Below, in pieces: positions 1 to 64,000 of a stretch of 64,000 bases of DNA. The stretch comes from Candidatus Aminicenantes bacterium (GTDB lineage Bacteria > Acidobacteriota > Aminicenantia > Aminicenantales > JAFGBC01). The notes beneath the pieces were generated by a model. The model did no database searches. It was not told the origin of the DNA and saw only the letters and a list, made by a program, of their open reading frames with translations. A program made the translations under genes and the position numbers. Location of the stretch: contig OY969696.1 of the NCBI GenBank assembly GCA_963702005.1, positions 320,001 to 384,000 on the forward strand, read 5' to 3'. Every line of letters begins with the position of its first letter. Position 1 is the first letter of the stretch.

Positions 1-340
1 GGGCGATGTTCTCGTTCTCCTCCTGATAGGCCAGGACGGCCCGGATCGAGGCCTTGAGCTTGTCGATGGCTCTTCGCCCGGGGCTGTCCAGGATCGCCTG
101 AAGCCGCTGCTGGATCTCATCGTAGTAGTGGACGATGATCTCGAACAGGAGGTCGCCCTTGCCCTTGAAGTAACGGTAGAGGGTCGCCTTTGAAAGGCGG
201 GCCGCCTGGGCGACGTCGTCCATGGTCGTCGCCGAGATCCCCTTGCGAAGGATGACGGCCTCGGCGGCATGGATGATGGACCGCTTGAAATCCTCCCGCC
301 GCTGGAGCTCCCGTTCCGTCCTCGGATCCGTTCTCTTCAT
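1..340 (-). CDS. TetR/AcrR family transcriptional regulator (3' end runs off window)
   Basis: Manual translation from ATG at 340: MKRTDPRTERELQRREDFKRSIIHAAEAVILRKGISATTMDDVAQAARLSKATLYRYFKGKGDLL, a typical TetR HTH. Not in ORF track because it is truncated. Confidence 0.9.
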   Translation of the reverse strand, partial: MKRTDPRTERELQRREDFKRSIIHAAEAVILRKGISATTMDDVAQAARLSKATLYRYFKGKGDLLFEIIVHYYDEIQQRLQAILDSPGRRAIDKLKASIRAVLAYQEENENIA

Positions 341-366
341 CGTCTCATCTCATTAGTCTTATTGCT

Positions 367-401
367 AAACTTATCAGTTTTGAAACTAAACTGATTGGTA
401 A
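367..401. promoter_or_regulatory. Putative TetR operator (inverted repeats)
   Basis: AAACT-TATC-AGTTT palindrome at 367-380 and ATCAGTTT-N7-AAACTGAT at 373-395. These lie between a minus-strand TTGACA-N17-TATCGT promoter (about 411-439) and the TetR start. Confidence 0.55.
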
Positions 402-479
402 TATTCGGCTACGATACCAACCGCCCCCTCGCTTGTCAAGCCTTCTTTTCCAACGTACAATGGGGCTGGAATTCTCCTC

Positions 480-1220
480 ATGATACGGGACGGGGCGAAA
501 AATGTTTTCCGACCCCTGGTCGGTCTCCTCCCCATCGTCATCCTCCTCGGGGCGGTCCGCGCGGCCTCTTCCCGGCCCTCGGGGCCGATCTGGTGGGACC
601 TCGAAGTCCAGCTCACGACCGAGGGCAACTACCGGATGGACGAACGTGGATTCAACGCCGACGGATCCTATCGCTTCAGTATCTCTTGGGCGGGGACGAT
701 GGAGAGGGATGAGGCCGACTTCCGCCTCTATCACGTCCGAAGCGAACTCGTCCGCTGGGAAGCTGAGGAGCGGTCCGCGCGGCCCGGAGGTACCCTCCTC
801 CTAACGGAAGCCGATTTTTCCGAGAAGCCTTCCTTCGACTTCAACTTCCTGCTCGAGAAAGGCGGGCTTCTCGTCCTCGACTTGGCCACCCAGGGCTTCA
901 CGGTGCCCGTGGCCGAATCGCCCGAGAAATTTTATCTTCTCCTCCCTTCGTCGGCCGAAAACAATCAGTCGGTGGAAGGCGTCAATTATAACGGCGGGAT
1001 CCTGAAAGGCACCAACCGGGTCGCCGTCCCGGCCGAGTCCATCGTCGACGGCCCCGTCGACAAGAAATTCGCCTGGGACTGGAAGAACGAGCAGTGGCTC
1101 CTCCGCCAGGACCGGACCGTTCATGTCCTCAATCGGCATCAGGCCAGGCTGACCTTGATCATCCGGTCTCATCATGAAGCGCTGCCGGGGCCGGCCTCGA
1201 AGAGCTTGTTCAAGCCCTAG
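480..1220 (+). CDS. Hypothetical exported protein
   Basis: 246-aa ORF with N-terminal hydrophobic signal-like segment and beta-rich sequence; no family recognised. Confidence 0.7.
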   Translation: MIRDGAKNVFRPLVGLLPIVILLGAVRAASSRPSGPIWWDLEVQLTTEGNYRMDERGFNADGSYRFSISWAGTMERDEADFRLYHVRSELVRWEAEERSARPGGTLLLTEADFSEKPSFDFNFLLEKGGLLVLDLATQGFTVPVAESPEKFYLLLPSSAENNQSVEGVNYNGGILKGTNRVAVPAESIVDGPVDKKFAWDWKNEQWLLRQDRTVHVLNRHQARLTLIIRSHHEALPGPASKSLFKP

Positions 1221-2115
1221 GGTGGAAGCGGTCGTAGAGCCGGCGGATTTTCTCCCGGCTGACATGGGTGTAGATCTGGGTCGTCGTGATCTGGCTGTGG
1301 CCGAGCATCATCTGGACCGACCTCAGGTCGGCTCCCCGCTCCAACAGATGGGTGGCGAAGGAGTGGCGAAAGATGTGGGGCGTGACTTTGGCGAGCAGCC
1401 CGGCCCCGGCCGATACGCGGCGAAGGAGCTTCCAGAATCCCTGCCGGGTGAAGGGTCTCCCGCGCCGGGTCAGGAATAGGACATCCGTCGTCAGCTTCAT
1501 CAGAAGAGGCCGGACTTCGGCTTGATAGCGCTTGACCCAGCTCCGGGCCGACGTCCCGAGCGGGACGAGCCTTTCCTTCCCCCCTTTGCCGCGACAGATC
1601 AGGAAGCCTTCCTCCAGGTTAAGGTCCTGGATCCTGAGCGTCACGAGCTCCGAAACCCTCAGCCCGGAAGCATAAAGAACCTCCAGCATGGCCCGGTCTC
1701 GGACCCCCTGGCGGGTCCGGGTGTCCGGCTCGGCGAGGAGATCCTCGATCTCTTTGACCGTCAGAACATGGGGAAGGGACATCCATAGCGATGGGGTCGA
1801 AAGATGCAGGGTCGGGTTTTTGGGCCTGCGGCCGTCGAGGACGAGAAATCCGAAAAAGGACTTGAGGGACGAGACCAGCCTGGCCAGGGACCGAGCCGAC
1901 AGCCCGCCGCCCCGGCTCTGCTCGTGGATGAAGCGGACGAGGTCGTCTTCGGACAAAGACGTCCAATCCCGGCCCGTTCTCTTCAGGAACGGGACGAGCT
2001 TGGCGAGGTCGCGGCCGTAGGACTGGAGCGTGTTCGCCGCCAAGCCCCTTTCCAAGCTCAGGTAGTTCAGGAAGCGGGCGAGAGCGTCCTCCGACGCCGG
2101 GTCCGGCTGTTTCAT
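1210..2115 (-). CDS. xerD: Site-specific tyrosine recombinase XerD
   Basis: ERGLAANT..Y..DL N-terminus; LYASGLRVSEL, GKGGKERLVP, TPHIFRHSFATHLL, LGHSQITTTQIYTHV catalytic motifs. Confidence 0.93.
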   Translation of the reverse strand: MKQPDPASEDALARFLNYLSLERGLAANTLQSYGRDLAKLVPFLKRTGRDWTSLSEDDLVRFIHEQSRGGGLSARSLARLVSSLKSFFGFLVLDGRRPKNPTLHLSTPSLWMSLPHVLTVKEIEDLLAEPDTRTRQGVRDRAMLEVLYASGLRVSELVTLRIQDLNLEEGFLICRGKGGKERLVPLGTSARSWVKRYQAEVRPLLMKLTTDVLFLTRRGRPFTRQGFWKLLRRVSAGAGLLAKVTPHIFRHSFATHLLERGADLRSVQMMLGHSQITTTQIYTHVSREKIRRLYDRFHPRA

Positions 2116-2732
2116 GTCAGAAACGGATTGGAGGCGATCTCCTGGCCGACCGTCGTCACGGGGCCGTGGCCGGGCAGGACGCGCGTCTCGGGGGGAAGGA
2201 CCAGGATTCTCGACTGGATGGACCGCTCCAGGTCCCGGGCCGATCCTCCCGGGAGGTCGGTCCGGCCGACGCCCCCGTTGAAAAGGGTGTCCCCGGAAAG
2301 GAGGAAGCCGTCCCCGAGCAGGCCCACGCTCCCCGGCGAGTGACCGGGCGTATGGAGAACCTCGAGCCGGGATTCGCCGACCCGGATCTCAGCCTTGTCC
2401 TTGAGAAAAAAGTCGGCCGGGGGGGAATCCTTGGCGTTGAGGACGAAGCTCAGCTCAAGTTGGCCGGCCAGCTCGAGCATCGGGCTGTCCAGGGTATGGA
2501 TGGCGAGAGGGATATGGAAGGCGTCCTTGATGTCCCGGTTGGCTCCGATGTGGTCGACGTGGCCGTGCGTGTTGAGAATGAGGACGGGCTTCAGGCCCAG
2601 GTGATGGACGGCGGCGATGATCCGGTCCGGCTCGGCGCCGGGATCGACGATGGCGCACTCGAGGGTGCGGGGACAGGAGACGAGATAGCAGTTTGTCTCC
2701 AACTGCCCGACGATGACCGTCTCGATGTTCAT
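2112..2732 (-). CDS. MBL-fold metallo-hydrolase (glyoxalase II-like)
   Basis: THGHVDHIG, HTPGHSPG, GDTLF, LPGHG motifs. Confidence 0.92.
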   Translation of the reverse strand: MNIETVIVGQLETNCYLVSCPRTLECAIVDPGAEPDRIIAAVHHLGLKPVLILNTHGHVDHIGANRDIKDAFHIPLAIHTLDSPMLELAGQLELSFVLNAKDSPPADFFLKDKAEIRVGESRLEVLHTPGHSPGSVGLLGDGFLLSGDTLFNGGVGRTDLPGGSARDLERSIQSRILVLPPETRVLPGHGPVTTVGQEIASNPFLT

Positions 2733-2776
2733 CCCTCGTCCCCGCCGGCCTTATCTTAATGCGGATCCCCGAAGGA

Positions 2777-2859
2777 GTCAAACCCTCGACACCCATGCTA
2801 AGCCGTTTCCGGCTTAGCATGAGTACTGCAAGGCGGGGTAGCGTCGGTGAACGGGTCAA
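2777..2859 (-). mobile_element. 83-bp palindromic non-autonomous element, copy 1 (TTGAC-bounded, PATE/REP-like)
   Basis: 78/83 identical to 49045-49127; minus-strand CATGCTAAGCCG-GAAA-CGGCTTAGCATG hairpin; GTCAA at both ends on the + strand. Confidence 0.75.
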
Positions 2860-2994
2860 CTTGGCCGGGAATGCATTTATTATGCGATTTCTGGGAGAGG
2901 GTTTTGAAAGCGGATCTGAAGCGACCGTGTGGAGATCAGCTTCCCGAGCCCTATTGTTGAATTTTCGGACACGGACCCCTATAATCGGTGGCGC

Positions 2995-3813
2995 ATGAGC
3001 GAGAAGCCCTGGCAGCTCCAGATCTTGGACAAGTCCCTCAAAAAAAAGGAAAAACTGCGGCTCCTCGAACGGGGTCTCGAGGTCGAGCCGGGGACGACCG
3101 CTCTCGACCTCGGCTGCGCCCAGGGGACGCTGAGTTATTTTCTTCTCAATAAGGGAGGCGTCTGGGTCCACACGGACCAGGACTTCGCCAACCTGATCGC
3201 AGCCCGACGTCTCGTCCCCAAGAACCTGGTCCGGACGGGAACCGGCGTCCTTCCTTTTCGGGATGGCGTCTTCGACCTCGTCGTTTGCCTCGATTACCTG
3301 GAGCACCTCAATGATGACGATCTCTGCTTGGCCGAGATCGGACGGATCTTAAAGGATCGCGGGCGGCTCATCCTGGTGACTCCCCACGCGGGCCGCTTCT
3401 ATCTTCTCCATAAGCTCCGGCCGGCCCTGGGGATGAAGCTCGAGTTCTACGGTCACAAGCGGGAAGGATACGGATTGGCCGATCTCGAATCTCTGCTCGG
3501 GCGGCACGGCTTCCGCATAACCCGGCGCCTGACCTACTCGAAGTTCTTTTCCGAGTTCTTCGAGCTCGTCATCAATGCCGCCTACGTCCAGATCCTCGCC
3601 CGCCGGAAGCGGTCGGGGCTCCGGGACGGCCGCATCAAACCGTCCGACGCCTCCGAATTCGAGACCCAGAGGAGGGCCTTCCGTCTCTACTCCCTGATCT
3701 ATCCCCTCGTCTGGCTCGTCGCCCAGCTCGACCGCCTCCTCTTCTTCATGAAAGGCTACAGCCTCATGGTCTGGGCCGAAAAAGTCGCGGGCCGTTCCCG
3801 CCCGGAATTTTAG
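2995..3813 (+). CDS. Class I SAM-dependent methyltransferase
   Basis: ALDLGCAQG motif I, LPFRDGVFDLVVCLDYLEHL; start taken at ATG 2995 (MSEKPW), downstream of a TATAAT. Confidence 0.88.
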   Translation: MSEKPWQLQILDKSLKKKEKLRLLERGLEVEPGTTALDLGCAQGTLSYFLLNKGGVWVHTDQDFANLIAARRLVPKNLVRTGTGVLPFRDGVFDLVVCLDYLEHLNDDDLCLAEIGRILKDRGRLILVTPHAGRFYLLHKLRPALGMKLEFYGHKREGYGLADLESLLGRHGFRITRRLTYSKFFSEFFELVINAAYVQILARRKRSGLRDGRIKPSDASEFETQRRAFRLYSLIYPLVWLVAQLDRLLFFMKGYSLMVWAEKVAGRSRPEF

Positions 3814-3842
3814 CGGGCGGCCGGATTTGCTATAATCAAATC

Positions 3843-4235
3843 ATGGACGTCATCTTAAGCCGGGAGGCCGAGGTCCTGCTGCGCGCCGGACGTGTTCCCG
3901 GCCGGACTCCTCCCTTGGAGGGGTATCTCCTCGGTCACCGGCGGGGGCCGGTCTATTACATCGAGCGCTTGGTACCGTTCGGCCCGGTCTTTTCCTTGAC
4001 GGAAGGCGAAGGTCGGCGGATCGGCCGGATTTTTAACGGGGCCATCCTCGGCACCTTCACCTTCCGCGCCGGGCAGGCCCGCCGGAGACGGATTCTGCGG
4101 CCGGCTTTCTACGGGACCTTGTTTGGCCAGGCCGGCCGGGGGCGGACCGGGCAGGCCCATCTCGATATGTTCCGCGTCGAATACGACCGGAAGTTCTATC
4201 TCAAGCCTCTGTCCGTTCGGCCCGAGGGGGAATGA
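3843..4235 (+). CDS. Hypothetical protein (weak MPN/JAB-like N-terminus)
   Basis: 130 aa, preceded by TGCTATAAT; LEGYLLG..YYIE segment; stop overlaps the next gene. Confidence 0.6.
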   Translation: MDVILSREAEVLLRAGRVPGRTPPLEGYLLGHRRGPVYYIERLVPFGPVFSLTEGEGRRIGRIFNGAILGTFTFRAGQARRRRILRPAFYGTLFGQAGRGRTGQAHLDMFRVEYDRKFYLKPLSVRPEGE

Positions 4236-4783
4236 GCATGAGCGAAACAATGGACATCCGCCGGCAGCGTACGCTGCTGGAACTCGCCCGAGCCGCCATC
4301 CGCCGCCACCTCGAGGCGGGAAAAACGAAGGCGGCGATTCCTCCCGATCCGGTCCTCAACGAGCCGCGGGGAGCTTTCGTGACCTTAGAGGTCGACGGCC
4401 AGCTCAGGGGATGCATCGGCTATCCCCTTCCCGTCAAGCCCTTGGCTCAGACCGTTCAAGAAGTGGCCGTCTCGGCCGCTTCCCAGGATTTCCGGTTCGA
4501 GCCCCTTCGTCTTGAAGAGATGGATCGGCTCAGGATCGAAATTTCGGTCCTCAGTCTGCCCCGGCCCGTCCGATCGCCGGAAGAGGTCGAGGTCGGCCGC
4601 CACGGCATCATCATCTCCAAGGGAGCGCGGAGAGGATTGCTTCTTCCCCAAGTCCCCGGGGAGTACGGCTGGGACCGCGAAACCTACCTGCGCCACGGCT
4701 GCCTCAAGGCCGGTCTCCCCGAAAACGAATGGCAAAAGGGGGCGAAGATCGAGGTCTTCACCGCCCAGGTCTTCTCGGAATAG
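4232..4783 (+). CDS. amrA: AmmeMemoRadiSam system protein A (AMMECR1 family)
   Basis: GAFVTL..GQLRGCIG, IEISVLS, GRHGIII..GLLLPQV, CLKAGL motifs. Confidence 0.9.
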   Translation: MSMSETMDIRRQRTLLELARAAIRRHLEAGKTKAAIPPDPVLNEPRGAFVTLEVDGQLRGCIGYPLPVKPLAQTVQEVAVSAASQDFRFEPLRLEEMDRLRIEISVLSLPRPVRSPEEVEVGRHGIIISKGARRGLLLPQVPGEYGWDRETYLRHGCLKAGLPENEWQKGAKIEVFTAQVFSE

Positions 4784-4789
4784 CGAGAA

Positions 4790-5551
4790 CTATTTCTTCC
4801 TGAACTCTTTGTTCTCGGCCAGCATCTTCTTGGCTTGGGCCTGGAGCTCTTGGGTTTCGGCCTCGTCCTCCGGGGCGGACGTCATGCCGATGAGGTATTC
4901 GAGCTCTTGCCGGGCCTCTTCGACCTTGTCGAGGTCGAGGTAGGTCTCGGCCAAAAACATCCTGGTCGTAGCGTCATTGGGCCCGTACTCCTTAGACTTG
5001 AGGAGATGCTCGAGCGATTTACTATTGCTCCCGCCCGCGAACCCGGGAAGCTTGTAGTAGACCCGGCCCAGGACGCGGTCCGCGCCGCCGGCCTCGTAGC
5101 TCCGGTCGAGCTCGACGACCTTGTTCATTTCGGCCTTGATGGGTTTGACCAGGAACAGGCTCTTGAGAACGCCCTTGGCCTCGCCGTACTTCCCATAGTT
5201 GACGCCGAGCCAGTAGTGCCCGTCCGGCTTCTCGGGTTCGAGGGCGACGGCTTTCTTTGCGTGGTAAATCCCCATCTGGAAAACGGCCTTTTTCTCCTTA
5301 TCGCTGGGGACATGGTCTCCGATCCAGTACTCGGCCTTGGCCATCTTCCAATAGGCCTCATAGTTGTTCTCGCCCTGGAGGAGGGCCTCCTGAAACATGG
5401 CCAGCGCTTCCTTGGCTTTGGCCAAGTCCGCGCGCTGGGCGTAGAGTTCGTCGCCCTGCGCGATCAGACTCTTCGTCCCCGTCTCCTGGGACAGACAGAG
5501 AAGGACGAGGATGAAAACGGCCAGGAATAAAAGAACGATTTTTTTCAGCAT
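4790..5551 (-). CDS. TPR-containing exported protein (TatT-like)
   Basis: Signal-like N-terminus; DGHYWLGVNYGKYG..GVLKSL, GGADRVLGRVYYKLPGFAGG helical repeats. Confidence 0.75.
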   Translation of the reverse strand: MLKKIVLLFLAVFILVLLCLSQETGTKSLIAQGDELYAQRADLAKAKEALAMFQEALLQGENNYEAYWKMAKAEYWIGDHVPSDKEKKAVFQMGIYHAKKAVALEPEKPDGHYWLGVNYGKYGEAKGVLKSLFLVKPIKAEMNKVVELDRSYEAGGADRVLGRVYYKLPGFAGGSNSKSLEHLLKSKEYGPNDATTRMFLAETYLDLDKVEEARQELEYLIGMTSAPEDEAETQELQAQAKKMLAENKEFRKK

Positions 5552-5614
5552 AAACCACTCCTTTGCGGCCATTTATACCACAACCGCTCCCCGGACACAA
5601 GCGCGGGGGACCGG

Positions 5615-6277
5615 CTAGGGCTTCCGGAAAAACGCGTCCGCTTTTTCATCCAGCTCGACGAGCAGGCGCTCGATACGGACCCGTTCCGTCTCGAAGGCCT
5701 CTCCCCGCAACGAGGGGGAAACCTTGAAAGGTTCCCCGAAGACGGCCACGACCCGGGAGAAGGGGCCAGGCACAACGAACCGATCCCAGCTCGAAAGGAT
5801 TTTTTTTCTCCGGGCCGAGAATGTAACCGGGACGCAGGGGGCGCCCGATTCTTGGGCCAGCCTCAACCCGCCGGCTTTGAGGATCCGGAAGGGCCCGCGC
5901 GGCCCGTCGGGAACCATGACCAGGACCCCTCCCTGGGCGAGTTCGGCCTTCATCTCTTTCCAGGCCCGGACGATGGAATGGGAGCTCGACCCGCGCAGGA
6001 ACTTGTATCCCCATCCGCCGGCGAGTTGGACAAGGACCTCCCCGTCCCGGCTGGGGCTGATCAGGGGAACGATACCGGTGTTCCTGAAGAAATAGGGCGC
6101 GAAGAAGATCCGGCCGTGCCAGATGAGGAGAACGATCGGCTTGCCTTCGGCCCTGAGCCGGTCATAGCCTTCCTTCCCGACGACGGTCACTCTCTCCGAC
6201 CTTGACCAAAGCCAGAGGACGGGCCGGCCGATCGTCTTGATCAATAAACTGCTCAAGGGCCGAGGAAGGCGCATCAA
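5615..6277 (-). CDS. DUF374 / lysophospholipid acyltransferase family protein
   Basis: IWHGR, SPSRDGE, RGSSS, PDGPRGP, SWDRFVVPGPF motifs. Confidence 0.88.
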   Translation of the reverse strand: MMRLPRPLSSLLIKTIGRPVLWLWSRSERVTVVGKEGYDRLRAEGKPIVLLIWHGRIFFAPYFFRNTGIVPLISPSRDGEVLVQLAGGWGYKFLRGSSSHSIVRAWKEMKAELAQGGVLVMVPDGPRGPFRILKAGGLRLAQESGAPCVPVTFSARRKKILSSWDRFVVPGPFSRVVAVFGEPFKVSPSLRGEAFETERVRIERLLVELDEKADAFFRKP

Positions 6278-6377
6278 TTTTCATCTTAAGACAAAAGCGT
6301 TGCCTTGGGAAGGGCTCTTTTCAGCAAGTAAGCATTTCTATTAGAGATGATCTCCGGAAGAGGACCTTGAAGGCGGA

Positions 6378-7793
6378 TTAAGAACCACTTCCTTTCACTG
6401 ATTTTCGGGTTCTGGCGCTTTCAAAAGCGGCCCCGAGAGCAAAGCCGGCCGCGCTCAGGCCGAGGCCGACCGGAAGCGTAAACGGCCATGATGGAAGGCC
6501 GGGGGACCAGACGCCCATCTCGGAGAGGAAGCTCGCCAGGGCGAAGCCGCCCCCGAACAACAGACTCAGAAGGCCGGCGGCGGGGAGCCTCCTTCTCAGG
6601 ACGAACATGGCTGCGCCGGGCAGGAACAGGCCCTCGGCCATGATCTCCGAGGCCAGGCCGATCGTCCTTAAGATGCTCGTGAACCTTGTGGCGATCAGGA
6701 ACGCCAGGGCCATCGTCAGGACCGTGGAGATCCGGCTGAAAGCGACGTTCCCCTTCAGGCCGCCCCTTATAACGGGGACAATATCGCGGGCCAGGGTCAG
6801 CGCTCCGGTGTTGACGGCGGCATCGAGCGTCGAGACGATGGCCGCAAGGACGGCCGCGAAGACGAGCGCGGCCAAGACGGGCCCCGCTTTCGTCGAGATG
6901 AGTTCCGACATGACGGATCCTTTTTGGGGGGGAGTTTTCAACACGGGCAAGGAGAACATTCCGACCATGACGACAAGCCCATAAAGGAGGAGAAAGGTCG
7001 GCACGACGGCCAGCAAGCCGGAGCGGCCTTCGCGGACCGTTCGGGCCGCCCGGATCCTCTGCCAGGCGACGGGCGAAATGATCCAGGCCAGGAGGAAAGA
7101 GAGGCAGGTCAGGACGTTCCTCCAGCCTCCCGCCAAGAAGTCGAAATAACCCTTGGCTCCCAACCGGGCCGCCGATTCCGAGACTTCGGAGAGGCCTGCC
7201 CGGCCGGACAGAAAGGCGGCCAGACCGATCATTCCCGCCAGAAGAAGGACGAATTGAACGCTCTCCGTAACGACGACCGAGAAAAACCCGCCCGAGGCCG
7301 CGTACAAGCACACGACGGCGGCCGCGGCGGCCAGGCCAAGGAGATAGGGTATGCTTAAAAAAGTTCCCAGGAACCCGCCGAGAGCCACGAGCTGGGAGGC
7401 GGCGAATACGAGCATGTACCAGAAGATCAAGAAGGACACGATATGCCGGACGGCCCGTCCGTAGCTGGCCTCGGCGAGATCGGGCAGCGTCAGGGCCGGT
7501 ATGCGGGCGGCCTTCCCGGCTAAGAGTATCAGGACGATGATGGTCAGCACGGCCGGCATCCCGACAATCCAGAAGGCGCTGACTCCCCGCCGGCAGGCCT
7601 CGTCCGTGGAGACGAGGATGGAGGTCGCCCCGAACCAGGCCGCGGACAACGAAAGGGTGATGAGCGGCGCCCGGAGTCCGCCGGGGGCGAAGAAAAAATC
7701 ATCGAGCGTCTTCGCCCGCTTTCGAAAGATCAGGTTGACGGCTAGGATGAGCAGGAGAAAGCCGAGGAAAACGAAAAGGAATTCGGCTCGCAT
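6378..7793 (-). CDS. Sodium:solute symporter family transporter
   Basis: Many TM helices; DDFFFA..L, SAAWFGA, GGFFSVVVTESVQ, AAIVSTLDA motifs. Confidence 0.88.
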   Translation of the reverse strand: MRAEFLFVFLGFLLLILAVNLIFRKRAKTLDDFFFAPGGLRAPLITLSLSAAWFGATSILVSTDEACRRGVSAFWIVGMPAVLTIIVLILLAGKAARIPALTLPDLAEASYGRAVRHIVSFLIFWYMLVFAASQLVALGGFLGTFLSIPYLLGLAAAAAVVCLYAASGGFFSVVVTESVQFVLLLAGMIGLAAFLSGRAGLSEVSESAARLGAKGYFDFLAGGWRNVLTCLSFLLAWIISPVAWQRIRAARTVREGRSGLLAVVPTFLLLYGLVVMVGMFSLPVLKTPPQKGSVMSELISTKAGPVLAALVFAAVLAAIVSTLDAAVNTGALTLARDIVPVIRGGLKGNVAFSRISTVLTMALAFLIATRFTSILRTIGLASEIMAEGLFLPGAAMFVLRRRLPAAGLLSLLFGGGFALASFLSEMGVWSPGLPSWPFTLPVGLGLSAAGFALGAAFESARTRKSVKGSGS

Positions 7794-7904
7794 CCCAAGT
7801 TTTATACCAGAATAGAGGCTCATCCGCAATCCGAGGCCGGACACTGTTTCCGCCGGCAGGGAGGTAATTTTCGCAATCCCGGGAGTGTGCTATAATTCAT
7901 CAAC

Positions 7905-8609
7905 GTGAAAAAAACGGCTCTCTGGCTGATTTTGGTCTGTTGTTGTCCGCCGCGGACGACCGCCCCGACGGCCGCCGAGGTCGCCGCTCGCCTGGAGGGG
8001 CGCCTGGCCGCCCTTCAAACCCTGCAAGCCAGGTTCAGCCAGGTCTATTACGGCCAGCCGCCGTCGGCCCCTCTGAGAGAAAAGGGCCTTTTCTACTTCC
8101 AGAAACCGTCCCGGATGCGCTGGCGGTACCAGGAGCCGGATCCAAAGGAGTACCTCTACAAGGAAGGGACGTTCTACTCCTATTTCCCCGAGGACAACCA
8201 GCTCATTATCCAAAAGCTCTCAAGGGAATATCACGAGACAGAAATCCTGCTGATCCTGGCCGGCCAGAAGCGCCTCCGTGACGATTATGACCTGGAGCTC
8301 GACCCAGCCGCCGCCTCGGGACGGGAGGCCGCCTGGATCCTCAAGCTCAAACCGAGAGCCGAGGAGGAGGCTTCCTCGGAAATCCTTCTCGAGATCGACG
8401 CGGAGACCTGGCTGATCAGACGGGCGGTCTTCCGCGATTGGGCGGGCAACTCCTCTGAGTTCGTCTTCGAAGATTTAAGGGCCGACCGGCGGCTCGATCC
8501 CGGCTTGTTTGAACTCAAGGTCCCCGACGACTGCGAGGTCATCAGGGAGGAAGCCCCGGCCCTCCCTGAAAAACAAACCAAATCTCCTGCGGTTCGTATA
8601 CCTCAGTGA
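7905..8609 (+). CDS. lolA: Outer-membrane lipoprotein carrier LolA family
   Basis: LQARFSQ, G.FYFQKPSRMRWRYQEP, YFPEDNQ, D..GNSSEFVF, FELKVP. Confidence 0.82.
   Translation: MKKTALWLILVCCCPPRTTAPTAAEVAARLEGRLAALQTLQARFSQVYYGQPPSAPLREKGLFYFQKPSRMRWRYQEPDPKEYLYKEGTFYSYFPEDNQLIIQKLSREYHETEILLILAGQKRLRDDYDLELDPAAASGREAAWILKLKPRAEEEASSEILLEIDAETWLIRRAVFRDWAGNSSEFVFEDLRADRRLDPGLFELKVPDDCEVIREEAPALPEKQTKSPAVRIPQ
8573..8600 (+). promoter_or_regulatory. Putative ECF-sigma (SigW-like) autoregulatory promoter
   Basis: AAAC (8575-8578)-N16-CGTA (8595-8598) just upstream of the ECF sigma gene. Confidence 0.55.
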
Positions 8610-8618
8610 GGACCCGGA

Positions 8619-9191
8619 GTGTCCTCCATGAATGACGATCAGGAACTTGTCAAAGCGACCCTTAAGGGCAACCGGAAGGCCTTCGAAATGATTATCCGGA
8701 AGTACCAGCAGCCCCTTTTGAATTACATAGGGCGCATGGTCGGAGAGCGCGAGATGGCCCTCGATTTCACTCAGGACGTTTTTCTGAGGGCCTATGCCTG
8801 CCTCCCTTCGTACCGGCCCCAGTTCAAGCTCAGTACCTGGCTGTTTAAAATCGCCTCCAACCTCGTCATCGATTTCTGGCGGAAGAAGAAGATCCCGACG
8901 CTGTCCCTCGACCAGCCCCTCGAGGAGGACGGCGAGGGCTTTTGCCTGCAGATTCCCGACGACAAGCCCTCGATCGGCAAGACGTACGAACTCAACGAGT
9001 TTCGGGCCAAGATCGACCGGGCCCTATCCCGCCTGCCGGCGGCCCTCCGCGAGCTGTTCGTCTGGAGGCACATCAACGGCCTCAGCTACGAAGAAATGGC
9101 CGAGATCAAAGACCTTCCGGTCGGGACCGTCAAGAATAAGGTCTTTCAGGCCAAAGAATTGATCCGGAGGCATTTGGAGGAAGAGACATGA
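8619..9191 (+). CDS. ECF RNA polymerase sigma factor (SigW/RpoE-like)
   Basis: DQELV..GNRKAF, QDVFLRAY, STWLFKIASN..ID, LSYEEMAEI..LPVGTVK. Confidence 0.93.
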   Translation: MSSMNDDQELVKATLKGNRKAFEMIIRKYQQPLLNYIGRMVGEREMALDFTQDVFLRAYACLPSYRPQFKLSTWLFKIASNLVIDFWRKKKIPTLSLDQPLEEDGEGFCLQIPDDKPSIGKTYELNEFRAKIDRALSRLPAALRELFVWRHINGLSYEEMAEIKDLPVGTVKNKVFQAKELIRRHLEEET

Positions 9192-9778
9192 GCTGTCTGA
9201 GCCTCGACCGGCTCTACCGCTACCTGGACCGGGACCTGAAACCGGAGGAAGCGGCCGAGGTCGAGGTCCATCTGGCCGCCTGCCCTCGCTGTCGGGAGAA
9301 AACCGAGCTCCGCCGGGCGTTGTCTCAAGCCGCCTGCGGCTTTACGGATCTCGAGCTTCCGGCCGACTTCGCGGAGACCGTCATGGCGAGGATCATCCGT
9401 GCCGAAGCTCCCCATAAAAGCTGGCTGGCCATTCTGGGGATCGGACTCGGGACGTTGGGCATCGCCTTGGGAACGCTGATCCTGGCCAGCGGCCAGTCGG
9501 CCGCCGGCCTTCTCCTCAAGTTCGGACGGACCTCCCTTGATTCCCTGCAAACGGTGTTCGTCCTCCTCGTCAAATTCCTCAAGCTGATACTGCTGGCCGG
9601 TAAGATTCTCCCCGACCTGGCCGGGACAGGCCTGCGGGGCCTATCCCGAATCTCGGCCTCATTCCCGGTCGGGATTCTGGCCCTGTCGGCCGTCGTCGCT
9701 CTCATCCTCGTCTCGACCTGCCTCCTCGGTTTCCGGCGGAGATTCGTCGTTCAAGACGATATCGGAGAAGACCTATGA
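9188..9778 (+). CDS. Zinc-binding (zf-HC2) transmembrane anti-sigma factor
   Basis: C..YLD.DL, HLAACPRC (HxxxCxxC), then TM helices; ATGA overlap with the sigma gene. Confidence 0.88.
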   Translation: MSCLSLDRLYRYLDRDLKPEEAAEVEVHLAACPRCREKTELRRALSQAACGFTDLELPADFAETVMARIIRAEAPHKSWLAILGIGLGTLGIALGTLILASGQSAAGLLLKFGRTSLDSLQTVFVLLVKFLKLILLAGKILPDLAGTGLRGLSRISASFPVGILALSAVVALILVSTCLLGFRRRFVVQDDIGEDL

Positions 9779-10707
9779 AACAGAGATCCATCCTGGTAAT
9801 CGCCCTCTTGGCGACCGTCCTGGCCGCTACGCTCCCCTTGGCCGCCTATCAAAGCATGACCTTGAAGAAGAATCTCCGGGTCGAAGCCGGCGAGACCCAG
9901 GAGAACGTCATGACCCTCGGCGGTCACATCGTCGTCGAGGGAACGGTTAAGTCCAGCGTCGTCGCCATCGGCGGCACGATCGAGATCGGCGGCGAGGTCG
10001 GTGAGGCCGTCGTCGGGATCGGATCCGCCATCACCCTCAAATCGACCGCCGTTATCAAGGGCGACGTCATTTCGATCGGGGGGAAGCTCGTCAAAGACGC
10101 CGGCTGCGTCGTCGAGGGCGACACGGTTGATTTCGACTTCGGGGAGATAGGAGCCCATTTCTTCAAGGGGGGCTTCGCCAAAGGATTCCTGTCCGTCTCT
10201 CTGATCCCCCTCCTGCTCATCCTCAAGCTCATCGGCATTTTCGTCTGGTTCCTGCTGGCCTTTTTCGTGGCCGCCCTGTTCCCGCGCCAAATCGCCTACG
10301 CCACCCACGAGGTCCGTACCCATTTCTGGCCCGTCTTCTGGACCGGACTGCTGGCCATCATCATCTTCACGGCCCTGTTTCTGCTGGCCGCCCTCCTCTG
10401 CCTGGTCCTTATCGGAATCCCGATTATCTTCGCCCTATTCCTGGCCGGCATCATCATCAAGGTCTTCGGCCGCGTCGTCATGTTCTTCCTCATCGGCGAG
10501 AGCCTGCTCCGTTCGCTGGGCTCGCGGAAGCCTTCAACCCTGGGCGCGGTGACGATCGGCCTGTTCGCGGTCAGCTTGGCCGGCTTTATTCCCGTCCTCG
10601 GCTTCTTGTTCACCTTCGTCCTGAATATCGTCGGCTGGGGCGCCGCCCTCCGGACGAAGTTCGGGACGATGGAAAACTGGTTCCATCATAAAAATCACAA
10701 GAAATAG
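9775..10707 (+). CDS. Bactofilin-like beta-repeat membrane protein
   Basis: Signal peptide, repeated V.G.V...GG.I units, then 4-5 TM helices; coupled to the anti-sigma gene. Confidence 0.7.
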   Translation: MKQRSILVIALLATVLAATLPLAAYQSMTLKKNLRVEAGETQENVMTLGGHIVVEGTVKSSVVAIGGTIEIGGEVGEAVVGIGSAITLKSTAVIKGDVISIGGKLVKDAGCVVEGDTVDFDFGEIGAHFFKGGFAKGFLSVSLIPLLLILKLIGIFVWFLLAFFVAALFPRQIAYATHEVRTHFWPVFWTGLLAIIIFTALFLLAALLCLVLIGIPIIFALFLAGIIIKVFGRVVMFFLIGESLLRSLGSRKPSTLGAVTIGLFAVSLAGFIPVLGFLFTFVLNIVGWGAALRTKFGTMENWFHHKNHKK

Positions 10708-10769
10708 ACTTCAACCCCTTCAGCAAATTCGGCTTGGGAAGGCGGGGGGAGTGAGAATCCGCCGGCGGA

Positions 10770-11327
10770 TCAGCGGCCTAAAATTTCTTTTTCCTTGGCG
10801 GCCGCCATCTCTTCGATCTTTTTAGTCGCGTCGTCGATCGTTTCCTGGATCTTGTCGAAACCGTGGAATTTATCGTCCTCGGTGATGGCCTTGTCCTTCT
10901 CGAGCTTCTCGACGGCTTCGCGGCTCTCACGCCGGAAAAGGCGGAGGGCCATCTTCTCTTCTTCGAGCATTTTGCGGATGACCTTGGCGATCTCCTGCCG
11001 CCGCTCCTGGTCGAGAGGCGGGATGGGGACTTTGAGAACTTTACCGTCGTTGATCGGGTTCAGCCCCAGGTCCGCGCCCCGGATGGCCTTGTCGATGACC
11101 TCGAGCAGCGAGGGATCCCAGGGCTGGACCGTGATCAAGGTCGGGTCGGGGATGCCCAGGGTCGCGACTTGATTAACGGGCGTCGGCGTCCCGTAGTAGT
11201 CGACCATGATGTCCTCGAAAATGCTGAGGTTGGCCCGACCCGTCCTGAGCTTGCTCAGCTCCTTGCGGAAATGCTCCAAAGAGATCTTGACCCTCTTTTC
11301 GACGTCCTTGACAACCTCTTTGACCAT
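10770..11327 (-). CDS. frr: Ribosome recycling factor
   Basis: LRTGRAN, VDYYGTPTP.NQVA, LGLNP.NDG, IPPL..ERR. Confidence 0.97.
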   Translation of the reverse strand: MVKEVVKDVEKRVKISLEHFRKELSKLRTGRANLSIFEDIMVDYYGTPTPVNQVATLGIPDPTLITVQPWDPSLLEVIDKAIRGADLGLNPINDGKVLKVPIPPLDQERRQEIAKVIRKMLEEEKMALRLFRRESREAVEKLEKDKAITEDDKFHGFDKIQETIDDATKKIEEMAAAKEKEILGR

Positions 11328-11339
11328 GCGTCGTCCCCC

Positions 11340-12059
11340 TCAATAAACCCGGGTCCCGATGGCCCGGCCCAGGGCCGCTTTCCGGAGATTCCCCGGGACC
11401 TGGATGTTGAAGACGAGGATGGGAATCCCGTTGTCTTTGCAGAGCGAGATGGCCGTCGAGTCCATGACCTTGAGGTCCTTGTTGATGACGTCCAGGTAGC
11501 GAATCGTCCGGAATCGGCGGGCCGTCTTGTCGAGTTTGGGATCGGCCGTGTAGACGCCGTCGACTTGGGTCGCCTTGAAGATGATCTCGGCCTTGATCTC
11601 GAGGGCGCGGAGCGCGGCGGCCGTGTCGGTCGTGAAATAGGGGCTCCCAATCCCGGCCGAGAAGATGACGATCCGCCCCTTCTCGAGATGCCGGATCACC
11701 CGGCGCCTAATGAACGGCTCGGCCAGGGAGCGGATCTCGATGGCGGAGATATGGCGGGTGATGACGTCTTCCCTCTCAAGGGCGTCCTGGAGGGCGATCC
11801 CGTTCATGACGGTCGCCAAAAGCCCTATCTGGTCGGCCGACGACCTCTCCATGCCCGCCCCCGTCCCGCGGATGCCCCGGAAGATGTTGCCGCCCCCGAT
11901 CATGATCGCGATTTGGACGCCCAGGGCATGGACGTCTTTGATCTCCCGGGCGATCTCCCGGGCCCGCTCGAAATCGAGGCCATAGGGCTTCGTTCCCAGC
12001 AGGGATTCGCCCGACAGCTTCAGGAGGATTCGATCGTAGGCCGGTTTGGGGCGCGTCAT
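11340..12059 (-). CDS. pyrH: UMP kinase
   Basis: RILLKLSGE, GGGNIFRG, PYFTTDTAAALRA, DGVYTADP, LKVMDSTA. Confidence 0.97.
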   Translation of the reverse strand: MTRPKPAYDRILLKLSGESLLGTKPYGLDFERAREIAREIKDVHALGVQIAIMIGGGNIFRGIRGTGAGMERSSADQIGLLATVMNGIALQDALEREDVITRHISAIEIRSLAEPFIRRRVIRHLEKGRIVIFSAGIGSPYFTTDTAAALRALEIKAEIIFKATQVDGVYTADPKLDKTARRFRTIRYLDVINKDLKVMDSTAISLCKDNGIPILVFNIQVPGNLRKAALGRAIGTRVY

Positions 12060-12065
12060 GGCCGG

Positions 12066-12662
12066 TCAGGCTTTGCCGATCTCGAACCGGGCGAAGCGGC
12101 GGACGCGGATATTCTCCCCCAGCTTGGCGATGGCCGAGGCGATGAGCTGCTTGACCTTGATCTTGTCGTCGCGGATGTAGGCCTGTTCGAGGAGGCAGAC
12201 CTCCTCGTAGAACTTGGAGAGCTTCCCCTGGACGATTTTTTCCATGATCTCGGGCGGCTTTTTAGTGTCCTTGAGCTGTTCCCGGATGATCTCCTTTTCC
12301 TGCTCGAGGACCTCTGCCGGGACGTCTTCCGGCGCGATGTACTTGGGGCTGGCCGCCGCGATGTGCATGGCGATGTTCTTGACGAGGTCCTTGAAATCAT
12401 CGTTGAGGGCGACGAAGTCGGACTCGCAGTTGATCTCGACCAGAACCCCGATTTTGGCGTTCATGTGGATGTAGGAGCCGACCAGTCCTTCCGAGGCCTC
12501 GCGGCTCATCTTGTCCTTGGCCCGGGCGTAGCCCTTTTTACGGAGGATTTCGATGGCCTTCTCGACGTCCCCCCCGCATTCCTGGAGGGCTTCCTTGCAT
12601 TCCATCATGCCGATGCCCGTCCGTTGACGGAGCTCTTTGACGAGGTCCGCATTTATCTCCAT
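12066..12662 (-). CDS. tsf: Elongation factor Ts (short form)
   Basis: VKELRQRTG.GMMECK.AL, EINCESDFVA, LGENI.VRRFARFE; 198 aa. Confidence 0.97.
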   Translation of the reverse strand: MEINADLVKELRQRTGIGMMECKEALQECGGDVEKAIEILRKKGYARAKDKMSREASEGLVGSYIHMNAKIGVLVEINCESDFVALNDDFKDLVKNIAMHIAAASPKYIAPEDVPAEVLEQEKEIIREQLKDTKKPPEIMEKIVQGKLSKFYEEVCLLEQAYIRDDKIKVKQLIASAIAKLGENIRVRRFARFEIGKA

Positions 12663-12687
12663 GGCTGGCTCCTTCCTGTGTTCGCGG

Positions 12688-13467
12688 TCAGACTTTCTCG
12701 CTGGAGGCCGTGCCTTCCGGCTCTCCCTCCTGGCCGGCCTCCGCGGGGGCGGCCGACTCGGGTGCGTGAAGCTCCTTCTCGATCCTGTTCTTCTTGCCCT
12801 CGACGATGGCCTCGGCGACCTTGGACGTGAAGAGCTCGATGGCCCGGACGGCGTCGTCGTTACCCGGAATGGGATAGTCGAGGTTTTCCGGGTCCCCGTT
12901 CGTGTCGACGACGGCCACGATCGGGATCCCTAACTTCTGGGCCTCGGCGATGGCGATCTCCTCCTTGGAGGAGTCGATCACGAACAGCGCCCCGGGCCGC
13001 TCGGTCAGGTTCTTGATCCCGCCCAGGTTCTTGGAGAGCTTCCGGTGGAGCTTCTCATGCCGCGACCGCTCCTTCTTGGACAGAAGCTCCCAACGGCCGT
13101 CTTCCTTCATTTCGTCGAGCTCGACCAGCCGCTCGACGCTCGAGCGGACGACCGTGAAATTGGTCAGAAGGCCGCCCAGCCAGCGCTGGTTGACATAGCA
13201 GGATTCCGAGCGCAGGGCCAGCTCGCGGACGATGTCCTGGGCCTGCTTCTTGGTGCCGACGAACAGGATCGGCTTGCCGCTCTCGGCCATGGACCGGATG
13301 AATTGGAGGGCTTCCTTGAAGATCTTGATCGTCTTCTGGAGGTCGATGATGTAGATCCCGTTCCTCTGCCCGAAGATATAGTCTTTCATCTTGGGGTTCC
13401 AGCGCTTCGTCTGATGGCCGAAGTGGACCCCCGCTTCCAACAGCTCTTTCATCGTAACGGACACCAC
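12688..13467 (-). CDS. rpsB: 30S ribosomal protein S2
   Basis: [36 protein letters not shown]. Confidence 0.98.
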
Positions 13468-13480
13468 GGACGTGCCTCCC

Positions 13481-13885
13481 TTATCTCTTGTGGTACTGGG
13501 GCGACTTGCGAGCGCCCAGCAACCCGTACTTCTTCCGCTCTTTGATCCGGGCGTCCCGGGTCAGCAGGCCGGCCGCCTTGAGGGTCGGCCGCAGCTCTTT
13601 GTTGAACTCAAGGAGGGCCCGGGCGATGCCGAGCCGGATGGCCTCGGCCTGCCCCCGGGCGCCCCCGCCGTCCACCCGCAGAAAGATGTCGAACTTGCTC
13701 TCCGTCTCGGTCAGCAGGAGAGGCTGGCGGATGATGTGCTTCTGGCTGTCGAGGCTGAAGTAATCGTTGAAGGGACGGGGCCTCTTGTTGACGACGAGAC
13801 TGTAGTCGCCCTTGCCCGATCGGAGATAGACCCGGGCGATCGATGTTTTCCGTTTGCCGGTTCCGTAATATTGAATGAGACTCAA
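13481..13885 (-). CDS. rpsI: 30S ribosomal protein S9
   Basis: [43 protein letters not shown]. Confidence 0.98.
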
Positions 13886-13893
13886 GGGACCTC

Positions 13894-14322
13894 CTAAAAC
13901 TCGTGGGCCTTGGGATTCTGGGCCTCATGGGGATGCCGGGAACCCCGGTAGACCTTCAGCTTTTTGAAGACGGCCCGGCCCAGCTTCGTTTTGGGGATCA
14001 TCCCCCAGACGGCCCGCCGGATGACCTCTTCGGGCTTCCTGTCCAGGAGCTGCTGAAGGGACTCTTCCTTGATCCCGCCCGGATAGAGGGAGTGGGTGTA
14101 GTACTTCTTCTGGCCCAGCTTCTGGCCGGTCACGGCGATCTTTTCGGCGTTGATGACGACCACGAAATCGCCCGTGTCGACATGGGGCGCGAACCGGGCC
14201 TTGCCCTTACCCCTGAGGAGGGTCGCCACCTCCGTCGCCAATCGTCCCAGGATTTTCCCCTGGGCGTTGACGAGCCACCAGGCTTTCTCGACGTCGTCCT
14301 TCTTGGGAGCATACGTTCTCAT
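13894..14322 (-). CDS. rplM: 50S ribosomal protein L13
   Basis: [35 protein letters not shown]. Confidence 0.98.
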
Positions 14323-14399
14323 CGATCCTTACCTTAATAAAAAATAGGAAAAGCGGTTCAAAAGAACGGTTTCATACAATACTCAATTCGATGACAAAA

Positions 14400-14512
14400 G
14401 TCAAACCCTCATCTCCCCGGCATGAAAGCCGGGGCTTGATCAGGTTTAACCCTGAGCCGCACTTCTTGTCCCCGCCCTGAAGGACGGGGCTAAGCGTCGG
14501 CGAACGGGTCAA
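14400..14512 (-). mobile_element. 113-bp palindromic element, copy 3 (same termini, IS200/IS605-type hairpins inside)
   Basis: Shares GTCAAACCCTC and GCGTCGGCGAACGGGTCAA ends with copies 1 and 2; internal CCCCGGCATGAAAGCCGGGG and CCCCGCCCTGAAGGACGGGG hairpins. Confidence 0.72.
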
Positions 14513-14652
14513 TCCGCTGGGCCGTTCCGCCCCTGAAGAGCCTGGGGCTCACCCTAAGTCCCCACCTTTCAGGGGGGCTTAGGACACGGCCCTTATAGTT
14601 CAAGAGAATCCCCACTGGGGATTCCCTTGGCGTCGCTGCTGCGCGCCCGAGA

Positions 14653-15648
14653 TCAGGACGTGCTCTTCTTGAGCTCCTTCTCGAGGCGCTTCCGGTCAAG
14701 CTCCCTTTTCTGGATATCCTGGAATTTCTCGGCCCAGCGATCGGCCTCGGCGTAATAACGGTCATGCTTGTCGGGATAGAGCGCGGCGAAAATGTTCCTA
14801 TAAAGCATGTTCATGAAGGCATAGGACCAGGGGTAGGAGGGGTCGATCTCAATCGTCTTCTGGAGGTACTTCTCGGCTTCCCGGCCCAGGGCGTCGCGCT
14901 CCTGGGGAGACAGCTGGTTCTGAAGACGGAAAGCCTTGAAGAACCGGTTGACGCCGATCGCGTAGTAGTTTTCCGCATTCTTGGGTTCGAGTTGGATGCG
15001 GCAGAGATGGAAAGCGACGGCCTTATCGAAGTCCGGGATCGGCGTCAAATTATCATAGTAGTTTGTGATATAGGCATAGCCCTGGGGATTATCGGGATCC
15101 GCCTCGATCCGGCGCAGGTACATGGATTCGGCCTTTTTGGCGACGGCATCGTTCTCGCCGGCATAACGCTTATAGAACTCGGCCACGACGTAGTAGTTGT
15201 TCATGTTCTGGGGCTCGAGCTCGAGGATGCGGAGGTACATCTTCTCGGAGTTCTTGAAATCCCTCATCTTGTCGTACATGTCGCCGATCGAATAGATGAC
15301 GTTTTTGTCCTTGGGATCGATCTGGAGGGCCTTATTGAGGGCGTCCAGGGCCCGCGCGGCTTTGTCCTGGTTGTCGCGGCTGTCGACGCCGGGCTTGTAG
15401 AGCTGTTTATAGCTCTCCCCCAGGTAACGGAAGGCTTCGATCCGCTTGGGATTAAATTTAAGGGCCTCTTCGTATTCGGTGATGGCTTTGCGGTATAAGT
15501 TCTCGGTGAAGTATTTATTGGCCTTGCCGAAATGATAATTGGACCTCAGGTTGGTAAAGGACAGCTTCTGGCAGGCGGACAATGAGACGAGGAGCGCCGC
15601 GCCCAGAATCAGAACCAGCCAGGTCTGGGTTCTCTTATCAAACATCAT
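14653..15648 (-). CDS. TPR-repeat lipoprotein
   Basis: AAGGAGG RBS, lipobox LSAC, multiple TPR motifs (AITEYEEALKFNP, ALQIDP, ILELEP). Confidence 0.85.
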   Translation of the reverse strand: MMFDKRTQTWLVLILGAALLVSLSACQKLSFTNLRSNYHFGKANKYFTENLYRKAITEYEEALKFNPKRIEAFRYLGESYKQLYKPGVDSRDNQDKAARALDALNKALQIDPKDKNVIYSIGDMYDKMRDFKNSEKMYLRILELEPQNMNNYYVVAEFYKRYAGENDAVAKKAESMYLRRIEADPDNPQGYAYITNYYDNLTPIPDFDKAVAFHLCRIQLEPKNAENYYAIGVNRFFKAFRLQNQLSPQERDALGREAEKYLQKTIEIDPSYPWSYAFMNMLYRNIFAALYPDKHDRYYAEADRWAEKFQDIQKRELDRKRLEKELKKSTS

Positions 15649-15747
15649 GGCCTCCTTAGATACTAATGCCAAGAGACACCGGGAACACATTTTATAATAG
15701 ATTGCGCGCCCAAAGTCAAGAAAAACAAGTCCGGACGGGCCTCCCCG

Positions 15748-17061
15748 TCAGCTTTCGCGGATGAAGACCCGGATCGGCGTCCCGCGAAGGTCGAATGTGT
15801 CCCGAAGGGCCTGGACAAACCATTTTTCATAGGCCGGAAGGAGCCGCGCCCGGCTGTGGCCGAACAGGACGAAGGTCGGCGGCAGAATCCCCTGTTGGGT
15901 CATGTACTTGATCTTGGGCCTGGTCTTGTCCCGGGCCAGCGGCGGCCGCGTCCTCAGGATCCTCTCCAGGAACTCGTTGAGCTTGGCCGTCCCGATTCTT
16001 TTCGTCCCGCTCATGTAAACTTTTTCGGCCTCGTCCAGAATTTTGACAACGCCCTTGCCGGACAGGGCGGATACGAACAGGAGCGGGGCGTAGCTCACGA
16101 ACTCCAGCCGCCGGAACAGCTGATCCCTGAGGAAGGCGGACGGGTCCTCCTCGGACCGGATGAGGTCCCACTTATTCAGGGCCAGGACCAAGGGCTTTCC
16201 GGATTCGGCGGCGATGTGAGCGATCGTGGCGTCCTGGCGGGTGGGGAACTCGAGCGCTTCGAACACCTGGCAGAGGACGTCGGCGGCGGGGATATTTTTC
16301 CGGGCGTTGATGATCCCGGCTTCCTCCCTCTTGTCGCGGGCGTGGCTCAGCTTTCGGATCCCGGCCGTGTCGACGAGGCTGAAGGCCTTCCCGTTGCGGA
16401 GGATGAGCGTATCCGTGCTGTCCCTGGTGGTGCCCGGCATGTCGCTGACGATCAAGCGCTCCTCGCCGCAGAGCCGGTTGATCAGGGAGGACTTCCCGAC
16501 GTTGATCCGGCCGATGATGGCGATCTTGAGCGGACGCTGCTCGCCCGTCGCCAGGGGAGAAGCGGGCACGGCCTCCAAGATCGCGTCGACGAGTTCATCC
16601 AGATTGCGCTTATGCTCCGCGGAGATGAGCAGGAGCTTCCGCGCCCCCAGCCGGTAAAAATCTCCGGCGGCCGCTTCCTGGGACTCCGTGTCGATCTTAT
16701 TGATGACGGCCAAGAGCGGCTTGCCGAGCTTCTGGAGCGACCCGAAGACCTCCTCCTCGGCCGGGGCGAGGTCCCGGCGGCCGTCGGCCATGAACAGGAT
16801 AAGGTCCGCGCCCCGGACGGCCTCCCAAGCCTTCGCGCGGACGGCCGCGGACAGTGGTTCCTCCTCGGCGCCGAAAAGGCCGCCAGTGTCGACGAGGAGA
16901 AACGGCTTTTCATACCGGGAGCAAAGGCTGGTCAGGGCGTCGCGCGTCATGCCCGGCAGGGAGTGGACCAGGGCCTTTTTTTCGCCCAGCAGGCGATTGA
17001 ACAGGGTCGATTTGCCGACGTTGGGGAATCCGACGATGACGACCTTGGGCAGTTTTTTCAT
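15748..17061 (-). CDS. der: Ribosome biogenesis GTPase Der (EngA)
   Basis: Two G domains (GFPNVGKSTLFN/DTGG/NKID and GRINVGKSSL/DTAG/NKWD) plus C-terminal KH-like domain. Confidence 0.96.
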   Translation of the reverse strand: MKKLPKVVIVGFPNVGKSTLFNRLLGEKKALVHSLPGMTRDALTSLCSRYEKPFLLVDTGGLFGAEEEPLSAAVRAKAWEAVRGADLILFMADGRRDLAPAEEEVFGSLQKLGKPLLAVINKIDTESQEAAAGDFYRLGARKLLLISAEHKRNLDELVDAILEAVPASPLATGEQRPLKIAIIGRINVGKSSLINRLCGEERLIVSDMPGTTRDSTDTLILRNGKAFSLVDTAGIRKLSHARDKREEAGIINARKNIPAADVLCQVFEALEFPTRQDATIAHIAAESGKPLVLALNKWDLIRSEEDPSAFLRDQLFRRLEFVSYAPLLFVSALSGKGVVKILDEAEKVYMSGTKRIGTAKLNEFLERILRTRPPLARDKTRPKIKYMTQQGILPPTFVLFGHSRARLLPAYEKWFVQALRDTFDLRGTPIRVFIRES

Positions 17062-17083
17062 GAGAACTCGGGGCCCCGGCCTT

Positions 17084-17680
17084 TCAGCGCGCGATCAAGG
17101 ACGTATCCGGCGAGAGGGCCAGTTCCAAGTTGACGTGGCCGGCCAGGGTATCCCGCTCCTGGCCGTCGATCAGGATGAACACCTTCCGGATGGTCTTGAT
17201 GTTCTGGACCAGGGTGTCGACGATGGAATAGACGGCGCAGATCTCGGAGGACGAGCCGGGCAAGATCCGCTCCTGAATGTCCTTGGAGAGGTCGACGTAG
17301 GCCGTTCCCTCCTTGGTGATGAACAGCTGGATGAGATTGGTCTCGGGCGGGAGGGCGGCGACCAGCCCCGCGCGCGGGCCTGCGATAAGCTCCGTGACGA
17401 TGGCTTTGGCCTCCTCAAGGGGCGAGCCGGCCGGGATCTCCCGTTCCTCGGCATGGAGGAGGTCGTCGTTGTCGGCTAGGAAATAGAGGGCGACCACCCT
17501 CGTGGCGGGCGTCGCGGACGGCGCGGTCTTAGCCGTGGCCGCCGGAAGGTCGATCGACCGCTTGATCCTCTCCCGGCCGCCCCCCGTAAAGAAAGCCAGG
17601 ACGAGGACGATCAGAGCGATCAGGAGGAGACCCGCCAGGATGATTTTGATTCGTTCTCCATCCCGTGCGCGTGTCGCCAT
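17084..17680 (-). CDS. GerMN domain membrane protein
   Basis: TM anchor; LYF, ELIAGP, GTAYVDLS, E..AVYSIV.TL, V.ILIDG...TLAGH. Confidence 0.88.
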   Translation of the reverse strand: MATRARDGERIKIILAGLLLIALIVLVLAFFTGGGRERIKRSIDLPAATAKTAPSATPATRVVALYFLADNDDLLHAEEREIPAGSPLEEAKAIVTELIAGPRAGLVAALPPETNLIQLFITKEGTAYVDLSKDIQERILPGSSSEICAVYSIVDTLVQNIKTIRKVFILIDGQERDTLAGHVNLELALSPDTSLIAR

Positions 17681-17689
17681 AGGTCATCC

Positions 17690-18919
17690 TCAGGAATAAA
17701 TTTTAAAGAAGCCGAGAAGCCCGCGGTAGAGGGCTTGGACCACCTGATCCTGAAAAGCCTCGTTGCCGAGCTTCCGCTCCTCATCCGGGTTCGAGATGAA
17801 AGCGACCTCGACCAGGACTGCCGGGCAGGCGACTCCGGTCAGGACCTTGAACGGCGCCTGCTTAATGCCCCGGTTGGCGGTGCCCAGCAGGCCGTTGAGT
17901 TCGCCCTGGATGATCTCGGCCAGCTGACTGCTTTGACGGATGAACCCGGATTGGGCCATATCCCACAGGATCATTTTGATTTCGTCCTGATTGTCGCCGG
18001 CGATTGTTTTCTCGTATTCCTGGGAAATGTTCTCGAGCTCGGCCAGCTTGCGGGACTCCTCGTCCGAGGCGTTCAAGGACAGGAAGAAAGTCTCGGACCC
18101 TTGGGCGTTTCTCCGGTAGGAGCCGTTGGCGTGGATGGAGATGAACAGGTTCGCGCCGTTATTGTTGGCCAGGGCCGCCCGGTTGGGCAGAGAGACATCC
18201 GTGTCGCGGTCCCTGGTCAGGATGACCCGGACGGCCAGGTGCCGCTCGATGACGGCCTTAAGCTTGAGGGCCAGAGCCAGCGTTACGTCCTTCTCAAGAG
18301 CGCCGAACTTGCCGCGGGCGCCCGTCTCCATCCCGCCGTGGCCGGGATCGATGACGATGGTCTTGACCTTTCGGCCGCTTTGTTCCGCGGCGGTCTTGGC
18401 AAGGGCGGGGGCGGTTTCGGGCGGCGACTCCCGGTCCTCTCCGGCCTTTTCGGAGACGTCATTTTCGGCGGAGGGGGCCGCCGCGTTGGCCGGGGGACGG
18501 ATATCGACGAGAAGCTGGAAGGGATTGGACAGGGTGAAATAGCTGAACTCGAAATCGCTCCGGACCGTTTCGACCGTGACCGTGTAACCGCCCACCCCCT
18601 TCGACCAGCCCAGCGTCCTGACCCAACGGCTCTTGAAGGGCTCGCGCTGGACGCGGAAATTCTGGGGGGAATCGACTCGGACGATCAGAAACGCACCGTT
18701 CTTTTCGACCCTGTGGGGGAAGGCGCCGGCCGAAGCGAAAGTGATACGGCAGTAGTCGGCATAGTCCTTGACCGTGATGTTGAGGGCGATCTGGGGCTGG
18801 GGCGGCTGGGATTGAGGCTGGGCCTGGGATTGAGCTCGGGCGGCGGCCCCGGCCGGGAAGAGGGCGGCGAGGACAAGAGAACCGGCGGCAAGTCGGATCC
18901 TGCGCTCGGTGCCCGTCAC
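17690..18919 (-). CDS. N-acetylmuramoyl-L-alanine amidase (Amidase_3, AmiA/C-like)
   Basis: IVIDPGHGG.E.GA, EKDVTL, R..LANN..ANLFISIHAN, PAVLVEVAFISN..EE; signal peptide. Confidence 0.93.
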   Translation of the reverse strand: MTGTERRIRLAAGSLVLAALFPAGAAARAQSQAQPQSQPPQPQIALNITVKDYADYCRITFASAGAFPHRVEKNGAFLIVRVDSPQNFRVQREPFKSRWVRTLGWSKGVGGYTVTVETVRSDFEFSYFTLSNPFQLLVDIRPPANAAAPSAENDVSEKAGEDRESPPETAPALAKTAAEQSGRKVKTIVIDPGHGGMETGARGKFGALEKDVTLALALKLKAVIERHLAVRVILTRDRDTDVSLPNRAALANNNGANLFISIHANGSYRRNAQGSETFFLSLNASDEESRKLAELENISQEYEKTIAGDNQDEIKMILWDMAQSGFIRQSSQLAEIIQGELNGLLGTANRGIKQAPFKVLTGVACPAVLVEVAFISNPDEERKLGNEAFQDQVVQALYRGLLGFFKIYS

Positions 18920-18944
18920 ATCGGCCTTCGTTTCATGGAATCGG

Positions 18945-19295
18945 TGGTGGAGGCGGCGGGAATTGAACCCGCGTCCGAAGACATTCAGCTCAAGGCCTCT
19001 ACATGCTTAGACCCTTCATTAATCTCGCGCCCGGGCGCCTGAAGGGACAAGGTACCCGACCGCCAGCCCCCGAGGGGGTTTTCGCTCGCCGGGCCCGGGG
19101 CGCGGCCCGTTTCGCTATCCTGCTTGTCCACGCCCCCGAGGTCCCGCAGGAGAGGGCCCCGGAGACGGCTAGCCTTTCCTTAGGCAGCGACTGCAACAGG
19201 TTCTGCAGTTAATTGTTTCCACCGGTTTAACGAGGTGGGTGGGACCTCGGCATGCGGCATTGGCCTCATTGTCTCCGTCGAATCCTTTCGCCCCC
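18945..19295 (-). ncRNA. ssrA: tmRNA
   Basis: 5' GGGGGCGAAAGGATTCGACGG; 3' GGACGCGGGTTCAATTCCCGCCGCCTCCACCA; tag ORF AEPVAVAA* at 19206-19180; upstream TTGACA-N18-TATAAT. Confidence 0.95.
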
Positions 19296-19400
19296 ACGTG
19301 GATTCTCCGGATAGCCATTATAGGCCAGCCCGGAGAGACCTGTCAACCGATGTCTCAGCCATATCAGCTTTTTTGGGACATGATCAAACAGCTGTTTCCC

Positions 19401-20843
19401 TTAGCTGTCAAGCCGGACGTTCGGATGGTAGTCGACCGTGATGACGGCGTTTCGCCGCGGCCGGAGAAGGTCGACGGCCTTGAGGAAGGTCCGGTTCTTT
19501 TTCTTCCACAGGCGGTTGAGACGCCGGGCGTAAGCAGCCAGGCTCAGGTCGAGCCAGCGCCCCCGGATGAGCCGCTTGGCGATCTCGAGCAGCGAGTAGA
19601 ACTTCCGGTGGGCGAAGCTCTGGGCTCTCTGGAGGTTCGGCAGGGAAAGCCGGGCCGGCCGGAACACGACATGATGAGCGTCGTAGAGGGACCAGTCCCG
19701 GAACAGGATGCGGCGCTCGGCGGCCATTTTTTCGAAAAACTCCGATCCGGGTAAAGGCGTCAGGATCAGGAACTGGGTCGAGGTCAGGCGGGCCTTCTTG
19801 GCGAAGCGGACCGTCTTTTTGACCGTGTCCCAGTCGTCTTCGTCGAACCCGAAGACGAACATGCCGTGGACGTGGATCCGTTCCCGCCGAAAGACCCGGA
19901 CGGCCAGGGCGATGTCCTCGACCGTCTGCTTCTTCTTCATGCCGGCCAAGCTCCGGGGATTGACGGACTCGAACCCGATGAAGACGGTGTGGCAGCCGGC
20001 CTTCTTCATCAGGCGGACGAGCTCCGGGTCGCGGGCGACGTCGGCCCGGACCTGGGTCGACCAGCGAAAGCGGAACTTCTCGACGATCATGGCCATCAGA
20101 AGGGCCTTGGTTCGGGCCGGGTTGGCGGCGAAGTTGTCGTCGTAGAAAAAGACGAAATTGCGGCGCGAGTTGTAGCGGCGCAGCTCCTCCAAGACGCGGG
20201 GGATGGTGCGGAATCGCCACGTCTTTCCGAACATCCCGGTCACCGAGCAGAACGAGCAGTCGAAAGGGCAGCCCCGCGAGGTCTGGACGGGAATGATCGT
20301 CCGGCCGGCGATCGACCGGCCCCGGAAGCGCAGTCCCGCGAAGTCCGGGATGGGGATGTCGTCCAGGTTCGGGGCGGGCGGGGCCTGGGGATTATGGATG
20401 GACCGGCCGCGGTCCCGGTAGGAGAGTCCGGGCACGGACGCGAAGCTCTTCCCCCGCTCCCAGGCGCTAATAAAGGCCATGAGCGGACCCTCGCCCTCCC
20501 CGCGGATGACGAAGTCGGCGTGTTCGAGGGCCTCGTCGGCGAGGTAGGTGACGTGAGGCCCGCCCATCAGGACGGGGACGCCCAGGCCGCGGACGCGATC
20601 GGCGATGGCGTAAGCCCGGGGCGCCGTCGAGGTGATCGTCGAGATTCCGACCAGATCGGCCTTTTTCAAGCCTTCATAGTCGACCGCCCGGCATTCCTCG
20701 AAAACAATCTCGACCTCCCATCCGAGTTCCTTCATCAGTGTCCCCAGGATGAAAATCCCCAGGCGCGGGATCGGGAACTGGGAGAAAATATGGAGGTCGG
20801 GAGCCTTGGGCTCGATGAAGACGATTCGTTTTGGTTCGTTCAT
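19401..20843 (-). CDS. B12-binding radical SAM protein (class B)
   Basis: N-terminal cobalamin-binding domain (DLVGIST, GGPHVT, GEGE), SRGCPFDCSFC, FYDDNF, GFES, LTPLPGS. Confidence 0.93.
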   Translation of the reverse strand: MNEPKRIVFIEPKAPDLHIFSQFPIPRLGIFILGTLMKELGWEVEIVFEECRAVDYEGLKKADLVGISTITSTAPRAYAIADRVRGLGVPVLMGGPHVTYLADEALEHADFVIRGEGEGPLMAFISAWERGKSFASVPGLSYRDRGRSIHNPQAPPAPNLDDIPIPDFAGLRFRGRSIAGRTIIPVQTSRGCPFDCSFCSVTGMFGKTWRFRTIPRVLEELRRYNSRRNFVFFYDDNFAANPARTKALLMAMIVEKFRFRWSTQVRADVARDPELVRLMKKAGCHTVFIGFESVNPRSLAGMKKKQTVEDIALAVRVFRRERIHVHGMFVFGFDEDDWDTVKKTVRFAKKARLTSTQFLILTPLPGSEFFEKMAAERRILFRDWSLYDAHHVVFRPARLSLPNLQRAQSFAHRKFYSLLEIAKRLIRGRWLDLSLAAYARRLNRLWKKKNRTFLKAVDLLRPRRNAVITVDYHPNVRLDS

Positions 20844-21568
20844 GGGCGTGACCGGTCCTTGGCTGAATGGCTCCGCGAGGACTTGGCGCTTTCATCCTTG
20901 AGACGATGGATCTCTTTTCGCTTCTTCTTGAGGAGGTCTTCCCAGCGATCGATCCCCTCCTTGAGAAGCCCCATCTTGGCGAACAGGGCGTCGATCTTGG
21001 CCATCATCTCGTCGAGCTTGCGCTCGGTCTCGGCCCGGCTGAAGACGGCCGGATCGGCGTCGACGGCCAGGAAGTCCCGAAACAAGCCCGAAACGGCCTT
21101 GATCTCCTCGAGCGAGTACCCGAAAAGCTGCAGGTCGAGGATGAGCTTGCAGAGATAGATCCAGTGGTCGGCGTAGAGCCGGAAACCGCCCTCGCTCCTC
21201 ATGTCGGGCTCGATGATGCCCTTATCCTCCCAGTGCTTGATGGTCCGAGGGCTGGTCCCGATCCGCTCGGACAGGCTGCCCACGGTCAGGTATTCCTTGG
21301 AGCGGCCTTTTTCGGCCGCGGCCCCTTCGGCCCTGGGCAGGCCGACCTTCTTGACGATCTTGGCGATGGCCTCGGGCCCATAGCCGAGGTCGATGAGCTT
21401 GCGAATTTGGACGACCCGCTCCAGGGCGCTTCGGGTGTAGAAGGGAATCCCTCCGTTCGTCGCGCCGTCGGCCCGGACGAGCTTGAGCTCCTCCCAGCCG
21501 GCCAGCATTTTATCGGCGACGCCGGCCCGCTCCAGGACCTCGCTCCGGGAGAAAATCTCTTTTTTCAT
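20840..21568 (-). CDS. MerR family regulator with two HTH domains
   Basis: Two MerR repeats: L..WEELKLV..FY..LGYGPEAI and TIKHWEDKGII.P.MRSEGGFRLY..FGYSLEEIK; C-terminal coiled coil. Confidence 0.88.
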   Translation of the reverse strand: MKKEIFSRSEVLERAGVADKMLAGWEELKLVRADGATNGGIPFYTRSALERVVQIRKLIDLGYGPEAIAKIVKKVGLPRAEGAAAEKGRSKEYLTVGSLSERIGTSPRTIKHWEDKGIIEPDMRSEGGFRLYADHWIYLCKLILDLQLFGYSLEEIKAVSGLFRDFLAVDADPAVFSRAETERKLDEMMAKIDALFAKMGLLKEGIDRWEDLLKKKRKEIHRLKDESAKSSRSHSAKDRSRP

Positions 21569-21604
21569 CCTAACCTCTACGCATGATGGCACTTTAATTA
21601 TCCG

Positions 21605-21620
21605 TGTACGTATATGTACA
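21605..21620. promoter_or_regulatory. Palindromic operator upstream of the MerR gene
   Basis: TGTACGTATATGTACA (7 of 8 pairs match) just downstream of a minus-strand TTGACA at 21637-21642. Confidence 0.6.
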
Positions 21621-21691
21621 ATTTATTCCAAACCAATGTCAAGCGATTTTTGGGGCCGCGAAGGGTCCGGGACGAAGCGGTGCGCCCGCCC

Positions 21692-22984
21692 TCAGTTCAA
21701 GTCGGCCTTGAGGACGGTCCAGGCCCAGGGGGTCTCGACCGGGAAGCTCGCCAGGCTCTTCCCGTTCAGGGAGAGGTCGACGGACTGGTTCGGGATCTGG
21801 GCGACCTTGAACCGGACGGCGGCCGTCCCGGCCGGGAGGTCGACATGGAGGGTGGCGTACTTGAAACGGTCTCCGGCCCAGCAAAAGTTCTTGACCTCGC
21901 CCGTGCCCGTCTCATTCCCGGAGAATCCGATTCCCAGGAAAGTGCGGGCCGCGTTCGTCCCGATATCGAGCTTGAGCAGGACCTTTCCCTGCGCGTCAAG
22001 GAACTCGACCTTGTCGAACATGACCGCCAGCAGCCGGTCGTCGGCGCCGGGGGGATTCCAGACTCGTTTGAAGGCGAACTTGAACGTGTCTTTGGGGAGC
22101 GGGACGGGCGTGAACGTCGCGAGCTCGCTCATGATGACTTTGAGGTAATCGAAGCCGAATTCCCGCGAAGGCTCGAGATTCGTCCCCTCGTTCCATTCGC
22201 TCCAGGACGTCAGGTAGAACATCCGCAAGCCGGGGTCGATCGCCTCCTTGGCCTTTCGGACGAAACTCCGGAAGCTCTCGGGGCTGCGGGCCACGACCGG
22301 GGTGGCCAGCTTCCCTTTGTCGTCGTAGCACCAGGGGGCGCCGATCGGGTAGAAGCCGGCGAACCCGAGCGGGATGAACTTGATCCCGAGGTCGGCGCAG
22401 ACGAGCCGGGCGCTGCGATACTGGCCGACGATATCGTCGATGGTCGTTTCGAGCTTGTAGTTCCGGATCGGCGTCCCACCCTTGATCATCATGTAGGGCA
22501 TGACCGCGTCCAGGCAGGGCGTCCGGACCAGGTTCGGCGTGTATCCGAAGCCGACCTCCTCCCCGATGATGTAGACGTCGTATCCGGAGGCCGATTTAAC
22601 GGCGTTTCTGAGCCTGGCCATGGCGGCTTTGAAATTCCCCTTTGTATTCGTGATCGCCCACAGGTAGACGACCGGCCGCCCGCCGACCCTGAGTTGGTTG
22701 GGCTGGTTGAAGTAGGTGCGGGCGGCGTATTTGAAGTCCGAGACGAGCTTGTCGATTCGTTCGGCATCGTCGAGGTCGACGACGGCGAAGGTCGGCTCTC
22801 CCTGCTTCCGCAGGGCTTGGATGAAGGAATAGACGAAGAAGAACTTGATCTTCTTGAAGTCCGGGTTTTTGGGAAAGCGACTGACGACCTCGTCCGTGCT
22901 GGCCGGAAATCGGCCGCTGTGGACCCCGCACCATTCGATCATGAAAGCGTCTATGCCGTAGGCGGTCGCCCACCCGATATGCCT
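21692..22984 (-). pseudogene. GH99/GH71-like glycoside hydrolase, 5'-truncated
   Basis: RHIGWA..YGIDAFMIEW and YLTSWSEWNEGTNLEPS..FGFDYL motifs; homology begins mid-domain at an abrupt composition change near 22981. Confidence 0.7.
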
Positions 22985-23995
22985 ATGAGAGTTTAGAATC
23001 ATGGCGGGAGGTTGCCTTAGGAAAAAAATTCGGAGATATCTACAGCCGTAATTCTAACCCCACCGTGCGCGCTTTCAACGAGAAAATGGCTGCTCTGGAG
23101 GGCGCGGAAGCAGCTACGGACTTTTCCACCGGAATGGCCGCCATCAATACCACTCTCTTTGCCTTGCTCAGTCCCGGCGAGCGCGCTCTCACCATCAAGG
23201 ATGCTTATGGCGCAACCTATTTGCATTTCAAGGAGATCCTGCCGCGGTTTGGAATCCATTGCGAACTGTGCGAGACAAATGATGAAAAGGCAATCCTGAC
23301 CGCTATTGCCAAGGGCTGCGATATTCTCTATTTAGAATCTCCCACCAATCCCTTGTTGAGTAGTTGTTGACCTTGAGAAGCTCTTCAAGGCAGCTCACAG
23401 GGCAGGCGCTACGACCATCACCGACAACACGTTCGCGACGCCGATCAACCAGCACCCGATCGATTTAGGATCAGACCTTGTGATCCACAGCGCTACGAAG
23501 TCCATCGGCGGGCATAACGACCCGACTGCTGGAGTGGTTTGCGGAAAAGCAGCGCTGGTGAAAAAAATCTATCGTTACCGGGAACTTATCGGCCCATCTC
23601 TTGATGCCCACCGCGCGAGTTCGCTGCTCCGCAGCTTGAAGACTCTGGCCTTGCGGGTTGAACGTCAGAACGAAAACGCTCTGGCTATGGCCCGGTTTTT
23701 GGAAAAGCATCCGAAGGTCCTCAAAGTCAATTATCCGGGTCTAGAGAGCCATCCGATGCACAATGTGTCTAAGAAACAGATGCCCAGAGACTATGGCGGT
23801 GTCCTAAGTTTTGAGATTGTCGGCGGGCTGAAGGCCGTTGCCTGGGTCTTGCCGCGATTGAAGTATGCCTATATGGCTGCCAACCTCGGCCAGGTTGATA
23901 CGGTTGTCGGGCCTCCCTCTGTGACGAGCCACGTCGAATGCAATGAACTCTCTTCAACGAAAAAAGTCGTCTGCGCCCTTCATCTGACATGTTAA
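22981..23995 (+). pseudogene. Cystathionine gamma-synthase/methionine gamma-lyase family pseudogene
   Basis: AYESLESWREVALGKKFGDIYSRNSNPT..STGMAAI..ESPTNP, frameshift near 23360, then DNTFATPINQ..HSATKSIGGHND; no start codon and no C-terminal IR.SVG.E. Confidence 0.85.
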
Positions 23996-24014
23996 TTTGC
24001 GGATTTAACCTCTG

Positions 24015-24680
24015 ATGAAATACAAAAGGCATCACAACTGGGTTGTCACACCCAAGGAAGCTTTGGAGATTCAAAACAGGCTGCAAAAAGAACTCTCTCT
24101 CAAAGTAGCTTTCAAAAAAAATGAAAAAATTGGAGGAGTAGATGTTTCTTATGCCAAAAGGACAAACACCCTCAAGGCGGTGATCGCCATTCTAAATTAC
24201 CCCTCTTTTGAGATCATTGAGGTTTTTGAAAAAATGGGGAGAAACAACTTCCCTTATATTCCGGGCCTCTTAACATTCCGAGAAGGCCCGATTATTCTCG
24301 AAGCCTTCGATAAGCTCAAAGAGGTCCCAGATGTTCTTCTCTTTGATGGTCAGGGAATCGCCCATCCCCGACGCATGGGAATCGCCGCCCACCTGGGAAT
24401 CCTTCTCGACCTCCCCACCATCGGCTGTGCCAAAAGCCTGCTCTGTGGAAAGTACGAGGAGCCGATGAAAGAGAAGGGAGCCCAATCCTTTTTATGGGAT
24501 AGAGAAGAGATTGTCGGGGTTGCGCTTAGAACAAGGGCAAACGTCAAGCCTCTGTTTGTCTCACCCGGACACAAAATGGACATCCAAACATCTGTAGAAA
24601 TTGTGCTGGCGTCCTCTCCCCATTTCAGGATCCCTCTTCCTCTGAGATATGCCCACGCTCTTTCACGTCGGGGATTCTAA
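24015..24680 (+). CDS. nfi: Endonuclease V
   Basis: GGVDVSY, FPYIPGLLTFREGP, DGQGIAHPRRMGIAAHLG, PTIGCAKS, PLFVSPGH. Confidence 0.95.
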   Translation: MKYKRHHNWVVTPKEALEIQNRLQKELSLKVAFKKNEKIGGVDVSYAKRTNTLKAVIAILNYPSFEIIEVFEKMGRNNFPYIPGLLTFREGPIILEAFDKLKEVPDVLLFDGQGIAHPRRMGIAAHLGILLDLPTIGCAKSLLCGKYEEPMKEKGAQSFLWDREEIVGVALRTRANVKPLFVSPGHKMDIQTSVEIVLASSPHFRIPLPLRYAHALSRRGF

Positions 24681-24701
24681 TGAATCAAGCTCAGGGCTGA
24701 T

Positions 24702-26671
24702 TCAGTGTTTGTGAGGGGTTGAGGATTTTGCTTCTCCCGCCTGACGCTGATCTTTTCCGGAGCTTGTAGTCGTATCGCTTTGTCTCGTAGCCGTCCAAGT
24801 TCCAGTCCAATATTTGCCTTGATATTTAACCCTAGTTTTCATCGTCCCCGCCATCTTCTCAAAGGCACTATTGATCGTGCCTCTATAGACGGGTTTTTGC
24901 CCTGAATTGTAAGTCAATACAGCAGTTTGATCGTTCACCGTCCAAGTCCCCGAAATAGGGCCTTCTTGATTATCTCCAGCTTTGAAATTTTTGGTCTTAT
25001 AAATAAACCAGTTAGAAACCCCCGAGCCATCGCCGTCCCAATGAAAACTTATCTCCCAGGTACCGATTATGTGTTGGAGCTTAACTGTCTTTTTAGCTTC
25101 GACAAGATGGCCATTTGCATCGATCAGTTTATATTCTTCCTCCGCCTTTCCTCTTTTGAAAGTAGTCTCTGGACAATTCGTGGTCACCCGAGTACGGAAA
25201 GGATAGACTCTCTTGGGCCCGTCGTGCAGATATTTGGCTCCCCGCGCATCACGGAAAGTTAATTCATAAGCATACTCTTCGACTTTGACTCCGTTCTTGC
25301 TTGTAAGCTTTTCCTCCCATTTCCAACGGGAGTTTGTCGTGTTAAAGAGGACTAAATCTGGCCCCTCTATTTTTGGCTCCGCTTCCTCAAAATTTCCACG
25401 CCCCCCAGGATGAAACCTTCGCATAAACCTGGGGTATTCAAGCTCTGCCTCGGGATATCCGCTGTATTTGACATAAACAGGCCCATTTGTTGTTTTCCAT
25501 CCATCGTGAATGATGAGCCTGATATGGGCCCCCTCTTTCCAGTATCCAATTCCTGTTGTTGAGTGGTTAACGAAAACTCCTTTCCCAGTGCCTCCTAAGC
25601 TGCAGGGATAGTCGCTGTTTATCTCGTTAGCAAATTGAGTCAAAAAACTCCCTGGTTTGCTATTTTCTCTTTCAACTGCTGTAACGTTGGAATTATATCC
25701 TAATCCCTTGAACATAATAATTGATCCGTCAACTATCCAGTTAGTAGCGGTAATCCAGTTAGCTGGATCAGTTCTGTAACAAATGGATATCCAGTCAAGG
25801 AGAAAAGTAACTCCTTTGCCTTGGGTGCTGACTTTTCCCTTTTTTTCGAGGTACTTGAGGCAATTGTAAAAAGCGGCCGGAGAGCATCCCCTCCATTGAC
25901 CTTGAGTATTGAGCTCTGCGACAGGAAGTTGATATTTCCCTTCGAGTACTCCTTTGACATTCATCAGGGATGGATTTTCTTCATTCACTGGAATTGCTTT
26001 GGGGCTTAAAAATCGCCCCCATTCGATCTGTTCGGCATAAGCCGGAATAGTGCCTACTTTCTTGCTTCCCAAGTCTTTTAAATCCACTATTTTTTTTAAA
26101 TGAATTTCTGTTGCTTTAGTATCGCCGGCTCCCGCCCGACTTTTTGAGGTCACGAGAATATGGAAAAGATCTCCATAAATCCAATAGGGATCCAATGGCG
26201 GATTTCCCATGAGGGCTTGGGCCACAATATGCTCAGGGAGACCGGCATGAGCTTTGATGAAGGAAGGCATATCCGTTGTCGCCCCAACATAAACTGTCAT
26301 GTACCGGTCTGTCTGCGCCATCCTCGTGTACCCTTCTCTTCCTTGCCGATTGAAACCAAATAGGCCCCCTGAAGGAGTGTGTTATCTAGGAGAATATTCG
26401 GAGGATAGAAATCCCCCTCGCGCATCAATGTAATAACGTAGACTGCCGGCTCTCCCCAAGGCCAGTGCAGAAGCTCAACCTCACAGACCTTAAGGTCCTT
26501 TTCAAAGACCGACTCTCCATGGTATTTAGCGGCTCTTTTAGCCACCTCGATATTCACAGGCTGGCTGGCTATTACTAAGGAGACAGAAAAAATGAAAAGA
26601 ACAAAAATCAAAGAAATAATCGAAAAATAACGTCTCATAGGATCCTTCTCTCTTGAACCTATCATCTTCAA
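24702..26671 (-). pseudogene. Secreted papain-fold cysteine peptidase (C10/C39-like), split by a frameshift
   Basis: ORF 26297-26671 (signal and propeptide-like) overlaps ORF 24702-26321 out of frame near 26335; GCSPAA (Cys), NHSTTGIGY (His), IIHDGW (Asp). Confidence 0.65.
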
Positions 26672-26826
26672 GGTTTTTTTAATTGTCTTTTCCTCTCTTG
26701 CTAATGATGATAATAATCTCTTTCGATTAAATATTGAAGTTAATCCAGGGAATTGTAAATCACCATTAAGAGTGATTTAAGGGGTGATTTTGGGGCTGCT
26801 TCTATCCCCCGAATAGAGGAGGTATT

Positions 26827-27203
26827 TATAAGAAATTCGTTTTCCGCTGCGCTGGCTGAATGAGCGTTCATGCGCTGGTTTTGCCTCATGCCATCGTCAG
26901 GGATTATTAATAGTAGTGTGAATGGATGTCCAGTGGACCTGGGAAACGCGGGAATCGGGTCATGATGCCAGAGGGAAGCTAAAAAACGCCGGAAATCCGA
27001 CAGACCTCTCCTTTCGGGTAAAGAGAGAATCATGAAAAATACTCATTGCCGGTCTCGGCGGCCGTCAGGACTTCCTGGAAAGCGATCAGTGGCGGAGGAG
27101 GCTTGTCTGCGACAAACGTCAATCCGAGGTGATCGATCATCCGATCCACGACGGCATACTCCGTGATGAAGGCGACGACCTTCATCATCCCTCCGCACTT
27201 GGG
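26827..27203 (-). mobile_element. IS91-family (rolling-circle) transposase C-terminal remnant with oriIS-like end
   Basis: 27203-27030 translates PKCGGMMKVVAFITEYAVVDRMIDHLGLTFVADKPPPPLIAFQEVLTAAETGNEYFS*; GAATTTCTTATA about 190 nt downstream resembles the AAATTCCTAT oriIS. Confidence 0.6.
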
Positions 27204-27399
27204 GAGTAAATGTCAAGGACTTATCCGAACAGGTATCCACTCGAACGGCTCGCCTGGGGGTAGACGGGTCATTCCAGACAAAGCCAGAGGTTTGCAGACT
27301 CCTCTCCCCGTGTAACGCCGGTGTAACAGACTATACCTAAACTCGCCGACTTCGGACTACCGGTGCTTAAAGGAAAACGTTGATTCATATGGGAGAAAG

Positions 27400-27477
27400 T
27401 GGCGGGGCCGACGAGACTTGAACTCGCGACCTCCGGCGTGACAGGCCGGCGTTCTAACCAAACTGAACTACGACCCC
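27400..27477 (-). tRNA. tRNA-Asp(GTC)
   Basis: GGGGTCGTAGTTCAGTTTGGTTAGAACGCCGGCCTGTCACGCCGGAGGTCGCGAGTTCAAGTCTCGTCGGCCCCGCCA. Confidence 0.97.
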
Positions 27478-27528
27478 GCCTAAGGGGGGTTTCATTATAA
27501 GAAAAAGAGCCTCCGCTTTCAATAGACC

Positions 27529-28425
27529 CTACATCTTTTCCAGCGCCGCGATCCGCTCCTCGATCGGGGGATGGGTGCTGAAGAGCCGGTTGACGGCGCC
27601 CCTGACGTTCTTGAGGGGATTGACGATGTAGAGGTGGGCGGTCGCCTTGTTGGCCGCCTCGAGCGGCTCCTGGTCGGCCGCGATTTTGCGCAGGGCGGAG
27701 GCCAATCCCGGCGGGTAGCGCGTCAAGAGGACGCCGTCGGCGTCGGCCAGGAACTCCCGGCGCCGGGAGATGGCGAACTGGATGAGCTGCGCGATGAATG
27801 GGGACAGGACGGCCAGGACGAGGCCGACCAGGGCGAAAACGGCTCCGGCTCCGCCCCCCTTCCGGTCTCCGCCGCGGCGCCGGCCGCCGCCCCAGAAGAG
27901 GCCGCGCAGGCTCCAGTCGCTGAGCAGGGCGACGAGGCCGACCATGACCACGACCAGCGTCCCGAGGCGGACGTCGTAATTCTTGATATGGGACATCTCG
28001 TGGGCCACGACGCCCTCGAGCTCGGCCCGGTCGAGTTTCTCGAGGAGCCCCGTCGTGACGCAGATGACCGAGTTTTGAGGATTCCGCCCGGTCGTGAAGG
28101 CGTTGGGCGCGGTGTCGTCGATGACACAACAGCGGGGCGGTTGTGGAAGGCCGGCCGCGATCGACAGCCCCTCGACGACATTATAGAGATAAGGATATTC
28201 TTCTTTGCTGACAGGCCGGGCCCGCGAAATGGCCAGGACGACCGAGTCGCTGCCGTAGTAGCTCGCCAGGGTCACGAACAGCGAGACGAGGACGCCCAGG
28301 ACGAACCCCGCCCACCCCAGCCCGAACGCCTGGCCAAACAACCCGATCAGGAAGACGACGAAGCCGAAGAACAGAACCACGAGCAGCGCAGACCGCCGCT
28401 TATTGCTCGCGATCTGTTCGTACAT
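27529..28425 (-). CDS. htpX: Zinc metalloprotease HtpX (M48)
   Basis: PNAF.TGRNP, ELEGVVAHEMSHIKNYD, ISRRREFLADA, LFSTHPP.EERI. Confidence 0.95.
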   Translation of the reverse strand: MYEQIASNKRRSALLVVLFFGFVVFLIGLFGQAFGLGWAGFVLGVLVSLFVTLASYYGSDSVVLAISRARPVSKEEYPYLYNVVEGLSIAAGLPQPPRCCVIDDTAPNAFTTGRNPQNSVICVTTGLLEKLDRAELEGVVAHEMSHIKNYDVRLGTLVVVMVGLVALLSDWSLRGLFWGGGRRRGGDRKGGGAGAVFALVGLVLAVLSPFIAQLIQFAISRRREFLADADGVLLTRYPPGLASALRKIAADQEPLEAANKATAHLYIVNPLKNVRGAVNRLFSTHPPIEERIAALEKM

Positions 28426-28447
28426 GGACGGCGGCGGGACGCCGGGT

Positions 28448-29002
28448 TCAGAAGCTGACCTTGACCGGCCCCTTGGCCTCGGCCTCGCCGATCTCGAAGT
28501 ATTCCCTCTCTTTGAAGTTCCCCATCCGGGCGATGATCGAGGCCGGGAAGACCTGCTGCTTGATGTTGTACTTCATGACCGAGTCGTTGTAGAACTGGCG
28601 GGCGTAGGCGATCTTGCCTTCGGTCCCGGCCAGCTCTTCCTGGAGCATCAGGAAGTTCTGGTTGGCCTTGAGCTCGGGATAGTTCTCGGCCACGGCGAAC
28701 AAGCTCTTTAAAGCGCCGCTCAAGACGTTCTCGGCCTGGCCCTGTTCCTTGACCGTTCCGGCGCTGATGGCGGAGGCCCGCGCCTTGGTTACATTCTCGA
28801 ACACCTCCCGCTCGTGCTTGGCGTAGCCCTTGACCGTCTCGACCAGGTTGGGGATGAGGTCGTAGCGGCGCCGCAGCTGGACGTCGACCTGGGCCCAGGC
28901 GTTGTCGCAGCGGTTGCGGAGGGTGACGAGGCTGTTATAGATCCCGATGGCGATGAGGATCGCCGCTCCGATGATGATCAAAAGAACCAGAAGCGCGCCC
29001 AT
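28448..29002 (-). CDS. lemA: LemA family protein
   Basis: [52 protein letters not shown]. Confidence 0.95.
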
Positions 29003-29206
29003 GAGTTCCTCCTTGTCAGCGGCCCGTTCCGGACGGCGTCTCCGTCCGCCGAGCCCTTGTATCATTATACGTAAAAGCCGCTGAAACGGCACGGCTAAAA
29101 GCGCTTTTTGATTGACAGGACCCTTCTTGCAGTGTTATATTTTGAATTCCCCGAGAGGATTGTCCCAAGAAATTCCTCTCAAAAACGAACTTAGGAGGTT
29201 TATCGA

Positions 29207-30526
29207 ATGGCGGATCTTAAACAAAAATTCGCCGAGAAGATCGGCCCGATGAGAGAGAGGGTCCAGAAAGTCGTCAAGGAAACGGGCAACGTCGTCGTCG
29301 ACGATGTGACGATCTCCCAGGTCGTCGGCGGCATGCGCGACATCAGCTGCATGATCTGGATGATCTCGGACCTCGACCCCCAGGAAGGCATCCGCTTCCG
29401 CGGCTACACCATCCCCGAGCTCCAGCAGAAGCTCCCCAAGGCGCCGGGCGGAACGGAACCCATGCCCGAGGGCATTTTCTATTTCCTCCTGACAGGGGAG
29501 ATCCCGACCTACGAGGACTGCAAGGCGGTCACCGAGGAATGGCGCAAGCGCAGCCACCTGCCCGACCACCTCGTCAAGGCCATGGAATCGATCCCTAAGG
29601 ATACGCATCCCATGACCCAGTTCTCGCTGGCCATCCTGGCTCTCCAGCGGGACTCCAAGTTCGCCGCCCGCTACCGCGCCGGCATGCCCAAGACGGAATA
29701 CTGGGATCCGATGTTCGAGGACGTCATGGACATCCTGGCCAAGCTTCCGGAGATCGCGGCCCGGATTTACCGGCGCGCCTATAAAGGCGGCAAGTACATC
29801 ACCCCCGATCCGAAGCTCGACTGGGGCGCCAACCAGGCCCACATGCTCGGGGTCGACAAGCCCGACTTCTACGACCTGATGCGGCTGTACCTCGTCATCC
29901 ACAGCGATCACGAGGGCGGGAACGTCTCCGCCCACACCTGCCACCTCGTCGGCTCCGCCCTTTCGGACGCCTATTATTCCCTGTCGGCGGCCATGAACGG
30001 TCTGGCCGGTCCCCTCCATGGGCTGGCCAACCAGGAAGTCCTGCGCTGGATCATGGACGTTATGAAGGAGCTCGGCGGCGTCCCGACCAAGGAGCAGCTC
30101 CACAAGTTCCTGTGGGATACCCTGAAGTCCGGGAAGGTCATCCCCGGCTACGGCCATGCCGTTCTCCGCAAGACCGACCCCCGCTACATCGCCCAGCGCG
30201 AGTTCGCCCTCAAGCACCTCCCCGACTACGACATGTTCAAGGTCGTGAGCGACATCTATGAAGTCGCCCCCAAGATCCTCATCGAGCAGGGTAAAGCCAA
30301 AAATCCCTGGCCGAATGTCGACGCTCATTCCGGAGTCCTCCTCTACTACTACGGCATCACCGAGTACGACATCTACACGGTCTTCTTCGGCGTGTCCCGC
30401 GCCATGGGCATCCTGTCCCAGCTCATCTGGAGCCGGGTCCTCGGCCTGGCCATCGAGCGGCCAAAGTCCGTCCTTATCGATTGGCTCGAGGAAAAGGCCA
30501 AGGCCGCACCGGCGCCGGCGAAGTAA
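29207..30526 (+). CDS. gltA: Citrate (Si)-synthase, eukaryote-type
   Basis: HSDHEGGNVSAH, GLAGPLHGLANQEVL, PGYGHAVLRKTDPRY, NPWPNVDAHSG. Confidence 0.95.
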   Translation: MADLKQKFAEKIGPMRERVQKVVKETGNVVVDDVTISQVVGGMRDISCMIWMISDLDPQEGIRFRGYTIPELQQKLPKAPGGTEPMPEGIFYFLLTGEIPTYEDCKAVTEEWRKRSHLPDHLVKAMESIPKDTHPMTQFSLAILALQRDSKFAARYRAGMPKTEYWDPMFEDVMDILAKLPEIAARIYRRAYKGGKYITPDPKLDWGANQAHMLGVDKPDFYDLMRLYLVIHSDHEGGNVSAHTCHLVGSALSDAYYSLSAAMNGLAGPLHGLANQEVLRWIMDVMKELGGVPTKEQLHKFLWDTLKSGKVIPGYGHAVLRKTDPRYIAQREFALKHLPDYDMFKVVSDIYEVAPKILIEQGKAKNPWPNVDAHSGVLLYYYGITEYDIYTVFFGVSRAMGILSQLIWSRVLGLAIERPKSVLIDWLEEKAKAAPAPAK

Positions 30527-30571
30527 GGGCGCGACCCGGTCTCGTCCGCTCCGAGTGGAAAGACACTCAAA

Positions 30572-30603
30572 GGGCGGCTCCGCAAGGAGCCGCCCCTTTT
30601 TTA
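30572..30603 (+). terminator. Rho-independent terminator after gltA
   Basis: GGGCGGCTCC-GCAA-GGAGCCGCCC stem followed by a T run. Confidence 0.88.
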
Positions 30604-31890
30604 TTCATTATCAAACATGCTGACGAAGGGCCGAAGCCAATCTCTACCATATACCTCTTCCACCTTCGCCAAATGTTCTTTGCTCGCCCCTCTTTCTATG
30701 GCATCCATATATTCAACGAAATCTGTTTTGTTTGCAGCCGAATATATTTGCGTTCCGTATCTTGCCTCGTTGTCTTTATTCACTTTTGGATGATTTAATA
30801 ATCCATACATTTCTCGATCAACAAATATCGCATCGCAATAGGGCAATATTGAAGCTACCCTGGAGATGTCGTTTATAATGCCGGCGCTGGGAACTTTTTT
30901 TCTTCCTCCATACGCGGTTTGATCAGCAAGGGCAGCCCACAACAAAGAAGATATTCGTATTGAGGGAACATCTAACATTTTTTCTAAAGTGAGGAACTCG
31001 AATAATATTCTCATGGTCTGATCTTCTTTATCCGGCAAATGCCTTTGGAGGTCGACAATAATTTCGTTCGATTCATTCATTATAATTTCCAGACTTTCTT
31101 CCGCAGTTGCCGCAAGCTTTCCAATGGACATATAGTAGTATTTAGATAAGTTTTGAAAATATCTTTCAATTATTGCTTTTCCAAAGGCCATTCCCTCACT
31201 GATAAACCTGTCTTCGAACGTTATTTCTTTGTCTTCTTTCCATATCTTAAAGGTCTTCGTAATCACCTCGCTAATCCGTTCTCTCCTTTTTTGCATCTCT
31301 TTTATTTCTTCATCTGAAATATCAAAATTGACAGATAACCGAATTCGTTCCTGCCAACAGTTATGGTCTCCGCGAATCATATGTTTTCTCTCGATATTTG
31401 AGATGGCTAGTCCTTCTTTTCTAATATACTTACGGAAACAATCGGCTATTTGATATCTTCTTATAGTCCCCGGATCATAAAAACTCGCGCCATTCGATAA
31501 ATGCTCATACATTCTCTTTTGGGCTTGAAATTGATATAAAGCAGATTCATCTTGGTGGAATGAAGAGTCCGGACAAATGATTAGCTGTAATTTGAGTAGC
31601 CTATCTATTTTCTCGAAAAGAATAAACCAAAAATGATCTATACTTTTAGTCTTGTTCAATTTTCTATTTATTGCTTTCATCATTTCGCTAATAACGAATT
31701 GGTCTAAGTATATGATTTTTTTGTTCAATCGAGGCAATTTATAGCTCGTTGTATGCAAGCATTCTCGGCATCTTCGAGTATAAGTGTTTCTTGCTATTAG
31801 AAGAACGCCAAAAGAATCAGCTTTTTTGCATTTTGGGCATTTTGAAAACGGCGGAAAGTTAAACATTTTAGGATCGAACACCATTCTCAT
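30601..31890 (-). CDS. AT-rich hypothetical protein: N-terminal Zn ribbon plus PIN-like domain
   Basis: CPKC..CREC; IIYLDQFVIS, SSFHQDES, INDIS..PYCDAIFVDREM; strongly AT-rich relative to flanks. Confidence 0.7.
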   Translation of the reverse strand: MRMVFDPKMFNFPPFSKCPKCKKADSFGVLLIARNTYTRRCRECLHTTSYKLPRLNKKIIYLDQFVISEMMKAINRKLNKTKSIDHFWFILFEKIDRLLKLQLIICPDSSFHQDESALYQFQAQKRMYEHLSNGASFYDPGTIRRYQIADCFRKYIRKEGLAISNIERKHMIRGDHNCWQERIRLSVNFDISDEEIKEMQKRRERISEVITKTFKIWKEDKEITFEDRFISEGMAFGKAIIERYFQNLSKYYYMSIGKLAATAEESLEIIMNESNEIIVDLQRHLPDKEDQTMRILFEFLTLEKMLDVPSIRISSLLWAALADQTAYGGRKKVPSAGIINDISRVASILPYCDAIFVDREMYGLLNHPKVNKDNEARYGTQIYSAANKTDFVEYMDAIERGASKEHLAKVEEVYGRDWLRPFVSMFDNE

Positions 31891-32067
31891 TTGTTAATCC
31901 AGAATGAATAAACAACTACTGGGGAGAAGATCAACCTTTGTCTGCCTTGGGCTCTTCGGCAATTGATTTAAATCGTTTTCTAGTCATCCTAGATAGTTCT
32001 TAGATCATTCGTTCCCTTTGAGGACAAGGATAAGTGGATGAAGACTGAAAGTCAATTTCCTCGAAGA

Positions 32068-32409
32068 TCAACGCCTTTCCTTGAGCTCGGCTTCCATCGC
32101 CCTCTGGACGAGCTGGTTTAAAGTGATCCCCTGGAGGCGCGACTTCCGGACGGCTTTTTGATGAAGCTCGGGAGAAATCCGGATGTTGAAGCTTCCCTTG
32201 TAGGATTTTTGCGTCTCCTTCCCGGCCGTCCGGCAGATTTCGATATAATCCAAGACGGCCTCGCGGAACGCTTTCTTGAGCTCGTTGACGGAGCGGCCCT
32301 CGAAGGAGACAAGGTCCTTGATGCCTTCGATCCGGCCGTGGAAACAATCGTCTTCCGGACTGAAATGAATCGTCGCCAGGAAATCCTTATACCTAAGAAT
32401 ATTCTTCAT
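32068..32409 (-). CDS. hicB: HicB family antitoxin
   Basis: LRYKDF..I.FS.ED..FHGRI.GI.DLVSFEG.SV.EL..AF..AV.DY, KSYKGSFNIRISPELH, ITLNQ. Confidence 0.93.
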   Translation of the reverse strand: MKNILRYKDFLATIHFSPEDDCFHGRIEGIKDLVSFEGRSVNELKKAFREAVLDYIEICRTAGKETQKSYKGSFNIRISPELHQKAVRKSRLQGITLNQLVQRAMEAELKERR

Positions 32410-32666
32410 GGAATCATCCCTCGCGATCTCAATTCATCCTCGAGATCAACCATCTGATACGACTTGAGGATCCCTGCCGGGTGTGGCCTGTGAAGACGAA
32501 TGACATGGCCCGTTTCAAGATGAACGAACGCGATCCTCGACCCGGAGGTTCTCCCGCCTTTTAATTCTCGATACCCCAACCCGCTCAACAACATGCGTAA
32601 CTCATCATAGGAGAAGTCCTTCGGCCGAGACAGAAATCTCTTCAGGAGCTTCTCGAAACGGCTCAT
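32406..32666 (-). CDS. hicA: HicA family toxin
   Basis: MSRFEKLLKRFLSRPKDFSYDEL..LGY..GRTSGSRIAF..IRLHRPHP..LKSYQ. Confidence 0.9.
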   Translation of the reverse strand: MSRFEKLLKRFLSRPKDFSYDELRMLLSGLGYRELKGGRTSGSRIAFVHLETGHVIRLHRPHPAGILKSYQMVDLEDELRSRGMIP

Positions 32667-32694
32667 TGACAATTTACCATAAACGCATTTAGGC

Positions 32695-32715
32695 TGCAAC
32701 CAATATTTAGTTGCA
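32695..32715. promoter_or_regulatory. Putative HicB operator palindrome
   Basis: TGCAAC-N9-GTTGCA about 30 bp upstream of the hicA start. Confidence 0.6.
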
Positions 32716-32889
32716 ATTTGATCAATCGCTCTATTCGGTCGCCATCCGGGCTGAGAGACCAATCGCTCTCGATAAAACATCAGACGCTGTACGTAAGTGC
32801 CCGGTCTCAAGGCGCGCCTATTCCCATGACCAGGGCCGATATGCTATATTTGCGGGGCCGTGAAGACTCTCTGATGGAGGATGCGCGCC

Positions 32890-33933
32890 ATGGAACATAA
32901 GATCGGGCTCATCGGCTGCGGGACGGTCGGGCAGGGACTCCTCGAGATCCTGGACCGGAAAGGACCCGAGCTCCGCGAGCGCTACGGGTTCGAGGCCAGG
33001 GTCGTCGCGATCAGCGACAAGATCAAGGGTTCGGTCCTGGCCCCCGACGGCCTGGCCGTCCCCAAGGTCCTCGAGATCCTCGGCGCCGGGAAGACCCTGG
33101 ACGCCTATCCCGGCGGGAGCCGGCCGGCCTCGCTCGATCCCCTGGACATGATCGAAAAGTCGAATGCCGAGATCATCGCCGAGCTGACCTACACCGACAT
33201 CAAGACCGGCGAACCCGCCACGAGCTACATAAAAAAGGCCCTCCGGACCGGCAAACACGTCGTCACCTCGAACAAAGGGCCGGCCGCCCTCCATTACCAC
33301 GAGCTCAAAAAGATGGCCCAGGCGAACCGGCTCCAGTTCCGGATCGAGGGAACGGTCATGAGCGGAACGCCCGTCTTTCACCTCGTCGAGACCGGACTGG
33401 CCGGGAACGAGATCCGGGAAGTCCTGGGCATCCTCAACGGCACGACGAACTTCATCCTGACCAAGATGGAAGTCGACGGCATGGATTACGCCGACGCCCT
33501 GAAGCTCGCCCAAAAGCTGGGCTACGCCGAGGCCGACCCGACGGCCGACGTGGAGGGCTTCGACGCGGCCGGAAAGATCGTCATCCTCTCTAACGTCCTC
33601 CTGGGTGGATCCATCAAGCCCGACGACGTCCCGAGGGAGGGGATCGCATCGATCACGCGCGCCATGGTCCTCGACGCGAAGGCCCGGGGTTATCGCTACA
33701 AGCTCGTCGCCCGGGCCAAGAAGGACGGGGGCAAGGTTGCGGCCAGCGTCGCGCCCCAGCGACTCCTCCTGTCGGATCCCCTGGCCGGGGTCATGGGGGC
33801 CCAGAACGCGCTGACCTTCGACACCGACCTGATGGGGAAGGTCACCATCCAAGGCGCCGGCGCGGGGAAGATCGAGACCGGCTTCTCCATATTATCCGAC
33901 CTGCTGGCCATCCACCGGACCCTATCCAAGTGA
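32890..33933 (+). CDS. hom: Homoserine dehydrogenase
   Basis: GCGTVG, HVVTSNKGP, GILNGTTNFIL, GYAEADPTADVEGFDAA.K, GAGAG..ET. Confidence 0.95.
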   Translation: MEHKIGLIGCGTVGQGLLEILDRKGPELRERYGFEARVVAISDKIKGSVLAPDGLAVPKVLEILGAGKTLDAYPGGSRPASLDPLDMIEKSNAEIIAELTYTDIKTGEPATSYIKKALRTGKHVVTSNKGPAALHYHELKKMAQANRLQFRIEGTVMSGTPVFHLVETGLAGNEIREVLGILNGTTNFILTKMEVDGMDYADALKLAQKLGYAEADPTADVEGFDAAGKIVILSNVLLGGSIKPDDVPREGIASITRAMVLDAKARGYRYKLVARAKKDGGKVAASVAPQRLLLSDPLAGVMGAQNALTFDTDLMGKVTIQGAGAGKIETGFSILSDLLAIHRTLSK

Positions 33934-34099
33934 TGGCCGGATGGGAGCTCCGCCCGGCCGAGGCCCACTTGACGAACGGACCCGTTTCTTAGTATTTTAG
34001 CCTCTCAAGCTGTATCATGGTTTTCGCCCTGCCTGAGTTTTCATCCGTTGCCGAGACCCATAACTGTATCCGCATATTCATGAAATCCTTGGAGGTATC

Positions 34100-35506
34100 A
34101 TGAGCTCCCAGCAATCTTTCAGCCCGGACGTCCAGAAATACATCGAGCGGGCCAAAGCGATCATCGCCGAGCGCGAAACCGCCCTGGCCCGGGCTAAAAA
34201 AATGAAATTCGACACTTTGGCCGTTCACGGGCTGTACACGGTCGAGGAAGCCCTCAACCAGAATCAAGGCGCCGTCATCGAACCGCTCTATCTCTCGGCC
34301 TCCCAGGCCTACCGCGATTCGGCCGAGCTCGAAGCGGCCTTGGCCTACCTGATCCCGACCTGGTGTTACACCCGGATCGCCAACCCGACGACCTACTATC
34401 TCGAATGGACGCTCGCCCTGCTCGAGGGTTATCGGACGGGATTCGACACATCCTGCCTGGTCACCGCGTCGGGAATGTCGGCGATCATGTCCGCCGCCGA
34501 TCCGCTGCTCGTCAAGCAGAAGGACGGACCGGAGCGGATCAATTTCGTCTCCTGCATCCAGGTTTACGGCGGCACCTACCAGCAGTTTTCGATCCGGAAA
34601 ATGAAGGAACGGGGAATCGAGGTCCGCTGGGTCCAGCATCCTTGGGACGTCGAGGATTGGAAAGCCAAGATCGACGAGGATACGCGTTTTATCTACATGG
34701 AGATGCCCTCCAACCCCCAGCAGTCCTTCGCCGATATCAAGGCCCTGGCCGACCTGGCCCACGGCCATGGGATCCCCCTCATCGTCGACGCGACCTGCGC
34801 GACGCCGGCCCTGATGCGGCCGATCGCCCATGGCGCCGATATCGTCGTCCATTCCCTGACCAAATCCATCACCTCGGGCGGCTTCGCCATCGGCGGAGCC
34901 CTTATCAGCCGCAAGCCGATCACGACCAAGGTCCACAACGATACCCCTCTATTCAAGGACAGCTTCGCCGAATATGTGAAGTTCCTTCCCTACCGGGATA
35001 ACGGCCCGGCCGCCTCCCCGGTCAACGCGATCTTCGCCCTGAACGACCTCAGGATACTCCGCTCCAAGATGGACCTGGTCAGCCGAAATTGCCAACAGGT
35101 GGCCGAGTACCTCCAGTCCCACCCCAAAGTCTATCAGGTCGATTACTTGGGCCTGCCCAGCTTTCACCTTCACAAGGTGGCCTCGAAGTACATGACGCTC
35201 GTCGACTCCGACGACGGGACCGGAAAAGAGGTCAACCGCTACGGGCATCTCATGAGCTTCCGGGTCGACGGTCCACCCCAGAACGCCCGGAAAGTGTTCG
35301 ACAACTTAAAAATGATCTTCAGAGCCACCGACCTGGGCCGCATCAAGAGCGTCGCCACCATCCCGGCCATCTCGACCCATTTCCAGCAGGGCGAGGAAGC
35401 GAGGCGGATGGCCGACGTCCCGCCCCAGCTGATCCGGCTCTGCGTCGGCGGCGAGCATCCCGACGACATCATCGCCGATCTCGACCAAGCCCTCGCTTCG
35501 CTCTGA
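34100..35506 (+). CDS. Cys/Met metabolism PLP-dependent enzyme (O-acylhomoserine sulfhydrylase/lyase family)
   Basis: FDTLAVHG, YTRIANPT, ASGMSAI, YGGT, HGADIVVHSLTKS, LIRLCVGGEH.DDIIADL. Confidence 0.88.
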   Translation: MSSQQSFSPDVQKYIERAKAIIAERETALARAKKMKFDTLAVHGLYTVEEALNQNQGAVIEPLYLSASQAYRDSAELEAALAYLIPTWCYTRIANPTTYYLEWTLALLEGYRTGFDTSCLVTASGMSAIMSAADPLLVKQKDGPERINFVSCIQVYGGTYQQFSIRKMKERGIEVRWVQHPWDVEDWKAKIDEDTRFIYMEMPSNPQQSFADIKALADLAHGHGIPLIVDATCATPALMRPIAHGADIVVHSLTKSITSGGFAIGGALISRKPITTKVHNDTPLFKDSFAEYVKFLPYRDNGPAASPVNAIFALNDLRILRSKMDLVSRNCQQVAEYLQSHPKVYQVDYLGLPSFHLHKVASKYMTLVDSDDGTGKEVNRYGHLMSFRVDGPPQNARKVFDNLKMIFRATDLGRIKSVATIPAISTHFQQGEEARRMADVPPQLIRLCVGGEHPDDIIADLDQALASL

Positions 35507-35563
35507 AACTCCGCCGGCCGCTCGGTTGAATTTTGGGGGGGCTTCGTCTACAATGGCCCCAGG

Positions 35564-36832
35564 ATGGAAAAGATCAGGATTTTGGGGGATCACGAGCTTC
35601 GCCTCAAGGGCGAGGTCCGGATCAGCGGCGCCAAGAACGCGGTGCTCCCCGCCATCGCCGCCGCCCTCCTGACCAGCGGCGAAGTCCGGCTGACGAACGT
35701 CCCCCTCGTTAAGGACGTCTTCACGATCCTGAGGCTGGTCAAGGAGTTGGGCGCGGTCTATGAGATCCGAGACAACACCCTGACTCTCCGGGTCCGCGGC
35801 CTCTCCTCCGACGAGGCGGCCTACGCCCTCGTCCGGGCCATGAGGGCGTCCATCCTGGTCCTGGGTCCTCTGCTGGCCCGTCACGGCAAGGCTGTCGTCG
35901 CCCTGCCCGGCGGCTGCGCCATCGGATCGCGTCCGATCGACCTCCATATCGGAGGCCTTCAGAAGCTGGGGGCGACGATCAGCCTTGAACACGGCTATAT
36001 CCAGGCTTCGGCCGATCGTCTCCGCGGGGCCGAGATCCACTTCGAAAAGAAAACCGTCACCGGCACCGAGAACCTGGTCATGGCGTCCTGTTTGGCCGAG
36101 GGCGAGACCGTCCTTCGCAACTGCGCCGTCGAGCCCGAGGTCACGAACCTCTGCGAGCTCTTGGTCAAGATGGGCGCCGGGATCGAGGGGATCGGCGAGG
36201 AAACCATCCGGATCAACGGCGTCCGCGAGCTGGGCGGAGCCGAACATGAAATCATTCCGGACCGGATCGAGGCCGGGACGTTCCTGGTGGCGGGCGGCCT
36301 GACCCAGGGCGATCTCGTCCTGACCGGAGTTCAACCCGACCACCTGACGACGGTCATCGAGAGGCTCCGCTACTCGGGCGTCGCCATCGAGAGGATCGAA
36401 CCGGGCGCCCTCCACGTCGTCGGCGGCCCCGAGATCCGGCCCCAGGATATCACGACCTCCCCCTACCCCGGATTCCCGACGGATATGCAGGCCCAATTCA
36501 TGGCCCTGATGACCCAAGCCCTGGGAACGTCCATCATCACCGAGACCATTTTCGACCGCCGCTTCGCCCACGTCAACGAACTCCTCCGTCTCGGGGCCGC
36601 CATCGAAGTCTCGGGAGACAAGGCCGTCGTCAGGGGAAAAACGCTCTTGAGCGGAGCGGAGACGATCGCCACCGACCTTCGGGCCTCGGCATGCCTGGTC
36701 CTGGCCGGCCTGGTTGCGAGCGGCGAGACCGTCATCAACGAGGCCGAACACCTCGACCGGGGCTACGAGAGGATCGAGGACAAGCTCAAGGCCCTGGGGG
36801 CCCGCATCGAGCGGATCTCGGACAAGAAATAG
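35564..36832 (+). CDS. murA: UDP-N-acetylglucosamine 1-carboxyvinyltransferase
   Basis: SGAKNA.LP, MRASILVLGPL, LPGGCAIGSRPIDLH, PYPGFPTDMQAQ, HLDRGYE. Confidence 0.97.
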   Translation: MEKIRILGDHELRLKGEVRISGAKNAVLPAIAAALLTSGEVRLTNVPLVKDVFTILRLVKELGAVYEIRDNTLTLRVRGLSSDEAAYALVRAMRASILVLGPLLARHGKAVVALPGGCAIGSRPIDLHIGGLQKLGATISLEHGYIQASADRLRGAEIHFEKKTVTGTENLVMASCLAEGETVLRNCAVEPEVTNLCELLVKMGAGIEGIGEETIRINGVRELGGAEHEIIPDRIEAGTFLVAGGLTQGDLVLTGVQPDHLTTVIERLRYSGVAIERIEPGALHVVGGPEIRPQDITTSPYPGFPTDMQAQFMALMTQALGTSIITETIFDRRFAHVNELLRLGAAIEVSGDKAVVRGKTLLSGAETIATDLRASACLVLAGLVASGETVINEAEHLDRGYERIEDKLKALGARIERISDKK

Positions 36833-36849
36833 GGACAAGGAGGACCGGC

Positions 36850-37194
36850 ATGGAGGCCTGCCTCTTCTGCAAAATCGCCGCCAAGGAGATTCCGGCCCGG
36901 ATCGTCCACGAAACGGAGCGGGTTCTCGCCTTCGAAGACATCGCCCCCAAAGCCCCCCATCATATCCTGATCATTCCCAAGGAACATTTCGCTTCGCTCA
37001 ACGACCTGCCGGCCGACAAGGGAGATTTATTGGTCGAGGTTTTAATGGCGGCCCGGACTATCGCCCGGGAGCTGGGAATATCCGCGTCGGGCTACCGGAT
37101 CGTCCTCAACACGGCCCGCGATTCGGGGCAGGAAGTCTTCCACATCCACTTCCATCTTCTGGGCGGCCGGCGGATGACCTGGCCGCCGGGATAG
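36850..37194 (+). CDS. Histidine triad (HIT) nucleotide-binding protein
   Basis: CLFCKI, AF.DI.PKAP.HILIIPK, GQEVFHIHFHLLGGR..WPPG. Confidence 0.95.
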   Translation: MEACLFCKIAAKEIPARIVHETERVLAFEDIAPKAPHHILIIPKEHFASLNDLPADKGDLLVEVLMAARTIARELGISASGYRIVLNTARDSGQEVFHIHFHLLGGRRMTWPPG

Positions 37195-37225
37195 GACGCG
37201 CCTTCGGCCTCCGCCGAAATCCCCC

Positions 37226-37711
37226 ATGTCTTACATCATCGACGGCAGCAACTTCCTGGGCCGCCAGGCCGTATCCGTCAGAGACGCCCCGGAAAAAATG
37301 GACTTAGCCCGGAGGCTGTCGATGTTCCAGCGTCAGACGCGGGCACGGGTGACCCTCGTCTTCGACGGCCCTCCGGATCCCGGTCTTGAAACCCCGCCGG
37401 CTCCGCCCGGCCAGAGGACGCTGGCCGTCCTATTCCCCGCCGAAGGCGAAAAGGGCGACGACCTCATTATGGACATCATCCTCAAGCAGAAGAATCCTCG
37501 GCATACCGTCCTGGTGACGTCCGATCGAGAGCTCGCTGAATGCGGCCGCGAGCTCGGCCTGAGGATCATAAGCGTTGCCGATTTCGCTAAACAGCTTCGG
37601 GAAGCCCTCCGAGATTTCCACAAGGCGCGCGCCTCCCGGAAGCGGGAGACGAAACCGCCGAAAGGGCTCGAGCTCAGCCTCTGGCTGGATGTGTTCAAGG
37701 AGCGCCAATGA
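37226..37711 (+). CDS. YacP-like NYN domain protein
   Basis: YIIDGSN, LVFDG, GDDLI, VTSDREL. Confidence 0.85.
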   Translation: MSYIIDGSNFLGRQAVSVRDAPEKMDLARRLSMFQRQTRARVTLVFDGPPDPGLETPPAPPGQRTLAVLFPAEGEKGDDLIMDIILKQKNPRHTVLVTSDRELAECGRELGLRIISVADFAKQLREALRDFHKARASRKRETKPPKGLELSLWLDVFKERQ

Positions 37712-38622
37712 CGCGAGTCGCCATCATCGGAGCCGGAAGGCTGGGAACCTCGTTGGGCGTGGCTCTGCGCCGGGCCGGATATGCGGTCCGGGCCGTGACT
37801 TGCCGCCGGAGGGCGTCGGCTCGGGAAAGCGCCCGCCTCATCGGCCGGACCGTTCCTTTCGCAAACAACGCCCGGGCCGCGGAGAGTGGGGATCTTATAT
37901 TCATTTGCCTGCCGGACGGGGCGATCCGCGCCGCCGCGGACGCGCTCGCGGCCGAAGCGAAAAACCTTTCAGGCAAGATCGTCTTTCACACGAGCGGAGC
38001 CGTCGCCGCCTCGGCGCTGGCTCCGCTGCTAAAGCGGGGCGCCTCGATCGCGTCTTTCCACCCCGTCCAGTCCTTTGCGCGCAAAGAGGGAAGCGCCGAG
38101 ATGTTCGCCGGCATCGCGGTCGCGCTGGAAGGGGATCCCCGAGCAGTCGCCGCGGGGCGGCGGATCGTCAAGGCCCTCGGCGGCCGGACGCTCCTTATCA
38201 GGGCGGACCAGAAAGCGGCCTTTCACGCGGCCTGCAGCATCGTTTCCAACTATCTCGTCGTCCTCTTCGACATGGCCGAGGCGTCGCTCCGCGAGGCCGG
38301 GATTAAGAACCGGGACGCTTTCCGCTCTCTCCTCCCTCTCGCGAAAGGAATTTTACGAAACGTAAAAATTATTGACGCGGGGAGATCCTTGACCGGCCCC
38401 ATCGCCCGCGGGGATTTCGAGACGGTCGCCCGGCACCTCGAGGCCTTCCGGCGCCTTCCTCGTTACAGAAGCGCCTATCGCGGGTTGGGGCGGCTTGCCC
38501 TCGACCTGGCCGCGCGGCGGGGACTCCCGCCCCAACAAGTCAAAGCATTGAGGCGGTTGCTGGAAGATAGACGACCTCTTCCTCGAGTTCGACGCCGAAC
38601 CCGTTCCGAACCCTCTCCTTGA
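37708..38622 (+). CDS. Rossmann-like DUF2520 oxidoreductase (PanG-like)
   Basis: IIGAGRLG, FHTSGA, SFHPVQSF, FHAAC..SNY, LTGPIARGD..TV..HL. Confidence 0.88.
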   Translation: MTRVAIIGAGRLGTSLGVALRRAGYAVRAVTCRRRASARESARLIGRTVPFANNARAAESGDLIFICLPDGAIRAAADALAAEAKNLSGKIVFHTSGAVAASALAPLLKRGASIASFHPVQSFARKEGSAEMFAGIAVALEGDPRAVAAGRRIVKALGGRTLLIRADQKAAFHAACSIVSNYLVVLFDMAEASLREAGIKNRDAFRSLLPLAKGILRNVKIIDAGRSLTGPIARGDFETVARHLEAFRRLPRYRSAYRGLGRLALDLAARRGLPPQQVKALRRLLEDRRPLPRVRRRTRSEPSP

Positions 38623-39478
38623 GTTCCGCCGCCAGGGCCAAAACATCCCGGGCCGAGGCCCGACCCAGGTTGATGATGAAGTTCGCATGCCCTTGAAAGA
38701 CGGCGGCGTCGCCGACACGAAGGCCCTTAGCTCCCGCCTGGTCCAATAGCCGCCCCGCGGCCAGCTTGGTCCCGTCCCTTAGGACCGGGTTCTTGAAATA
38801 GCTCCCCGCGCAGGGAGTGCCGGGACGGGGATGTTTGCCGCTCCGGGATTCCAAATAATCCTTGACGCGCCGTCGGATCAGGGCGGGATCTCCCGGTTCG
38901 ACATCAAACCTGACTCCACTTATAATTTGGTGATCGTCCTGGAGATGGGAGCGGCGGTAGGCAAAAGCCATCTCGGCCTTGGTCCGGACGGCCGTCTGCC
39001 CGTTCCCGAGGAGGAGATCGACGTCTCGGACGGCCTCGCCGATGCTCCGGCCGAAGGCGCCGGCATTCCCGCAGACGGCGCCGCCGACCGTGCCCGGGAT
39101 GCCCGCCAGAAACTCCAGGCCGGCCATGGACCGTTCAACCAGGAATTCGACCAGGCTTTCGAGGGGCGTGCCCGAGAAGGCCGTTACCACTGAGCCCCGC
39201 CGCTCCAGACCCCGAACTTCGTTCCGGATAACGATGCCGCGAAACCCCTCGTCATCGAACAGGAGGTTCGAGCCGCCTCCGATGATATAGAACCTCTTCC
39301 CCGCCTCCCGAGCCCAGGCGACGGCCTTCTCGAGGTCGCCGACGGATTCCGCCCGAAACAGGAGGTCGGCCGGCCCCCCTATCCTGAACCAGGACCATTC
39401 GGAGAGGGGGGCGGACGGCAGCGCCGGCCGTCCGACTTTGGAGGCGAAGGACGCGGCGAGCGCCTGTTTGCTTTCCAC
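38540..39478 (-). CDS. murB: UDP-N-acetylenolpyruvoylglucosamine reductase
   Basis: FRIGGPAD, GGGSNLL, GLEFLAGIPGTVGGA..NAGAFG, AGSYFKNP, HANFIIN.G, LEEEV. Confidence 0.95.
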   Translation of the reverse strand: MESKQALAASFASKVGRPALPSAPLSEWSWFRIGGPADLLFRAESVGDLEKAVAWAREAGKRFYIIGGGSNLLFDDEGFRGIVIRNEVRGLERRGSVVTAFSGTPLESLVEFLVERSMAGLEFLAGIPGTVGGAVCGNAGAFGRSIGEAVRDVDLLLGNGQTAVRTKAEMAFAYRRSHLQDDHQIISGVRFDVEPGDPALIRRRVKDYLESRSGKHPRPGTPCAGSYFKNPVLRDGTKLAAGRLLDQAGAKGLRVGDAAVFQGHANFIINLGRASARDVLALAAELKERVRNGFGVELEEEVVYLPATASML

Positions 39479-39548
39479 GGGGTCTATTCTAAGCCAAAAG
39501 CCGGGATCCGCGCAAAAAGAGGGAAGGTACTTTTTCCCGCTTTGAACT

Positions 39549-39564
39549 TGGCACGCTTTTTGCT
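39549..39564 (+). promoter_or_regulatory. Sigma-54 (-24/-12) promoter
   Basis: TGGCACG-CTTT-TTGCT is a perfect consensus; a sigma70 TTGACT-N17-TATTAT follows at 39621-39649. Confidence 0.7.
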
Positions 39565-39676
39565 ATAGTTATTGCGCGTGTGCTGCGGCCGGGCGGGTCG
39601 GCCGTAAGTATTAATTCATATTGACTTTTCATGAGAGGCGCGCTATTATTCAAAAAATTTTGATGCGAGGTTGTGT

Positions 39677-42960
<3,284 letters not shown>

Positions 42961-42967
42961 AGGCCCC

Positions 42968-44383
42968 TCACTTTTTTTTGGGGCCGAACAGGGAAAAGGA
43001 GAAAAATCCCTTTTTCTTGCCGCCCTGGTCGAGTTCGCGGAGTGCGATCTCGTGCTCGGAGTCGATCGCCACGGCCCGTTCGAACTGGCGGCGGGCCTTG
43101 GTCAAGAGCCCTTCGTTCTTATAAAGCACCCCCAGGGCGACCAGTCCTTCCGGGTTCCAGGGTTCGAGCTCGATGGCCCTTATGAAATCCTGTTCGGCCT
43201 TCTTCTGGAAGGTGGGGACTTTGCACTCGGCCATTCCCAGAAGGAGATAATAGTCACCCTTCGGTCCGCCCAGGCGAACGGCCTGCTCGAGAAGGATGAC
43301 GGCCTCCTCGAAGCGGCCCTGGTTGTACAGCGTCTTGCCCTGGCGGAACTTGATGTCCGCTTTCTTGGCCTGGCTGGTCGAATCCTCCTGGGGACCCGAG
43401 CTCAGCTTTTGATCGTAATCGGACCTGGCGCCGCGCTCGATCAGGGTCCGATAGGCCTTGGTCACGAGGTCGAAGACGTCGTCGACCTGCTTTTTGATGT
43501 CCGAGGAAAGGTTCCGGCCAAACCGGTCGGGGTGGCATTTGCGGGCCAGCTGGAAGTAGGCCTTCTTAATGTCTTCCTCCGGGGAGTCCTTGGAGACCCG
43601 GAAGAACTGGTAATAATTCAGGGTCGCCAGCCGGTCCTTCAAGGCCAGGATTTCCCAGAGCTGGGCCTGGAGGGATTCGCCGGCGGCCTCTCCGGCCGGT
43701 TCTGGAACGGCTTCGGCGGCCTCCTCCGGGAAATCTATAATGCCCAGGCCATAAAGAAGGTAAAGGCTTTTCCAAAACTCCTCCGGGCTCATGCCCGATA
43801 AGGCGGCCAAGCTGGAGCCGTCCAGCTTCCCGTTGATATAGCCGAGAAGCTTCTTTTCCGCTTCGGACAGCAGATGCTGGTGGATTCTCGCCAAGAAAAC
43901 GGGAACCCGGTTCTCGAGGGATTTCTTCAATTCCGGATGGAAGCGCATGCCGCGGATCCCTTCCTCGATCAGGAAGGGGATGCCGATCCGGGACTGGATG
44001 GACTGGTCGACGAACCGCTCCTGCTCCTGGAACCCGATCTCCCCCTCGAAGTAGGAGAACAGGCTCAGCGTGATCTCCTTCATCTGGGCCATCAACCCAT
44101 CCTGAAGCTCCTGCTCCTTGATGATGCCCAGGCCGACCAGAACCTTGCCGATGTTCTGGCGGGGCTCGATGTATTGCTCGATCTTGGAGTGGACCTCCTG
44201 GGAGATGGATCCTTGGCGGAACAGGACTTCGCCGATCTTCTCCGAGGCGACGTTGGTCCGGGCGAAGATGAGGTTTCCGTTCTGGAAGAAGAGGTATTTC
44301 TGGATCTCCCCGAACTTGAAATCGAGTCGTCCGGTCTTTTTGTTTAAAGAAACGTCCCTGAGAAAATGGGCGACATGATTCAT
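42968..44383 (-). CDS. DUF4388 + J-domain + TPR protein
   Basis: KTGRL..LFFQNGNL..A N-terminus; NYYQFF.V..DIKKAYFQLARKCHPDRF; C-terminal TPRs. Confidence 0.85.
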   Translation of the reverse strand: MNHVAHFLRDVSLNKKTGRLDFKFGEIQKYLFFQNGNLIFARTNVASEKIGEVLFRQGSISQEVHSKIEQYIEPRQNIGKVLVGLGIIKEQELQDGLMAQMKEITLSLFSYFEGEIGFQEQERFVDQSIQSRIGIPFLIEEGIRGMRFHPELKKSLENRVPVFLARIHQHLLSEAEKKLLGYINGKLDGSSLAALSGMSPEEFWKSLYLLYGLGIIDFPEEAAEAVPEPAGEAAGESLQAQLWEILALKDRLATLNYYQFFRVSKDSPEEDIKKAYFQLARKCHPDRFGRNLSSDIKKQVDDVFDLVTKAYRTLIERGARSDYDQKLSSGPQEDSTSQAKKADIKFRQGKTLYNQGRFEEAVILLEQAVRLGGPKGDYYLLLGMAECKVPTFQKKAEQDFIRAIELEPWNPEGLVALGVLYKNEGLLTKARRQFERAVAIDSEHEIALRELDQGGKKKGFFSFSLFGPKKK

Positions 44384-44487
44384 GAGCGATTTCCTTATAA
44401 CGCATCCGGCGGAAATATGCAATAGACCGTGGGCGGTGCCGGGCCGGTTTCGTTGAAAAGCCGGGGGAATTGTGCTACTTTCACGAT

Positions 44488-45342
44488 ATGAAGATCGCCT
44501 TGGCCCAGATCGCGCCCGCCCTGGGGAATATCAAAAAGAATCTCGACCTCCATTTCCGGGCTCTCGAGAAGGCCCGCCGCAAAAAAGCCGACCTCGTCGT
44601 CTTCCCCGAATTGAGCTTGACCGGCTATAACCTCAGGGATTTGACCGAGGAGACGGCCCTCGATCCCCATTCCGACCCCGTCTTCAAAAAACTTTTGGCC
44701 GCCAGCCGGGTCATCGATATGGTCATCGGCTTCGTTGAGGAATCCCCCCAAGAACGGGGGCTTCTTTACAACGCGGCCGCCTACCTGTCGCGAGGCGCCA
44801 TCCTCCACGTCCACCGCAAGGTCGTCCTCCCGACCTACGGCATGTTCGAGGAGGGAAAATTTTTCGCGCGCGGGAAGGACCTTCGGGCTTTCGCCACTCG
44901 TCACGGCCGGACCGGGCTCATGATCTGCCGGGACTTCCTCCAGCTCGGGAGCGGCTACCTCCTCCAGGCCGAGGGGGCGGAGATGATCATCACCGTCAGC
45001 GCCGCGCCCGGCCGGGGATCGACCCGGGGACAGTCCTTCGCTTCGAGCCGGATGTGGGAGCTCATGGGCGAGGCCCTGGCTTTCTTCTCGTCGTCCTTCG
45101 TCGTCTATTGCAACCGGGTCGGGTTCGAGGAAGGGATCGCCTTCGCGGGGGGATCGTTCATCTTCGGGCCGGACGGCAGCCTCGTCGGCCGCTGCCCCTG
45201 CCTCGACGAGGACCTCAAGGTCTTGGAGATTCACCCCGGGGCCGTCCGCAACGCCCGGCGCCGGATGCATTTCCACAAAGAAGACAGGCCCGAAGTCATC
45301 CTCGAGGGACTGCGCAGGATCGTCCAGAATCATGACCATTAA
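44488..45342 (+). CDS. Carbon-nitrogen hydrolase (likely glutaminase subunit of NAD synthetase)
   Basis: FPELSLTGY, HRKVVLPTYGMFEE, LMICRD triad; overlaps nadE. Confidence 0.85.
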   Translation: MKIALAQIAPALGNIKKNLDLHFRALEKARRKKADLVVFPELSLTGYNLRDLTEETALDPHSDPVFKKLLAASRVIDMVIGFVEESPQERGLLYNAAAYLSRGAILHVHRKVVLPTYGMFEEGKFFARGKDLRAFATRHGRTGLMICRDFLQLGSGYLLQAEGAEMIITVSAAPGRGSTRGQSFASSRMWELMGEALAFFSSSFVVYCNRVGFEEGIAFAGGSFIFGPDGSLVGRCPCLDEDLKVLEIHPGAVRNARRRMHFHKEDRPEVILEGLRRIVQNHDH

Positions 45343-46144
45343 TCCCCGTTTCGTGGAGAAGGTGCTGACCGCCTTCATTCGACAGGAGTTCGCCAGGTTC
45401 GGGTTCAAGAACGGGATCCTCGGGCTTTCGGGCGGGCTCGATTCCGCGGTCTCGGCCTCTCTGGCCGTCCGGGCCCTCGGACCCTCGCACGTCATCGCCC
45501 TGATCATGCCCTACGGGGCCTCCTTCTCCCGAGAAGTCCAGGACGCCCGGGAGCTGGCGGCGCGTCTCCGCGTCCGGTCGCGAGTCATCGATATCGCCCC
45601 CATGGTCGACGCCTATTTCTTTCGCCACCCGTCGAAAAGCCTGGTCCAGAAGGGCAACAAGATGGCTCGCGAGCGGATGTCCATCCTCTATGATTTTTCG
45701 GAGAGGGAGAAGTCCTTGATCATCGGCACCAGCAACAAGACCGAGCTGCTGCTCGGGTACGGGACGATCCACGGCGACATGGCCTGCGCCATCAACCCGC
45801 TCGGCGACCTGTATAAGACCCAGGTCCGCGAGATGGGCCGTCACTTCGGGCTCCCGCCCCGGATCCTCAGGAAGAGGCCGACGGCCGGGCTGTGGCCGGG
45901 ACAGACGGACGAAGCGGAGATCGGCATGAGCTACGCCGAGGCCGACCGGATTCTCTATCACCTCGTCGACCTCCGCGAAACGCGCCGGGAGGTGGCGGAG
46001 CGGGGTTTCGAGCGCCGGATGGTCGAGCGGATCGCTTCCCTGATCCGGGGTTCCGAGTTCAAACGCAAGCTGCCGCCCGTTGCCAAGATCTCCTTCCGGT
46101 CGGTGGGGCACGATTTTCTCTATCCCTACGACCGAGACCGCTGA
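45332..46144 (+). CDS. nadE: NAD+ synthetase
   Basis: LGLSGGLDS, GNKMARERM, GTSNKTELLLGYGT.HGD, DLYKTQV, PTAGLWPGQTDE. Confidence 0.96.
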   Translation: MTINPRFVEKVLTAFIRQEFARFGFKNGILGLSGGLDSAVSASLAVRALGPSHVIALIMPYGASFSREVQDARELAARLRVRSRVIDIAPMVDAYFFRHPSKSLVQKGNKMARERMSILYDFSEREKSLIIGTSNKTELLLGYGTIHGDMACAINPLGDLYKTQVREMGRHFGLPPRILRKRPTAGLWPGQTDEAEIGMSYAEADRILYHLVDLRETRREVAERGFERRMVERIASLIRGSEFKRKLPPVAKISFRSVGHDFLYPYDRDR

Positions 46145-46147
46145 ATC

Positions 46148-46846
46148 ATGGAACCGAGCGGACCCCCCTCTCGACCCCGAGGGACGCTCTTCATCACAGC
46201 GACCCCGATCGGTAACCTCGAGGATATCTCTCTCCGGGCCCTCCGCATCCTGCGCGAAGTCGATTTCATCGCCTGCGAAGACACGCGGCAGACGGTCAAA
46301 ATCCTAAACAAGTACGGCATTCGAAAAAAACTGATCAGCTATTACCAAGCCCGGGAGCGGCAAAAGCTGCCGGCCCTCCTCCAAGCCCTCGAAGAAGGCC
46401 GGAGCGTGGCCTTGGTCAGCGACGCGGGAACGCCCGCCATCTCGGACCCCGGCTTCCCCTTAGTGAGGGAAGCCGTTCGGAGGGGACTCCGCGTCGTCCC
46501 CGTTCCCGGCCCCTGCGCCCTGACGGCGGCTCTCTCCGCGTCCGGGCTGCCCACCCACAGGTTTTTATTCGTGGGATTCCCGCCCCCAAAATTGGAAGCC
46601 ATGAAGAAATGGCTTCGCGCCCTCCACGATGAAGAGGGAACGCTGATCCTCTATCTCCCGGCCAGGAAAGCGGCGGTGTTTCTGGGGGCCGTGGAAGAGG
46701 TCTTCGGCCAGAGGGAGCTCGTTGTAGCCAGAGAGATGACCAAGATCCACGAGGAATTTCTGCGGGGAACGGCCAAAGCGATCAGGGATGAGGCAGTAAA
46801 AACGTTGGTCAAGGGAGAGATGACCATTCTTATCCAGGGCAAATAA
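46148..46846 (+). CDS. rsmI: 16S rRNA (cytidine1402-2'-O)-methyltransferase
   Basis: ATPIGNLEDIS.RA, ACEDTR, VSDAGTPAISDPG, AREMTKIHEE. Confidence 0.94.
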   Translation: MEPSGPPSRPRGTLFITATPIGNLEDISLRALRILREVDFIACEDTRQTVKILNKYGIRKKLISYYQARERQKLPALLQALEEGRSVALVSDAGTPAISDPGFPLVREAVRRGLRVVPVPGPCALTAALSASGLPTHRFLFVGFPPPKLEAMKKWLRALHDEEGTLILYLPARKAAVFLGAVEEVFGQRELVVAREMTKIHEEFLRGTAKAIRDEAVKTLVKGEMTILIQGK

Positions 46847-46870
46847 GTTTTTTGTCCAAAAGAGGTAAAA

Positions 46871-47335
46871 ATGGCGATCATTAAATTCGATCCTTTCAGG
46901 GATATGATCACCCTAAGGGACAAAATGAACAAGCTTTTCGAGGACGCGTTCGTCCAAAGAGGGGAAGATAAAGATATGATCTCCAGCGCCTGGCTTCCTG
47001 CCGTGGATATCTTTGAATCCGACAATGAGCTGGTCCTGACGGCCGAGGTGCCCGGCATCGACGAAAAGGACATCGAGATCTCCCTGGAAAACAATGTTCT
47101 CTCCATCAAGGGCGAACGAAAGTTCGATAAAGAGACCAAAGAAGAGAATTATCACCGCATCGAGCGGTCCTATGGAACGTTCTATCGGTCTTTTACCCTG
47201 CCCAGCCATGTGGATTCCGAGAAGATCAACGCGGTCCACGAGAACGGGATTTTAAAAATCAGAATGAGCAAAAAACACGAGCTCAAGCCCAAAAAGGTTA
47301 AAATCCTGAAACCCCAGCCCTCCGACAAGAAGTAG
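46871..47335 (+). CDS. Hsp20/alpha-crystallin small heat shock protein
   Basis: W.PAVDI.E, AEVPG, L.IKGERK, ERSYG.F.RSFTLP, A..ENGIL.I. Confidence 0.95.
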   Translation: MAIIKFDPFRDMITLRDKMNKLFEDAFVQRGEDKDMISSAWLPAVDIFESDNELVLTAEVPGIDEKDIEISLENNVLSIKGERKFDKETKEENYHRIERSYGTFYRSFTLPSHVDSEKINAVHENGILKIRMSKKHELKPKKVKILKPQPSDKK

Positions 47336-47343
47336 TCCGATAC

Positions 47344-47382
47344 GAGGGGGGCGATTCCCGCGCGGGTGCTGCCCCCCTTTTT
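47344..47382 (+). terminator. Rho-independent terminator after hsp20
   Basis: AGGGGGGC...GCCCCCCT stem followed by a T run. Confidence 0.7.
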
Positions 47383-47404
47383 GCCCGATCGTCCCGGAGC
47401 TTCC

Positions 47405-48148
47405 TCAAGCCCGGGCCAAGGTGATCGCCCGCACTTCGCCCGCCCCGGCCCCGAGAAGGGCCTTAGCACACTCTTTCAATGTCGCGCCGGTCGTACAGAC
47501 ATCGTCCACGAGGATAATCACGCCTCCCCGGATTCGCTCCGGATATTTGACATCGAAGATCCCCCGTACGTTCCGAGCCCGGTCGGCGGCCTCGAGCGTC
47601 GATTGGGGGGGTGCGTTCCTCGTCCGGATCAGGGCCTTTTCAAGGGATGGCACGCCGCACCTCCTTGCCAGCTCCCGCGTCAACAGAGCGGATTGGTTGA
47701 ATCCCCGCTCTCGTTCCCTTTTAGGATGAAGGGGAACGGGGACAAGGGCTTGGGCGCCCCACCACAGGTCTTCATCCTTGCGGAGGGCCGCAAAGGCCCG
47801 CTCGGCCAGAATCCCGGCTAGGACGGAGTAGCCCTGGAATTTATAAAGGAGGATGAGATCCTTCAAGACTCCCGCGTAGCGGCCGTACGACCTGTGGCGG
47901 GAAAAGGGCGGCGGCGACTCCAGACAGGAGGCGCAGTAGTGGGATTCTCCAGCGCCGTCGAAGAACGTCCCGCAGCACGGGCATGACGGGGACCGTTCGG
48001 GAATCAGTTTGGCCAGACAAGCGCCGCAGACGACCCGTTCGCCGGGAGTTTCGAGCCAGGCCTGGCAGACCCGGCAGCGGGAAGGATAAAGGGTCCGTCC
48101 GATCGTCGCGCCGGCCCGGGCGGCGATGCGCGTGAAGAATCCGGTCAA
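47405..48148 (-). CDS. ComF family (double Zn-ribbon phosphoribosyltransferase-like) protein
   Basis: Four CxxC pairs, PVPLH..R..ERGFNQS, LVDDV.TTGATL. Confidence 0.92.
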   Translation of the reverse strand: MTGFFTRIAARAGATIGRTLYPSRCRVCQAWLETPGERVVCGACLAKLIPERSPSCPCCGTFFDGAGESHYCASCLESPPPFSRHRSYGRYAGVLKDLILLYKFQGYSVLAGILAERAFAALRKDEDLWWGAQALVPVPLHPKRERERGFNQSALLTRELARRCGVPSLEKALIRTRNAPPQSTLEAADRARNVRGIFDVKYPERIRGGVIILVDDVCTTGATLKECAKALLGAGAGEVRAITLARA

Positions 48149-48499
48149 CCCGCTTCTTCCTCGGCCTTCTCCTGGCAAGCGATGCAGAGGGACGACCAGG
48201 GGACCGCCTCCAGCCTCTTCTTGCCGATGTCCTTCTGGCAGGACTGGCAGCAACCGTATTCATCCCGCTGGAGCCGGAGGAGGGCCTGGTCGATCTGGAG
48301 GAGCAACTCCCGTTCGGCGTCGGATAAGCTCAACAGGAATTCTTTGGTGTAGGAGTTCTCGGCCTTATCAACGGGGTCCTGGGCGACATCGGTCTCAATG
48401 TCCTTGCTCTCCGTGTAGAAACCGTTGAGACGTTCCATGATTCTTCTGTTTCTTCTCGGCCAGCTTTTTGCGGTAGTAATCCCGTTCTTTCTTTGTCAC
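48145..48499 (-). CDS. TraR/DksA C4 zinc-finger protein (apparent frameshift near 5' end)
   Basis: DPVDKA, ID.AL.R...EYG.C.SC...I...RLEAVPW..LCIACQ; GTG at 48499 after an AAGGA RBS gives MTKKERDYYRKKLAEKKQ out of frame by one base. Confidence 0.82.
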
Positions 48500-48511
48500 T
48501 GGAGTATCCTT

Positions 48512-48979
48512 TCACTTGGCATAGGCCCGCCCTTGCAGAATGGTCAAGGAGCGATAGATCTGCTCCAGGAGGACGAGCCGGCACAGCTCATGGGAGAGCG
48601 TCATCCGGGAGAGGGAGAGCCGAAGGTCGGCCTTATCCAGAAGCCGTTCCGCCAATCCCAGGAATCCGCCCACGACGAAGGCGAGGGGACGGCCGGCAGA
48701 AGCCCCCCGCTGCTGGAGAAACCGGGCGAAATCCAGAGAACTCATTTCTCGTCCTTTGTCGATGAGGCAGATAATATAGTCATCTTTAATATGTTTTTCA
48801 AGCCCCTCCGCCTCGATCTTTTTTATCCGGTCGGCGGACCGTTCCGGGAGACCCCGCGCCTCCCGGGTGACGATGAGCCGACAGGGGGCCAGCCTGTTGA
48901 TCCGTTCGAGCCAGCTTTCTTCAAGTCGGCGGAATTCGCGGCTTTTGGTCTGTCCCGGCCAGAGGATTTTAAGCATCAT
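48512..48979 (-). CDS. rlmH: 23S rRNA (pseudouridine1915-N3)-methyltransferase
   Basis: FVVGG..G, LSLSRMTLSHELCRLVLLEQIYR..I..G..Y.K. Confidence 0.93.
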   Translation of the reverse strand: MMLKILWPGQTKSREFRRLEESWLERINRLAPCRLIVTREARGLPERSADRIKKIEAEGLEKHIKDDYIICLIDKGREMSSLDFARFLQQRGASAGRPLAFVVGGFLGLAERLLDKADLRLSLSRMTLSHELCRLVLLEQIYRSLTILQGRAYAK

Positions 48980-49044
48980 CCAGGCGTCTCCGCGTCCCAA
49001 GGACGGTTCGAAGTCCATCCACGATATCGATTCAGCTTCGAAAA

Positions 49045-49127
49045 GTCAACCCCTCGACACCCATACTAAGCCGTTTCCGGCTTAGTATGAGTACTGCAAA
49101 GCGGGGTAGCGTCGGCGAACGGGTCAA
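49045..49127 (-). mobile_element. 83-bp palindromic non-autonomous element, copy 2
   Basis: 78/83 identical to 2777-2859, with a compensatory G:C to A:T change in the stem. Confidence 0.75.
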
Positions 49128-49169
49128 GGGACGCCCCTCGACGGGAGGGTTCGGCGGGCCGTTTGGCGT

Positions 49170-49541
49170 TCAGAACGTCAGGCGGGGGGCGTCTCCCCAG
49201 AGTTTCTCCAGGGCGTAGTACTCCCGCAGCCGAGGAGAGAAAATATGGACGATGAAACTCCCGTAGTCCAGTAGGATCCATTCGCCGCTGTCGAGACCCT
49301 CGGCGCCCAGGGACGCGACCTTTTTCTTCTTGAGCTCTTCCCGGATGTGCTCGAAGATGGCCTGGTTCTGGCGAGTCGAAAGGCCGTTCATGACGATGAA
49401 GAAGTCCGTAAAGGATGACACCTCGCGCAGGTCCAGGACCCGGACGTCCTCGGCCTTCTTGTCGAGCCCGGCTTGGACCGAGATCTTCACGGCCGCCGGG
49501 AGATTCCGTTTGGTGGCTTTCTTGGGAGCGTCTGTGTCCAT
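49170..49541 (-). CDS. rsfS: Ribosome silencing factor RsfS
   Basis: DKKAEDV.VLD, TDFF, WILLDYG..IVHIF...REYY.LEKLWGDA. Confidence 0.95.
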   Translation of the reverse strand: MDTDAPKKATKRNLPAAVKISVQAGLDKKAEDVRVLDLREVSSFTDFFIVMNGLSTRQNQAIFEHIREELKKKKVASLGAEGLDSGEWILLDYGSFIVHIFSPRLREYYALEKLWGDAPRLTF

Positions 49542-49546
49542 GGCTG

Positions 49547-50215
49547 TTACTCGTTGTCCTTTTGATAGAGATGTCGGGAGCGGATGTAGGATTCGACGGC
49601 GGCCGGCACGAGGCCCGCCAGGGGCCGGCCGCTCCGGACCGCCTCCCGGACCTGGGACGAAGAGATATCCAGGGCATCCACGTCCATGAAGAAGATCCGG
49701 TCGCGGACGAACAAGTCCTCGTCGGGAGTCTCCGAATCCGTCAGCAGGTGGCTCCGGTCCGCGTATCGGCCGCCCAGGACGGTCGCGGCCCGATCCCGCG
49801 GCCAGCCCGGCCGGGTCATGACGATCCAATGGCATTCTTCCAGGAGCTGCCGATAATCCTTCCAGGTCTCGATCTCCAGGAATGCATCCGTTCCGAGGAT
49901 GAAGAATAGCCGCGCCCCGGAATGTCGGTTCTTCATTTGTGCCAAGGTCAAGATCGCGTAAGAAGTCTCCCCGGCCTCAACTTCGAACCCGCAGGCCGTT
50001 AGGCCGGGGTGGCCTTGGACGGCCAGCCGAACCATCTCGAGCCGGTCCGCGGCCGGGGCGAGGTCCCCGGTCTCTTTGTGGGGAGGAATATAGGAAGGGA
50101 CGAGCAGAACCTCCCGGAGCCCGAATTTTACGCGGACCCGTTGCGCGGCGTGGATATGCCCGGAGTGGACGGGGTTGAAGGTTCCGCCGAAAAGGCCGAT
50201 CCTGTCCTTCGTCAC
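49547..50215 (-). CDS. nadD: Nicotinate-nucleotide adenylyltransferase
   Basis: GLFGGTFNPVHSGH, PPHK, FILG.DAF..I.TW, ISSSQVR. Confidence 0.95.
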   Translation of the reverse strand: MTKDRIGLFGGTFNPVHSGHIHAAQRVRVKFGLREVLLVPSYIPPHKETGDLAPAADRLEMVRLAVQGHPGLTACGFEVEAGETSYAILTLAQMKNRHSGARLFFILGTDAFLEIETWKDYRQLLEECHWIVMTRPGWPRDRAATVLGGRYADRSHLLTDSETPDEDLFVRDRIFFMDVDALDISSSQVREAVRSGRPLAGLVPAAVESYIRSRHLYQKDNE

Positions 50216-50219
50216 AGCG

Positions 50220-51236
50220 TCAGCCCTCCGAGCTCCCCAACGTCTCCAGGGTTTTGGCGATCGCAGAGACGAGCTTGGCCAGGCCCTCCCCCTTCAAGGC
50301 CGAGATGGCGTGAAAGGGATAGCGGCGGGAGCGGGCCAGAGACCGCAACCCCGTGAGGCGGTCATCCCGGCCGGCTAAGAGATCCGTTTTGTTCGCCACC
50401 AGGAACAGGGGCCTTGTCAAGAGGACGGGGCTATAGGCCTCAATTTCCCCGTTCACGATTTTGAAATCGTCGACCGGGTCGCGGCCGGTGAAAGGGGAGA
50501 CGTCCACGATATGGATTAAAAGCTTGGTTCGCTCGATGTGCCTCAAAAAACGGATCCCCAGGCCGTGGCCGAGATGCGCCCCCTCGATAAGCCCGGGGAT
50601 ATCGGCCATGACGAAGCTTCTGCGTTTTCCCGCGTCGACGACGCCGAGATGAGGAATGAGGGTCGTGAACGGATAATCGGCGATGACGGGCCGGGCCGCC
50701 GAGACCTTCGAGATCAAGGTCGATTTGCCCGCGTTGGGGAATCCGACCAGGCCGACGTCTGCGATCAACTTCAGCTCCAGGGTCAGCTCCCTTTCCTCAC
50801 CCGGCCGGCCCGGTTCGTGCTCGCGCGGAGCCTGATGGGTCGCGGTGGCGAAGGACGCGTTCCCCCGGCCGCCCTTCCCTCCCTTGGCGGCCACGAAGCG
50901 GTCCCGGGATTTGGCCAGATCAAAAAGAATTTCCGATCCGTCCTTGATCCTGACGACCGTCCCGATGGGCACGGACAGGAGGAGGTCGTCCCCTTCCTTC
51001 CCGGACCTATTCCCGCCCTCTCCAGGCCGTCCGGACTTGGCCTTGTTGATAGGGTGGAAACGGAAAAAAGACAGGGAATGGCAGCTCGGGTCGGCGACAA
51101 GGATGACGTCGCCGCCGTCGCCGCCGCGGCCGCCGTCCGGACCGCCCTTGGGGACCCGATATTCCCGCCGGAAACTGACGCAGCCGTTCCCCCCGTTCCC
51201 GGCCTGGAGAAAGACATTCACCTGGTCAACGAACAT
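50220..51236 (-). CDS. obgE: GTPase ObgE
   Basis: MFVD..AGNGGNG..SFRRE..PKGGPDGG.GG, GFPNAGKSTL, ADYPFTTL.P.LG, DIPGLIEGA, NKTD. Confidence 0.97.
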   Translation of the reverse strand: MFVDQVNVFLQAGNGGNGCVSFRREYRVPKGGPDGGRGGDGGDVILVADPSCHSLSFFRFHPINKAKSGRPGEGGNRSGKEGDDLLLSVPIGTVVRIKDGSEILFDLAKSRDRFVAAKGGKGGRGNASFATATHQAPREHEPGRPGEERELTLELKLIADVGLVGFPNAGKSTLISKVSAARPVIADYPFTTLIPHLGVVDAGKRRSFVMADIPGLIEGAHLGHGLGIRFLRHIERTKLLIHIVDVSPFTGRDPVDDFKIVNGEIEAYSPVLLTRPLFLVANKTDLLAGRDDRLTGLRSLARSRRYPFHAISALKGEGLAKLVSAIAKTLETLGSSEG

Positions 51237-51328
51237 TGTGAGTCACGCCGTCCGTGGGGGAGGTCGGACGCGTTCCCCAGGCGAAAGGACCGATGAGAAC
51301 CCTAAAACTGTTCAATCCGGCGTGTGTC

Positions 51329-51601
51329 TTAGGAGACCGCCTCCGCGGCCGGCATAACGATGGATACGATCGTGTTCCGTTTACCCTTGTGTTCATAGTG
51401 GACGATCCCGGCCGCCTTGGCGAAGAGGGTGTCGTCCTTTCCCAGGCCGACGTTGGCCCCGGGTTTGAAAGGCGTCCCCCGCTGACGGACGAGAATGGAT
51501 CCCGCGCTGACCGTCTGCCCGCCGTATCTCTTGACGCCCAGCCTCTTGGAACTGCTGTCCCGGCCGTTTCTGGCGCTTCCCGATGATTTTTTATGAGCCA
51601 T
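51329..51601 (-). CDS. rpmA: 50S ribosomal protein L27
   Basis: [37 protein letters not shown]. Confidence 0.98.
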
Positions 51602-51605
51602 GGTC

Positions 51606-52196
51606 TTACTCCTTGGGCTTTGCCGCAGGCTTGGCCGGGTGAGTTTTCTTGGTCACCGTCTTAATTTTAGGCTCTTTGCCTTTGGCCTTGGCGGCTTCGG
51701 ACTTGCCGGCCTTGGGCTTGGATTTAGCCGTTTTCGCGGCGGCCTTCTCCTCCTTCTTGGCCTTGGCAACCTTGACAACCGGTGCCTTGCTGACGGCCTC
51801 GGCCGCTGCGGGGGTCTCGACCTCCGGCTTAACTGTCGGCGGAGGCGGCGGCGGAATGAACTCCTGGATAGGAGCCCCGTTCCGGTCCGCGTAGATCGCC
51901 AGGATCCGGACTTTGGTCAGGGCTTGGCGGTGTCCCCGGGTCCTCCTGAACTGCTTTCTCCGCTTTTTCTTGAAGACAAGGATCTTCCCGTCCCTGTGCT
52001 GCTCAACGACTTCGCCCTTGACCAAGGCCTTCTCGAGGAGAGGAGTGCCGATTAGGGTTTCATTGTCGTCGTCGATCAAGAGGACATTGTCAAAGGCAAC
52101 CGGCTGACCCTGCCCGGCGTCCAGCTTCTCGATATCCAGAAAATCGCCCGTCCGGACACGGTACTGTTTGCCGCCAGTTCGGATGATCGCAAACAT
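51606..52196 (-). CDS. rplU: 50S ribosomal protein L21 with Pro/Lys/Ala-rich C-terminal extension
   Basis: [30 protein letters not shown]; extension after about residue 105. Confidence 0.96.
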
Positions 52197-52407
52197 GGTC
52201 TTTTTCCCTTGGTTCGTGATTTCAGCGCAAAAAAACAAGTTCTAACTTTAGCACAGGACCTGATGTGTGTCAACAGATCATGTTGACAAGCAAGCGTTTC
52301 CGTTCAGACAATCTCCGCAAGGCGTCGAGCGGGCAGGGTTCCCCGAACGCCTCCTCTTGACAAAAAGAGCGTCCTTTTCTACCTTAAGAAACGACGGCGG
52401 AACGGCC

Positions 52408-52479
52408 GGGCGGTTAGCTCAGCGGTAGAGTATCGGTCTTACACACCGGGGGCCGCAGGTTCGAACCCTGCACCGCCCA
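52408..52479 (+). tRNA. tRNA-Val(TAC)
   Basis: GGGCGGTTAGCTCAGCGGTAGAGTATCGGTCTTACACACCGGGGGCCGCAGGTTCGAACCCTGCACCGCCCA; CCA not encoded. Confidence 0.94.
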
Positions 52480-52597
52480 CATCCTCCTTCCCTCGTCGTC
52501 CTGGCTCGGCCCGGCTTTTATCCGTACTCTCGCTTTTGACAAATCTTGCGATCCTTGATATAAGAAACTCCTATGGCGACGCTTTCCGGGAGTCGGG

Positions 52598-54193
52598 ATG
52601 GCCAGATATAAAGGGATTGGCGGAAAAAACGGGGAAAGGAAATCCGTAAAGAAACGCTCCTCGGCTCCGGTTCACCGCAGGGCGGCGATCCGGAACAGCC
52701 GGGAGGTTCTCTCCAAGGATGAGGCTCGTTTTCGGGCCCTGTTCGAGGCCGCCGCCGACGCCGTCTTCATCGGAACCCTTGAAGGCCGCATCCTGGATTG
52801 CAACCCGGCTGCCTGCGAGATTTACGGATACGATCGCGAGGAGCTCCTGAAGCTGACGGCCCGCGACCTCATCAGCAAGGAGGTCCTGCCCCGTCTCTCT
52901 AGAGTCAAAAAAGCGATAGCCGCTCGGGGTCGACTGTTTGGCGAGGTTGTCACTCAAAAGAAGGATGGGACCCTGTTTCCCTGCGAGGTCGACGGCCGCC
53001 TGGTCCGGATGGGACGATCCCCCGTCATCGTCGTCTACATTCGGGACATCACCGAGCGCAAGAAGGCCGAGCGGGTCCGCAACGCCGCCTTCCGGATCTC
53101 CGAGGCCGTCCATGCGGCCGAAAACCTTGAAGCCCTCTTCCGCTCCATCCATGCCATCATCTCCGAGCTCATGCCGGCCCGCAATTTTTACATCTCCCTC
53201 TACGACGCCGATCGCGGCCTTCTGACGTTCCCCTACTTCATCGACGAGTTCGACGAGCCGCAAAAACCCAAGAAGCCGGGCAAGGGATTGACCGAGTACG
53301 TCCTTCGCTCGGGCAAGCCCCTGCTGGCTTCTCCCGAAAAATTCGAGGAGCTCCTCCGGAAAAAGAAGGTCGAATCCATCGGAGCCCCTTCGATCGACTG
53401 GCTGGGCGTCCCGCTCAAAGTCAAGGACAGGACGATCGGGGTCATGGTCGTCCAGACCTACACGGAAGGAGTCCGCTATACGGAGGAAGACAAGGCCATC
53501 CTGATGTTCGTCTCGACCCAGGCGGCCATGGCCATCCAACGCAAACGGTCCGAGGACGCCCTCAAGGCCTCGCTCCGGGAGAAGGAGGTCCTCCTCAAAG
53601 AGATCCACCATCGGGTTAAAAACAACCTCCAGGTCGTCTCGAGCCTGATGAACCTCCAGGCCCGCCACCTTAAGGACGGAGAGGCCATGAACCTCCTCAA
53701 GGAGAGCCAGCGCCGCATCCGGTCCATGGCCCTCGTCCACGAAAAGCTCTACCTGTCCAAGGAGATGGCCCGGATCGATATGGCCGGATATGTCGGAAGT
53801 CTGGCCCAGCATCTTTTTCAGTCCTACCGGATCAATCCCTCCCTCATCCGGTTCCGGGCCGACGTCCACGACGTCGCCCTCGACATCAACACGGCCACCC
53901 CCTGCGGCCTTCTCATCAACGAGCTCATCTCAAACTCATTGAAGCACGCCTTCCCCGAGAACCGGCCGGGGCAGGTCGCCGTCGAGTTCAGACCCGAGGG
54001 GGAAGCGGCCTACGTTCTCGTCATCAAGGACGATGGAACCGGGCTCCCCGGGGGGTTCGATTTCCGTCGGACGGACACCCTCGGGATGCAGCTCGTAACC
54101 ATGCTCGTCGAGCAGCTCGACGGGACGATCGAGCTCATCCAGGGCAGCGGCACGGAATTCCGGATCCGGTTCCGGGAGCTCAAGTACCAGTAG
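52598..54193 (+). CDS. PAS-GAF HisKA_2 sensor histidine kinase
   Basis: PAS (FRALFE..DAVF..RDITERK), GAF (WLGVPL..IGV), EIHHRVKNNLQ, NELISNSLKHAF, DDGTG, LGMQLV. Confidence 0.92.
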   Translation: MARYKGIGGKNGERKSVKKRSSAPVHRRAAIRNSREVLSKDEARFRALFEAAADAVFIGTLEGRILDCNPAACEIYGYDREELLKLTARDLISKEVLPRLSRVKKAIAARGRLFGEVVTQKKDGTLFPCEVDGRLVRMGRSPVIVVYIRDITERKKAERVRNAAFRISEAVHAAENLEALFRSIHAIISELMPARNFYISLYDADRGLLTFPYFIDEFDEPQKPKKPGKGLTEYVLRSGKPLLASPEKFEELLRKKKVESIGAPSIDWLGVPLKVKDRTIGVMVVQTYTEGVRYTEEDKAILMFVSTQAAMAIQRKRSEDALKASLREKEVLLKEIHHRVKNNLQVVSSLMNLQARHLKDGEAMNLLKESQRRIRSMALVHEKLYLSKEMARIDMAGYVGSLAQHLFQSYRINPSLIRFRADVHDVALDINTATPCGLLINELISNSLKHAFPENRPGQVAVEFRPEGEAAYVLVIKDDGTGLPGGFDFRRTDTLGMQLVTMLVEQLDGTIELIQGSGTEFRIRFRELKYQ

Positions 54194-54200
54194 CCGAGGG

Positions 54201-55487
54201 ATGCCGATGGCCAGGGCCAAGATCCTCATCGTCGAAGACGAAAGCTTGGTCGCCAAGGACATCCAGGCTATGATCCTGAATCTCGGCTATGCCGTTTCGG
54301 GCCTCGAGGCTTCCGGCGAAAAGGCCCTCCAAAGGATCGAGGAGAATCGGCCAGATCTGGTCCTGATGGACATCGTCCTCAAAGGCCCCCTTGACGGGAT
54401 CGCGACGGCGGAGAAGATCCAAGCCCGCTACAACATTCCGATCGTCTACCTGACCGCCTACGCCGACGAAACGACCGTGACTCGGGCCAAGGCCACCGAG
54501 CCCTTCGGCTATCTCCTCAAGCCTTTCGAGGAACGGGAGCTCCAGACGACGATCGAAATGGCCTTTCATAAGCATGCCCGGGAAACCCAGCTCCTGGAAC
54601 GCGAACGATGGGGCCTTTCCATTCTCAACAACATCCAGGACGCCGTGATCGCCGCCGATGCCCAAGGCCAGATCTCGTTCATGAATGCCCTGTCCGAGCA
54701 GATATCCGGATGGAAGCTGTCCGAAGTCCAGGGACGGCCCGTGTCCGAGGTCCTGAAGGTCCACCTCGAAAAAACCGGCCGGGCGGCGCTCCCCTCCGTC
54801 GAGGCTCTCGTCCGCAGGCGCCGCTGGGTCCCCGGACAGCCGCTCGACTTGACGACCAAAGACCTTCGCCGGATTCCGATCGAAGCGACCGCCACCCTCA
54901 TCCATGATTCGGACGGGAATCCCGGCCAGCTTGTCTTCATTTTCCGCAAGCTGATCCTATCCAAGCGGCATGAGGAGAAGCTCTTTCACCTGGCCGTCCA
55001 CGACGCTCTGACCGGACTTCCCAACCGGCTGCTGTTGGCCGACCGCCTGACCCTGGCCATGGCCCAGGCCCGGCGCAGGAAGCTTCGGATCGCTCTGATT
55101 CTCGTCGACCTGGACGATCTTCAAGCGATCAACGAAAGGCTGGGATCGGCGGCCGGGGATGAGGTCCTCCGGGAAACCGGCCGTCGCCTGATGTCGGCCC
55201 TGCGCAGAAGCGATACGGTCGCCCGGATCCGGGCGGATAAATTCATGCTCGTCCTGGCCGAAATCAAACAGCCGCGCATCGTTCACAGGATCGCCCGAAG
55301 GATCCACGAAGCCCTGAAGCCGCCTGTTCGCTGGAAGGGCGGTTCCCTGTCGTTCTCCACAAGCATCGGCATATGTCTCTTCCCGGACCACGGAGAGGAT
55401 GTCGAAAGCCTGACCCGAAACGCCGAGATCGCCGTCGGCCTGGCCAAAACGTCCGCGCCGAATCGCGTCCATCTCTTTTCGTCCTGA
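54201..55487 (+). CDS. REC-PAS-GGDEF protein (degenerate active site)
   Basis: ILIVEDE/DLVLMDI/YLLKPF receiver; HDALTGLPNR; RRSD..RADKF in place of GGDEF. Confidence 0.9.
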   Translation: MPMARAKILIVEDESLVAKDIQAMILNLGYAVSGLEASGEKALQRIEENRPDLVLMDIVLKGPLDGIATAEKIQARYNIPIVYLTAYADETTVTRAKATEPFGYLLKPFEERELQTTIEMAFHKHARETQLLERERWGLSILNNIQDAVIAADAQGQISFMNALSEQISGWKLSEVQGRPVSEVLKVHLEKTGRAALPSVEALVRRRRWVPGQPLDLTTKDLRRIPIEATATLIHDSDGNPGQLVFIFRKLILSKRHEEKLFHLAVHDALTGLPNRLLLADRLTLAMAQARRRKLRIALILVDLDDLQAINERLGSAAGDEVLRETGRRLMSALRRSDTVARIRADKFMLVLAEIKQPRIVHRIARRIHEALKPPVRWKGGSLSFSTSIGICLFPDHGEDVESLTRNAEIAVGLAKTSAPNRVHLFSS

Positions 55488-55570
55488 CCGGAGATTCCCT
55501 GCAACCCGCCGCTCCCCCTTGTCTTCAGGGAGGAAATGTTCTATGATCGTACCTCCCCAAGGAAGCGGGC

Positions 55571-56323
55571 ATGAGGAAGGGAACTCGAGCGGGCCGGACG
55601 GATATCGCAGGAAAGGAGACCGACTTGCCATCCCGGGGCCGGACTGATCTTTTTCATCCTCCCCAGACCGCCGGAAAGGACCTCGGGGACGCTCTCGCCG
55701 AAAAAGACGCCCTCCTCAGAGAAGTCCTCCACCAGATCAAGAATCATCTCCAGGTAATCGCCAGTCTTTTAAGCCTTCAATCCGAGTCCATCAAGGACAA
55801 CCGCGTCCTCCGCCTCTTCCGGGAAAGCCAGAACCGCGTCCGGGCCATCTCCCTCGTCTACGAAAAACTCTATCAGTCCGGGTCCACGACGCGTATCGAT
55901 TTCGCCGATTACATCCAAGCCCTGGCCCTCCATCTTGTCCATTCCCTGGAGATCGACCCCAACCGGGTTCGGCTCCGGATGGATCTCCGGAAATCGCTCT
56001 TAGATATTCGGACGGCCATCCCCTGCGGCCTGATCGTCAACGAGCTCGTGTCCAACGCCCTCCAGCACGCCTTTCCCGGAGCCAGGGCCGGAACCATCCA
56101 GGTCGGGCTGAGGCCGTTCCCGGGCCGAACCTTTAAACTCGTCGTCGCCGACAACGGCGTCGGTTGGCCCGTCCGGCTCGATCCCCGGCAGACAAAGACG
56201 CTCGGGCTCCAGATCGTGACCATGCTGACGAACCAAGTCGAGGGAAGCCTCACCCTGAAAAAAGCGAAGGGAACTCGCTTCGAGCTCGTCTTCCGGCAAC
56301 TCAAGTACAGGACCAGGGTTTGA
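55571..56323 (+). CDS. Sensor-less HisKA_2 histidine kinase
   Basis: EVLHQIKNHLQ, NELVSNALQHAF, DNGVG, LGLQIV. Confidence 0.87.
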   Translation: MRKGTRAGRTDIAGKETDLPSRGRTDLFHPPQTAGKDLGDALAEKDALLREVLHQIKNHLQVIASLLSLQSESIKDNRVLRLFRESQNRVRAISLVYEKLYQSGSTTRIDFADYIQALALHLVHSLEIDPNRVRLRMDLRKSLLDIRTAIPCGLIVNELVSNALQHAFPGARAGTIQVGLRPFPGRTFKLVVADNGVGWPVRLDPRQTKTLGLQIVTMLTNQVEGSLTLKKAKGTRFELVFRQLKYRTRV

Positions 56324-56411
56324 CCGCCCCGGAATCCGTGATCCCGGCCCGCGGTTAGACACGGCACGGGGAGGAGAGTAAAATAGCCTCGAATAAGCGA
56401 GACGGCAGGAC

Positions 56412-57794
56412 ATGAAGGTTAAAATCCGTGTCCTTGTGGTCGAGGATGAAAGCCTGGTCGGGCGGGACATCCAAAATATGCTGCGGAGCCTCGGCTACAA
56501 CGTCCTGGGACTCGTTTCGACGGGCGAACAGGCCATCCTGAAGGCCGAGGAGCTCGGTCCGGACCTGGTCCTGATGGACATCGTCCTCAAGGGTGAGGTC
56601 GACGGCATCAACGCCGCCGACACGATCTGGGAATCCCTGGGCATCCCCGTCGTCTACCTGACCGCCTACACGGACGAGAGGACTCTTCAACGGGCCAAGA
56701 TGACCGAACCCTTCGGCTACCTCCTCAAGCCGTTCGAGGAACGGGAGCTCCAGACGACGATCGAGATGGCCCTCTACAAGTCCAAGATGGACAAGAAGCT
56801 CAAGGAACGCGGCCGGTGGTTGACGACCATCCTCCACAGTATCGGGGACGGCATCATCGCCACGGACAAGGAGGGCCGGATCGCGTTCATGAATCCCCTG
56901 GCGGAGCGGCTGACGGGCTGGGGCGAGGAAGATGCCATGAACAAGCCTCTCTCCGACGTCTTCCGGGCCGAGGCCGACGGCGCGGCGTTCCCGCAAAGCC
57001 TTCTCTCGGCGGCAAGGCCGTCCGAAAGCGCCGACGCCATCCTGTCCAGCCAATCCGTCCTCCTTACCAAGTCCGGACTTCCGCTCCCCATCGAAGGGAC
57101 GCTTGCCCCAATCCGTGATGATAAGGGGATTCCCATGGGAGGAGTCCTCGTTTTCCGCGATATCACCGAACGCCAACGGGCCGAGGCCGACCTCAAGGCG
57201 AGCTTGGAAAAATTCCGGCGAGCCCTCGACGCGACGATCCAGGCCATGGGCTTGACGATCGAGATGAGGGACCCCTACACGGCCGGCCATCAGCGCCGCG
57301 TCAGCAAGTTGTCCTGCGCAATCGCCCAAGAGATGGGAATCTCCCCGAATCAAATCGACGGGCTGCGCATGGCCGGGGATATCCACGACATCGGCAAGAT
57401 CTACATCCCGGCCGAGATCCTGAGCAAGCCCGGCCAGCTGACCGATATCGAGTTCACCATCATCAAAACCCATCCCCAGGTCGGATTCGACATCCTCAAG
57501 GCGATCGATTTCCCCTGGCCGATTGCCCAGATCGTCCTCCAGCATCACGAGCGGCTCAACGGCTCCGGCTACCCGGCCGGGCTCAAGGGAAACGAGATCC
57601 TGCTCGAAGCCCGGATCCTGCTCGTGGCCGACGTCGTCGAAGCCATGTCTTCCCACCGCCCTTACCGGCCCGCCCACGGCATCGAGCGCGCCCTCGGAGA
57701 AATCCAAACCCAAAGCGGCCAGCTTTACGACCCCGCCGTCGTCGAAGCCTGCGTCCATCTCTTCCGGGACAAAGGATTCGTCCTCGACAAATGA
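56412..57794 (+). CDS. REC-PAS-HD-GYP cyclic di-GMP phosphodiesterase
   Basis: Receiver, PAS, RDPYTAGHQ, HDIGK, HHERLNGSGYP, SHRPYR. Confidence 0.93.
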   Translation: MKVKIRVLVVEDESLVGRDIQNMLRSLGYNVLGLVSTGEQAILKAEELGPDLVLMDIVLKGEVDGINAADTIWESLGIPVVYLTAYTDERTLQRAKMTEPFGYLLKPFEERELQTTIEMALYKSKMDKKLKERGRWLTTILHSIGDGIIATDKEGRIAFMNPLAERLTGWGEEDAMNKPLSDVFRAEADGAAFPQSLLSAARPSESADAILSSQSVLLTKSGLPLPIEGTLAPIRDDKGIPMGGVLVFRDITERQRAEADLKASLEKFRRALDATIQAMGLTIEMRDPYTAGHQRRVSKLSCAIAQEMGISPNQIDGLRMAGDIHDIGKIYIPAEILSKPGQLTDIEFTIIKTHPQVGFDILKAIDFPWPIAQIVLQHHERLNGSGYPAGLKGNEILLEARILLVADVVEAMSSHRPYRPAHGIERALGEIQTQSGQLYDPAVVEACVHLFRDKGFVLDK

Positions 57795-58039
57795 GGCGCG
57801 GCGCCCCTCCTCTCTTGCTCGTCCTGGCTGTCCTCCTCTCCCTCCTGGGCGTCGGAGCCTTCATATATCTGTTCGCCCCGATCTTCAATATCTACTGGTT
57901 CATCCTGGCCCCGATCATCCTGGCCCTTTATCAGCTCCCGGCCGTCTATATGTTTCTCCTTTGGAAGAGACGGGCCCGGAACGCGGGCGAACGGAGCGAA
58001 CGGATCAAGAAGGAGAAGAACGCCCCCGACGGGATTTGA
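57791..58039 (+). CDS. Small two-TM membrane protein
   Basis: 82 aa, two hydrophobic helices and a basic tail; ATGA overlap with the HD-GYP gene. Confidence 0.6.
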   Translation: MRRGAPPLLLVLAVLLSLLGVGAFIYLFAPIFNIYWFILAPIILALYQLPAVYMFLLWKRRARNAGERSERIKKEKNAPDGI

Positions 58040-58095
58040 ACCCGTGTTGCCGCCGTGAAAGGGCGATGTCCTGGACCGGGCTAGACGACAGGGGC
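58021..58095 (-). tRNA. tRNA-Glu(TTC)
   Basis: GCCCCTGTCGTCTAGCCCGGTCCAGGACATCGCCCTTTCACGGCGGCAACACGGGTTCAAATCCCGTCGGGGGCG. Confidence 0.94.
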
Positions 58096-58107
58096 AGGGA
58101 AAGTCTT

Positions 58108-58179
58108 TGAGCCGTGCTGGACTCGAACCAGCGACACCCGGCTTAAAAGGCCGGTGCTCTCCCTCTGAGCTAACGGCCC
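58108..58179 (-). tRNA. tRNA-Lys(TTT)
   Basis: GGGCCGTTAGCTCAGAGGGAGAGCACCGGCCTTTTAAGCCGGGTGTCGCTGGTTCGAGTCCAGCACGGCTCA. Confidence 0.94.
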
Positions 58180-58246
58180 GCTCTAAAGAACCCTATTTAT
58201 AACCAAACTTCTGAGAAGAGTCAACAACCGCCGGAAAGCCGCCGGT

Positions 58247-58942
58247 TCAGCTAATGGTTTTGATGTCGGTGATGACCCATCTCCCGCGGCGCATCCGGTT
58301 GAGAGTCTCATCTTTGAGGTTGTAGAGTCTGAGCTGAAAGAGGTAGGTTTTTTCGGCTCCGGCCTTGGTGACGACCTTGACCTCCGTTTCCTTGAACTGG
58401 ACCTCACCGGTCAGGTCACGGATGTTGGGGACCTCTTTCTCGCCCAGCGAAAAGATGGAGATCTCCTCCTCGCGGGCGGCCGCGGACTTGGCGTCATTGT
58501 AATCCTTCTGGAGCTGTTTGTGGGCTTCGAATTCCTGGTCGTACTTGGCCTGGAGATCGTCGACCTTCTTCTGGGCCGCGACCTTGGCCGCCTTGGTCCG
58601 GGCGTTGTCGAGATCTTCCTTAGCGATATCGAGAACGTCCTTGGCGTCGAGCGTCGGGCCGACGTGGTCTTCGAGTTTCTTCTTGAGTTCCGCTTCCTTC
58701 TTGCTCATATCGGGGAGAGGGGCGGGTTGGACCTTGGTCTCGCTGAGCTTGGCGATCTGGAATGATTTGAAATCGATGTCGGTCGGCGCGACGGCGATCG
58801 TCGACATGGTCGTGACGTCATTGAGCTGGATGGCGTGGAAATACCTGTCGATGACGGCCCTGTCGGGCTGCGAGGTGCAGCTGGAGAAAGCGGCGACGAC
58901 GAGAAGGATCGCGCCGAGGAGATAAAGGCTCTTCTTTCCCAT
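58247..58942 (-). CDS. Lipoprotein with central coiled coil
   Basis: AGGAGG RBS, lipobox FSSC, Lys/Ala/Glu-rich coiled coil. Confidence 0.78.
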   Translation of the reverse strand: MGKKSLYLLGAILLVVAAFSSCTSQPDRAVIDRYFHAIQLNDVTTMSTIAVAPTDIDFKSFQIAKLSETKVQPAPLPDMSKKEAELKKKLEDHVGPTLDAKDVLDIAKEDLDNARTKAAKVAAQKKVDDLQAKYDQEFEAHKQLQKDYNDAKSAAAREEEISIFSLGEKEVPNIRDLTGEVQFKETEVKVVTKAGAEKTYLFQLRLYNLKDETLNRMRRGRWVITDIKTIS

Positions 58943-59126
58943 TAGTCCTCCTTCCTAGGATGTCGATGGATACCCATATTCTCTACGGATTTTACTTTTT
59001 TTTCAAGCAAAAAAGCAAGCGCGGCCGGGGCCTCCTTTCTCAAGAACGGCCTGCCGGAGATAAAAACGAATTGCCCGATCCAGAGATTTATGCTAATTTT
59101 ATATGCTTCAAGACAGGAACAATGCC

Positions 59127-60935
59127 ATGATGCCAATTCAAACCATCATCACCCGCTACCGGAAGGACCCGACCCGGCTCATCGACATCCTCCGCGAGGT
59201 CCAGGCCGATCGGGGCTGCATCGACCGAGACAGCCGGGCCGAGATCGGCGGCGCCCTGGGCCTGTCCGAGGTCGAGGTCGAGGGCGTCGTCAGCTTCTAC
59301 CATTTCTTCTCCCGGACGCCCGTCGGCCGCTATGCCGTCTACCTGAATAATTCCATCATGTCCCAGATGAAGGGCCGGGCCGCAGTCGCCCGGACCTTCG
59401 AGAGGGAAGCCGGCTGCCGTTTCGGATCCGTAAGCCCCGATGGCCTCATCGGCCTCCATGACGCCTCTTGCCTGGGCATGAGCGATCAAGAGCCTTCGGC
59501 CATCATCAACGGCGTTATTTTCACGCGTCTGACGCCGACGAGGGTCCGGTCGCTCGTCCTGGGAATGAAATTGGGACGGAAGGCCCAGGACCTCGTGACC
59601 GAATACGGGGATGGGGCCAACCAATCCTCGCTGATCAAGGCCATGGTCTCCAATAATATCCGGAAGAAAGGGCCGATCCTATTCGGCCCCTACGATTCCG
59701 GAGTCGCGATCCGGAGAGCCCTCTCCCGGAGTCCAGAGGAGATCGTGGCGGAAATCAAGAACGCAGGCCTCCTGGGCAGGGGAGGGGCGGGCTTCCCGAC
59801 CGGTCTTAAGTGGGACCTTTGCCGGAGGCAAAAAAGCGGCCGCCACTACGTCGTCGGCAACGCCGATGAGGGCGAACCGGGGACGTTCAAGGACCGCGTC
59901 ATTCTGACCGAGCTCCCGCGTCTCCTTTTCGAGGGCATGAGCATCGCCGGCTACGCAATCGGCGCGGCCGAAGGGATTCTCTACCTCCGAGCCGAATATG
60001 CTTATCTCCGCGATTATCTGGAAAGCGTTTTGGAAGCCCTCCGCGCCGAGAATCTCTTGGGAAAAGACATCGCCAATCATCCCGGATTCCATTTCGACAT
60101 CACCATAAAAAGCGGCGCCGGAGCCTACGTCTGCGGCGAGGAATCGGGACTCCTCCAATCGGCCGAAGGAAAAAGGGGGGAGCCCCGGAACCGCCCCCCC
60201 TTCCCGGTTGAGACCGGATATCTCAACGAGTCGACCACGGTCAACAACGTGGAGACGCTCTGCGCAGCCGCCCTGATTATCGCTCACGGAGCCCCCTGGT
60301 TCCGTTCCCTGGGAACCTCCCGGTCGACCGGCACTAAGCTCCTCAGCGTTTCTGGAGATTGCGAACGACCCGGCATTTACGAAGTCGAATTTGGGCTGAC
60401 CATCCAGGAACTCCTCGACATGGCCGGCTCGAAAGACGCCTATGCCGTCCAGGTTGGAGGTCCGTCGGGGACATGCGTCGCCCGGCCGGACTTCTGCCGG
60501 AAGATATGCTTCGAAGACCTTCCCACCGGTGGATCGGTCATCATTTTCGGCCCCTGGCGCGACCTCTTCGAAATCGTCCAGAACTTCATGGATTTCTTCA
60601 TCGAGGAATCCTGCGGCTGGTGCACGCCCTGCCGCGTCGGCAACGCCCTTCTCAAGGGAAAACTCGAAAAGATCATCGCCGGCCGAGGGACGGAAGACGA
60701 CTTAAGGGAGATGGAAAACTGGGGCCGGCTCATTAAAGCCTTCAGCCGCTGCGGTCTCGGTCAGACCTCCCCCAATCCCATCCTGACAACGCTCCAGGGT
60801 TTTCGGGAACACTACATGAAAGTCCTCCGGAAAGATGCCCCCTTCGTCCCTGACTTCGACCTCGGCGCTGCGACGCTCGAAGCCGCTCTCGCCACGAATC
60901 GCCCCCCTATATTAGAGGAGGCCTCTCATGAGTGA
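59127..60935 (+). CDS. hoxF: NAD-reducing hydrogenase diaphorase subunit (NuoE/NuoF-like fusion)
   Basis: GVVSFYHFF, GRGGAGFPTG.KW, NADEGEPGTFKDR, GAGAYVCGEES, ESCGWCTPCR.G, SRCGLG. Confidence 0.92.
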   Translation: MMPIQTIITRYRKDPTRLIDILREVQADRGCIDRDSRAEIGGALGLSEVEVEGVVSFYHFFSRTPVGRYAVYLNNSIMSQMKGRAAVARTFEREAGCRFGSVSPDGLIGLHDASCLGMSDQEPSAIINGVIFTRLTPTRVRSLVLGMKLGRKAQDLVTEYGDGANQSSLIKAMVSNNIRKKGPILFGPYDSGVAIRRALSRSPEEIVAEIKNAGLLGRGGAGFPTGLKWDLCRRQKSGRHYVVGNADEGEPGTFKDRVILTELPRLLFEGMSIAGYAIGAAEGILYLRAEYAYLRDYLESVLEALRAENLLGKDIANHPGFHFDITIKSGAGAYVCGEESGLLQSAEGKRGEPRNRPPFPVETGYLNESTTVNNVETLCAAALIIAHGAPWFRSLGTSRSTGTKLLSVSGDCERPGIYEVEFGLTIQELLDMAGSKDAYAVQVGGPSGTCVARPDFCRKICFEDLPTGGSVIIFGPWRDLFEIVQNFMDFFIEESCGWCTPCRVGNALLKGKLEKIIAGRGTEDDLREMENWGRLIKAFSRCGLGQTSPNPILTTLQGFREHYMKVLRKDAPFVPDFDLGAATLEAALATNRPPILEEASHE

Positions 60936-61623
60936 GCTGATGTTCACGATCGACGGAAAGCCTTGCGGGGCCAAAGCGGGCCAGACCATCGTCGAAGCCG
61001 CCCGGGCCAACGGCATCTACATTCCCGTGCTCTGTTATTGTGAAGGGCTGAAGCCCGCCGGCAGCTGCCGGGTCTGCACGGTCAGGGTCGGCGGGCGATT
61101 CATGGCGGCCTGCACCCAGCCCGTCGCCGAGGGCATGGTCGTGGAGAACGCGGTGCCCGACCTTGAGGACATGCGGAGGGCTATCATCGAGATGCTCTTT
61201 GTCGAGGGAAACCACATGTGCCCGACCTGCGAGAAGAGCGGCAACTGCGAACTCCAAGCCCTGGCTTACCGCTTCAAGATGATGGCCCCCCGTTTCCCCT
61301 TCCAATGGCCCCGGCGCCAGACCGACGGCTCCCTTCCCAAGATCATCATGGAGCATAATCGCTGCATCCAGTGCCGACGCTGTGTCCGGGCCGTCCAAGC
61401 CGGGGACGGCCGATCCGTCTTCAGCGTCCACAACCGGTCCCGTAAGGCCCTTTTAGCCGTCGATCCCGAGCTGGCCGCCAAGCTCGACGACGAAACGGCC
61501 CGAAAGGCCATGGACGTCTGTCCGGTCGGGGCCATCCTCCGTAAGGAAGTCGGCTTCGCCGTCCCGATCGGGCGCCGCAAGTTCGACCACGCCCCGATCG
61601 GAAGCGATATCGAGACGAAATGA
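60928..61623 (+). CDS. hoxU: NAD-reducing hydrogenase Fe-S subunit
   Basis: IPVLC..GSCRVC..AAC, H.CPTCEKSGNCELQ, RCIQCRRCVR, CPVGA. Confidence 0.92.
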   Translation: MSELMFTIDGKPCGAKAGQTIVEAARANGIYIPVLCYCEGLKPAGSCRVCTVRVGGRFMAACTQPVAEGMVVENAVPDLEDMRRAIIEMLFVEGNHMCPTCEKSGNCELQALAYRFKMMAPRFPFQWPRRQTDGSLPKIIMEHNRCIQCRRCVRAVQAGDGRSVFSVHNRSRKALLAVDPELAAKLDDETARKAMDVCPVGAILRKEVGFAVPIGRRKFDHAPIGSDIETK

Positions 61624-61632
61624 GGCCGGACC

Positions 61633-62175
61633 ATGACTAAACCCGTCATTGCGACCGCGTCCCTAGCCGGCTGTTTCGGCTGCCACATGTCCTTCCTGGA
61701 CATCGACGAGCGGATCCTCAAGCTCATCGAGCTCGTCGAATTCCATAAGTCCCCGATCGATGACATCAAGACCTTCCAGAAGCCCTGCGACATCGGCCTC
61801 ATCGAGGGCGGCTGCTGCAACAGCGAGAACGTCGAAGTCCTCCGCTCTTTCCGGAAGAACTGCAAGATCCTGGTCTCGGTCGGGGAGTGCGCCATCATGG
61901 GCGGCCTGCCCGCCATGCGGAATGCCATTCCGATCAAGGACTGCCTGGAAGAGGCCTACCTTCACTCGCCGACGACCGAGGGCAACACGATCATCCCCAA
62001 CGACAAGGAGCTCCCCCTCATCCTGGACAAAGTCTATCCCTGCCATGAGATCGTCAAGGTCGACGCCTTCCTCCCCGGCTGCCCGCCTTCGGCCGACCTG
62101 ATCTGGGAAGCCTTGAACGCCCTCGTCGAGGGCCGTCCCCTCAACCTAACCTACGACCTCATCAAATTCGACTGA
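61633..62175 (+). CDS. hoxY: [NiFe]-hydrogenase small subunit (group 3d)
   Basis: LAGCFGCHMS.LD.DE, GECA..GG, LPGCPP; short one-cluster subunit. Confidence 0.93.
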   Translation: MTKPVIATASLAGCFGCHMSFLDIDERILKLIELVEFHKSPIDDIKTFQKPCDIGLIEGGCCNSENVEVLRSFRKNCKILVSVGECAIMGGLPAMRNAIPIKDCLEEAYLHSPTTEGNTIIPNDKELPLILDKVYPCHEIVKVDAFLPGCPPSADLIWEALNALVEGRPLNLTYDLIKFD

Positions 62176-62187
62176 AGGACCGACGTT

Positions 62188-63636
62188 ATGGCCAAGAAAA
62201 TCACGATCGAGCCCGTGACCCGGGTCGAAGGCCACGGAAAGGTCACCATCCACCTCGACGACCGGGGCCGGCTCAGCCAGTCCCGCTTCCACGTCGTCGA
62301 GTTCCGGGGCTTCGAACGCTTCGTCCAGGGGCGGCCCTACTGGGAAGCCCCCGTCCTCGTCCAGAGGCTGTGCGGGATCTGCCCCGTCAGCCACCATCTG
62401 GCGGCCGCCAAGGCCATGGACATCATCGTCGGTGCCGACCCGGACCGCCTCCCGGCGACGGCGCACAAGATGCGCCGCCTCATGCACTACGGGCAGATGC
62501 TCCAATCCCACGCCCTCCATTTCTTCCATCTCGTCTCTCCCGACCTCCTATTCGGTGTCGACGCCGACCCGGCCATTCGCAACATCGTCGGCGTCGCCCT
62601 CAAGCATAAGGACCTGGCCGTCCGGGGCGTCCTGCTCAGAAAATTCGGCCAAGAGATCATCCTGGCCACGGCCGGCAAGAAGATCCACGGCACGGGCGCC
62701 GTTCCGGGCGGCATCAACAAGAACCTGAGCCCCGAGGAGAGGGATTCCTTCCTCAAGGGCCCGGCCCCCCTCAACGCCGACACCATGATCGACTGGGCCC
62801 AAGGGGCCCTCGATTTCTTCAAGTCCTACCACAAGAAAAACCGGACCTTCATCGACGGCTTCGCCGCTTTCCCCTCGAATCACCTGAGCCTCGTCCGCAA
62901 GGACGGCGCGCTCGATTTCTACCACGGCGTCCTCCGGGCCGTCGACGCGAACGGAGATAAGGTCCTGGACGACGTCGACTACCGCGATTATCTCCGCTAC
63001 ATCGCCGAAGAGGTCCGGACCTGGAGCTATATGAAGTTCCCCTACCTCAAGTCGCTCGGGAAGGACAAGGGCTGGTACCGGGTCGGGCCGCTGGCGCGCC
63101 TCAGCACCTGCGACTTCATCCCCTCGCCCCGGGCCCAGAAGGAATTCGAGGAGTACCGGGCCTACACGCACGGCAAACCCAACTCGATGTCCCTCCACTC
63201 CCACTGGGCGCGCCTCATCGAACTCCTCCACTCCGCCGAGGTCGTCAAGGAGCTTCTCCTCGACAAGGACCTCCAGGGGACGACGCTGACCTACCGGGGC
63301 CCAAAGAGGGGCGAGGGCATCGGGCTGATCGAGGCGCCCCGAGGAACGCTCTTCCATCACTATCGCGTCGACGCCAACGACCAGATCACGATGGCCAACC
63401 TGATCGTCTCGACGACCAACAATAACGAGCCGATGAACCGGGCCGTCCACTGGGTCGCCCAGAACGTCCTCTCCGAAAAGCCCGCAATCACAGAGGGTAT
63501 GCTGAACCAGGTCGAGGTCGCCATCCGCGCCTACGATCCCTGCCTGAGCTGCGCGACCCACGCTGTGGGGTCCATGCCGCTCGAGGTCTCGATCGTCGAT
63601 CCGCGGGGCCGGGTATTGGATTGCCGAAGGCGATAG
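62188..63636 (+). CDS. hoxH: [NiFe]-hydrogenase large subunit (group 3d)
   Basis: PVTRVEGHGK, L1 RLCGICPVSH, EAPRGTLFH, L2 DPCLSCATH plus cleavable C-terminal tail. Confidence 0.95.
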   Translation: MAKKITIEPVTRVEGHGKVTIHLDDRGRLSQSRFHVVEFRGFERFVQGRPYWEAPVLVQRLCGICPVSHHLAAAKAMDIIVGADPDRLPATAHKMRRLMHYGQMLQSHALHFFHLVSPDLLFGVDADPAIRNIVGVALKHKDLAVRGVLLRKFGQEIILATAGKKIHGTGAVPGGINKNLSPEERDSFLKGPAPLNADTMIDWAQGALDFFKSYHKKNRTFIDGFAAFPSNHLSLVRKDGALDFYHGVLRAVDANGDKVLDDVDYRDYLRYIAEEVRTWSYMKFPYLKSLGKDKGWYRVGPLARLSTCDFIPSPRAQKEFEEYRAYTHGKPNSMSLHSHWARLIELLHSAEVVKELLLDKDLQGTTLTYRGPKRGEGIGLIEAPRGTLFHHYRVDANDQITMANLIVSTTNNNEPMNRAVHWVAQNVLSEKPAITEGMLNQVEVAIRAYDPCLSCATHAVGSMPLEVSIVDPRGRVLDCRRR

Positions 63637-64000
63637 CCCCGTCACGAAAAACCGGAGCGGGGGCGAAGGCCCTTGTCTTCGGCATCGGGAACCCCGGGCG
63701 CCGTGACGACGGCCTGGGCCCGCGTTTCATCGACCGTTTGCGCGCCCTGAACCTCCCGGGCGTCGTGACCGACGCCAACTACCAGCTCCAGGTCGAGGAC
63801 GCCTTGACGGTCTCCCGCTTCGAGCGGGTCGTGTTCGTGGACGCGGCGCGGACGATCGCCGTCCCTTTCTTCATCAGCGAGGTCGCGCCCCGCGCGGAAT
63901 TCGCCTTCACGACCCACGCCCTTACGCCCGGAACCGTCCTTGCTCTCAGCCGGGAGCTCTACCGCAAAACACCAAGAACCCATCTCCTGGCCATCCGGGG
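63621..64000 (+). CDS. hoxW: Hydrogenase maturation protease (runs off window)
   Basis: Manual translation ALVFGIGNPGRRDDGLG..YQLQVEDA..VVFVDA..FTTHAL.P; start codon uncertain. Confidence 0.85.
   Translation, partial: MPKAIAPSRKTGAGAKALVFGIGNPGRRDDGLGPRFIDRLRALNLPGVVTDANYQLQVEDALTVSRFERVVFVDAARTIAVPFFISEVAPRAEFAFTTHALTPGTVLALSRELYRKTPRTHLLAIR

Follow-up and report, generated by a model that had tools for sequence, protein, structure and literature searches.

A short mobile element is scattered through the genome from which the window was taken, where it inserts immediately 3' of a (T)TGAC pentamer, duplicates nothing, and brings a TTGAC of its own at its 3' end. TTGAC is the core of the sigma-70 -35 hexamer, and insertion into a -35 box therefore rebuilds the promoter core. 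The link to promoters is real, though not universal: about half of the copies lie at -35 boxes. At these positions it inserts into promoters that already exist rather than creating new ones. We think it probable that the element is IS200/IS605-like, that it is moved in trans by a Y1 HUH transposase, and that it rebuilds -35 boxes as it inserts.

The window, by which we mean the whole stretch of 64,000 nucleotides that was analysed, holds three copies of the element, and at all three the minus strand reads TTGAC-[element]-TTGACT-N17-(-10) (Table 1). The 19-mer TTGACCCGTTCRCCGACGC occurs three times in the window, against 0.05 occurrences by chance. Folded as single-stranded DNA, the three copies have z-scores between -3.2 and -3.8 (copy 1, -18.8 kcal/mol, z = -3.5; copy 2, -27.1 kcal/mol, z = -3.2), and terminal inverted repeats are absent from all of them. 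A scan with the promoter consensus found 9 of 12 matches at each of the three rebuilt sites, which are predicted to fire. The rebuilt site was the sole hit in the rlmH and rplM regions, and the MBL region contained one extra hit (2908-2879), upstream of the element; the displaced left TTGAC received no score in any of the three regions. Similar promoters free of the element, which the first-pass annotation had listed at 39621-39649 and on the minus strand at 439-411, are present as described. By Pfam, rlmH has RsfS (rsfS) upstream and a ComF-like gene downstream. A search of the whole window with Rfam at gathering thresholds returned no family at the element. Upstream of copy 2, at 14560-14600 on the minus strand, lies a separate hairpin, CCTAAG-CCCCCC-TGAAAGG-TGGGG-ACTTAGG, whose position is kept in the congener G001 and in G002; this hairpin may terminate transcription of the TPR gene that lies upstream.

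Table 1. Copies of the element, their flanks and neighbouring features. Positions are those of the window unless marked G000 (source genome).
Feature	Position	Strand	Remarks
Copy 1 body, 78 nt, 72-type	49045..49122	-	Left core CCGTTCGCCGACGC, single long hairpin, right end GTCGAGGGGTTGAC
Copy 1 left TTGAC, original target pentamer, displaced former -35 core	49123..49127	-	Flank sequence, outside the element
Promoter-like TTGACT-N17-TATCGT before rlmH	49021..49049	-	TTGAC is the element 3' end; TTGACT 49049-44, TATCGT 49026-21
rlmH ORF, SPOUT_MTase	48512-49018	-	Pfam
Copy 2 body, 108 nt, 100-type	14400..14507	-	Left core, hairpin 1, spacer, hairpin 2, right end GATGAGGGTTTGAC
Copy 2 left TTGAC, target pentamer	14508..14512	-	Single TTGAC in G001 and TCGAC in G002 at this site
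Promoter-like TTGACT-N17-TATTGT before rplM-rpsI	14376..14404	-	TTGACT 14404-399, TATTGT 14381-76; Pfam L13-S9
Copy 3 body, 78 nt, 72-type	2777..2854	-	Sequence reading and ssDNA folding
Copy 3 left TTGAC, target pentamer	2855..2859	-	Sequence reading and G001 comparison
Promoter-like TTGACT-N17-TAAGAT before MBL-fold hydrolase and XerD-like integrase	2753..2781	-	TTGACT 2781-76, TAAGAT 2758-53; Pfam Lactamase_B
Unoccupied TTGAC in G000	48144..48148 (genome 368144-368148)	-	G001 ortholog with 135-nt element copy
tmRNA and four tRNA genes	18945-19295 (-), 27403-27477 (-), 52408-52479 (+), 58021-58179 (-)		Rfam
IS110-in-module examples	G000 2353905 (+), 3585186 (-), 3157379 (-)		Sequence reading

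The source genome (G000) is closed and measures 4,309,361 bp at 60.4% G+C. Across it, the 19-mer left end has 140 matches at up to three mismatches and 128 at up to two. We delimited 110 copies by a rule that combines the core with at most one mismatch, the right 9-mer, and both pentamers within two mismatches of TTGAC; about 16 raw matches left out of this set are chance matches to the core within coding sequence. The constant parts are the left core and the right end, the latter with variants that follow the pattern GTCGA-N4-TTGAC, and the mini-hairpin formed by this pattern is the only constant hairpin. The region between the constant ends is modular and made up of variable, nested hairpin cassettes, and the element codes for no transposase. 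Copies range from about 60 to 390 nt, the largest being composites with cassettes nested inside hairpins, and the common insert sizes of 78, 107-108 and about 63-70 nt are matched by classes of element length that we call the 72-type, 100-type and 64-type. Hairpins lie near both ends of the 100-type, and the other two types have other or fewer hairpins; the 72-type carries another hairpin in place of the two of the 100-type, yet is multicopy (17 copies). Since the hairpins are not constant between subtypes, recognition would rest on the short linear ends, unlike in characterised IS200/IS605 elements. In five tandem cases in G000, neighbouring copies share one TTGAC. A second small hairpin element, AGCCTTGCAG.ACTCA-hairpin-TGAGTG, occurs genome-wide nested in the main element, whose CCCCGCC and CCCCGGC hairpins it enters behind CCC; this gives rise to the composites of up to about 390 nt. 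The 72-type resembles the product of a deletion between two nested copies of this second hairpin.

The two pentamers that flank the element behave differently. Immediately before the exact 14-nt core, the pentamer is TTGAC in 67 of 90 cases and a variant in the other 23 (e.g. ATGAC, CTGAC, GTCAC, TTAAC). Of the 30 delimited copies whose left pentamer is a variant, 23 carry TTGAC on the right, and in none does the left variant recur there. In a 615-kb sample of G001, where 68 copies were delimited from 92 core matches, TTGAC stands on the left of 49 copies and on the right of 64. A variable left pentamer beside a constant right TTGAC implies that the target is not duplicated, and the earlier proposal that target and right end are both TTGAC, with the right one owned by the element, is borne out by the 23 of 30 copies that end in TTGAC despite a variant target. 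The target logo reads T78, T98, G92, A98, C98 (in percent), with no conservation upstream of the pentamer. The base 3' of the element is T in 52% and A in 38% of copies; T follows 36 of 59 non-promoter copies, and just 15% of intergenic non-promoter TTGAC.

Empty orthologous sites with a single pentamer, which the first-pass annotation had expected of such an element, were found for window copies 2 and 3 (in G001) and for 15 G001 insertions (in G000). The rplM site in G001 (contig C81) reads CAGCGGG-TTGAC-TTTTGAAG, with the element exactly absent and the same -10 placed 17 nt from the single TTGAC; in G002 (contig C287) the element is likewise exactly absent and the pentamer is TCGAC. The MBL site in G001 (contig C457) reads GGCCAAG-TTGAC-TCCTTCGG, again with one TTGAC, the -10 kept and the element exactly absent. 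At the rlmH site, G001 is occupied by a different composite, and in G002 the intergenic region is missing altogether. Viewed from the other side, the 15 G001 insertions with near-abutting flanks in G000 each correspond to one pentamer there, which resembles the left one. Taken together, the empty sites and the asymmetry of the pentamers indicate that the element is mobile and inserts 3' of (T)TGAC without duplication, bringing its own TTGAC.

The empty pentamer in G000 is identical to the left pentamer of the G001 copy in four cases (CTTAC, ATGAC, and TTGAC twice), different in nine and unclear in two. A mismatch at 9 of 13 readable sites is more than the flanks suggest, and a separate comparison added another (ATGAC versus ATTAG). 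In five cases the mismatch is T for C at position 5. The empty-site pentamers include TTGAT for TTGAC (three times) as well as GTGAT, ATCAT and ATTAG, with immediate flanks that are 80-95% identical. Mutated targets may simply be immune.

We scored -10 boxes by a strict rule (TAnnnT at 16-18 nt) and by a lenient one (at least four of six matches, with A at position 2). The first-pass annotation had the element at a -35 box in three of three cases; this is correct for the window and does not extend to the genome, where a strict -10 accompanies 46 of 110 delimited copies and 43 of the 76 with TTGAC on both sides. In G001 the figure is 17 of 68. The same rule is satisfied by 579 of 9379 TTGAC in the whole genome, by 399 of 1692 intergenic TTGAC, and by 310 of the 716 TTGAC that lie 25-300 nt upstream of a co-oriented gene, the intergenic backgrounds being approximate because genes were called with a crude codon-usage caller. 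Enrichment at -35 positions over intergenic TTGAC, a check named in the first-pass annotation, holds after matching for the next base, with 43 of 71 copies against 24.7 expected (z = 4.7, a 1.7-fold excess). Occupancy tells the same story: promoter-like TTGAC[A/T] is occupied two to four times more than other intergenic sites (TTGACT, 16/88 versus 18/209; TTGACA, 26/283 versus 8/329). Under the lenient rule, 55 of 75 canonical-target copies have a -10, against 32.9 expected, and variant-target copies have one in only 2 of 30 cases, against 10.0 expected. Because a -10 is absent at most variant targets, it goes with a pre-existing TTGAC. Thus, the promoters predate the insertions.

The orientation of the element follows replication. 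Its top strand is co-oriented with replication in 90 of 110 copies, compared with 1678 of 3139 genes (53%; p = 6e-10), and the resident IS200 copies have equal polarity (9/11). This bias is similar in promoter-like (45/55), other canonical (21/25) and variant-target copies (24/30), and is thus a property of insertion itself. The GC skew reaches its minimum at 0.50 Mb, where dnaA lies (504 kb), and its maximum at 2.75 Mb. Between 2.50 and 2.68 Mb, two IS200 copies (2579953, 2614818) and five element copies run against the polarity expected if the terminus were at 2.75 Mb; the true end of replication may be closer to 2.5 Mb than the skew maximum implies. In the single-strand transposition of IS200/IS605, orientation is described as following replication (PMC5371812). 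ISDra2 is reported to target TTGAT, and TTGAC itself is listed as the predicted left cleavage site or TAM of a TnpB relative (PMC12415229). The variable left pentamer, the single-pentamer empty sites, the lack of inverted repeats and the orientation point to an IS200/IS605-like mechanism of the Y1 HUH, single-strand kind.

It had been suggested that a Y1 TnpA or RAYT gene flanked by the element's ends might be found. Y1_Tnp genes are indeed present in G000, as 11 IS200 copies and three RAYT-like genes, but none is bounded by these ends, and reading the flanks of Y1 genes in G000, G001, G002, G005, G013 and G025 revealed no element ends. As a parent we rejected the resident IS200 (11 copies with different ends and a different target), the three RAYT-like genes (each between its own palindromes, not the element), and the Y2_Tnp (IS91-like) gene, a 223-aa remnant with no element ends nearby. 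Pairing of left and right ends up to 5 kb apart in G000 returned just three composites, units of about 1.4 kb bounded by element ends that each enclose an IS110-family transposase of 376-386 aa. These IS110-family (DEDD) insertions start after ...ACTCATGG.TT.CATGAG, inside a small hairpin module for which copies of the TTGAC element are in turn the host. Because its start falls within such a nested module, the IS110 unit is a passenger. At the rlmH site of G001, the assembly is broken by this arrangement as well.

Among the RAYT-like genes, the presence of clades did not clearly track that of the element across five genomes (G013 carries clade B alone and G025 clade A alone), and the overlap between the clade-A palindrome and the tandem-copy junction of the element is limited to the 10-nt GGTTTGACCC. 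A 323-aa RAYT-like gene (G000 714331-714657 and flanks, minus strand) has a long palindrome in its flanks, GGGGTCAAACCTAC...GTAGGTTTGACCCC, and several IS200 copies (1259993, 2614818, 3781633, 2083742) lie in the loops of further palindromes of this kind. As an arm of the palindrome at this gene shares GGTTTGACCC with the tandem-copy junction, this RAYT is a candidate mobiliser. Its G001 ortholog is interrupted by a fragment of the element.

Based upon these observations, we propose that the element would move as single-stranded DNA, with a Y1 HUH transposase supplied in trans, and would integrate on the lagging-strand template, directly 3' of a (T)TGAC pentamer and with nothing duplicated. 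Insertion into a -35 box displaces the old box and the DNA upstream of it by the length of the element. The element's own TTGAC then lies 16-18 nt from the resident -10, so that the predicted promoter core is rebuilt, and the sole part to be replaced is the DNA upstream of the -35, now G-rich hairpin DNA. Insertions would be harmless, and hence retained, at -35 boxes and as in-frame insertions in coding sequence, and would be purged elsewhere. Of the variant-target copies, 19 of 30 have an insert whose length divides by three, compared with 29 of 80 canonical ones (Fisher p = 0.017), and this in-frame excess at variant targets shows that insertions pass a selective sieve. Four in-frame insertions, each of 105-108 nt, occur within coding sequences or at their starts (G000 3914165 (-), 645551 (+), 1893087 (+) and 2545344 (+)); one in-frame copy follows a ribosome-binding site and ATGAC, such that the original start is replaced by the TTG of the element. 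A called stop codon, formed by the TGA of NTGAC, immediately precedes seven variant-target copies.

Retention in a safe niche fits the promoter excess best, ahead of an active homing in which the machinery prefers TTGAC in real promoters, whether guided by melting of the local DNA, by supercoiling, by RNA polymerase or by sequence context over a wider stretch, and the excess is mechanistic rather than selective. Homing would agree with the two- to fourfold higher occupancy of promoter-like sites, and with the apparently equal age of promoter and other copies, whose divergence from the subfamily consensus does not differ (p = 0.61, 0.53, 0.14). It would also agree with a young, near-identical subfamily that has 12 of 21 copies at promoter-like sites, against 8.1 expected, and with the presence of different element variants at some promoters in G000 and G001. 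At three of the sites that are occupied in both species the module sets differ, perhaps through repeated hits. However, the flank logo is conserved nowhere outside the pentamer and the base that follows, and 30 of 110 copies lie at variant pentamers, which were never -35 boxes. Moreover, of the G001-only insertions with mappable empty sites just 1 of 20 passes the strict rule as promoter-like, and several disrupt genes. With the in-frame excess also speaking for selection, we consider homing unlikely to account for the promoter excess.

The ends of the element could in principle act on promoters in another way, if an outward -35 created new hybrid promoters and copies were kept because they switch genes on. 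The element does end in TTGAC, many copies have a well-spaced -10, and hybrid promoters that arise from an outward -35 in the ends of insertion sequences are described as well known (PMC9330008). Nonetheless, the empty sites already hold a promoter, with a TTGAC that has the same spacing to that -10, and the scarcity of -10 boxes at non-TTGAC targets (2 of 30) argues that the element neither lands beside free -10 boxes nor selects for them; promoter donation is hardly credible as the reason for the copies, and we rejected a hybrid-promoter-forming insertion sequence as a model. A different enzyme class is also very improbable. The TTGAC on both sides of most copies could be read as the 5-bp duplication of a DDE-derived miniature element, but matching pentamers flank 0 of 30 variant-target copies and the ends are not inverted repeats, and a DDE-derived MITE was rejected on these grounds. 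The three units that enclose an IS110-family transposase might instead suggest a derivative of that family, whose members are known as site-specific and are not known to make a duplication. Yet the IS110 unit begins within the nested module and not at the ends of the element, the composites that surround the three units differ, and the target is a mere 5-6 nt; in addition, the replication-linked orientation is that of the resident IS200 copies. We thus return to an IS200/IS605-like element, with copies retained mainly where they do no harm, as the reading that we favour.

It is possible, though we regard it as doubtful, that the target and the 3' end evolved as a -35 core, making promoters, including those of ribosomal protein operons, a heritable and self-renewing safe harbour, with homing partly true and cassettes that alter promoters. 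Each insertion would leave two fresh targets, so that promoters could collect, exchange and stack cassettes, and cassettes placed upstream of the -35 would change promoter strength or shield the promoter from upstream transcription. The host would then gain a pool of portable upstream-promoter modifiers.

Short derivatives of IS200/IS605 that lack a transposase (PATEs, palindrome-associated transposable elements) are known. The element resembles IS200/IS605 and PATEs in its insertion 3' of a fixed pentanucleotide without duplication, in its lack of terminal inverted repeats and, in the 100-type, in hairpins near both ends, and also in an orientation that follows replication (PMC5371812). It differs from IS200/IS605 in that no parent with these ends was found in the six genomes whose Y1 flanks were read, in that its subterminal structures are not fixed, the hairpins being interchangeable cassettes, and in that its target, its own 3' end and the -35 core are one and the same. 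As a result of this identity, promoter insertions keep the layout of the core and tandem arrays can form. An end that supplies a -35 to a flanking -10 is shared with hybrid-promoter insertion sequences and with Correia (CREE) elements, and the account in PMC9330008 has the Correia target resembling a -10, a choice that raises the chance of a working promoter. Whereas those elements create or strengthen promoters, the present one replaces an existing -35 at the same spacing.

Like REP/BIME and REPIN-RAYT systems, the element forms abundant extragenic, modular hairpin repeats for which a Y1 HUH enzyme is the presumed mobiliser. The RAYT-like genes here lie between other palindromes, unlike in REPIN-RAYT systems, and the ends of the element are polar rather than palindromic, with its point of insertion defined, unlike REP and REPIN sequences. 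Pneumococcal BOX elements may be comparable modular repeats, and Rickettsia palindromic elements insert in frame into genes, as do some copies here (in coding sequence or at start codons, e.g. 3914165), where they are a minority; to our knowledge, neither target specificity nor residence in promoters has been reported for the Rickettsia elements. In the literature that we covered, we found PATEs, hybrid promoters and the Correia precedent, but nothing on an element that has -35 boxes as its target and rebuilds them.

Mobile elements are commonly regarded as disrupting promoters or as donating new ones. This element represents a third mode, in which entry occurs at the -35 box with the core hexamers and their spacing untouched. 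Such preservation of the promoter core would explain how about 100 copies can be carried in a 4-Mb genome, ahead of essential operons. The natural pairs of promoters with and without some 80-390 nt of hairpin DNA abutting the -35 offer a gauge of the effect of upstream DNA. In addition, a clean single-strand-type signature without an identifiable transposase provides a lead to a Y1 enzyme (an IS200 TnpA or a RAYT) that moves short repeats in trans.

In a phylum-wide sample of 301 genomes, an exact 16-mer, a pattern that diverged relatives would escape, occurs only in G000, G005 and G013, apart from one single match. In the public collection, true copies among the matches listed come from Candidatus Aminicenantes records and one otherwise-titled record, and the matches listed are mostly single chance occurrences of the 16-mer in unrelated phyla. 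Within the order, the exact left core is present 80 times in G000 and 135 times in G001, is absent from G002 (83% complete), and is found 0-6 times in 28 other genomes. Three genomes from another family of the order (G005, G013 and G025) have the same element with slightly different right ends, and several of their copies lie at TTGACA-N17-TAnnnT.
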